The notes: generated by a model not told the origin, from the letters alone. A stretch of DNA of 64,000 nucleotides from Ramazzottius varieornatus (GCA_001949185.1 BDGG01000012.1:364973-428972); one strand, 5' to 3'; positions 1 to 64,000 are shown, counted from the first letter of the stretch. A program made the numbers and translations.

Positions 1-3000
1 GGTACAGGATTTTGACCGGGGATGACTGCGGCAACATGATGCTTCGCATCGAAGATGGCTTTTTCCGCTAAGGCGATCAAACGGAGATTTGAGGCCTTGT
101 GAACGTCCCGTTCAAGTAAACTTAGTTACGAGAACTCTTCCTTACATCTCTACATGGTAGCTCAAAAGAGAATTTTGTGAACATTCTTTTCTGGTAGGTT
201 AAGTGTCTGACCAGGCTACCTGCCGTTGGTCAAGCAGTTCGACGCTGGACTTCTCCTCAATCTGGACCTCTGCAACCGCTTCATCCGTACAGGGACAGTG
301 CTGGACTGCATCAAGAAAATTCCATGCCCGCCCGGCTCGGACGAGCACGCCAAAAACTGTGAAGCCGTGCTGAAGAACATGATCGTCCTTACCAAGTACG
401 ACCTCCTCTCAGCAATATTCTGATTGTTACATGAGTATTGTTATTGACTGATTTTCCTCGTTGGTTTCAGGTACAACGACATGGCCTACAAGATCTACGA
501 AGTCACCTACAAGAAGAATGTGGATTCGAAATTCGAGCGGAAGGTCGTTGGTAAGAACAAGCAGGGCATCTACGGGCACAGTCCTCCACTAATTACACCA
601 TTCGCGAGTACATAAAGATGGTGAGTGTAAGCTCACAATCTGGATCGACCAGCTGAACAGTCCTCTCCTGATTTTCTTGTTACATAAATGCTCTTTCTCA
701 GATGTATGGCGCCCAGCCCGACATGGACGTCAAGAACCTCACCCAGCCGATTCTTGAATGCTTCAGAGCTACTGGTGAGACGCCGGCCAAGAAGTCCAAA
801 GGCGAGAAACCCGAAACGGTGTCTATCGGTAACGACTATCATAATTCTAAATTGTTTTTTAGCGTGGGAGCTCGGCAGTCAGACCGGACAAGATTGTTTT
901 CCCAAGTGGCGCATGTTGCCAGTGTTACTGGGTGGTAGCGTCCGCCGCTCGAAAAACGAGCTTGTTGATTTTGGCTGTGGACCTCCCACATATTGCTGAC
1001 TTCAGTGGATTTTCTTTTTATTTTGTATGTTTACAGTGCCCGAATTGGCGTTGCTGACTGGTCTAACCGACGATCTGCGGACCAACTTTAGCAACATGAA
1101 CAAGATCCTCGATTCAGTTCGCAAGAAACCCGGCAAGCGAGACGAGGTTTGCGGACTGTTTGCCCTTGGACTGAGCAAGTATAAGGCTGTCCTTTCACAT
1201 TTACAAACCTTCTGCGAAACTTGTGAACGTTTCTTGTATCACGCAGTCATCCAAAAGCCAAGGAGAAGATGGCGGCATGGGCCATGACGATGGACGCCAA
1301 CCTGCTGGACCTGGAAGGACGCGAGCTGCCGACGGTCCATCTTGCCCAGGCCGGAAATAAAACGGTTCGTTAAGTCTTCCTTGTAAATTTACTGTTGTTA
1401 GAATTTCCTATTAATGTCCACCGATTCGGTGAACCAGAATAAATAAATTGGAATAAAAAAGCAGAATTTAATATTTGAATAGACAACGCTTAGGGAGAGA
1501 TAATTATTCTACATATGTATCATGAAGGCTGCGTACGATCGCGTGGATGCCGACGGGACTCGAAACCTCCGCGGCAACAAGCTGGACGAAGCCGGTGTCA
1601 TGAACAACATCACCGTCTTTTACTCTCAGCCAGATAAGAATAAGGCTGGTGACTTTCACACCATGTTGGGAGAAGTGGGTGCACCGATGGGGATGAAGTT
1701 CGTCACACCTAAGGAGTACGTCCTTCCTCGTTTAAGGAGTTTCTTTGCTTCGTTGATGCGAAGATTATGTTGGTACTTGTTGGTTTCAGGGCCGTAGAAG
1801 AAACACAGCTGTTCTTTTCTCTCCACCACAGTGCCGTCACAGTGTATCCTGTCGAAGAACGTGGACAGCAAGTCGGCCATGAGCATCGCCACCAAGCTGG
1901 CCATGCAAATGAACGCCAAACTAGGGTAAGCTCTTTTATTTCTCCCTCAAATTCATACAATTATGGAATCCAGATTCAAACAAGGTCGTTTATTCAAGTG
2001 GCGCACGGTGTCAGCCACTGACATTGACACGGTGCGCCGCTTGCAGACTAATTTTGCCGAGCTTATTTGTCGACCTCTCATATTTCATGCTTTATCATCC
2101 AGTTTGATTTTCCGGAGGTGCTCTGTGGCATATCAAGGACCCGGCGATCAAGGTATTATCACGCTAGAATTCGTCGATTTTCGGGAACGTCGTTTTGTGT
2201 CTTGAATTTTGAAAATACTGTAAGTATTCGATACCATCGCGCAGTACGTACGTACGTACGTGACGATGTACCCCCGCAGAGGGTTGTGTAGGCAGTGAAA
2301 CCGGACCGGGGCTGTACATCCCGTGTACGATAACGTACTGTACTGCGCGACAGCATAGAATATTTACAGTACTAAAAAATCCAATCATCCGTAAGAAAAA
2401 TCCAATATTAGACTATCTTGATAGAATAAAATTAGAATTGCTTTATCTTATTGCAGGGACCAGGTGTGGCGGTGATCGGTGTAGTCTTGGGTCGTGCCAT
2501 GAACTTCAAAGGACGGAAGATGGCCAGCTTCGTGGGGACCGTTAACGACAACTACAACAAGTTTACAACGTCGCTAAGCCAGTCACCGCCATGGAGGTCG
2601 AGGAAGCCTATACAGAAGCCGTCAATTCTATTGCTGAACGTCATACTCGTTTCAACAATGGAGCCTCCATGAACAAGATCATCGTTTACCGTCAGATCGA
2701 GACCGATGATGACATGTTCCTCATCTACGACAAGACCAACGGCGAACTGGACTACGCGAAAAAGGCCGCCAAGAATCTCAATGCGTAAGCTTACTTCCTC
2801 CTTCCAAACTCCAGTTTCTAACCTGTTTAAGCTGGACTGAATGTTTCCTTTTGTGAATATTCCAGGAAGTTGGTCTACGTCGTGGCGGTGAAGCGCCGTA
2901 GCTCGCGGTTCTTCGGAGCCAGCATGGGCAATCCTCGACCCGGAACCGTCATCGACCAGGACGTCACACTTCCCAACCGGTAAGTTCGAAGATGTTTTTA

Positions 3001-3559
3001 CACTTTGTACATCGGGGCTTGGCAAAAAAAATGCACCAGATCTTCTCCTTAGGTGGCGCACGCTTTTAGCCGTTAACAATAAAAACGTGCGCCACTTGTG
3101 CGGATTGTCTTAACCTGTGGCGGATGCTACCAGCTAGAATTACCGATGACATGCGCCAGTTGATAATAGCAGTCTTTTGTGTTTCGCTTGCTGACTTCCA
3201 TATTCCGCTGCAAGTAACGCATGATGTCTTGCAGTTTCGACTTCTACATTGTCTCCCACGCCGGGCGTAAAGGTTCCGTCATGCCCACGTACTACTTTAT
3301 CGTCCACGACGATCTGGAACTGCCTCCCAACGTGCTGCAGCAGTTCACCTTCCAGATGTGCCACATGTACTACAACTGGAGCGTAAGCAGTGCTCTTCTT
3401 GTTTCTGTTGCGGGTGTTCTCTTTTCCTCATGTGGGCAGAGTTTGCGTTTGGGGTTGCAGGGTACCATCAAGGTTCCGGCTGTCTGCCAGTACGCCTTCA
3501 AGCAGGCGGTGATGTGTGGTGAAGTGACTAAGATGGCAGCGGGTAAGAAACTCCGGTGA
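1..3559 (+). pseudogene. Piwi-clade Argonaute, probably pseudogenised; 5' end lies outside the window
   Basis: Spliced exons give PAZ/MID/PIWI motifs (LSV*PGY, IVLTKYN, QPILEC, VPELALLTGLTDDLR, VPSQCI...[57 protein letters not shown]). In-frame stops at 69-71, 90-92 and 208-210; frameshifts near 565-590, ~1797 and ~2563. Confidence 0.85.
2218..2369. mobile_element. TA-flanked MITE-like inverted repeat (CTGTA...TACAG) in a Piwi intron
   Basis: ta|ctgtaagtattcgataccatcgcgcagtac ... gtactgcgcgacagcatagaatatttacag|ta, imperfect inverted arms. Confidence 0.6.
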
Positions 3560-4486
3560 ACCTTCTCGTTCTTTCTCTGTAATATTCTATAACGGTCTTC
3601 TACAGTCTTTTTCGATTTTTGAATGGGGTTGTACTCGGATGGACTTGGTGAACGAGTCTCAGAGGTTTTACTCAAGATCGTCTTTCCTGGTTTTACTTTT
3701 CGGTCTTTCTCTGTTTTTCCCTGCATAAGTTTTGTGCAGACTTTACTCCAGATTTCCCTAGTGAAATTTTTCGTCAGTATAATTGGGTTGAAAGGTTTTC
3801 CACCGAGGAAAATAGACTGCACTGTCTGTAATACTTGCTCGCTGAAAATGGGAGGTCGGCAAATGAAAAGTACAAGATCGTTTTCCCAAGTGGTGCATTC
3901 ACGCTACTGGCCAAGAACGGATCGTTGACGTTGAACCTTCCGCAGTTGAACAGTAACCAGACCAACGTGTGTAATATAGAGCGTCTCGGCTCAGTGCTTG
4001 CATTTAACGTAAAGAACCTGCTCCCCGGAATGATTCCTCACAGATGTCGCTCCCAGTGCCCGTCCTAGCTCCTGCCAGCACTTCGCGTTCCAACGTGACC
4101 GTCAACGATATCCTCCGAATACCTACGCCTGGTGACCACGCCGAACAGGAACGCAAAGCCACGGAAGAACGCATCGGGGTTGAAGACCTTCAAGACCAGT
4201 CCGACGTCGGCACCGGCGGACAAAGTAAAGGACCCGGGAACGACAAAGGTGAACCTAGCAGTATCAAAGTCCCCTGCGAAGTGTTGTACACGAAATAACC
4301 TTCGTTTCTAGTGTTATTTACTGTTTCCCGTTCAGTGTGTTCTCACTTCACAGCAGGAGAGTCTCTCACAGATGCTTTTAGAAAGTTTCAGTTGTCGCTT
4401 ACAGGAAAGGCTGAAGAACTGTCAGCAGTACAATATGTATACGTCCATTCCAAATTTTAGCAATATGGTCTCCGATATCATGTTTC

Positions 4487-4610
4487 GGTTGACGTTTTGG
4501 TCAAATGTTTTAGACTAATGGCCAAAATGTGTCAGTATATTTTGACCAATGGTCAAATTAACATGGGAGAATTTGACCATTGGTAAAAAATATTGACCAA
4601 AACGTCAACC
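4487..4610. repeat. Palindromic MITE-like element
   Basis: Perfect 18-bp inverted repeat ggttgacgttttggtcaa / ttgaccaaaacgtcaacc, plus inner arms accaatggtcaaatt / aatttgaccattggt. Confidence 0.65.
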
Positions 4611-5191
4611 AAAAATTTGCCAATCGGTCCGACCAAAGCTTGGTCAAATCCACTCTACTTCAGAGTTACTCATCGAGATCTTCTAAGCGAGAAGATTTTG
4701 TTTCAGTGTTTATCTGACTTCCGTCGTTTGTCATCGGTGAAATTTGACTGCTACATTTTTAGGGTTTATTGTCCACCGGTCCGTCGCGAATACCGAGGCT
4801 ATACTCTGTTACGAGGTGGCTGGTGCCGGAAACAACAATCACGGAGGTGCGCTGATCCACTTTTAGCCAAAGTCAACAAAACAGGGAAGGTCTGATAAGG
4901 AGGAACAGCGGCTTATAGAGAACTCACCATACGTTACTATCGGCTCAAACAATACCTTTGAAGTTTATAATCGAAGGTTGCAGTTATATCACTCAGAAAT
5001 TGTTTGCTGTAGAGGGCTTATCAGCTTAATGATTCAGCTCATTGTTGTCTGATCGTTAACGCTAAACTTGTGCAATGCAGACTAAACTCACCAGTGGATG
5101 TTTCTGTTTTCAAGTCTATGCTTTACAGGAGAAGATTCCCACCAGCACACGTGGACCTTCCATCTGCCAACCAGGAAACAGTGGACCGGAA

Positions 5192-6287
5192 ATGAAGGGG
5201 AGAATTGGAGGCCATCCTGTGACGGGACGTCTGATCATCATCGGCGTCCTTGACATCCTGATTGCTGTTATCGCCATTATCCTCCAGTCTGCAAGTAAGC
5301 TTACAACAAGGATTAGGACATTGTAATCGGTTGTCCAGGTTAATCTTCGCTTGTTACAGTCACGGTCTTATCGGACGACTTTCTTCCACTTCCGATCGGG
5401 TTCCCACTGCGATTCGTCAACAATGACATGATCCGTTTGGGTCTTGCTTCTCCGGGCATATGGACTGGAATATTCCTTTTGATCACTGGAATAGTCGGGA
5501 TTGTGGGTGCTGTCCGACGCCGACAAATTCCGGCTGGGTCTTCCACTGTTCGCTCCCGCTATACTGGCGTCCTTCGTGCCTTTCTGTGTCTGACTATCCT
5601 ATCGGTTATCCTGTCCATCGTTCTCATTTGCATAGCTGGTGTTCTGAGCGGCTATTGGCTGGATTACCTTCTGAACGTAAGATTGACATTCGAGAACTTT
5701 GGATGATCGTTATTTCACGTGGCGCCGTATCCCTTGTTATTGGCTGGAAACGTGCGCCACCTGAAAATTGATAACGATGAACGCGAGATTTTTTGCCGGC
5801 CGCCAATATCTCCTAACCATTTCGTGGATTGTAGCCTCCAGTTCTTCATCCCGATGTGAAGGGCAAAGCCGTGGCTGTTGCCAGTCTGAACCTTGCGCTG
5901 ATTCTCTTTGGTCTCATAGCGCTAGTAATCAACTGTTTTGGCTGTTCCTTCGCCTGGAAAGCCATAAAGGAATCGAAGTTCACCGGGGCCATTTCGTATC
6001 GCAGTGAACCGCTAAACGGAACGTCAAATCCTGGCTTCGGCACAAGCCGCACGTACAAAACTGTCGAAGTGGTCACTCGGCCAGCGAGCCAAGTGGCCAA
6101 CGCGACGACTACCGTCCACGATACCGGAAGTCAGCTCTCCACACCCTCGTTGCCTCACATCGTATCCAGAAACCCGTCATTCAACAACGCGATACAGCAT
6201 AAAACCTTGTCGCGAAACCATTCATTCAATAGCGCGGTGCTCAGGTCCCCGGACCAATCATCTGTTGGCTGGTCCTACGATTTCTGA
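5192..6287 (+). CDS. MS4A/CD20-like four-transmembrane protein (exons approx. 5192-5293, 5360-5676, 5835-6287)
   Basis: Four hydrophobic segments, a GIWTGIFLLITGIVGI motif typical of CD20-like proteins, in-phase GT-AG introns and a Ser-rich tail. The start may be further upstream. Confidence 0.65.
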
Positions 6288-6517
6288 AGTTGATATCTGT
6301 CTTTTTGTTTTGAGTTGTTGATTGTGAGATAAATTTGCATCCGACAACATGTACAGCGTGAAGTCGATCCAGTCGTTTGCTCTCAAGCTTAAACGCGGCT
6401 GACAGTCGGAAACTTTTACTGTATATCCTTGATGTTATTTTTACAAGAATTTAGCAAACGTTCTGAGAAGTAAACGCCCACAATACCACGCATACAATGT
6501 GAAGTTCATAAACATAT

Positions 6518-8356
6518 TTATCTTGAGTTCGAAGCCGGACACGAAATCTTTGCCGTAGAGGTCGCCGTCTTTCCGGACGCGTCGGTAGCCATGATAATCA
6601 CGCTGGTGTTTCCTTCCCCTATCGTGACGAAAGGTGTGAGGTTGGCTCCGGTTGTCGTACTCGTGACCTGCACAGCCTGGTTACCGCTCGAGATGGAATA
6701 GATAATGGGGGACCCGGAAGTGCTTGTGGCCGTAACTGCAAGGAATTATACTATGCAAGATCAACTTCCATCTCGTGAAGGTTTAACTTTCTGCTTACCT
6801 GTTCCAAGAATGTCTCCAGCGGCACAGGAAGTCGGTGTGAACATGTATATGGTTTTGTTAAACGACAAGGTTTCCGAAGAGCTACTGGAAGCCGGACAGG
6901 AAGACGTGGAAATGGTGACCGGAACAGTGGCAGATCGACTGCCTCGCGAAGCTCGGATCGTTAACGTACCAACAACCGGAACACCCACCGCAGTCAGGGT
7001 TCCCGTAGTGCCATTTACATTGTATACTCCGGTTGGATTGTCGATGGAATAAGTTACCCCTGGTGGGTTACCCACCAACGCAACTTGTCCGACATTCGCA
7101 TCGCTGTTGCAGTTCGTCGGTGAGAAGGTATACTGCGGCTTGGTGAACTCCAGTGCCGTGTTGCATTTTGGGCTGCTGACAACAATAGTGGCGGTCGTTG
7201 AATTACCCGAAGCTCCATAAGCTTGTGCCGTGAGCGTGTAACTCTTCTCGGTCAACGTGCTGGTGGATGTTATGAGACCGCTGGTTTGCTGAATGGCAAA
7301 GTCCGCACTGGTTGGAGAAAGGACATAGGCTACGGCGTTGGTCGCAGCGGCCATTCCCACTGTTATTCCAGGCGAACAACTACTTGTCGAGAAGTTGAAG
7401 ACATTTTGGGTAAACTTCAGCGCAGACGAAGGGGTGGTTGTTGTTGTAAGAGAGGATCTGCAGTGGGTGGAGATGATGACTCGAGCTGTGGCGGAAGCGG
7501 CCCCGCATCTGGCTGTGGCGACCCCGGTGTAGGTCTCTGTTCCTGACAGTTGGCCGGAGACCATCACTACGCCTGTCGAGGGAACGACGAAGAACGGACC
7601 GGAAGAGATCAAGGAATAACTGCATCCAGTTACTTCTTGCACTGAAGTTCTTCCTAGGGGTTCTCCGGGTGCGCATGTTGATGTGGCAAAGGTGTACAAA
7701 GTTTCGGTAAAAGACACCGACGATGAAGAGGTTGATCCGAAACTGGAAGGAAAGCCGGAAGATGGAAAAGCAGGACCGGTGCCTGAGCCGACGCAGCTGT
7801 ACGTTACATTCGCTGTCACAGTTCCTGTAAATTTCTCTAGTGAAAAATAAACTGGAAATGAGCGCTCGGCAAACGAAACATGCAATACAGTACAAGATCG
7901 TTGCTTCAAGTGGCGCGCGTGTGCGTTGTGCGGCCCGAAGCGTGCGCCATTTCCGATAACAATCTTTTGCGCTTCATCTGCCGGCCTCTCAAATGAGAAA
8001 TCCACATTGAAACACCAAGCGGCATCGCACTCACCTGAGGAGCTCAAAGCTTTTATCTGGATCGAGTAAGGCGTGTTCGGTCGAATGTAGTTGATCAGGA
8101 TGAGTGCGCCCGTACGAACGTTTACGGCCACGTTGTTGTTCGGGGATGGGATGAAATAGTACACGGGATGGTTCGACGAGTCCGTAGCGCTGATGGATCC
8201 CACGACGGTTCCCGGATTGCAGTTCGGAGCTGTCAGCGTGTATAAGGGTTGGCTGACCGATATGGTCTGACCATTCGTCTCCAGCAACACAGAGCTCAAA
8301 CAGAGCAGCCCGACTATTATTTCGACATGTCTGTTCGAAGTGGAGATCTTCGCCAT
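6518..8356 (-). CDS. Secreted protein with five degenerate cadherin-like repeats (exons 8356-8035, 7824-6799, 6735-6518)
   Basis: Signal peptide; five ~85-aa repeats of pattern F-x3-Y-x-F-x4-C-x2-G-x2-VG...Y-S-I...TG...C; no TM segment; stop at 6518-6520. Confidence 0.75.
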
Positions 8357-8421
8357 TGTGAATTATGTTGAAGCGGACGAGGAGTTTGAGAGTTGTCAGC
8401 GAGTTGCGGTGAATTTCGGCG

Positions 8422-8428
8422 TTTTATA
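8422..8428 (-). promoter_or_regulatory. TATA box of the cadherin-like gene
   Basis: TATAAAA on the minus strand ~65 nt upstream of the ATG. Confidence 0.45.
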
Positions 8429-8637
8429 CCATATTTACATGGTCAGACGCGATCATGAGAGGAAATATTGTTCTGACCGGTAAAGAAAATAGGCACTGAA
8501 CTCCACAGCTCGAAAATCAGCTCAGAAGGGTATCCCACTGGTTTGGTGTATGGGGAAGAATATTTAGTTCACTTAGCTGTGGAGAACAATACTCAAGCAT
8601 AATACAAAACCGGAAAAATGAATTTCTTCCGAAAACT

Positions 8638-12684
<4,047 letters not shown>

Positions 12685-12768
12685 GATGACTTTAGTCGAG
12701 ACTTTCGACGAAAAGCCAAAGTCACCAGCTAACTAGGTACACTAGTGCGAGAAGCTGCTTACAGCACA

Positions 12769-12776
12769 TTTATATA
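12769..12776 (-). promoter_or_regulatory. TATA box of amylase paralog 1
   Basis: TATATAAA on the minus strand ~85 nt upstream of the ATG. Confidence 0.5.
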
Positions 12777-12981
12777 CAGTTAGATAACCTGCAGAATGCT
12801 CGGGAAACCATCATGACCTTCGTCATATCTCCACTTGAGCCAGTCGGATATCTGCCGACGAAAGACGCGCGATATCCACGTCATCACGCTGCAAGGTGGA
12901 CCTTGCGTCCCAAGAAGAAAACAGCAACAAACGCAATCGTCTATTTCGATGATATTCTCCATATGGATTTGCTGTGAGAGA

Positions 12982-13109
12982 TATGGGAGCTCGGCATGCA
13001 ACTCAACAAAAGTTATCTTTCAAGTGGCGCACGCTTCTACCCAATCACATGAAGAACGTCCGCCACTTGAGAGAACAACGTTGACTCGTTTGTTTGTCGA
13101 GCTCCCATA
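12982..13109. mobile_element. Most complete copy of the dispersed palindromic CAAGTGGCGCAC element family
   Basis: tatgggagctcggca...caagtggcgcacg-spacer-cgtccgccacttga...tgtcgagctcccata; about 20 related copies in the window. Confidence 0.75.
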
Positions 13110-13222
13110 AGATTATGATTTTATTCCGCCATAAAAATATAAAGACAGGGTTATGAGTCGAAAACGAAAATAAAATCCTCGAGAGTAGCTATGAACTGAA
13201 TATTCTTTGCAGTAAAACTTTT

Positions 13223-15787
<2,565 letters not shown>

Positions 15788-16098
15788 TCTTGATCTCAGC
15801 GGCGCTCTATGCTTTCAGAGTGTAGACTGTAGAGTCCCGATTCGGGACTCCCGAAGCAACCCTTCGAGGACGGAGGAAAGACAAAAGCCGGCAGATTGGT
15901 AGCCCTCCGGATGATTCGCATCCAGGTAATGGAAGGCTTGTTTCAGATCTACCTCTCACATCAAATCTTCCGAGCACTTTGGGAACGATGAGGTCCAGAG
16001 ATCGAGAGATGTCGGGAGCAACAGGTCCAGGTTCCGGAGAGTGTGATGAATATCACGTGTAATGTCATACCGTCATACTGTCTTTTCTTATGTGCCGG

Positions 16099-16208
16099 CA
16101 GGCTGGCATGGATGTACCGGGACAATAATTTGCATCGGCCTGCCAAACTTTTCCTGCCGCAGTGCAGTTTGTCAAGCCATTTTATGTTCCTCCCGGTACA
16201 TCCATGCC
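16099..16208. mobile_element. MITE with CAGGCTGGCATGGATGTACCGG arms, copy 1
   Basis: Arms ggcatggatgtaccgg / ccggtacatccatgcc; the interior matches the reverse complement of 42484-42608. Confidence 0.75.
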
Positions 16209-19200
16209 GATATGTGTCCGGTAACCGGCTTGCATAACATGTTGTGTGTGATGTAGTACCATTTCCGGTCTGTGTTGTTCAAAAATCAAAACTTCAAAGT
16301 TCAAATGGAGTTTGGGCATACGTGAGCTGCTAAAGGGGGCCTTGCCGGAACGTCAAACACACTGATTGAGCGACTACGTTCCGCTAATAAATAGGTAGTA
16401 CCAATATTGTGTACGTCGATTATATACCGTACGTAATGTGATGTAATCCACTAACAAAACTCAAAATCAGCTCTTCATTCAATCAAGGAATCCGAGCAAC
16501 AAAAGAAAACCGTCTCACCAAACACAAGTAACCATTTGGGTCGCAAAAACCGCGAGCGAGATAGTTTGAACCGGGTGTCTCCGTGTGGAAGTCTGCACCA
16601 CGTACACGATACCAGCTGTTTGATAATGATAAATCAAACGCCATTTCTGACGGCTTGCGGTTTTGGCAGGCCACGTGCAAGTGCAGGCCCCTTTTAGCAG
16701 CTCATCACTGCTTGCTAGCGTTGCCGCCTCGAGTCAGCTCGACCATCATGATCTCTGCGCCGCGCGTGCAGTGCCAATTAGAACCTTCAGGTCTTTACTG
16801 AGCTTCAAATTTCGTTCATCAAAGAAGGTACTGTAATAGTAATCACATTAATGCTTATTCTGCTCTTTGTTATCGAACGAGTAAATCAGACCGCGGAACT
16901 TTCGGATCTTTCATTTGCAGACATGCTTTGCGGATAAGTACCCCAGTTGCACAACTTGATGACGCTGCTGTACGACCAGTCTGGCTGGATGTTTCGGCAG
17001 CGTTTGCGAGGCAAGCCAAGTGAGTGCGACGGGTTGCTGTAAAACCGGTTTGTGGCTGCGCAATATCGATTGGAAAATTTGTACAGCTGGCGCTCGACTT
17101 TGGTTCCATCTCGCTTCCTCCCTTTGTAGGCACATAAACTAGCCGAGGCAGGCGTTCCTGGATTCTAGCCATTGGTTGGCAGCAGCACCGCGCAGCAACG
17201 TGGACGCGGAATATCGTTGGGTAAAGAGGCAGAAAGGGCGAGAGCGAGCGAGCACACAGTTACCAAAACAAGACTACGCGTAAGCTAGAGAAAATGTCTC
17301 TCGTGTATGAATAGTCTGTCTAGCAGCGACGGAACCAGTTTTCATCATAACACCCGACCCCAGCAGCAGCCAGCTACTGCTTTCGAGACGACGATCGGTA
17401 CAGTGTACAACAGTTTATTCCATAATGACCGATATTATTGCAGCAGAACGGAGAATCGGGGAGCTCTGAATAAGCCTTTGCCTTCCACCGCAAGTCATTG
17501 CTCTTTGGAGTACTCTTCTCCTGCGACAAAGATGGACCGTAATTTCTGACATTGTCACCTTTCTGGACGACAACGTTTGTCTGGATTACACGTACAACAA
17601 AGTTTGTCTGGTAAGTTCAACATGCATGCTTGTTCGAGATAGATAATGAGCGTATCTGTCCTTGATTGTACTTTAGTGTCTCTTTGCTTTGTGGCTTCTT
17701 ATCGCCGTTCTAGGTTGGCACTTCGGTGATTTCCAGGGTTCGTTCATGGATGAGTTTAGACTTTTTTTTCCAGTGATGGAGCTAATTACTCGAAGATTCG
17801 CGACTTCATTTGGGCAGTTGGTCTAAAGTTCACCCGTCGCTTTGACGAACTCGCGCAGGGGCGCTTCTCAGCAGCTCATCTGCGCGCGTCCGTTGCACAT
17901 GCTCAGATCAATAGCCGCAGACAGGGATTAGTGCGCTAGTTGACGTGGGCGGCTGTTGTATAGAGGTACCTTCTCGTGGACCTGGTAGTAAAATGTCTGT
18001 TGTTCGGTTGCGTGCAGACATTTTACGCATTTTACTCGTGAAGGATGTCTGGCTTGCTAATTTATTACGTCCTTTTGGTGGGATGAAAGATGTAATTGTG
18101 AATGCGCTTGCTTGAGGAAAGGGAAATGAGTAATCACCCACCACATCAGCAACGATCGAGGGTTGTGAAATTCTTGTCGAGCGACACTATCTGGGCTTTT
18201 AGTAGTTTCGCTTTTAGTAGTTTGTATGGATTTCCGCTGAGGCATGGCATAGCTTCGGCTGAAGAAGGGCTTGTTGGCACGACGTGCAAATAACCTCGTC
18301 GATATTTTATGCCGCTTTCGTAATGCTGAAGCAACCCTCGGTCTTATGTAATAACAATGTTGAATAGCGTGGGGCGCTTTTTAACTTGCGGCCATAGAAT
18401 TTCGCTGCCGCCATGTGCATCGCACATGGAAGGAGGGCTGGCAAGTTGCGTGTCTTGCTAGAACTTTCGTGAAGTAACCACTGGTCAGCAAGACAGCGCT
18501 TTCACAGACTTATTTATCGAGAGGTAGGAATGCAGAATGTACGAAGTTCGGCGATGTGAAGAGTTGATTGCTCGCCTATGACGAAATGTGCCTATTGCAA
18601 AGATTTAGTCTGGAGAACTGCTGACAGCCAACTTCACATCCAGGGTCTTCGAAAGAAATTCTCAACATTCCCGCTCCCCTCCCCATGACTTCGCGCAGTT
18701 GTAATTTGTTGGTGCGTGAAAACTCTCTTGTGAAACCTGCTGAACGGTGCGCGATCCGATCGGGGAAGTGTTACTCCGTCTGCGCGGGTTGACTTGGGAA
18801 GTGGGTTTTGGTGGTGCGCCAGTTGAGATGGGTTATGCTCTAGTTCGTGACCGCGATAGTTTTCAAGAGTTTGTATAGTCACACACAAGAGTCTAGAACA
18901 TGCCAGCTCTTGATTGATTCTGTGTGACGCAGGGATATTTTCGGAATCTTTGAGGGATCATTTAAAGCCTGCTCCAGTTGGCGACAGGGCGGATGGAGCA
19001 AGGCAGGCAGCTGCTGTGTGAGTCTGGGATGCGAGCGTATCTCAGCGTAGGAGACACCATAGTCACACTACCAAACAGCTTGTAATGGCGGCGTTGACGT
19101 CAGCGAGCGTGTTGAACACTCCATACTCTCGGTGTAAGTGATCAGTCCTGATGGATATGGATGGAGGTCGTCGCGGAGGAAGACTCCAAGGAGACATTGT

Positions 19201-22200
19201 AGAAACTGTGTATTCAAGTTGGTGTTGGATAAGCCAAGTTTGTTCTGGCGATAACAACGGTGTAGCTTCACCTCTGGCATGTAGTGTACTGTCAGCAAGT
19301 TGGCTTGTTTATACATCTTCACTTCATTTAACCGGAAACTCGAGAGTGGTCTTGAGAAAAGCTAGAGGTGAATGCAGCGGTTGACTCTGTCTTTGATGCC
19401 AGGTTTGTGTCGCGTACCTTGTAAGAGAGGGTTCCTCGTTGACGATCCTCAATCAATAACGCGGTCGTGGTCGGTACTTTCAAGGCTGTTGCTGGCTTTT
19501 GCAACGAGTTGATGGAATGTCTGGGATCGCTGGTGTACGTGATTGAGGTCCCCGCGCCATCGCCATGCATGCCGACATGACATTGTATGCTGATGCGCGA
19601 ACTGAACTAGAAAGTGGGATGGTTTGCTGAGGGAACATGGGCCACAAACTGTCATTCGGATAATGGCATCATTTATATGCAGAACGCGGAGGAGGTCTTC
19701 CATTCTGACGTGCAGTTGACTGGCTTCGGAAAGTAGATGGAAAGTAGATCTGGTAGAAAGGGTCGCCAGTTATCAGAATCGTTCGAACGATATTAATGAA
19801 CGACCAGAAAGAACACAACTGTGTTGGCTTTAGTCATTGGCATGAGTCGAAGTACGAATACAAATTCCCCCTTCGAATTTGCTCAAGTGCACCTCTTAGA
19901 GAAGAATCTTCGATCTTGACACAACGGACGTAAGGGTGTTCAAAATGGCAGAAAACAATTTGAAATGCTTTTGACCTGGATTTTTTTACCGCCGTTTATC
20001 TTCTGAAGAGGCTTTTACGTGTTACGTATGAATGGATATTCTAAGGGAAAAAATTAGGTGAAGGGTTTTTTTGAATGGAAGGATGGCGAGAGCTTTTTGT
20101 GGTCGATCGTCCACTTGAGGTGTCTGGTAGAGCAGAACTAACTGGGACCAGGGTACATTTGATAGGGGAGATGTGCGGTATGGGGATCCTCCCATGTCGT
20201 TGTGTTTTGCAAGCAGCATAAAATTATCAACTGGCCATAATCGATAGTAAATGCATATGGAAGATCCCGCAGACATATGCCCCGATGTTAGAGTAGCTGC
20301 AGCTTGTCGCCCTTGATGATACTGCCACGTCCGTTTGCTCGAAGCCAGATGGAAACTTTATGGTGACTATAGGCTTCACTTTTGCCAGTGGGTATCTATC
20401 CGTGATCCGTCCTGTCCATGAATAAGGAATGGCGGGCAATCGACCGATGCCTCATGCAGGATGTGACGGAAGGAGTCTGCTCCCCTTCGGCCCCGATTAA
20501 TGAAAATATCCCTATGACGAATAGCGAATCAGCTTCGAATACTCTCACAGTAAAACTAGTCTATAAGGAGTTGAGAAGAATAATCCGACTACAATTAAAA
20601 TTCGTAATTTCCTAGAGTATTGTCATGGAAGATATTGCGCGACTGAACCGGGGAAGAATATTGTGTATGATTCCGAGTAACTCGGATCATTCTGGAAATC
20701 GGGATGTGTTTGCGAGTAATTCGAAGAGACTTGTTGTGTGGGGGGAAGGAGGCCTAGAAGGAAGAGGAAACCGAAACTGTTGAAATGGGGGCAAGGCTGG
20801 CTTTGAGTTAACGCCTCTTAATTCTGCAGGGAAATTTATAGGCTATGCAGTAACTTTTGTGAGCTGTGATGATGGGAGAATGGCGTAAAATGGCTTTACA
20901 GTTTCGGGATGGGAAGCTGGCCATGGTTAATGACTTTTCTTGCTCATCGCCTCAATCGTAATGCGAAGAAAAGCGGTCAAGCATAGACAGTGCCTTGAGT
21001 CTCACGGCATACGTCCAGGATCGGAATGCGAATCCATTAGGAAAAGAATTAACTTCAACTCTATCGCGGTCGTCCATTTTTCTTCGTTCGTTCAAGGCGA
21101 CTGCAAACGAGTGGTCGAAATATTTTGATAGAGCTGCTGTCAGACAGAATTTCGTCGTCAGCTGCAGGAAATACGTTTCCTGGTTGAAGGGAGTTATGAA
21201 GGGAAGGTTCTTCGTAGGGTAACCGTGGAGGATGAGCGGAGAGTGCTTCGCTGAGCTAGATTGATTTAGAGAAAAAAACCTGAAAGTCAATCATACATCT
21301 TTCGCTTGACTGAAGCCAAACAAATTGTCACTCGCTTCGGTGAGTTAACATCAACCGCGCAGCGTGATATGGCGTGGTACCATGCGACTTTTTTCATAAG
21401 AGAAGCTTATTCAACTTCCGCCATTACACTTTTGCGCAAATATGGAACGCCAGCTGGTGGTATATGCTGATTTTGCCTACCTCACCTTAGGTCTGTCATT
21501 ACCCGCTACGCTCTAAGTTATACTCTTTTGGCTTCACCGATCTCTTACCTGAAATCGTCTGCGCGAATGAAAGTGGGATCGTCCGCGCGATCTCGTTTGC
21601 GATATTTGGGACTTCGCTCACTTTTGTAATCCGGGAGGCCAGACCGAATAGGACTCTGCAGTTGAGTTTACGGACTTATGTGAAAAGCTCTTGGGCGTGT
21701 TGAAGGTAGCAGATGGTGCCGCCACAGTGTGGCAAGTAATTAACCTGCACGAGGAGCCAGTTCGTGACGCAGTGAGAGCTCCAGGGTGCTCTGCGCGACA
21801 CTTGTTACCGCTGTCATAACCAATGAGACAAGTGCATTGTATGGATTGTCAGGAATGAAAACACGCTGTCTGGGATTTTGCAGGCAAGCAATTCGTGGTT
21901 GTGAAACCGGTTGGAAGCAAAGTACCCACGGTCGTTGACTTCTTATTTTCCGCGAGGTACGGCACGATCTCCAGATAAGTGAGCTAATCCGTCAGGTTTT
22001 TCAGACTAGCTAATCGTGAAAGACCAATCAGTTCACTATCCATTTCATATGACGCGTTCTTCTTCCGGCCTAACGCGAACCTCGGAAACAACCCGGGAGA
22101 TTCTCCGCAATTCTGCTATCGATTTTTGGGTCCGCAGCTTGTGTGCATACAGATGGCAGCACTATATAGTGAAGATCAGACCCCTTCGGTTTCTGGCTGG

Positions 22201-22660
22201 ATTCTGTTGTTTGATTGAAGTGAGTTACTTTACCTGTTGTAAAGAAAATGGATGCAGGGCAGATTTCCATTTTGACAATTGAATAGTAATCAGAAACCAT
22301 CTGTTTGTCGAGCAGCGGTATTTGTCCTTGGTACAACGCGCTGTATTGATTAAAAACCCCAGCTGAGAATATGATACGGACAAACACAGGCCTCCTTAGG
22401 ATGTCCGGTCGATTTTCACCTCAAAGGTACACTCTTTATGAAGCTTACTCGGGCCTGTTTGGGGACCACGGGAATACCTTCGATCGATATGCTCTTTGTA
22501 CCTCTTATGTGCTCATCCAGGTATGCTCACCATCGTCTGTCCCCTTTTGCAGGTATCCATAACGTCTAGCGCGTGGATGAGCTGAGCATCCTTCCATCGA
22601 TCGAGGAGCTACATCCGGTGGAACTTTTCCCGACGTTCGGGTAGAGAGAAAGAGTCCATC

Positions 22661-25600
22661 ATGACGACGGACAGGACGACGGTCAGCCACTGGACCACCA
22701 GTGTGGGGGAACACGACGGACATGCCACCAATGGTGTGGGCACAAACGGCGGAACTACCACCATCACCACCAATGGAACCAATGGCGTTACTACGCACTA
22801 TACGACAACGACCACCACCACTACAAGCTACGGCACCGATGGGGAATACGACGACGGGGGACTGAGCTCGGCCAAGATCTTCGAACGGATACGAATTAAG
22901 GCACTTTCGGGTAAGCGTCATTTCCGGCTCTTTGACTAAAAACTACCTGATGGTAATCATAATAAATTCTTCGTCTGAATCTCGCTATAAGGCAGACAGT
23001 CTTGAGGTTCGACAGACAGCAGTTTCTTCCCGATGTTCAGCCAGATGAAGAGAAGGGCTCGTTTTGTGAGATGGAATTAATAGAAGTTCGGATATGATGG
23101 TTTGCTTGGCGGCCTAATTTTTGAGTGTCGACGGATGAGTCCCTGCGGAACAAGTGGTTGCGATGAGTTTGCAGATTAGCGTCAGATTGCGGCCTTTCTA
23201 GTCGAAAGAAAAGCAACTTCTGTCCGGGTAATGTTTGTACAGCCCTGCGGCTCGCTTAGAACATCTACTACCGTGTAGAACCTTCCGCGTTATGTCATTC
23301 ACGTGCATGCCGCAGAAGGCTACAGAGAACTATAAGATATGAGGACGCAGCCCTCAGTCGGGTACTTGAGGGTGGGAACTTGTACGACATGCTGATTAGA
23401 CGATTGTGAACGAATTCACTAGAGGAATTGAGTTTTGACAACAGTCAACTGAACAGAGGACCTTTAACATTTTGATCGAATTGCACAACCGAGAACTTGA
23501 GAGGAGACTTGCAACGACGGAAGATGAAGGTCCGATGTCCAATCGATTACTTTGGTATTGCAAGGCGCGTCCCGCAGTTCAAATCGAGAATGCAATGTTT
23601 CGGTGCGCCGAGTGAGCAGGGCTGACTGTAGAAAGGACGCCAGATTATGAAGATGGACTGCAGGAGACGAAACCGTGACCAAATGGACGCCTGAAGTTTA
23701 ATGTCTGTCGTCTTTCGATAACGACAGTAAGTTGTCGGGGAGATAAAATTCTTTTGGAGACATGCAGCGTGTGTTTAGGTGCTTGAGAGCCAACGAAGCC
23801 TATCCCCGATACCAGCACAACTGTAATCAAACTTTGCTCCTGATAGGAGGCAAGGACTGTTGCTTTCTCCATCTTTGTTGAGGGGACTGATAAGGCCGGG
23901 GCTGTGTTCATGTCGAGCCATCAAGCATTCATCATCCGGCATGCAAGCACACACCAGTACACATCCTGGCAGTTCTTGCATGGCTTCACGTTGTGACTGT
24001 GGATTCATGGACCTCTCGATCCAGCTTTGATGTGAGGAGTGCTCCCAAAAGATCAGCCCCAGCTCGATGACTGACTGGCATTAGGCAACAGGAAGATCGT
24101 TTGTGAGCCTTTTATGGCATCGTAGCCAGCTTTTCTTCTGCTTTGACTCTTATGCAATTGTCTGGATCCCATCTAACAATTTTTTCCTGATATCCCTGAG
24201 GACCAACTGAGGAAATTCTGTATGCCCAAACTATTTGCATTCGGAATATTTCGAGTTTTCTGGAATTTTTGTGTTATCGAATAACCTTCTTCCAGTTTCG
24301 AGGCCTTGGCGGTTCGGCCCCAGACTGTAAAATACATCAAAACCGAAAATGGTGGAGGTCGCACCCGCGGCTGGTGTCCATGACATGACCCGTGTGCAGG
24401 AAGCCGTGATGGATCGTATCGTCAAGAAGTACAAAGGTGCTCCAGCAGGAAGCTTCTAACACGGACTGATTGATTTTACAGTTGTTAATTCGTACGGAGG
24501 ATATGCTAATGTGTTGTTATGTTTCTGTTGCAGACGAGCGAGAGACCGTCCAGAAGAAGACCTTCACAAAATGGGTCAACTCCCACCTCATCAGAGTCGG
24601 TTGCCGCATTCACGACCTGTACACGGACTTACGCGATGGAAAGATGATTCTGAAGTTGCTGGAAGTTTTGTCGGGAGAACGATTGGTTAGTACAGAGTCT
24701 TGGCTTTTGTACATGCGGGTGGGAGAACCGCTGGATGGATATTAATGCACGGAATACTGAAATAGGCCTTTGAGACGGAATACGAGGAATCATCCCAGTG
24801 TTTACTTTTCGCGACGACACTTTTTTTATTACATTGCTAAGCGGGTAATTCAAAAAGTGGTTCTGGTCGTTTATGGCTGGCTTGTTTGAAGGAAATTTGT
24901 CTGGTCGTTTCTTGAGTGCACTTTTAATGAGACAAATAATCTTATCAGTAATGGCTCAATGCGTCTCTGCATCCACCCCATTCTGACTCACTTAGCCTCA
25001 CTGACCCCACCATCAAAACGATTATGACCTTTGGCTCTTCTTTTGCAGCCTCGTCCCACACGTGGAAAGATGCGAATCCATTGCTTGGAGAATGTGGACA
25101 AGGCGCTGCAGTTCCTCCGAGACCAACATGTCCACCTCGAGAACCTGGGCTCGCACGACATTGTCGATGGAAATCCGCGACTCACGCTGGGCCTCATTTG
25201 GACCATTATTCTTCGCTTCCAGGTAAGCATTGTTATATCCCAGCATTCATAGCCTTTAAAGTGTTGACCAAACAGACAGAGAAGCTTACCAGACAGAGTC
25301 CGTCTTTAATGTACTTGCATACTGTACATGGTGCCGTGGCTCCTCGTACGCAGGTACTTGCCGCACTGGTTCCGGGCGCCTGCATACATAGTGCTATGGT
25401 CAGGCCATGGTGTCTAGGTATGCAGGACATGTCGCACGGTTTATGCTGCTGGCGGCTGTTTGTGGAGCTAGTTTTTGAGGACGATTTATTTTATGACATG
25501 GTCATCTTCACTTCATAGATCCAAGATATCATCATCGAAGAAGTGGAAAGCAGAGAGACAAAATCCGCCAAGGACGCCCTGCTCCTATGGTGCCAGATGA

Positions 25601-28600
25601 AGACTGCCGGATATCCTAATGTCAACGTGCGAAACTTTACAACAAGCTGGCGTGATGGCTTGGCGTTCAACGCGCTCATCCATCGTCATCGTGAGGACCT
25701 CATCCAGTATGACAAGCTGAGCAAGAACCAAGCCATCTACAACCTCAACAATGCATTCAACGTGGCCGAACAGAAACTGGGTATCGCCAAACTTATCGAT
25801 GCCGAAGGTATGCTGTTTGTTAACTGTTAAGCAAAGATGACAAAGATCGGCGGGTTATCGACAGGTCCCTTGTTCTTATTCCAGACGTGGCTGTTGAGTA
25901 TCCAGACGAGAAATCCATCATCACCTATGTCGTCACCTACTATCACTACTTCAGCAAAATGCGCGCTGATACTGTTCACGGTCGTCGCATTGGCAAGGTA
26001 AACTGAGTTACGGCAAAAGGCTCGTATCGTCAAATATTTACACTGCAGCACACTGTGTAAATTGTTGAGGAACTCAAAAGTTTACCACCGAGCACGTAAA
26101 GTTTACTCTAATAATTCGAAGAGAATATTTTTTATTCCTGTTTTGGTCAGAATTTGTGACGTCAGCAGACCATTTCACCATATCATTGTCTCAACTGGCG
26201 GATGTCCATTGTTATTGACGAGCAGCGTGCGCCACTTTGAAAAGCAACCCTGTCGAGTTTTCAAGTGGCGCACGTTTTCAGCGTCTTAACCAGTATTGTG
26301 CGCCATTTGTCATTTGTTGAGCTCCTATTTCTCAATTTAATTATGAATTTCGTTTTTGCAGATTGTGGATGTGGCCCGAGAAGCTGACAAGGACGCATAT
26401 ACTTACGAGCGTCTAACCACCGACTTGTTGCAATGGATTCGCAAGACGATCGAGTCGCTGAACGATCGCCACTTTGCAAACTCCCTACCGGGTGTGCAGC
26501 AGCAGCTAGGGCAGTTCAATACATATCGCACCGTGGAGAAGCCGCCCAAGTTTGTGGAGAAGGGCAACTTGGAAATGACACTTTTTGCCATTCAAAGCAA
26601 GTTGCGTGCCCATGACTTGCGTGCTTACATCCCCCCGCAAGCCAAGTCCATTGCCGACATCAACAATGCCTGGGAGGCACTAGAACGGGCTGAACACGAG
26701 AGGGAATTGGCGTTGCGTGAGGAACTTATCAGGTCAGGCACTCAGACTGGGTCTTTTAACGAGACAGTTGTTGAATGATTGATGTTTTTCAAATGTACGA
26801 TTATTGCGGCCTGTTTCTTTCACCATCTTATTGTCATTAGGACGACGTCAAGATAGATCGATACAAATTTCATCCACCTGCATATTTCACGTGCCATGTT
26901 TTGAACAGTGAACCGGTATGCAGGTAGATGATTGCAGTATCCAGGAACTTGACGCATGCCTGATTCGCTCCAACGGACATTAGGTCGACCAGTTTCGTAG
27001 GTTGATTGCTGTGTGGACTTGAAAGTAACTCTCTTCTGTGTTCTCAGGCAAGAGAAGCTGGAACAACTTGCCGCGCGATTCGATCGCAAAGCCGGCATGC
27101 GTGAGACATGGCTGAGTGAGAACCAGCGCCTGGTTGCCCAGGATAATTTCGGGACGGATCTGGGATCGGTCGATGCCGCCAGCAAGAAGCATGAAGCTAT
27201 TGAGACGGACATTTTTGCATATGAAGAACGTGTGCAAGCCGTCATCTCGGTGGCGGAAGAACTGGAGCAAGAAAATTACCATGATATTCAGCGTATCAAT
27301 ACACGGTAAATTAAACCCTTATCCACTCCATTAAGAGTTAGCCTGATTATTTAAGTGCGCTCCTCTCCAACTGAAAGACCACGTGGCGTTTCCGAAGTTG
27401 CACGAAACTTTTTGTAGGAAATCGATAGTGTATTTCCGTGATCGTTTAAGTTCTCTTACTTCATCGCGGTGTAGAAATTCCTAAATCGTGGAGTTGCCTG
27501 GACCTGCATATCACATACCGCGTTGTATGTTATGGCACACTGTATTCAGGTTCATGAAGGATAGGTGTGATCCGCTAAATTATCGCTAGTCAGTTCGTGG
27601 TTCTTGATTGTGTTGTGTTTGTAGGAAGGACAACGTTCTTCGGTTATGGAACTACCTTTTGGAGCTCCTCCGTGCTCGACGTCAACGCCTGGATGTCTCT
27701 TTGGAGATGCACAAGACCTTCCTGGAAATGCTACAGGTGGCGCAGTCGATGGAAGAGCTGAAGACCCGGTTGGTCTCTGACGACTACGGACGGCACTTAC
27801 TGGACGTGGAGGAACTGGTACAGAAGCACTTGATGCTGGATAACGACATTGCTGTCATCGGTGATCGTGTCAAGGCGGTGAACAACACGGCCAGACGCTT
27901 CGTCGACGACGAAGGCATTGGTATGCCAGCCGAGATACGCGAGTTGTTAGTTCGTTGAATTAGCCACTTTCTTCCTTCTAGGTTTCCACCCTGTCGATCC
28001 ACAGGTCGTCGTGGATCGTATGCAGAATTTGGAAGACATGTATACGGATTTGGTCGAGCTGTCGCAAGAACGCAAAGACCGTCTGGAGGACTCCCGCAAG
28101 TTGTGGCAGTTCTTCTCGGATATTGCAGAAGAGGAAGCTTGGATCAAGGAGAAGGAACAGATGCTGTCGTCTGCTGATATTGGTCGCGACTTGACCTCCA
28201 TCAACCTTCTGCTGACCAAACAACGCGTAAGACATGCCAGTTGTTTCGTGACGTATAATCGTTATCGATCGCTGTTCTTCTGCGTTTTTCCATTATGTAT
28301 GATCAATGACTTGTTCATTGGGGTTTGCTTGTCGTGTTATAGTTGATGGAAGACGAGCTGAATGCTCGCAAGGCGCATTTGCTGGATGTGATTAAGAATG
28401 GCGAGGACTTGGTTAACGAGGGACATTTCGGCTCAGAGCAGATTCAGGCTCGTATCAATGACGTCAACGATCGCTGGGAGCACTTGATGGAACTGTCGGC
28501 CTACCGCAAGAAGCGCTTGCTCGAAGCTGTGGACTACCACCAGTTCTTCGCGGATGCCGACGATACCGACACATGGATGCTGGATACTCTCCGCCTGGTC

Positions 28601-31600
28601 TCCAGTGACGACATTGGCCGGGATGAAGGCCATGTGCAGTCGCTGTTGAGAAAGCACCAGGAAGTGTATGAGAACTTGCAGCGATATGAACCGACTATCA
28701 AGAGTCTACAAGAACAGGCCAATAGCCTGGGTGATCAAGATAGGAACTCACCTGAAGTGAGGGACAGGCTGAATAACATCTCGCATCGCTATGACGAGCT
28801 GTTGAGGTTGGCTGAAGTCAGGAAGCAGCGCCTCCTGGACGCTCTGGAGTTCTACAAGCTCTTGACGGATATTGATGCAACTGAACAGTTGATCAATGAG
28901 AAGGATCGCATGTTGGCCACTATGGGACCCACGCAAGATATGGAAGAAGTGGAAGTCATGAAGCACCGCTTCGGCAGCTTGGAGAACGAGATGGGCATGA
29001 TCAACGACCGTGTAAAGGTACGTGGAAAAAGCATCGTACTGCCGATCACATTTAGGCGGCTGGTCGACCACCGCCATATGCTCTGCAGGCACCTGCATAC
29101 ATTTGGACTGTTCATTTAGTCTGAATGACGGTATCTAGGTGCCCGAGTGAACGTCGGCAGCAGGAACCTACATACATTTTTTTGTTCTTTTATAAAATTA
29201 GCCGGTATGCAGGCGCTTGTGACGTTTGGCGAGACTGTCTACTGGTCATCCTGGTTCAGGAATCGTTGTTAGACTCTCATTGCTTTTGTTTTCAGAACAT
29301 CAACGACGTATCCGAGAGACTCCTCAGCGTTCAACATCCCGATGCGCGTGAAATTCATAGTCGTCGCAACCGTCTCAACCTGGCTTGGAACAAGTTGGTT
29401 GACAACGTCAACGACAAACGCGACGAGCTGGAGAAGAGCCGCGGCTATCAGACCTTCCGCATCGAATGTCAAGAAACCACTCGATGGATCGAGGAGAAGA
29501 TCCGCATTATCGAAGACGCCGAAGACATCGAGAACGATCTCAGCGGCCTGATCAAACTGCAACGCCGTCTCAGCTTCATCGAGCGCGACATGGGACCCAT
29601 TCGGGCCAAGATGGACTCTATGCTGGAGGAAGCTACCAAGATCGAACGAGAACGACCCGAAGAGGCTGCTGCTATCCGCGAGAAGGTGGCTATCCTGCAG
29701 TCACAGTGGCAGAGACTGAACCAGTTGATGGGCGAACAGGACCAGAAGTTGGGCGAAGTCGGCGAACTTCAGCACTTCCTCCGCGACTTGGATGTCTTCC
29801 AATCATGGCTCACACGCACTCAGGTATAAAATGTTTTGTGTCATGTTTTGAAATTAAGAGACTAAACATTCTCGTCGATTAGATAATCCTCAGAATATTT
29901 ATGAGAACTGCTCTCAGAATATTGCGTCGATTTATCGGGGAAATACGTAACGATAGCGCCTAGCGCCTCCATGAGCTGGCGCACTGAAATAACGCACCGC
30001 ACTTTCTTTTACAGGTGACCATTGCCTCGCAAGAACTTCCTGAAGATTTGGCTGAGACTGAGCGCTTGTTAAACACTCACAAGCAGTTGAAGGAAGAGAT
30101 CGAGAACTACAGAGCTGACTTTGACAAGCTGATGGAGACGGGTCAGACGGTGACGCGCGACCAGCAGGATCCACAGTACATTCTTCTGCGCGAGCGTCTG
30201 AAGGGCTTGCGCGAAGGATGGGAAGAGCTGGGCCGCATGTGGGAGAATCGCCAGCAACTCTTGGCGCAGAGTTTAAGCTATCAAGTTTTCTTGCGTGATG
30301 CCAGGCAATGCGAAGTGCTGCTCGGTCAACAAGAAAACTTCTTGGCCCGCGATGAAACACCGGTAAGCAGAACTAACGTGGACACTTCAAGCTTAGGTAT
30401 TATTCGAAATAGATGCTAATTTTTTGATGTAGAGAAACCTGGAGGATGCAGAAAATATGCTTAAGCGCCACGATGACTTCTTGACTTCTCTGGAAGTCAA
30501 CCAAGACAAGGTCCAGCAAGTCATCGGTCAATCCGAGCGTCTCACAAGCGAGGGTAACTACGCCGCTGACAAGATCTTCCGCAAAGCCGAGAACATTCTT
30601 GAGCGCTACAACGCTAACCGCGAACGCGCCAACTCCATCGGCCAGAAGCTCCGAGATGCCCGACAGCTTCAACAGTACCTTCGTGACGTCGAAGAACACC
30701 TCGAGTTCATCAATAACAAGAGGATCCAAGTCGAAGACGAGAACTACCGAAGTGCCAAAACAGCTCATCAGAAATGGACTCGCCACCAAGCTTTCGAAGC
30801 TGAGATCGCCGCTAACCGAGCTCGCATGGACGAACTGAGAGCTGAGGGAGAAGCTTTGATGCGGGAAAAGCCACAGTTCACGCCTGAAATTCGGCGGTAA
30901 GTCAATGCGGAATGACATTTAGCTTTCAAGAACCTGCATACACGAAGTGTTATAGCGTGTGCGTTATACGCGTATGTTGGTACGTGACGTTCACGTACCC
31001 GTATACGATTGTCGTACACTTTGCATGGTAGATTGGAACGTAGGTGTCTGAGTTGTTCTCTGACCGTATTTTCTACTCACTTGTTTCATCTAAACGGTTT
31101 CTTTTCTAGGTCGTTGGATGAAATGAATACCCGCTGGCAAGACTTGGAAGACATTACACGCGGTAAGGGTGAGCGTCTCTTCGATGCCAACCGACAGGCT
31201 ATCTACGAACAGACTTGCGACGATGTTGATAACTGGGTGACTGAGTTGGAGACCCAGATTCTGACGACCGAGACTGGCCAGGACTTGACCACCGTCAACA
31301 TCCTGATGCAGAAGCAGCAAGTTTTGGAGAACCAGCTGCAACTTCGAGCAGCTCAAGTCAGCGAGCTCGAGCGACACGAAAGCAAGCTGGAAGAGATCGT
31401 GCCGGAAAAGACGGAGGAACTGAAACAACGTCGCCACGAAGTCGAAGAAAGGTACAGTACGAATAAAATCAATAAAGCCTGAATGAATCAAGAATATTTT
31501 ATGTAATGCATTTTCGCAGATTTCGTCGATTGCAACGACCGATCGAAGAACGTCGACGAGAACTCGAGAAGAAGAAGGAAGCCTTCCAGTTCCTTCGCGA

Positions 31601-34600
31601 TATCGATGACGAGAAGTTCTACATCCAACAGAAGATGACGCAAGCCACTAGTCCGAACGTCGGTAACAACCTGTTCGAAGTCCTGCGAATGAAGAAGCAG
31701 AACAACAACCTCCGACATGAAGTCGAAAACCACGAGCCGCGCATTCGAGCTATCCAAGATGTCGGCCAGCGCCTGATCGACGACCGGCATGCCGACAGTG
31801 ATCGTTTCCGTGAGCTCCTGGACGACCTGCTCGCCCGATGGAACGACTTGAAGGACGCCATCGAGGATCGCGACAAACGTTTGGATCTATCCGAGAAGGC
31901 TCAGCAGTACTTCTCGGACGCAAATGAAGCGGAGACCTGGATGAGCGAGCAAGAACTGTACTTGCTCAGTGATGAACGACCAAAGGATGAGTCCATCGCA
32001 CAAGCCAACGCGAGAAAGCAGGAAGCTACGGAACAAGCCGTGACGGACTATCAAGAAACCATCCGCCAACTCAGCGAGCAAGCTGACAGGTACATTCATC
32101 AAATTTCGGGAAAGCGTAGAAAAATGTCCAACAAATTATTTGTGAGAAACGTACAAAACCATTGTTTTAAGTGACGCACGCTACCAGCCAATGGCACTGG
32201 AAACGTGCTCCACTTGAGATGACAGTATTGTACACCTAAATGTGGCAGAAAGGTCAAGGGCATAGTTCTGTTCATGGGAGTTTTCTTGCAGGTTGGTTCG
32301 TGAAGGTAACCCGTTTGCCAATCAAGTCCGAAGCCGGCAGACGCAGATCGAGCGGACTTACGCCGGTCTCAAAGATCTCTCCACCGAAAGCCGCACCCGC
32401 GGAGCGGACACCATGCGCCTCTTCCTCCTCCAAAGAGATATCGATGATCTCGAGCGGTGGATCGCGGAGAAAGAAGTCGTGGCTAACAGTCACGAGCTCG
32501 GTACCGACTTCGACCACGTTACCATTCTCCGTGAGCGCTTCGATCGATTTTGCGAAGAGACGGAAGCTGTCGGTGTGGAGCGCGTCAGGCAGGCCAACGA
32601 AGACGCTAACAGCCTCATACGGGCTGGTCATTCCGATGCTCCTCTCATCGCCCAATGGAAGGACAGGATCAATGAAGCTTGGGAGAACCTGAGGTCAGTA
32701 TGATGGCGACGTAAGATGCGTGAAGTTGAAGTCCGGAGGAAGGCTGTATCCGGCACGAACCTGACTGGAATGGTTCAGGGCCGTGCCGGGCACTAACCTG
32801 AGTGAAACAGCCCTTGAAAAAACGCAAAATCAATCACACTGTTCTTATTTTGTTTGTAAAGGGAGCTGATGGAGACGAGGAAGCAACTCCTGACTGCCTC
32901 CTACGAACTACACAAGTTCTTCTGGGATTGCAAAGACCTCCTCAGCCGTATTCACGAGAAGATGAACACGGTGTCTGATGACCTGGGAAGAGACTCTGGC
33001 TCCATTTCTGCTCAACAACGCAAGCATGCTACCTTTATACAAGACTTAGTCCCGCTTGGACAGCAGGTCGAAGGTATTCAGGAACGATCGACCAAGCTGT
33101 TGAACGCCTATGCCGGTGACCGTGCGAGAGAGATCCAAGTGCGAGAAGCGGAAGTCATCAACGCCTGGAGACAACTGCAGCAGATGGTGGACCTGCGCCG
33201 AAGCAAACTTTCCGATACCGGCGACCTCTTCCGGTAAGTTTGATGTGTGGATAAAGCTTGTGAATCAAGTCTTACTATGCTGATCTTGTTTCAGGTTCTT
33301 CAACATGGTCCGCGACCTGATGTTGTGGATGGACGATGTCAACCGTCAGATGAACACGTCAGAGCGAGCGCGCGATGTGTCCGGTGTTGAGCTGTTGATG
33401 AACAATCACCAAAGTCTTCGTGCTGAGATCGATGCACGAGACAGTAGCTTCGCCGAATGCATTGAGCTTGGCAAGGATCTCTTGGCTCGCAATCACTACG
33501 CCAGCCCCGAAATCAAGGACAAGCTTCAAGGTCTGGTCAACTCGCGCGGCGGTATGATGACTCGTTGGGACGAACGATGGGAGCATCTACAGCTCAGTAA
33601 GTTTCTTTCTTCCACTTCGGGATATAGTACGTTTCTCTGATACATGATTCTCCTTGTAGTTTTGGAAGTCTACCAGTTTGCTCGTGATGCCGCAGTGGCT
33701 GAAGCGTGGCTGGTTGCGCAAGAGCCTTATCTGTTCAGTCAGGAACTTGGGGTCAGTTTGTGATTTGTAACGCCGGTGGAAGAATTCACCCAGATCGTTT
33801 TCCCAAGTGGCGTGCGCTCTCAGATAATAGCAATGAATAGGTGCGCCACTTGAAACGGCGATCCCGGTGAAGTCATTTACCAAACTCGTGAAATGTGATT
33901 TCGTTTGACAGATGTCCGTGCAAGAAGTGGAGCGCCTCATAAAGAAACACGAGTCGTTCGAAAAGTCGGCCCTTGCTCAAGATGAGCGCTTCCAAGCCCT
34001 GAAACGTCTGACCACGGTAAGCCAGTGTTTATCCATTTTACATGGATATGGTTATCTGTTCCCCGTTGAACTGTAATTTTAATCGACTGCTTACTACGTG
34101 TAGCTGGAGCTCAAAGCCATGTCACAACGCCGAACAGCCGATGATGAACGTCGCCGCTCGGAACAACGCCGTCTGGAGCAGCAGACGGGTCGTGGTGGAG
34201 CTGGAGGCGCAGGAGGTGTTGGAGGTGCTGGCGGGTTAGTTGAATCTCCAGCTCAGTCGGGGTTCACAGATGCTGTGATGTTCATTCTTTTGCAGCTATG
34301 GAGCAGGAGGACATGCAGGCAGCCCTGGAACTCCCGGTGGTCGAATTGTCGGTGTTACCGAAGTCGAAGGACCATCCACTCCTGAACGAGGTACGGTAGA
34401 GCCTTTGGGCTAATTGCACTCTCAGCGAAGAATTGTAGGGGTACCAACTTGTGACAGCAATAAGACAACATTTGCCTGCTGTATATAGTTCGCCTCACTC
34501 CCGGTATGTCACCCAGCACCAGTCGCGGAGTCGCCGGTTCACCTGGTTCTCCGGGCCAAGCCGCAACTTTGCCATCTGGGACCGACGAAGGCATGGCCAT

Positions 34601-35251
34601 CGAAGGACCGCTTTCGCGGAAACACGAAGCCGCAGCTGGTGGATCTAAAGCTAGTGACAGGTATGCCAGAGACTGATACATCTTTTTGCCTCTAGGTCGG
34701 AAACCTCAACCCGTTGTCTTTTTAGGTCCTGGGTTCAGATGTACGTCGTCGTCAGAGGAACCAAGCTTTTCGTTTATCGCGACGAGAAGTCGATGAGATC
34801 TGTACGTATTTTGATCCGTACCGTTATTTGAATTGTGTGGCCGGCCTAGTCCATACAGCTGTTCCATGTTATAATTTTTGGTAGGCTCCTGATAAGACTT
34901 TCCACGGCGAACAGCCAACAGATCTGTCTGGATCAACCGTGGAGAGAATCGAGCATCATGCCAAAAAGCACGCATTCCGCGTCACTCTGATTGACGGCGC
35001 GCAGTATCTCTTTGATGCGCGAAGTGAAGTAAGTGTTTTGTTCGTTGTCTCTTTGGAGCTCGATCAGAGGGTTGTCAAAGTGCAAGACTACAACCTTTTT
35101 CTTCAAACAGGACGAAGCTAACGCCTGGATAGAGCAGATCCGTGCCGCTGCTGGATCCGATTCGTCACCCGAAGCTCGAGCCAGCACATTGCCGGAAATG
35201 TCAAAGAGTGAGGCCAAGCGTCGAAGTCTTCCCTGGAGCAAGAAGAAGTAA
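22661..35251 (+). CDS. beta-Spec: Beta-spectrin (two CH domains, spectrin repeats, C-terminal PH domain)
   Basis: MTTD...[60 protein letters not shown], many spectrin repeats, PH-type end ([35 protein letters not shown]). Confidence 0.96.
24349..24436 (+). CDS. Putative alternative first coding exon of beta-spectrin
   Basis: [29 protein letters not shown] ends at a phase-1 GT donor that joins in frame to the shared acceptor at 24533. Confidence 0.5.
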
Positions 35252-35911
35252 ATGTAACGGGTGAGCGAAGATTGGAAGGATGGACAAGCCTGATGGTTAT
35301 ATCTCAAGTATGTTGAGATTGGAGAGAAGCTGGAATCACTGCCCTTTCATCTTCTTGATATTTTTTCTTATATTTTACCCTCTTTAAGAAACAAAATCTT
35401 TTTCCTTTCTCTTTTGCTGGTAGTCTTACACGATCCTGCATTTCGATCAGTCTTGATGAACAGCACAGCGCTGTCTGTGCTGCTGCATTTTTTACTGGAA
35501 CAAGTTGATGTTTTATCGATTTTGATTACGGTGACTTTGTTCCTTCGGGAGTGCGCGTCAACGTCGGTTATCTTTTCCGTGCTGGACTACTTTTTTGTTC
35601 ATTTTACCCCCACTTTTAGTCTTTTGGCAGCTTCTTTTGTTGTCGTTTGTTACTTTTCAGTTCTCGGTTGGTTGTTGTGGTTTTATCTCTCTAGAACCCA
35701 AACAGTAAAATAAATACAACGTAAAATGGGAGTCGGCAAACAAACTCGATCGGATTGTTTTTACTCATGGCGCACATTTCCAGTGAGATTGGTTGGTAGC
35801 TTGCGCCTCTTAGGGAAGACATCTGGTCGAGTTTGTTTCCCGGCTTTTGCAATGCATTCATCCAACCTTGTGAGTTTTCGAAACAGCTTTACTGTGCCGC
35901 ACAATGTTCGG

Positions 35912-36790
35912 TCAAGGGTTTATGCCAATCAAGCCTAAGGGTGCTCCAGTTCCATCAGTGATCTTTATCGGGATTGCTATAACGTGAGCCCCGACCGACG
36001 CCAGCTTGCCTAGGTTCTTGACGTTTTCAAACCCCACCGCACTGTTATTAGCCAGTATCTCATGGGTCTTGAAGACTGCTGCTTGTCCATAGTCGGTTGA
36101 TGGAGTGTCCACACCGAGACCACTGATGTACCTCTGGAAGACCAGAAATGCGGTGGTGTTCGGGTGGAACGCTGGAAAGTGGTAGGTTTCTACTCCGGTA
36201 GAGTTATCGAAATTGAAGATTTTCTTCTTGTCGGGCCAGAATGCATCCCAGCCGGAGTTCATAAATACGAAGGCACCATTGGGGATCCGTCCGTATTTCT
36301 TCTCCCAGTCGTAAGCGTCCTGAACAGTCACCTGATAATCTAGATTCCTGGCTGCCTTTTCTCTGACGTCGATGATTACCGCTGGGCCCATCAGCTTATC
36401 CAGTGGAATCTTTTCCACCGACAGTCTATAAAGAAACTCTTGGTTGATATAAGTCAAATATTTTTTGAAATTCTGCTCCCTTTTTCCTTACCCAATTTTA
36501 GAGAAGTGTGATGGTGCATCCAGATGGGTTCCTCCATGTTCCGCTGCCTCATAGAATTTTATTCTATAGCTAACTCCGTCGCTCTGCGTTTCGTCTTCGA
36601 TCGTAGTCAGACGGAAAGTTTCGTTATCCGCCAAGGTGGGCCAGTACACTGTCGTCCTGTCAAAAGTATGAGATAAATCCACCAGCTTGTCAGAAGAAAC
36701 GGAGAACCGTGAAACAGGATTCGCAAATGCCGCCTGTATACAGAGACGTAGTGCCCAAAAGAGGAGGACAGCTTTAACAGCGTCTGCCAT
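35912..36790 (-). CDS. Secreted putative cyclase / KynB-type kynurenine formamidase family, paralog A (exons 36790-36492, 36425-35912)
   Basis: Signal peptide, LVDLSH, EHGGTHLDAPSHF, GLGVDTPSTD, GFENV. Confidence 0.88.
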
Positions 36791-37003
36791 CTTGGAAGAG
36801 TTATAAACCCGCGAAAAAACAAAGCTAGACAAATTTCTGTTAGAACAAGTCTTGAAAAACCCAATCTCGTGCCATGCCACGTTAACCACAAGATACACCC
36901 ATATTACTACAGGGTTGAGACACGTAGCCTACATTCCGTTTTGAGCTCAGACGTACTGCAAGATGACAACGAAGCTACCGGCATTTTGTTGCTACCGAAA
37001 AGT

Positions 37004-37880
37004 TCACGGATTTACGCCAAGCAAACCAAGAGGAGCTCCGCTTCCGTCGACTATCTTCATCGGTATTGCGATGACGTGAGCTCCAGCCGGCGTTAGCTTC
37101 CCCAAGTTCCTCACATTCTCAAATCCGACCAAGTCATTCTTAGCCAAGATTATGTGTGTCCCGAGTACTTTTGCTTGGCCGTAGTCGGTGGATGGAGTAT
37201 CCACTCCCAGACCTTTAATACTCCTTTGGTAAACCAAGAAGTCCGTCGCGTTCGGGTGAAATGCCGGAAAATGATAAGTCTCTGTTCCCGAAGTGTTATC
37301 AAAATTGAAGATTGTCTGCTTGTCGGGCCAGAAAGTGTCCCAGCCGGAATTCATAAAGACAAAAGCGCCCTCTGGAATTCGGCCATGTTGTTCCTCCCAG
37401 TCTACCACATCCTGGATCGTCACTTGATAAACCGGGTTCGTTGCTGCTTTTTCTTTGACGTCGATAACCACGGCAGGTCCCATCAACTTATCCGCAGATA
37501 TTTTCTCCACCGAAGAACTAAAACGAGCGTTTTATCGATAACAACTAAAATGATAAAATTATTGCCAGTGGTCGTTTCACCTACCCGTTTTTCCAGAAGT
37601 GGGAGGGTGCATCCATATGAGTCCCGCCATGCTCTGACCCCTGGAAGAACTTGTCTCGGTAAGCGGTACCATCGGTCGAGTTTATCAACTCATGGAGAGT
37701 CTTCAAGTGGAACGTTGAATTCTCTGGTATGGTAGGCCAGTAGACGGTGTTTTCGTCGAAAGAATGCGACAGGTCCAAGAGCCTATCGGAAGACACGGAA
37801 AACCGAGAAACCGGATGTCCAACTGCTGAATAAGCGCAGACAAAAAGGCTCAGTAAGTAGTGAGCTTCCATAGCTCCCAT
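37004..37880 (-). CDS. Secreted putative cyclase / KynB-type kynurenine formamidase family, paralog B
   Basis: Signal peptide, LLDLSH, EHGGTHMDAPSHF, GLGVDTPSTD; same intron position as paralog A. Confidence 0.88.
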
Positions 37881-38418
37881 TTACAAACTGGATGTCTTGT
37901 TTGGGGCACTGGAAAGCTTTTGCCAGCAGTACAGCAGTAGTTAGGCAGATGCACTATGATGAGATAAGTACTTCGAAGGCGTATATGTAAGGCCTTAATG
38001 ATATCGATCTCTAGAGTCCGAAAGTTGCAATGGTCTGACCGGAAGCAAATAGGCCGTAATTTCAATGCACATGCCGGTCCAGACTAGAGATACACTTTGA
38101 CATCTCTCGAATACATTTAAACTGTTTGAATGGAATTAGAAGGTTTAAATTTTGATTAAATAGTTTAAATAGTTTAAATTATGTACTGTAATTTTTCAAA
38201 ACACAGTCCAACAAACACAAATTTATTTATATCAAATGTGCGTCATACTTGTATTGTTCGAGTCTAAGCAAACTTAGACACGTACAAGTGCACCAATACA
38301 CAAATGTTGATGAACAAGGGAGAAACCGAAGTATACATAGCGTTAATATAGTCTTGACAGGTCAGAGCAACAAGAACAAGTCGAAAGGACTCGGCAGGTA
38401 CTTTTAGGCCCTGCCTAA

Positions 38419-39540
38419 TTATTCGGTCTTCTGTTTTTTGTTGGATCCGAAGAAGCTTGTCATAAGCGTTTGCTTTCGATGTCCACTTCCTTTGGAGTGT
38501 CCTGCAAAGAAGCTTGTCATCTTGTCCTTCAGCTGCTTTTCATCGTACTTTAGTAGCTCTGTCCGCAAGGTCTTCGGTTCGTCTTCTGGCAGTCGGAGCT
38601 TATACTCGACCGTCAACCCGATCTCTTTCGGCAACTCCTTCAGCGACTCCACCAAAGCGCCGTAGAGTTCGCGGATGCTCTTATCGGGTATGTCGAAGAG
38701 CACTGCTTTGACATCTTGGAAACAACGACTGAAACCCTTTTCCGGATCGAAGTCGTATGTTCCGCCCAGCTTGTCCAGTGCAAGATTTCCGGCCAGGAAA
38801 TCGCGCAACAATGGTAAGTAGAGAAACAATTGCAGCTTGATGTATTTTTGTTCGGCGTTCGACGGTAGGTCTGTCGTCGAAAGAGTCTTCACATCGTTGA
38901 TGACCAAAGTCTTGCCGTCTCTACCCAGCTTGACGTCGTCCATTTTGCCGGTTACTGGCGGTTCGAAGCCCATCACGAACCCAATCATCTGCACTTCCGG
39001 CGCGATGGCGCCCTCTGTGTTGGTCAACAACGACCTTAACGCGCGAAACGGGCCAACGAGATACCGACTGGCGAACCAATCTTCATTGGAGTTGAGCCTG
39101 CTCAACTGAAGGTTTACAGGTACTGCCACCATTGCCGCCGTCGCTTTGACTTGGCTCTGTCGGTGGACGACGGCTCCGTCTCGAGCGCCCTGCATTCGAT
39201 TGACAAAACAGAAACCTTCAGTGCCGTCATGCGCCCACTAACGTCCAGCGTCGGTTGATCGGGGACTGTCCTCTTAAACTCTTCCGGTTTGGGCTTTCGC
39301 TTGATGGGTTGAGCTTTCTCCCAGTGTGACGTTTTTGGACATTTCGCCGACAAAGTACCATCTGGCACGGAAGGGTGGAAGTGTATGATCACGATCTTTG
39401 ATCCATCGAAACACGGGGAACATTTGATGCGAGTAAACAGGCGTGTCGATATCGTCGTCTTCGTCAACCTCGTCCTCCTCGATATTGTTCGCGATCGCAG
39501 CTTTCTCTTGGGAAGTCGATGGTTCAGCCACTGACTCCAT
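38419..39540 (-). CDS. Uncharacterised protein with C-terminal PIP-box motifs; 5' structure uncertain (possible frameshift)
   Basis: 258-codon ORF 38419-39195, likely intron 39190-39242, upstream acidic ORF (EEDEVDEDDD); ends QTLMTSFFGSNKKQKTE. Confidence 0.5.
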
Positions 39541-41016
39541 TCCGAGAAAGGGATGGATGACCGTTTGGAGAGTTTGTACTTTGTACCGCTGTTTGTATAC
39601 ACGCAAGGTCACAACTCACAGCTTAGAACTCGCCTGTCGCTTGCAATCAAGAGGGAATTGATAAAATAATTTGATGTGTAATGTTTGAAAACTGCATTGC
39701 GTGATGGATATTCTAGTAATCGAAGATGCGACGGGAAGACGAGTCACGAGTGAGCGGGGTCAGCCAAGAGGCCCAAAAGTCACACGAGTCCCCAGACCAA
39801 ATCCAGCTGCAACGGTCGAAACTGAATTTATGATGTCATACTGATTATTAACCTGATGAGGTATGCGAAGAATTGTGCCGGTGCTGGTGGAGATGCTGTG
39901 AACTTGAAGTCCCTTTGTGGAAGTTCGGTTCACACATACCTATATGGCATCAGACCGATTCTCGAAAGTAATATCGAAGATACAGATGGGATTTGCGCAA
40001 GACGAAGTCACGTGGTTTGCCGTACTGGCCGGTAAAACCTCGTGACACGCACGCGCTTAACTCATAGCCGAGCCACGCTTGCACTCATCATTCGAGTCGA
40101 GTAATCTTGTTGGCACGTTGTGTTCGGCTGATTGAAGTCTCAACATGAAGGCCTTGATTGATTTCCGGTGAACAATTACCGCTTTTCGGAAATTTCAAAT
40201 TTTCCAACGAGATTTTGTTCAGTAGAACAGTGCCTCTTCGATTCTGTTCTAAGTTTCGTCATTGTTCTTCTGAAATGCCTTGTTATCATTGGGAACGGAA
40301 CAGGTTTGTTTACCTGTTTTTTCGTGCGATTGCCAGTTACGGTTTACCACAAGACGGCTGTTTTCAGCAGAGCATACACTCTGGACAGTCTGTGCTATCG
40401 TCTCTTCTTGACGTTAAGGCAGTCCCTCCCGCGCGGAACTTGAATATTCCGCTTCATCAAGCTCGAAAGGGAGAGATCATTTAATACTTCTAACACCCGT
40501 AATCCTCTCCGTAATTAAAACCATCCCCTCACAGCAATATCAGATTAAATAGTGAAGACCTAAGCAGGTTGATGCGTGAATGTTTGGATACTGCTCAAGC
40601 CTTCTCGGTGCACTCGGTAGTGAGTGACGGTACAGTGGCGCAATAAGAGGATCTGTAAGCCAACAGGGTGCGCGACTCGACCGGGGGACACATGAGTGGT
40701 ACGGGCTGTGTGAGTCACGGCTTCATTTAATGACTCCACGTGTGCACGGACAAGTCATTGGCTGTACTTATACCCAGCGCGTGCACAACTCCTAGTTCAA
40801 ATGCGGCGAATTTTCATGGCGACGTCGTCTTGCTCGCATCACACCTGTAATCGTGCATTCCAAAGAACACAGTGGAACGTGTATGTCATGCATGAAGTAC
40901 ACTAAAATCACAACGTCAAAATGTCTCTATAGAAACAGAGGTCAAATTTTAATAGTGTGTGGCGTTACCACTGATACTACTTGGATGTGTTTCCGTAATA
41001 TTACAGTGAACTTTTC

Positions 41017-42290
41017 TTACGCAAAGATCTCTGTTTTCTGCGAGTTGAAATCATAATTGTTCATTATTCTCATGATGGCATCCGTGATCTTGTCGCCTCC
41101 TTGCGTCGAGGGCTCTATAGGGTTCGCGTAGTCCTTTGGACTGGAAAACATGGTTTTGAGGTCGATGACAGGCAGATGGTTCCGAAGAGCCGCTTCAATT
41201 ATCGCATCGTTCAGTGCCGTCAGTCCCATACTTGCCACTGTTTGCTGCGGAGAATCCCCGTAACTGGAAGGAATGATACAGTCAGCTGAAGACCTGCCTA
41301 TATAGAAGACCTAATTAACCTCTATTTACCTCTAACCCTCCTAGGAAAGTCGGGGAAAAAATTTCTTGGGACATCGAAAAAACAGTTCCATTCTACTCAA
41401 CTCGACACGCTCTTTCGAATGAGCCATACATGTTCAGGGACGAAAATGCTCCTGAAGCCGGATACCGCACATCACGTGACCAAAAACTCCGAATTAACCA
41501 AATCATGCCACCTAGAACAACTTTTGACGCTGATTCTGATACGTATACTAGTGGTTTCGTTTCTCTCTGCCGTGAGATCTCTCGCATCTGAACTAGGCTC
41601 TTCTGGAGGTTAGAGGTCAGATACCCCCAGCCTGCTGTGATAGCTCTTTAGTTTCGCTCTTCGAGCAAGGAAACGTACTGGATATAACTCGAACCAAAAC
41701 CGAAATGCTAACAGACGAAATTTCAAGAATTATCTTGTTACCTTGGATTATATATCGTGCAAATCGTAGTGGGAAGCTTCAGCTTCAACAACTGTTTCAA
41801 CATTTCGTCATAGGAGTTCTTGAATCGCTTCCGTACTGCCGACAAGGCAATGAGCGCTTCGGCAACGCTGCCTACTGACTTGGATGTGACACCTTGGGCA
41901 CCCAGAGCATCGTTCCCCCCGATGCTGAGGAATATGTCTACAACGAAGAAGAACACCTCATAAATGTGAGAATGCTTAAAATAAGCAAGAGATAAACCTA
42001 CGAGTAGCATCTTTGGGGATTCGACCAATCTGTCTGCGAATGACACCCTCCACCACATCTCCATCGATGGCTATCAGGCTGGCTTTCCATTCCGTGGGTA
42101 TTTTGTCGTTCAGATGCTTTATCACGCTCTTCCCAGACCTTCCAACGTAGACTTCGTTGTCAAAGATGGAGTCTCCGACCAGAACAATGTGGACAGGCTG
42201 ACCGGAAGTGGTGTGCGACATGGCAGCGTCGACACTGCTACGGGACGTCTTGGAGGCGTTTGGGATGAGCGAAGCCAGTCCTTTCAGCAT
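41017..42290 (-). CDS. SGNH/GDSL hydrolase of bacterial type (exons 42290-42002, 41937-41742, 41263-41017)
   Basis: HIVLVGDSIFDN (block I), IAIDG, LSIGGND (block III), CTIYNP, DYANPIEPSTQGGDKI; two in-phase GT-AG introns. Confidence 0.85.
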
Positions 42291-42483
42291 ATTCGACGAG
42301 CGAAAAGCTGAAAGGATAATAGTTATGGTTATCGAGGACACCAGCGTTACAATCGTACGCATAAGATCGAGGATGAGGATGAGGACGAAAACGTACCTGA
42401 AAATCGGCGATAAAAATTTTTGGAAAATTCTGCTCGTTTTCTTGACGCAGTGTTTGCGTTCAATAGACAAATCAAGTGGAGAT

Positions 42484-42608
42484 CAGGCTGGCATGGATGT
42501 ACCGGTAAGAATCATGGAATGGCTTGACAAACAGCACTGCAGAGGGGGAAATTTGGCAGGCCGACACAAACCACTCTGTCGGACTATCGGCACATCCATG
42601 CCAGCCTG
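42484..42608. mobile_element. MITE with CAGGCTGGCATGGATGT arms, copy 2
   Basis: caggctggcatggatgt ... acatccatgccagcctg perfect terminal inverted repeat; interior homologous to 16099-16208. Confidence 0.8.
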
Positions 42609-42810
42609 GAACCAATAATGCTTGATTGTCTCAGGAGCACGCCCAGTTGATTGACCGGAAGTCAGCATAATGTTCTCTCTTTCTTTGCAGTTACATGATC
42701 GATCATGGGATCCTTCATTTCGTAAATCTTTGTCGCTGGTACAGATGCCGCATGAGGAAAAGGTTTCACTGGTCTGAACCACCGGAGCTGACGGACACAT
42801 TGCAACCGAG

Positions 42811-44822
42811 ATGAGCTTTAGCATCCTGGATCCGCTGGGAGTATTCTTCTCCATTTCCGGTGCCAAAGGAGAGCGTCTGCTATTCCGTTACCCGTTTGAA
42901 ATTCTCGAAGGACGCAAGACCCGCGGAGCAAACCCGTACTCCCTGATCGTCACTGAAGATATCAAGAACCGCTCTTCAAACGCTGAAAATACTGTTGACA
43001 GCAAGCGTTGTTCACGATCGTCCTCCATGGTCGACGATGTCGGTGTACCATCTGGAGCACAACGCCTCAGAAGCTTCTCCGACAAAACGTTGGCTCACAT
43101 CTTCGCATTCAACATTAAGACTCCTCTGTACAACAAAAAGTTCGTCGTCAAGATCGATGATGTAGTGTTCGTCGGACATCCCATGCATATTACGGCTGGA
43201 ATAAATTTGCGGGTGAGGTGTGTAAGAATAGTGTAATACGAGATACGCAGCTGGTGGGCAGTACGGTATAGCTATGTGCGTTCAAAACTGAAATGTGGTA
43301 CGGGAAGTCTAAGCTTGTGGCCTACCAGAACTACAAGTTATTGTAGTGAGTGTAAACTATCTTACAGCTTCTCAGTTCTCATATTGCAGGCACTCAGAGA
43401 AATTCCTGCAAACGTCGACAAGCCACCTCAAGATCCTCTCCAGCGTCCTTCGCACACCGGATCGTCCATTTCGATGTTTCATATCGTATTCGCCCTTCGT
43501 GCTGAAGACGTATCCCACTTCGTCATAGACTTCTACCACAAGCTTTCACTCAAACTGGCTCTTGCCATCAACCACGAAGAACAGCGCGATGACTTCCTTC
43601 AGAAGCAAGTTAAAGGCCTGACGTCCACCATCGAGGAAGTCGCGGAGAGCAACCGCAAAGGAGGCCACTCGCCGGTCTCTCCCTACGGTGTGGCTCTCGG
43701 GAAGAATCAGCTTGCCATCCTCCTCCAGCGAGTCTACGACGATATCGTCAGAGAAGGAAGGACCAGTGTCCGGGTGAACAACTGGATCAACGTCAGCTTC
43801 TGTTTGCTTCCGAAGATCCATAGGGACGTAGAACTGAGTGAGGCTGCCTTGTCGGAGCACATAAGGAGAATGAAGCCCTATCATGGCTTGCTTTTGCTCA
43901 GTTCCGAGCAAGAAATTGCCAGTGATTTGCCCATCGATGCATCCTCCGGTTTACTTCGCTTTCTTCGGATAGTCTCCCCTTTGTGTAATTTCCAGCAGCT
44001 CGCTATGGAAGCTGGCACCACGCTGAACCAAGTAAGAACAAGATAGTGGTAGAAGCAGATGTTCCAGTAAGACGAATGCGTAATTTGGCAGATAGTAAAT
44101 TTGCATACACGTACATACGAGTACGCTACCTTGAACGCGCAGCTTGCAGTACGTAGGTTCGTGGTTTGTGGAATAACAGTTCGGTACCTTTATAGGTCTT
44201 CGCTATGGCCGGTCATCTGATCTACTGGGCGAAAGCCCGACTGATCTTTCCGGTGTGTGAGACCAACGTCTACGCGATCTCGCCCAACGCTTCGATCAAA
44301 GTTCTGTCAGACAACGTCGAAGAGTTCCATCAGAAGTTCTCCGATCCAAGCCTGCTCGAAATCCTTTCCGATTTCTCCATGCCACAGCCACTTCGTGACG
44401 TCGTTCCTCCCTTCTCCGACAATATGGACACAGGGAAGTTAACGCAGATAGTCATATGGTGCCTGAAGAAAGAACTTCTAATGCAGCTGCATACCTACGT
44501 CTGTTTGATACCGCCGGACGTGAAGGACCTGCGATACCTGCGCAACGACAAGCTTGACTGGATGTCGTTACCCTATGAAGTTAAAGACAAGGTTATGCTG
44601 AACCCACTGCTCAAAGATGAACAGCAGCAGGCTGATTTTACCGCTTTTATGAAACTCGTTCCTCATTTACGGGGGAAAGTTCACTTGGAAGAAATCATGT
44701 TTGATCTAAACCTTAAACGTTCTCAGCTCATTATCATATTAGACAAGTTTCGTGACGTTCTAGTTCACGCGGCTCACGAGGATCCAAACTTACAATGTTT
44801 TGATAAACGAAACGTTCCATAG
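42811..44822 (+). CDS. NPRL3: GATOR1 complex subunit NPRL3 (three exons)
   Basis: SGAKGERLLFRYPF, KFVVKIDDVVFVGHP, MFHIVFAL, HEEQR, VNNWINVSFCL, PYHGLLLL, HLIYWAKA, MQLHTYV, HLEEIM. Confidence 0.92.
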
Positions 44823-45614
44823 TCATTCACTTTTGTTGTGTTTCGTTTTTGTTTCTTTAGTGACTGCCAAAAGCTCAAAGCTTCAGGAAAATATAAATTC
44901 GCAAGGGATGTATCAATTGTATCAAAGCGGAAATATCGGTCTAGCTTTTGGTGATGACCTCGCTACAGGTTTGAATACTGACCAATGCCCATTTCAAGCT
45001 AACGCGTAAAGCTGCTAGTTTCATCTGCAAATCCCGGATACGAAGAACTGACCTTGTTTTGTGCATTCGTTTTCGAGACCCCCTTACGAACCAACCTGCA
45101 AGAAAAGACGACCGACTCCGGAAGATGGCGGATACCTGTATATCAGCAGCGACCAAGTCTCTCAGTGGCTGAAGTGAAAGTTCGTCATGGAGAGCGGGGA
45201 ATACGAAGGTCAGTACTGTCGAAATATCAAAAGATGCGTATAGACTCTAACGTTCCTCTGTTTTGGGTATAGGCTACATTTAACGAACCACTCATCCAAC
45301 TTGCCGTCAAATCTGGAAGTTTCAAGAGGATATGTGGCAGTTCTTTTCAGAAAAGATATTCGAAGGCACTGTCTGTGTGCGTTTCGAGTGCAACGCACAA
45401 GTTTCACAAAAGCTATCGGTACTGTGGCGAAAGATATTGCGCTTTAGACGAATTCGGTAACGTTCTAGTCCTCGCTAGAACGAATATTTCGACGAACGTA
45501 TGTGCCGTAATCATTTCTTGTGTTTTACGTCAGCTGTTTCATTAGACAAAGCTTTATAATATGCCAGGATTTTGTTGTGTCAACAGAGAATGAAAGATAT
45601 TCGCCAAACATGAT

Positions 45615-47645
45615 TTAGCTTTCGTCCATGCGAATACCCTCTTCCAAGTCTCGTCCCTTTGAATTCACCAGTTCGCGGCGTAATTCTGGAGAGATTTGAT
45701 AATGATGCTGAAGCTTGGTTAGTTCCATCAGAGCGTCTCGTTGCTCGCTGGCTATATCTTCCTTGTAGTGTTGAACGAATGTTAACAGACTCTGATGCCA
45801 AAGTACCGGCAACTTCCGCTTTTCACTCATAAACCTGTATGAAGAAAGGACATATTAATACAGGAACTAGCTCAATTGGGCAAAGAAACTGGACAATATC
45901 GCGCTTCTCCAAGTAGCGCACACTTCCAGCCAATAATAGTGAAGGTGTGCGCCACTTAGGAACTCGAAAACAATGGTTTTTCGAGTGACGCACGCTCTCG
46001 GTCAATGAAACCAGAAACATGCGGCACTTGGGAAAACAACCTTATCGAGTTTGTTTGCCGCGCTCCTACATACAGGAGAACTTAGCACTGGTGGACTAAG
46101 TTGGACGAACAATAAGCGTCATCAATTGTATGCACGTACCGCAAGAAATGGTACACTGTGGCGTCGATAACTCGATAAGGCAAAGCGTACTTCTTGTCCA
46201 GGAGAATCTTCAAGAAGACGCTGTTTGCCCCGCTGTATTCCATTTCGGCGATCTTCACAACCGCGGCAGCGGAATGAAGCATCGGGATGGAGTTCTTAGC
46301 AATAACGCCCGCAATAATAACGGCTTCACGCAGCGAACATGTCCCGCTCTGAGAAAACCACATATTTACTTAAGGTTCCCAAAAATTCGCTCATAAGGCT
46401 GTACCACGCAGTATTCCACTTACCTCGCACAACGGCAGCAGAAAACCTTTGAAGAATGCTCCTGGTTTGAAGAGGGCTTTCCGAAGAGCTTGATACAGAT
46501 GGAAGTTGAGTCTTTTGTATTCGGCAATGTCGTCGCGAACACGGGGAAGTAGAACTAGATTGTAAAACCTAAAACAAGAATAACCATCATGTGCCAATGT
46601 AGTTTCTTCTGGTTGCAATTCCAACAGGGAAATTTAAGTGTGTTAACAATGAAGTTTACCTTTGTGCTAGACGATCTTTCAAGTTGGACGCAAACAGTCG
46701 AGTAGCTTGAAACACGGCTGCGGCGGACCACGTTTCCGGTTCGGTGAGGTAAAGCACCTGGAAAGACATGGAAACAATGTGGTTACATAAACATGACTCG
46801 AGTTAACTTCCGGTTGATCAGCTACTGTTACCTGTTCCCAATTGGGCAGTTTCGGAATGATCTTAAAGGCTTTCGGTAATTTCCCACTGCGATATTTTTG
46901 GAGCACATCTCGAACGCCCTGATATAGTTCGACGATAACCGGATCGAGCTTTGAGATGATCAAGCTAGCTGGTTCCGAGACGACCGTGTCCAGCTCTGTC
47001 TTCTTTTCTGATAGTTTCTCGCGCAGTAACTCCTGCAGAGTCTTCTTTCCTGGCGCGTCTTTGGGCATGAAGAGCTCCAAGGCTTTCTCGTCCTCTTCCG
47101 TGATATTCTAAAAGCACATAAAACGATGCTTTGGCTCAGTGGATTATATACACAAAGAAGACCTACGACAGGCTCGTAGAATTCTTGTGTCTCTTCCTCC
47201 CGGTCCTCTCCATCAGATTCGTCGTCCGACTCGTCCTTCTTCGATCTCTTCGACAGCACCGGAATTCTGTTCACAGCGTTTTCGGTAACCGCGAGCATGT
47301 GGTAAGTAAGCTTGACATTAACTTACCTCTTTTCAGGCTTCGATGTAAATGCTGGAGGTTGTTCGTTCGCAGCGATCTCTTCTTCTAGCTCTTCCTGCTG
47401 CTCACGAGCTTGACGGAGGATGTTCTCGGACAGACTTCCCGTCACGTACTAACAATAGAGAAAGGACTCGTTAACCTGAATGTCGGTACGCCAGTGACAC
47501 TTACCTTATCTGGTTCATCCTGTCGCAGTCGTTCTTTCTTCCTGTTGGTCACGCGAGGAGTACCGTCGGCAAGGATTTGATTAGCGAGCGACTGCTCCTT
47601 CGTTCGCGCCTGGTGAGATAGCTTTAGACGTTTAATCTTCCCCAT
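45615..47645 (-). CDS. BYSL: Bystin (ENP1 homolog)
   Basis: [65 protein letters not shown]. Confidence 0.95.
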
Positions 47646-48457
47646 GAATCTGCCTTTGCGGCTCGGCGGCTACAAAACGGAGTCCGTGGACGCTGAACGT
47701 TAATGGGAAATCAGCGGCTATCAACCAGTAACCACGCAGACGATAAGGGAAGACGTCGCGAAGAATCCACTTCCGGTGACTTGCGAAGGGATTTCGCAGG
47801 TCCTTGTGTACTCGTAGTCTCGTACGGTACGAGTACTGTGCATGTTTGCGATTGCATTAAACTCGGGAAGTATGATAGATTCCTTGATTTTTTTACATTC
47901 AAAAGCTTGGCGTTTAGCAGGCCATGCAGTGTTTACGGAACCTACCTTGATTAAGTAAACAGCGTTGGACGGGTGATTCACCCAGTGTAATACTAAAACA
48001 CTCAACGGCTTCTTAACATCAAGTTACAACACGAAAACACGGCAATCAATCAAGTAAAATTTTTTATATTTTTTTGCCAGTTCCAGCCACTCTTGGCAGG
48101 TTGTACGAGACAATTGCGTTATTTTTGATATTAGGCTGGGTAAATCATCCGTCCATCGCTGTAAGTAAACATTTGAAGATAAGTTAGCTGTTCATTCCTC
48201 CGTTCTTGTCTTCCTTCCTGCTTCCGCACTCGAAAGTTCCCACACTTCTATATCCGTGGATACCTAACGGAGAAGTTCACCGGACAGCCTAATTGTCTTC
48301 AGATCCGTGTAAGTGGAACAGCTTTGCGTGCTGTAGTACCGATTACATTTGGAGACCAAGGAATCTTCCTATATTATAGGCTGCTAGATCTACATCTTTT
48401 CCCCAGACATTGTTTGATAACTTACCCACAAGACTTGGTGCACCTGCTGACGAAGTG

Positions 48458-49204
48458 ATGGCTTTGAGGAATGGTATCACATCGATGCTGCGCCAGGCTG
48501 CCATCGTGAAGCAGCACTGTCCAGCTTCCCGTCTGAGCACCACCACCACGATGCACCTAGACGCTAATAACAACGATCTAGCCACTCTGAACAAGACCAG
48601 ATTGGACACTACGGAAGGCAAGTCACTGAACGAGATTGGGCTTGGTCCTATGGACCGGACCAAGGACTTCGACACAAGGATAGAACTGGACGTTCAGGTG
48701 TGTTATAGGCTAGCCAATTACTAAGCCTCCCGTTATCCCATTTGAAATTACCGTTCCTGTTTTCAGGATGATCTGACTTCTTTTAACGGTGTACCGAAGG
48801 AACACACGAAAGGCAGAACTGTCCGGATCTACGTACCTGCTCGTAATCAGATGCAGTCCGCAACGAACAACAGTGTATGTAATTTTTCTGGATTACTGCA
48901 AAGAACCCGAATGCGCAATGAATATATAATATAATTATGGTCATATCTTCTACAGCATCTGTGGAAGCTGGATTTCGATGTACGGGAACGATGGGAGAAC
49001 CCGCTGATCGGATGGGCCTCCACTGGGGATCCTTTGTCCAACATGCAGCTCAATTTCAAGTCGAAGGAATCTGCGATCGCTTTTGCCCAGAAGAACGGAT
49101 GGGAGTTCGTGGTCGAGGAGCCTCAACCCGCGTGGCAGTACAAGCACAAGTCGTACGGGTACAACTTCTCGTGGAACAAGCGGACAAGGGTTTCGACCAA
49201 GTAG
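48458..49204 (+). CDS. NDUFS4: NADH dehydrogenase iron-sulfur protein 4
   Basis: Presequence-like N-terminus, [53 protein letters not shown]. Confidence 0.93.
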
Positions 49205-51008
49205 ATCCCTAGTTTCCTAACTCAGGTAGTCTGTGCATAAGATAGCCACTTGGTCTTGTGATTTATCTATCGACAGAAGATTAGTCTTGTTTGTATTAGA
49301 GAATTCGATCATTTCGATATGTCATAATGTCATCACCGTTTGTGCGTGTGTATACTGTATGCACATGATATATGCTAAGAGACTTCAGAGTAAAATGCTT
49401 CAGAGTATAGTATGAAACTGGGCTTTCTCCTGTGAAGTGGAATATCACATTTCCCATAAAAACCAGGGCTCGGTGCTTGATGCTCCAGTTTAACGATGAC
49501 GTTGGTTACCGATAATGGCCGAGAAGTACAGTAGTAGTAGAATTTCGAGTGAACCAGTTTTCCGTTCGTCTGGGAGTCGCTTGTCCAGCTGTCAAGACTA
49601 TGTCACAGTTGTCACCGTGTTCATGAACAGAAGAAGGAGCCTTGGCAGACGAGAACTTACTTCTTCCAGAGGTGCTCTTCTGATGCAAGACAGAACTCAG
49701 AACGTTTCCAGACGGATGACCCGACCCGGAAGTACACATAATATGTCCGGGTATATAGAAACGTATTCCATGTACGTACAGTATAGCTTGTTTCTTTCAT
49801 AAAGTGTATAAAATATACATTTCTATCGATAGGTCTAGCTACACCTTGGGCGGGTGCTTATCCCCGAAGAAGATGAAAATACATCGATTTTGTGCTTGAG
49901 CTCCCGACAGACGAGTTCTCCTTGATGTCTTCGCGAGGACGACGAATAGGCTTCAAGTAAGCGATCGGCACGATAATAAAAGACTTGAACGATGAGGTAC
50001 CGGAACTTGATATGGTTCTTCGGTGCTCACGTGCCATTTTGGCTGCAGGGAGTAAATTTCACGTCGGCGTTGAGTGATCAACACTTCCCTCGATCGGCAT
50101 CTAATCGGCCATGACCCTCATTTTTCTCGAGAATTTTCTCAGTAAATTGATTGTGGTATTCTCAACTCCTAGAATATCAAGATCGTGAAGCTTTTTACCA
50201 AAGTTTACGTGTGATGTCATGCCTTCGATCCTTGTCTCCGTGAATTCGTTGTTCGTTTCTATTTGGTAGACTGGCGCTCACGAGGGAAATGGCCGTGCGT
50301 TCTCCTGAGACTAACGGTTTTAAGGGTAGATACGAGTGACCATACGACAGAACCAAGGCGTCAACTTCGCAACGAGGGGTGTGATACTTCCGCCTTTAGT
50401 GTAAGCAGTGTCATTGGTGTGAGCCACATACTGTATATACGCGCTCTGAGTCCTCGGAATTCAGTCGAGGGCCCGGTTTTGTACTGTATGTACGCGAGAA
50501 CGGAGAGGCGTGCGGAAAAAGCAATCCATGTAAACGTTGGGCGATTACCAGCACTTATGGAGCCGTGGGAAGGTTATCGGATTCCGAGCGTGCTCGAAAA
50601 GAGTGCGAGTTATGCATTTGCCAGCAGTTTTCCTTGTGAATGCTTCACTGTTCAAAGTCCGTAAGCGCGATGTCTCGAAAATTGTCAACGTCTCAAAGTT
50701 TATTTGCTCTCCAGGAGTGTGACACAAAAGACTTAGAGGCTGGGATTGAAACATCTGTAACGTCTTGTGGCCATTAGACGCAGCCGACGACGACATTTAA
50801 CCAAACAAAACTGTTGCATTCCATCCACCATTTCTCCGGCTGTTCATCATTCGATATATTACTTGAAGGATCGCGACGATGATCGTCTTTGCACTTGAAA
50901 CGGTTCAAGGTCGTCAGCAGTCCACATATCCTTTTCCTCCACAAAACTTCCGTATGCAGCTTTTACTTCCGGGTTTTGACGGGGATGTTCAAGGTTAGAG
51001 CCTTCAAG

Positions 51009-51804
51009 ATGACGAAAGCCAACAAGGAACCCAGCGAAAAACAAGTGGCGGAATTCAAGGAATCCTTTGATTTATTTGACCGAAATGGTACGTTACATTA
51101 TTACAGCTTTGAACATGGAAAAATGATTTGAACACGATCGTTCTCCAAGTGATGTACACTTTCACCCAACGGTAGCGACTACTGAGAACGTGCGCCACTT
51201 GAGAACTCGACGAGATCGACCTCCCAAGTGGCGCACACTCCCAGCCAATAATCACGAAAGCGTGCGCCTCTTGACATGGCGTTTACGTCTGAGTCAGTCA
51301 CGGTCGTCTTATATCACGATTTTTGCTTCCGGGTTCAGTTCAGCGAGGAGTTTGTTCTTTAAGGTGACCGGTACATCACCATTAAGGAACTTCAACATGT
51401 TATGGAGCGACTGGGATTCAAGCCGACGCCGAACGAACTGAAGAGCTTCATGGACGAGGCGGACTCTGATCGTAACAGCGCACAAGTACGTTAAAGATCT
51501 TACATTGGTTTGACTTGTTGATTTTGCAGGGAATGGGAAAATTGATTTTATGGAATTTCTGTCGGTAATGAAGACAAAGATGCATGAGATGATGCGCCTC
51601 GAGGAACTCCAGAAAGCCTTCCGGGTATTTGACCGGAACGGGGATGGGAAGATCAGTCCCAATGAATTGCGGACTGTGTTCCAAAGCCTGGACCAACATT
51701 TCGAAGAGGAAGAGATATCGGAGATGATTACGGTGGCTGATTCGAACTTTGATGGCTACATTGACTTTGACGAGTTTATTGCTTTGGTGAGATCGGGCTT
51801 CTGA
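51009..51804 (+). CDS. Divergent calmodulin-like protein with four EF hands
   Basis: QVAEFKESFDLFDRNGD, DSDRNGKIDFMEF, AFRVFDRNGDGKIS, DSNFDGYIDFDEF; two introns. Confidence 0.85.
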
Positions 51805-52677
51805 CTAGTTCAAACATTCTTACTGTGATATCGAACATTTCCACTGGAGACCTTTATTGATATGAGATTCCAGCATTTAGGAACAAACTTACATGCTGAA
51901 AACTCATAAACTTTCACCAGCGTTCATTCTTGTTGCATGGTCGGCATATAGGTTTAGTTATTTATGGCTTCCGGGTCCCGGAACTGAAGTAGAGCGAAAG
52001 ATCGGCTTTCTTCTTCGCAGTAGCACATGTCACCAGCGTGTGGTGGTTTCTCTGTTTCGAGAAAAATGTGTGAAGCCACCGAGCGAAGCGCAGATTATTT
52101 TTACACAATTTATGTTATCTTTGGAAGAGGACGAGGAGTACGCGAGCTCGGAGGAACTATGCGTGCAACAGTCACCCGTACTGTGATAATAACACTGACG
52201 CCCAAAATTTGTTTAGGGACTCTTCCGCGTGACTACACTGGCTAGCATCAATCAAACCATATACGCAGAATGTCAGACGATTATACGCTTTAATCCCAAG
52301 GTGGCTCATAAAATACATGAGCAGTGTGGGACGAAGACCCTCACGAAGAACCCTTTGGTCACTCTGAAACAGTCTGAACAGGATTGAGTGAGACATCATT
52401 CATTTCTATAACAAAATTTTCCAGTGCCAGCTGAGGAAACTGTAAAACTTTCGAGCAGACCAAGAAGCTACGACAAAAAATTTAACACAGAGCATAATAT
52501 GGAAACGTAGCAAAAAACTAAAAACCCAGCGAGACACTACAAACAAAAGTTCTGTCGGAACTGCCTGAAGAGAGAAAGGCACTCCAAAAGGGCTTTGAAA
52601 CCTCGGTAAATCATCAAGGAAAAGAGATTCGTCGAGCTGGAAAAATGCTTCTGCTGCACAAGTACCGTGGGAAGAGT

Positions 52678-54640
52678 TCAAGAGAAATCGTCTTGAGTCA
52701 ACAGGTCCGATTCCACTGCGTTCTTCTCCTCGATGGTGGCTAGAAGATGGTCGCTCTGTTCGGTGGTAGCACTGTCCGGCGTCGGTTCTTTCAAGCGACG
52801 TCTCGGAGAGTCAGCTGCCATTCGGCGAAGAGGTGAGGGCTTGATGGCCAGTCGGGAAGGGCCGTTCTCCTTGGGGACCGAAGAACGAAGCTGACGCTGC
52901 GGAGTGAGACGGGAGAGGTCGACCGGAGTAACCTCGCGACTACGCCGGTAACGACTGGGAGTGCCGTTCTTGTTCCCCTCATAGTCGGACTCTTCATTAA
53001 TGTTTGGCAGGTTGGGATAGCGCATGGATGAGTCCGGGGCGCGTTCTCGGGAAGGAGTGATGCTGTCACGGACCATGGAAGAAGCTCGTTCCATCAAATC
53101 CTTTACCTTCCCTGCAAATAGGAAAACCAAGCGTGAAACTCTGAACTTCCCATGTGAAACTTGAGCAACAATCTCGGTTTTCAAAGTGGCGCATGCTTCC
53201 AACTGTAACACAAAAAACGTGCGGCACTTGGTGGAAGAATCTTGCTCAGTTTTGTTCTCTGCGCTCCCACAACATTCTAGTTTTGATTCTGATGATTTAT
53301 CTCACCGTTTCTAGTCATCGATTATTTCGAGCTTGCAATATGAAAACGAATTCAGTTTACAAACCTGCAACGCCATTTGCACCATCAACTATCTCCCAAG
53401 TTCCGTCTCGCGTGGCGATGGCGCCCAGCAGATCCTGAAGCTCCTTCTTCATTCCCCCGATCTCCAAACGAATAGACAGAATCTCATCTTCGTAGCTGTA
53501 AAAGAAGTAAGCCAGGACCCCAACAGCTAAGACCACGAAGATGCGGCGGATCATCCAAGCTTCTTCATGGAGGAACTGCGAGATGAGGCGCGCATCTGGC
53601 ATCCGATCAGGCTCACTCTCGAAGTCTGCCAAACGTTTCTGTTTCAACCCATATTCAAGCACCGCGAAGGCACCAAGAAGAAGAGCCAACCACACGCGAG
53701 CCTCTGAAGAACGAAAACACAAATTACTTACTAACATCAGCTATTTTTGGACTATTTCTCACTTCCGGTTGGAACAATAATCCGAATATTCAACCAAAAT
53801 TTTTCTGGACTTACTTTCAGTTCTTCGAATTCCCGTGAGCATCCATATCCCCAAAGCTGAGAAGAAATAGAAGATAGTGGCCCAAAAGCCCGTAAAGCCA
53901 TCGATGAAGTAACTCTTCAGCTCGGATATTCTATCGGCGATGTCTGCTATCCAGAACCGCTGTTCGATCGTCGCCTTCTGTAAATCTTGAAAATTAGCCA
54001 CTAGAGCACGTTGCTGAGCCATCAGCGTCTCGTTCAGGCGTTCGTTATGCGCCACCAACGCCTCCGAATGAACCAACGCGTTCTTCTGTGTATCGAGGAT
54101 GGTCGACTGGAGCTTCTGCGACTCCACCAACTGCGACGTGACTCGTCCTGACGCGTCCATCAGTCGGTTGACTTTGTCCTCCGCCTGCCTTTGCCATTCT
54201 TCCGATGTCAGGTAGAAGCAGATGTTCTGTGTGTGGGTGAAGAAGCTAAGGTAGGAGCTAAAGAAGTTGGGCTCGAGAACTTGTGCGCGCTTGATGCAGT
54301 CTTGAATCGATTCACCTTCCTCACACGAACATATCTTCATACCTGACTTCTCTAGGAAGCAGTTAGCGAACTGCATGGCCAATGTCATCTGGACTTCTTC
54401 GGTGAGGTGATGGCAGTCGCGTTGAATGGACTGGAGAGCGGCTGACCAGCATGTTCCATACTGGGGCATCTTGGCGTATTTCACCACGGTGTTCCACTCG
54501 CTCTGACCCGCTTGAACGTCCATAGCGCTGGGATGAACGAAGGGGATAGACTCTTCCTCTCGATCATCGTATTCGACGCCGTCCCACGCGATGGAGAGGT
54601 GGAAGATAAGTAGCAGAACTAGAACGCGAAGACTCCGCAT
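52678..54640 (-). CDS. Brambleberry / GEX1 / Kar5-family nuclear-fusion membrane protein (exons 54640-53815, 53703-53365, 53111-52678)
   Basis: Signal peptide, Cys-rich domain (CWSAAL...C...LAMQFANCFLEKSG...C...C...FFTHTQNICFYL), coiled coil, three TM segments, disordered tail. Confidence 0.75.
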
Positions 54641-55142
54641 TTTGGACCGACCTGTAAAAACAGCAAAAGCGCACGATGTTGTGAAATACTTCACGCGGTC
54701 CCGTAGTAAAACAACTTGACTACGTACCAGCGGGTCAGATGACAGAGATGTCCACTGTCCAGGAGTCTACGTCCTACAAATCTTTGTCAAAAGACGGGAC
54801 GACACAAGAAGGATGCGAGAACACCAGCAAAGTGTCAGAGTAGATTGACGTTGGCCGCGACAAAAAAAAGAAGCGACAATCGTCTGGTTGATACAGAGAA
54901 CTTTTGGCACAATCATCCAGGTTTTGTAACTGCGTAGCAGCGCTTACTCGTCCGAACAGCAAAACAAAGCGGAATCGGGCAGTTTCCCTGTGTTCAGTAA
55001 CAAGTCGAATTGATTGTACGTTGTTGATTAGACTTCTGGTTGAATTCTCTCGTCTTTCGGATTGTTGTGGTTTTGCTTGTGCTTGATTGTGGCTCTGTAG
55101 GTACCTCGCACCTGGAATAGCCTAATTACTCGAGGAATCACG

Positions 55143-57632
55143 ATGGGGAAGAAGCAGCATCAAAAGGATAAGCTGTACTTGACGACAACAGAATGGAGCA
55201 CGACATACGGAGGTCGAGCAGCGACACTGGCCAGTCTTCCTGGACAAAGCACGTTCCTTCGCTTCAAAAGGATACCTTTCGACTGCTGTGCTTTGTCACT
55301 TCAACCATTCGAGAATCCCTACATGTCTCCAGATGGTTATGTTTTCGATCTAACGTGAGTACAAGATGTGTATCGTTCGTTAATAGTTGAAACAACGAGT
55401 GGAAAGTCAATTAACAGGGGCAGTTAACGGTTCATGTACCTACATACAACTCCACCGTAAGATCCTATACCTTTGTGTACGTAGGTACATGGGAACCGGG
55501 TGTGTAGTGTTGCATCTAGGCATCTAAAGCTGTTCGTGGTTATGAACATTTTCCGCGTTACAGGAACATTCTGCCATATGTAAAGAAGTACGGAACTCAT
55601 CCCGTTACCGGCGAGCCTCTTCATGCAAAGTCCCTGATCAAGCTGAACTACTTCAAGAATTCCGAAGGTACAGCCGAAACAAAACATCGTTGTGATATAG
55701 TAGAAGATCGTTCTAATTGCAAGGTTCGAGAATCATTACTTTTCTTAAAGGAAAATACCACTGTCCTGCTGTCTACAAGCCTTTCACCGAGCATACCCAC
55801 ATAGTGGCCATCAAGACAACCGGCAACGTCTTCTCCTACGAGGTACCGTACAGCCGCTGCTTTATGTACGAGTGATGGTTTATCACCTAATAGTGACGCT
55901 CCATGCATGATGCGTTTGCTTATATGTCAGGGTGTTGAGACGCTGAACCTCAAACCGAAGAACCTCCGCGACCTTATCAACGATCAGCCTTTCGCGAAGA
56001 CCGACATCATATCCCTCCAAGACCCGAACAACTTAGACAGACTCAATTCGGAAAACTTCCATCACATCAAGAACAGCCTCAAAGCTACAGCCACTTCCGG
56101 TATGTCCAGATTTCGGATGAGTATCAGTGTACTGCCATATTGTCCAAATTTTACTTTCTAGCTGCCACTGCTGGACCTTCTGCCGAACTCAAAGGCATCA
56201 GTGTGGAAGCTAAACAAGCCTTGGCCGAACTCAAGAAGGACTACAAGAAACCCACAGACTCTTCGGTAAGTGACCGCAGCGATCTCTGTTAGGATACTTC
56301 AAAGCCTCGACTTACGTTTGGAGCTTCTACTTCTGCTTGCAGTTATTCCGAGACACAAGAGTGGTCTTTCGACAAGCTGCGACGGACAGCGTTAATGCGG
56401 CAAACTACTCTACCGGCCATGTGGCGGCAGGCTTCACCTCTACCGTCATGGAGCCCGTCACGTACCAGACAGCAGGTAAGCCTTAATATCCTTGTTTTGT
56501 GATCTCGAGAGCCACGAAGTTCACTTATATAAGTGTGATGTTTTCTAGCGAGACTTGACGACGAAACGATAAGATACGACCGAGTGAAAAAGCGCCAGAA
56601 GAAAGCATATGTTCGCCTTATAACGAACTTTGGGTCGCTGAATCTGGAACTACACGCTGACCTGGTGAGTGACAGAAAGCTTGACTTCGGTCCTCTAGCG
56701 AGTGTGTGGAAATCAATAGATTAATACTGAGTGTTCTGTTAGGTGCCGAAGACCTGCGATAACTTCATCAGGCACTGTCGAAGTGGATACTACACCAACA
56801 CGATATTCCATCGACTAATCAAGAACTTCATGATACAAGGCGGGGACCCAACAGGAACGGGCAAGGGTGGCGCGTCAGCGTTCGAAGGCGGGAAAGAGTT
56901 TGATGATGAACTTAAGACTGGCTTGAAGCACGATGTCCGAGGAATGTTGTGCATGGCCAATTCCGGACCCAACACGAACAAGTCTCAGTTCTTCATTATC
57001 TTCAGGTGAGTAGCTTTTCCTATGCATGTGAGCTACGCGAGGATGAGATGTTAGGGCTCTTTCCTTGATAGACCGCAGAAGCATCTCGACGGAAAGCACA
57101 CAGTCTTCGGGCGAGTAGTTGGTGGACTGGACGTGCTTAGTAAGCTGGAACAAATACCGGTGGACGATAAAGACAAACCGACACACGTGAGTGTAGTGAA
57201 TGCCTTTGGGGCTCAATAGTCTGTTAGGTATTGTCATGGTTCTTTCAGCGAATGTCGTTTTTTCGCAGGATATCAAAATTCTAAATGTTGAGATTTTCCA
57301 AGACCCGTTCACCGATGTCGAGAAGGAGATCGAGGCTGAACGGAACGCAAAAGTTAACGCGCTGGAGGAAGAGCTACGGCGAGAGCAAAGCGAGAAGGTA
57401 GCGGAAAGGAAACGAGTCAGGGAAGAGAAGCTGTCTAAGGACACCACTGTCGGGAAGTACCTCAAGCGAAGGTGAATTCGGTGTGCAAGTGCGTCTCGTC
57501 GTCTGGGAAATTATAAAGCTGTTATTGGTTTTCAGTGCAACGGGAAGTCGGGAAGACGACGATCTAGTCCCACGAGAAACTGCCGAGAAGAAAGCGAAGA
57601 AAGCCAGCAGTGGAAGCTTCAACAATTGGTGA
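55143..57632 (+). CDS. PPIL2: U-box cyclophilin PPIL2 (Cyp60)
   Basis: [76 protein letters not shown]. Confidence 0.95.
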
Positions 57633-57996
57633 CAGTTTGTGTTTTTATCTTGAACATATCTTTTAGTCTGAGAATTGTCGGAGAAGTCTTTTCCGCCGCT
57701 TCCGGCTAGTTCGACATGGAATGAAAGTGCGTCGTTTATCGCCTTGCGACTTTTGTCAGCCGACACGTGCAACAGTGCAGTAACGATACGATTACACCGA
57801 TCTGCTGCCATGAGGTTTGTGAACACCGATTAGAATGAACGAACATAAGGAAATGGCAATAAACATAGAGGACGGTGGAGAACCAAATGTGTACCTGCTG
57901 CCAACAGTTTGATTAACTTAATCAGTATCTTAATGTACACAGCTGCACAACAGCTCTAATACAGACACTATAGCCATTAGTGAATAGTGCAATCTT

Positions 57997-58061
57997 GAAA
58001 CGTTGTGACATCCGGTAAGAGGCGGCAAAATGCTTTAACCAATACCTTCATATAACGCTTC
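57997..58061 (-). promoter_or_regulatory. SECIS element (type II) of the selenoprotein W gene
   Basis: Minus strand GAAGCGUU-AU-AUGAA-GGUAUUGGU-UAAA-GCAUUUUGC-CGCCUCUUACC-GGAU-GUCAC-AACGUUUC: 8-bp helix I, AUGA/GA quartet, helix II, apical AAA with a mini-stem. Confidence 0.85.
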
Positions 58062-58115
58062 GTAATCGACGGTCCACTAGTGACTGAAACCACAAACCAT
58101 GGTTATACTGTAGTA

Positions 58116-60054
58116 CAGTGTACGCCAATATGGTCACCCGAAACTGGGCGGACTTTTTGGGCGTCAGCCAAGCCGCAGACGACCAGTTAAAAACCAGGAA
58201 AAGCGATCTGGTTGATTAGACATAGTTCATTAAACCTAAATAGGCACAGCTGATTGCTAATGAACCTGTTGCGCAACAGCCGGTAGTGCGATATACTGAG
58301 CTGTATTACCGAGCGATCCTTTCGGTCGCAAATTCTGATATCTTCTCGTGAATTCAAGATGGTTCGTGGTATACCAGTGGACCCAACCCTTGTCAGCGTT
58401 GTTTTCAAGTTGTTTTCAGAGAAAAACAAGAATCTGAGTGCTGTCGGTCGTGTGATGGGGAAAAACCACAAGTGGGTGAAGAACGTCATCGAGAGTTATG
58501 ATCCCGAAACCAAGAAGCGGAAAGTGGTGAAACCCAAGGGACGACCTCGTATCACGAGCGGGGAGCAGGACGCCGAAATGCTTGGGCTCGTTCAGGCAAA
58601 GCGGGAGCTGAGTGCGGCCAAGATCGCCGTTGAAACTGGACTCGCCCACCGGACGTTGCTGAACCAGCTTCGTGAGTTTAAGACTCGTCGATCCAAAGCT
58701 GTTCTCGACGAGTTAACCCAGGAGCACAAAGACAACCGGGTGTTCTGGTGCTCGTTCCAGCGTGAACAACTGCTGGAAAACCCTACCCTGTTCCATGATG
58801 TGGGTTTTAGTGACGAAGATCGTTCAACTTGCACGGTGGTAAGATCGAGGTAAATAATATTAACCTTCTGAAAATCAGTTCGTTTGACCTTCTAAATTCA
58901 TGAATCTCTGCTCTCGAAATTATTAAGATCTTCGAGAAGCAAGTTTGTCATTCGGAACCATTTTTCAATTTTTTGGTCAATTGTTTAAGGCTTTCGTCGA
59001 AAACGCAAGGTGCCTGTTAAATTTAACACGTTAACGCGTTAAATGAATCTGCTAAATTCGATCTACTTATCACTTATCGTTGTAGTGCTGGTACTTGAAA
59101 GAGGAAAACCGTCACGATAAAGACTTGCAAGTCGCCGTAGCTACGCGCATTAAAGGCGGGATCATGTTGTGGGGTGCCATCACAGCATGTGGACCTGTAG
59201 CGTTAATTCGAGTTGACGGTCGAATAGATTCGGGCGCCTACGAAGTTTTGTTCGAGCGACTACTTCCGTATCTTGAGAAGCATGGTCGGGATTTAGTGTT
59301 CCAGCAAGACAAGTGTTTAGTGCACACCTCTAGACGGTTGGGTCAATTTTTCTGGCGAGAAGGAATAGAAGTACGCTTTTTATTAAACAGTATTTTAATA
59401 TTTCTGTTTTCAATTTTTAAATTTACTAGAGCAGACCAATCGGTTGTTGAATCGAGCGAAAACGTTGCGGAAGGGTGCTAGGCGCGAAGGCGGATGAGCG
59501 GACTCAAAGTTTGTTTCTCGTAAAACAATAGTGCTTTTTATCTGATACGCCCATGTTACACAATACATCTTGTTTTTGGATAAACATAAGTACACAAATT
59601 TTTTGTACTTGTAGGTGTTGACATGGCCGTCTAGATCGCCAGACCTCAATGTCATCGAGAATGTCTGGGGAAAAATGAATATGTATATCTGCGATCGAAG
59701 ACCGAAAGATCTTGAGGAGCTTGACACTCTAATTCAGGAAGCATGGAAGGTAATTGTTACTCCCGAGTACTGCAGCAACCTGGTGAGCTCGATGTACAGC
59801 AGAATGACTGAGTGTATCAACAGCTCCGGTGCTCGCATCCCTTACTGAACTCATAATTTCATTTTCGGTTGTCTTTCGTGTTTTACCTCATGAGATTTCC
59901 TGTTTTATGGTATACGTTTCTGTTTTACTGTTAGTGTTCTGCTCATTGTAAAATAAATAAATCCAGCAGTTGGCTGTTGTTCATTGGTTATCGGCGTTGT
60001 GGTTGACGCCCAAAAACTCCGCCCAGTTTCGGGTGACCATATTGGCGTACACTG
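58116..60054 (+). mobile_element. Tc1-family DNA transposon, 1939 bp, with TA target-site duplication
   Basis: ~50-bp TIRs cagtgtacgccaatatggtcacccgaaactgggcgga..., TA at 58114-58115 and 60055-60056. Confidence 0.95.
58359..59848 (+). pseudogene. Tc1 DD34E transposase with two introns and a frameshift (exons 58359-58849, 59086-59370, 59615-59848)
   Basis: GRPR motif, FSDE, IMLWGAI, FQQD, WPSRSPDLNVIENVW; 34 residues between the second D and E; 1-nt deletion near 58823. Confidence 0.85.
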
Positions 60055-60140
60055 TACTTTGATAACAGGGTTGATTCAGGGAGTCAGCGACTTCCACTTC
60101 CGGCTTACCGACAGTGCTAATTAGAGCCGAAATGAGCTGC

Positions 60141-60787
60141 TTAAACGGTCTTGCCGACTACGGCGTCGCCTCCCTCCTGCGTTTCGCGTTCTTCCAAGGC
60201 CTGTTCGACGGCCATCATGATCTTCTGGAGCTTCGCAGGGGAGTCGACGAAGCCTTCGCCGCCCTACAATAACCGAAATTATCTTATATTGACACATCAG
60301 TGCAGAGAGATGCCACATACATCCTTGGAGTGAACCAGCTTTCCGTTCACTTCGACCTCGAACTTCCCGGTTCGTCCGGGCGTCGCTTGTCCAGTCTACA
60401 TCACAAAGTCATATTCAGTCCTTCAAGTTATCAGCACACGGGGCAAGGAAAATCTTTACTATATCGAGAGCAGAACCGCCATGGTATCGCTTAGTAAGTT
60501 CCGACTGGAAGTTGCGGAACTGCAAAGGAGATAAGGATTATACGTTACATGAAACTGATCACATGATCACATGCTCATAACGCTCCAGGAAACAAGCAAC
60601 GCGCTCACCTTGCTCCCGTAACCTCAGGCTCCGCTGCAACGAAAGAATATTTCAGCCCATTAGATACCAATAGCAAGTTTCTTCTCAAGCATGTATGAAG
60701 AAGAGGAAATCAGAAATCTCAAGACTGGAGTACAATAGTTTACCAGTAGACAACCCTGACGACCACTTTTCCTGCTTTTGACGCCAT
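60141..60787 (-). CDS. SELENOW: Selenoprotein W, 108 aa, Sec codon at 60624-60626 (exons 60787-60744, 60633-60609, 60519-60460, 60395-60321, 60263-60141)
   Basis: Spliced product MASKAGKVVVRVVYCGAUGYGSKFRNFQSELTKRYHGGSALDITGQATPGRTGKFEVEVNGKLVHSKDGGEGFVDSPAKLQKIMMAVEQALEERETQEGGDAVVGKTV; CxxU and GxFEV...LVHSK Rdx motifs; four in-phase GT-AG introns. Confidence 0.93.
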
Positions 60788-61142
60788 TCCGTCGTCTAGT
60801 TGTGTCGTGGAACCTGAAGCTGAATTACCCATAAAGTTATCCCGAGGATCACGAGAGAAAAGCTTTCGTATGCGTGGCTGCAGAACGAAGAAGACACAGA
60901 ACAATTTTTACCTGCAACAAAACCATCGGAGAAAAGTACTGTAGGAGGCTAGTTTGGCTAGCAGCGCCTTTGATGAGTCGAGGATGACTTGCAGTTTGAG
61001 AAAGTAGGAAAAGCCATGGAAAAGCCCAACTGCCAAAGGCAGCCTACAAAGTACGAAGTACGTGACAACAGTTGTCAATACAAAGTCGCAAGTAAAGACT
61101 GGAGACAAGCCATGAGTTTTTGATCGATCATTGACAAAGAGT

Positions 61143-61210
61143 GAAGTGGGCTTTATACTTATCATGATCCGGTAGATGGATCACCAATTTTTAGTATAAT
61201 AGCCCACTTC
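61143..61210. repeat. Hairpin / inverted repeat upstream of SelW
   Basis: gaagtgggctttatact ... agtataatagcccacttc with inner tgatcc/ggatca. Confidence 0.5.
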
Positions 61211-62512
61211 CCCAGATCACGGCCCTATTCACGGGTAATGATCATGAGTTGGGAATGGAGTGCGGAGACATGGATCATGGAATAGAAAACCATGATCCGC
61301 GCCGTTCGGTATGTGGACTTTTCAACGTGCAGTAGCACCTTGATTGAAAATGAGTTGATCGGACGGAAAACAAGGAATTACCTCGAGCTCCGACATTGTG
61401 AATACTCGTACAACAGAAATATCGAATAATGCACTCTTGCTGTGGATGGAATGTAAAATGATTACTGCTAGTATTTTCATATCGCTGACCAGGCGCCGAA
61501 ACTTGACAAACCTAGAATACCCAAATTCAATCAACACTAATAACTCAACTTCAACACGACACGGAAGGTTGAACGAGGGAGATATTCACAACCATGTAAG
61601 AACCTCGCGGTGATTCCCCCTACCGTTTCAACCAAGATTTTTAGCTAATCTGTAAATTTATTTCATCGAAACGTCAGTTCGATGGAGTGTATTTCAGATC
61701 TCGAAAAACACGAAGACCCCGACTCATTTTCATACGGGAAATAAGTCCGGATATTATACTTCGGCATAGGTCGTAACTTGGATCACCAGGGCAAGTATCA
61801 CGTTTCCACAACTTTCACATCCCGGGATGTGGCGAAAGGGGAAACGTGAGTGGAAAACGCGAACTGCCATTGTTTCCCGGGCATCGAGTGCGGAGAAATG
61901 AAGTAAAATGCCCACTTCAGTCCCTTCGGTCCTTCCCTCCGTTCCTCGAGTTCCCTCTGCTTTTGGCAGATAACTCCCAACGCCACCGAAAGCTGGAAAC
62001 CTGCATTCGCTTTCCCAGAAGTGAGACCTTTGAAGGATATTGGTCAAAATCATGCTGACGCAACCTAAAACACAGCTCGAACATCAACCGCAACCCGGAA
62101 GTCCCTATGTACCGTACGTTCGCGCAATCCACCTATATTTCGCCTCAAACTGTCCATCAGATCCATCCTTCATAGAAACGATAATTAAAACACAGCCAAG
62201 AGGCAAGCGATAACCAGACAGTTGAGTGGTAAAGAGTATTTTTCACTTACGACAGACCGATCACGTTCCAAATGCTGAAGAAGTAAAAAATATCAGGTGT
62301 GCGTGAAACTCTATAGAAAATCAAAACTTGCCAGATCAAAACCAAGATATGACAAAGGAATAAGGATAAAGGAAGTATTACAAACACACATAAAAGTAAA
62401 AAAATCAACATAATTACCGAAGAAACATTTTAGGGGACCATCTTTGATAGCACAAACCTTCGCAGAAGCTGCATTATTCTTGACTGAGGGGAAACCGTGT
62501 TGCTTGTATTCT

Positions 62513-64000
62513 TCACTCCTCCTTCTTGTTCTCATCATTCTCTTCTTCCGGGAAAGCCAGTTTAATCTCGGTCTTCTCGATTCGGTTATTAACGATCCAC
62601 GGATCTTTCTTTATTTCTTCAAGCGGAATGCGGTCTTTGCCTCGGCGTTGCAGCATGGCACGAATCAACCTTTCCGGCCCAGCACTGATGAGGCGAGGGT
62701 CGATCTTGTACTCACAATGACGAATCAGTTCGTGAGTCTCTTCGATGCTGGGTGGATCAGTCTCGAACGGTGGCCGACCGACCAGGAACTCGTACAACAG
62801 AACACCTTTAACGGTTAAGGAAATGAATGCAACGGACAGAGAAGAAAATAAGATTGTAGTTTTCAGTAGTTTTTTTTATCCATCTCTACTGTTGTATACC
62901 TGTGCACCAGATGTCAATCGTGGCGTCATAGAGGACTCTGTCAACGAGTTCTGGAGCCAAGTAGTCCGTGGTTCCACAGACCGTTCGTCTTTTACTGGAC
63001 GCAGCGTGAACGGACCAGCCAAAGTCCGCCAGCTTGATCTCCCCATACCCACCTAGAAGCAAATTTTCCGGCTTGATGTCTCTGTGGATGACTTTCTTTG
63101 CGTGGCAGTAGAGAAGGGCTTCAGTCAGTTCCGCAATGTACTATAAAGAGAACAACGTTATCTGACTTATCTCGACAGGGTGCGAGCCTGCGACCTGGTC
63201 CAGTACTCCAGTTTCCTGTCTATATGACACGACACGACATGGCATGACATAATCTGACGTAACATATAACATGACACACACATGCTATGCTTGGTAAGTT
63301 ACTGTATTCTCTCCGGAAATGGATGTACGTCACTCAATTCAAAATGTGAAACTGCAGATATGGTCGGTAGGCGGTAGCTCATACGATTGAAACAGCTGTG
63401 ACACCACAGGATTCAATCAATCCAAATCAATCCGGAGAGTTCGCATTTTGCTTGGTTCAGTTATGAAATCAGCTGTTCTTTGGATGACTCGCACAGACTA
63501 ATAGTATTTTGGCTTACCGTGTTAACCATTCTGTCTTAGCTGTCGTGTGATGTCATTTTTCTCTGTGAGCTGTCTCTTACTGTAGTTTGACTCCATAAAA
63601 CGGCTACTAAAGCTGTCCGTAAATACGTCAAGATCTGACGCCATGCTGGCTTTGTGTAACAGCTACGCTAACACTCTAGTGAACCAGATATCAGTGACGT
63701 ACATCCATTTCCGGAGAGAATACAGTAAGTTAAGTACAGTACACGTGTACTGTACGCAGTACGAGATGATTGTCTGAGTTGATTGTTGATAAAACAAAAA
63801 CAAACTTCCTCCTTGACCACTTCATCTGTAATGTCTCGATAGTTTCTCACACTTGCGCTTTCTGCTTCCGTGAAACGTCCTCGTCGACGCAACAGTCGGA
63901 AGAGTTCTCCATTAGGAGCATACTCCAGGATGAGGTAGATGCGAGACTCGTCCCAAAAGTATCCATACATGAGTAGAATGTTGGGATGATTGAGGCGGGC
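62513..64000 (-). CDS. Aurora-family Ser/Thr kinase, 3' part (5' end beyond the window)
   Basis: [74 protein letters not shown]. Confidence 0.92.
63302..63725. mobile_element. TA-flanked non-autonomous element (MITE) in an Aurora intron
   Basis: Perfect 33-bp TIR ctgtattctctccggaaatggatgtacgtcact with TA on both sides and no ORF. Confidence 0.85.

Follow-up and report, generated by a model that had tools for sequence, protein, structure and literature searches.

In mammals, six exons make up the genes for selenoprotein W (SelW) and SelV, and only the first five include coding sequence (Mariotti et al. 2012, PMC3316567). Exon 1 of these genes ends just upstream of the CxxU motif, and exon 6 contains only distal 3'-UTR with the SECIS, the distance from the start of the exon to the SECIS core being 38 nt on average (PMC3316567). 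In Ciona, the open reading frame and the SECIS of SelW1 are found in one exon and no such intron is present (PMC2874816), so that the succession of stop codon, intron and SECIS is not universal. Many selenoproteins have been reported from tardigrades (PMC2768748).

A SelW gene has now been modelled in the tardigrade Ramazzottius varieornatus. It lies on the minus strand of the window, i.e., the whole stretch of 64,000 nucleotides that was analysed (GCA_001949185.1, BDGG01000012.1:364973-428972), and comprises six exons with a reading frame that is intact across the five coding exons. As in mammalian SelW and SelV, the coding sequence occupies exons 1-5, exon 1 ends before the CxxU motif, an intron follows the stop codon in the 3'-UTR, and the last exon is devoted to the putative SECIS, with 32 nt from exon start to core compared with 38 nt in mammals; the homology of intron position is read from the published description of the mammalian genes. 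In contrast to the mammalian genes, the intron appears to have grown from about 84 to 2025 nt by the arrival of a DNA transposon. The explanation that is strongly favoured, and considered highly likely, is that an old and tolerated Tc1 passenger lies antisense in a SelW 3'-UTR intron that existed before it, and is removed at the original splice sites.

Two further systems invite comparison. Like other intronic Tc1/mariner insertions, the element displays a TA duplication, inverted repeats and a DD34E transposase that has Sleeping Beauty among its relatives, is located antisense in a host intron whose splicing is unaffected, and represents an old, diverged copy. Unlike the usual case, the host intron is situated in a 3'-UTR, between the stop codon and a putative SECIS, where early 3'-end formation would abolish the protein and not merely shorten the UTR; in addition, the transposase gene itself appears to contain introns. 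The second system is that of mRNAs with a long-distance SECIS, in which, as here, one 3'-UTR SECIS serves an upstream in-frame UGA. In contrast to these, the mature SelW mRNA has nothing unusual, since a spacing of 2.4 kb exists only in the pre-mRNA or in a retained form. Among the papers searched, none pairs a SECIS with an intron of the 3'-UTR in those terms, and none describes a transposon in a 3'-UTR intron that separates the SECIS.

The Coding Exons of SelW

Transcript data were obtained from Logan contigs of four public runs (X1, X5, X10 and X13), originating from four studies, for the region 57300-61300. The runs were chosen from 20 of one species label containing the stretch, plus two others. 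The contigs are unstranded, their RNA nature is only a tool's guess, and they show neither RNA ends nor strand. They behave as RNA, since introns are absent from them at GT..AG boundaries and the upstream interval 61052-61300 is uncovered in all four runs. The coding exons are as follows:

60744-60787, minus strand: coding portion of SelW exon 1; begins with ATG (60787-60785) and comprises 14 codons and 2 nt of a Cys codon; joint 60633/60744 in four runs
60609-60633, minus strand: SelW exon 2; 25 nt; joints 60519/60609 and 60633/60744 in four runs
60460-60519, minus strand: SelW exon 3; 20 codons; joints in four runs
60321-60395, minus strand: SelW exon 4; 25 codons; Rdx block of highest conservation; joints in four runs
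60109-60263, minus strand: SelW exon 5; final 40 codons, TAA at 60143-60141 and 32 nt of 3'-UTR; joints 60262/60320 and 58083/60109

The joints of all four coding introns, which measure 57, 64, 89 and 110 nt, occur exactly as modelled in every run, and contig pieces extend the 5'-UTR to at least 60941. The Sec codon is the TGA at 60624-60622, codon 18 of the frame. It completes a C-G-A-U sequence of the CxxU type, which spans the junction of exons 1 and 2 and was confirmed in the four runs.

Protein similarity was assessed exon by exon. Exon 4 alone reaches 22.9 bits with Pfam Rdx, for a cut-off of 22.6, and among solved structures it comes closest to mouse selenoprotein W (2npb, residues 38-60, E 9.6e-4). 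Exon 5 gives a weak match to residues 63-87 of the same structure, colinear with that of exon 4. Among protein representatives, the sole match of exon 5 was a repetitive protein of 1037 aa, which is unrelated to SelW. The genome contains two other PF10262 loci (L013 and L015). Neither is a close copy of SelW, and no SECIS match was detected in their flanks as examined; consequently, they provide no within-genome comparison for the 3'-UTR intron.

The 3'-UTR Intron and Its Splicing

Downstream of the stop codon, the gene continues with one intron and one terminal exon:

58084-60108, minus strand: 3'-UTR intron of 2025 nt; GT at 60108-60107, AG at 58085-58084; joint present in all four runs
57815-58083, minus strand: SelW exon 6, terminal and consisting only of 3'-UTR, reaching to at least 57815; an X13 contig joins 60262-60109 to 58083-57815

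The intron opens with a strong donor (CG/GTAAGC), whose GT stands 32 nt past the SelW stop, and closes with the acceptor TTTGTGGTTTCAG; a likely branch site, TATAAC at 58107-58102, is proposed from the sequence. In all four runs, contigs pass directly between 58083 and 60109, skipping 2025 nt, and the CT..AC boundaries on the plus strand correspond to GT..AG on the SelW strand. The contigs with this joint also lack the four coding introns, and have depths of 81-340, these being per-contig means and thus a poor gauge of isoform ratios. Single contigs contain exons 3-5 (X10) or 2-5 (X13) and continue after 60109 straight to 58083. The 3'-UTR intron is therefore genuine, and the spliced form is the main form in all four runs.

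The original prediction had proposed, from the sequence alone, that a Tc1 transposon sits inside a 3'-UTR intron between the SelW stop codon and its SECIS. The positions that it gave for the stop codon (60141-60143), the donor, the acceptor and an AATAAA within the element (59384-59379), as well as the element length of 1939 bp, all hold in the sequence, and the transcript joint bears out the intron itself. The junction that it recommended for checking, from 60109 to 58083, is the one observed in all four runs, with the predicted donor joined to the first-choice acceptor. The alternative acceptor that it had also considered, CTACAG with AG at 58109-58108, was not used in any of the four runs.

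Decay that depends on exon junctions usually requires a junction beyond a limit of 50-55 nt past the stop, according to the rule as quoted in PMC4911915. The SelW junction falls at 32 nt, inside this limit, and the normal stop codon is therefore not expected to be taken for a premature one on account of the intron.

The Tc1 Element

Most of the intron is occupied by the transposon, whose insertion point is reached 52 nt past the donor and is followed, after 11 nt, by the probable branch site:

58116-60054, plus strand: Tc1-type (DD34E) DNA transposon, 1939 bp long; its transposase is read antisense to SelW
58359-59848, plus strand: transposase gene, with open blocks at 58359-58838, 59086-59370 and 59615-59848 and two GT..AG gaps between them

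The element is bracketed by a TA target-site duplication (58114-58115 and 60055-60056) and ends in terminal inverted repeats of 83 nt that are 87% complementary. Its transposase scores 30.4 bits with DDE_3, for a cut-off of 28.6, and matches an HTH domain weakly; the last block is similar to the catalytic domain of Sleeping Beauty (5cr4, E 1.4e-13). The predicted exon model of the transposase was drawn from this copy, using open reading frames, splice dinucleotides and frames. On this predicted two-intron model, the spacing from the second D to the E was hand-counted as 34 residues, a value that is the signature of Tc1 elements.

Seven other full-length copies are found in the genome, and all eight are flanked by TA on both sides. 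They share 95-97% pairwise identity in a star-like pattern, each with 22-40 private substitutions, of which the copy in the SelW intron has 31. These private substitutions, together with the star-like divergence, indicate that the insertion is old and formed part of a past burst. The inverted repeats are imperfect to a like degree in every copy (64-69 of 83 positions), and this imperfection is thus a trait of the family and not a sign of decay.

The two repeats could influence the splicing of their host intron. On the SelW strand, the repeat duplex has a predicted energy of -131.7 kcal/mol, compared with -39.9 +/- 4.8 for shuffled sequences, and the predicted fold of the whole intron includes 67 pairs between the two repeat zones. 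Pairing of the repeats in the pre-mRNA may loop the element out, bring together the original halves of the intron and help splicing.

RNA Forms That Include the Element

Besides the spliced mRNA, the runs contain some RNA from the element. Contigs of X1 cover 58274-60138 with one differing letter in total and carry the private bases of this copy. Their depth is 3.8-9.6, compared with 134 for the exon contig, and one of them (depth 9.6) runs from the element past its end and past the donor into exon 5. Locus-specific RNA of the element was detected in X1, X5 and X13, at roughly 1-25% of the depth of the exon contig. Several other element contigs of X5 and X10 have the family bases at the private sites of this copy, and hence come from other copies. 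No joints matching the predicted transposase introns were found inside the element in the contigs examined, so the locus-specific RNA looks like unspliced SelW precursor and not like transposase mRNA. Such unspliced RNA, with the element still in it, is a minor form of low depth.

This RNA bears on the suggestion of a regulatory switch built into the element. In certain conditions, of which desiccation, stress and low selenium are examples, transcripts would end at polyadenylation-type signals in the element or retain the intron, yielding SECIS-less RNAs that stop at codon 18, and the amount of SelW would be set by the choice of splicing or polyadenylation. The element does offer an AATAAA (59384-59379) and an ATTAAA (59399-59394) on the SelW strand, as found by a pattern count; its RNA is detectable in three runs as described; and its length exceeds the published mean intron length for the species, given as 158-402 nt, by a factor of about five to thirteen (PMC5034306, PMC5531438). 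However, X1 contigs continue past the two signals at comparable depths, with values of 9.6 on the upstream side, 3.8 over the signals and 7.6 on the downstream side, the spliced form dominates in four runs from four different studies, and any long intron should leave a little unspliced pre-mRNA. Such a switch, which had been raised as a possibility from the cryptic AATAAA, is accordingly unsupported by RNA that is minor and runs across this signal, and it is regarded as improbable.

The related statement of the original prediction, that without excision of the transposon by splicing SelW can no longer be made, was too strong. Were the intron retained, the SECIS would still be part of the RNA, some 2.4 kb away from the UGA, so what the gene needs is transcription through the element without a premature 3'-end, more than splicing as such.

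Origin of the 3'-UTR Intron

When the element and one TA are subtracted from the intron, 84 nt remain, as stated in the original prediction, a value within the range of the neighbouring introns (57-110 nt). None of the signals for splicing (donor, likely branch site, pyrimidine tract, acceptor) lies within the element. A last exon containing only the SECIS behind a 3'-UTR intron has been published for mammals, from which the intron is taken to be old and the insertion to be an ordinary intronic one. The size of 84 nt, the external splice sites and the correspondence with the mammalian plan indicate together that the intron very probably predates the insertion.

The opposite course of events has also been considered, in which the element entered an uninterrupted 3'-UTR and cryptic GT and AG sites on either side of it were later recruited for its removal, the intron being created by the insertion. 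The SelW1 gene of Ciona shows that SelW genes without such an intron exist (PMC2874816). Against this, what surrounds the element is a standard 84-nt intron of local size with both splice sites, branch site and pyrimidine tract in place, its donor GTAAGC is strong, and the layout agrees with that of mammalian SelW and SelV even in the distance from the start of the last exon to the SECIS core (PMC3316567). Creation of the intron by the transposon is considered slightly less probable than a regulatory switch.

According to the favoured explanation of an old passenger in an older intron, a Tc1-family transposon would have been inserted antisense at a TA inside an SelW 3'-UTR intron of about 84 nt, which already parted the stop codon, placed 32 nt before the junction, from a last exon consisting mainly of the probable SECIS hairpin. 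The insertion would have spared the donor, the branch site, the pyrimidine tract and the acceptor. The enlarged intron of 2025 nt is still excised, at what would be the original sites, and the mature mRNA would be the same as before the insertion, presenting in order the UGA at codon 18, the stop codon, 32 nt, the junction and, after another 32 nt, the core of the probable SECIS.

The Terminal Exon and the Probable SECIS Hairpin

The terminal exon is spliced to the exon with the stop codon through the joint 58083/60109. Neither AATAAA nor ATTAAA was found on the SelW strand from exon 6 down to 57600. The hairpin within this exon is the following:

57999-58059, minus strand: SECIS hairpin; Rfam SECIS_1, 20.3 bits over the full-length model; begins 24 nt into exon 6

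The hairpin contains the SECIS cores AUGA (58051-58048), an unpaired AAA 11 nt later (58036-58034) and GA (58012-58011), in agreement with the predicted fold. In the mature mRNA, the AUGA core is 32 nt from the start of exon 6 and 335 nt from the UGA. No other SECIS match occurs on either strand in 57000-61500. The score of 20.3 bits remains below the gathering score of 35. The E-value is printed as 2.3, with reference to all 4227 families, and corresponds to about 5e-4 for a single family over 9 kb; a genome-wide search with RF00031 gave no match at E<=10. The Rfam SECIS_1 model is weak on divergent lineages. For this reason, the low score lowers confidence in the element without excluding it. 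The place of the hairpin agrees with that given in the original prediction (58061-57997). Judged by its cores and its position in the spliced transcript, the hairpin probably works as the SECIS of this gene.

The least probable of the alternatives is that the hairpin is not a working SECIS and that the locus is decaying or non-Sec with residual expression: it is favoured by the score below gathering, by a folding energy no better than that of shuffled sequences (z = -0.69) and by the lack of a genome-level SECIS_1 match, but energy models ignore the non-Watson-Crick core of the SECIS, the cores are correctly spaced, the full model is matched on the right strand and only once in 4.5 kb, the five coding exons keep an open frame and the CGAU motif, contig depth is high in every run, and in X10, the diverged run, whose strain differs at 12 aligned sites, nine changes fall in 57596-57981 of this exon and none in the hairpin, which is suggestive only, as about 1.6 were expected there.

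Meaning of the Insertion for SelW

It may be asked whether the element makes the output of SelW conditional. Slow splicing or use of the internal AATAAA or ATTAAA, e.g., when the animal enters or leaves anhydrobiosis or is short of selenium, would then produce SECIS-less transcripts and turn the protein off, and the transposon would have built a post-transcriptional gate on a redox selenoprotein. This is held to be just as improbable as the stress-dependent switch discussed above. The layout of stop codon, intron and SECIS that is common to the tardigrade and mammals may be kept for the sake of an exon-junction complex beside the SECIS, with a role in Sec decoding or in mRNA surveillance.

The analysis adds a correctly modelled SelW selenoprotein, including its UGA codon, to the gene set of Ramazzottius varieornatus. 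The mammalian layout with a SECIS-only last exon is also present in a distant animal lineage, and the 3'-UTR intron may be ancient. No new mechanism is revealed; as intronic insertions go, the transposon is ordinary and tolerated, and only its place is unusual. It offers a clean natural case in which an intron has been enlarged 24-fold by foreign DNA while the recoding signal is still linked to its UGA.

Copies of the element

A provisional exon model with two introns was drawn from the window's copy for the transposase of the Tc1-type element in the SelW 3'-UTR intron. Under this model, all three transposase blocks (58359-59848) are open only in the window's copy, and frame shifts or stops are present in each of the seven other full-length copies of the genome.

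Among the four public runs compared, X10 shows 12 single differences from the assembly within the exons covered (in 57436-57981 and at 60187 and 60851), and the run therefore represents a divergent strain or population that bears the same species label. The private bases of the window's element copy were absent from all X10 contigs over the element; despite this, the depth of SelW contigs was highest in X10 among the four runs. The same run contains an element variant that lacks 50 nt at 59955-60006. Because the contig of this variant has the bases of the family, the variant is derived from another copy and not from the SelW locus.

An Rdx-like frame elsewhere in the genome

A search with the Rdx family profile (PF10262) led to another locus, L015, with one weak open frame:

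L015:1501-1683 (G000:C11:791683-791865), plus strand: weak Rdx-like open frame, E 0.19

It includes a 'EINVDGRTLWSK' block similar to the SelW exon 4 motif. The CxxU motif is absent from the frame (1501-1683), and its one in-frame TGA is located elsewhere. The frame may represent a Cys-less or decayed Rdx relative.

The SelW transcript and its neighbor

SelW is convergent with a gene of the cyclophilin type:

55600-57880, plus strand: cyclophilin-type prolyl isomerase gene
57630-57632, plus strand: its stop codon
57858-57863, plus strand: an AATAAA

The exon at 56743-57006 matches Pro_isomerase (E 2e-31), and a joint in the contigs verifies the gene's last intron at 57470-57533. The terminal exon of SelW and the cyclophilin-type 3'-UTR overlap by at least ~60 nt, and assemblers fused the two transcripts into a single contig.

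Pairing between the two element ends, 59970-60058 and 58112-58200 (minus strand), is predicted for the SelW pre-mRNA; the resulting long duplex would have ~41 consecutive pairs and an energy of -131.7 kcal/mol. The right arm of this duplex is not covered by the contigs. RNA editing or small-RNA pathways could also act on such a stem.
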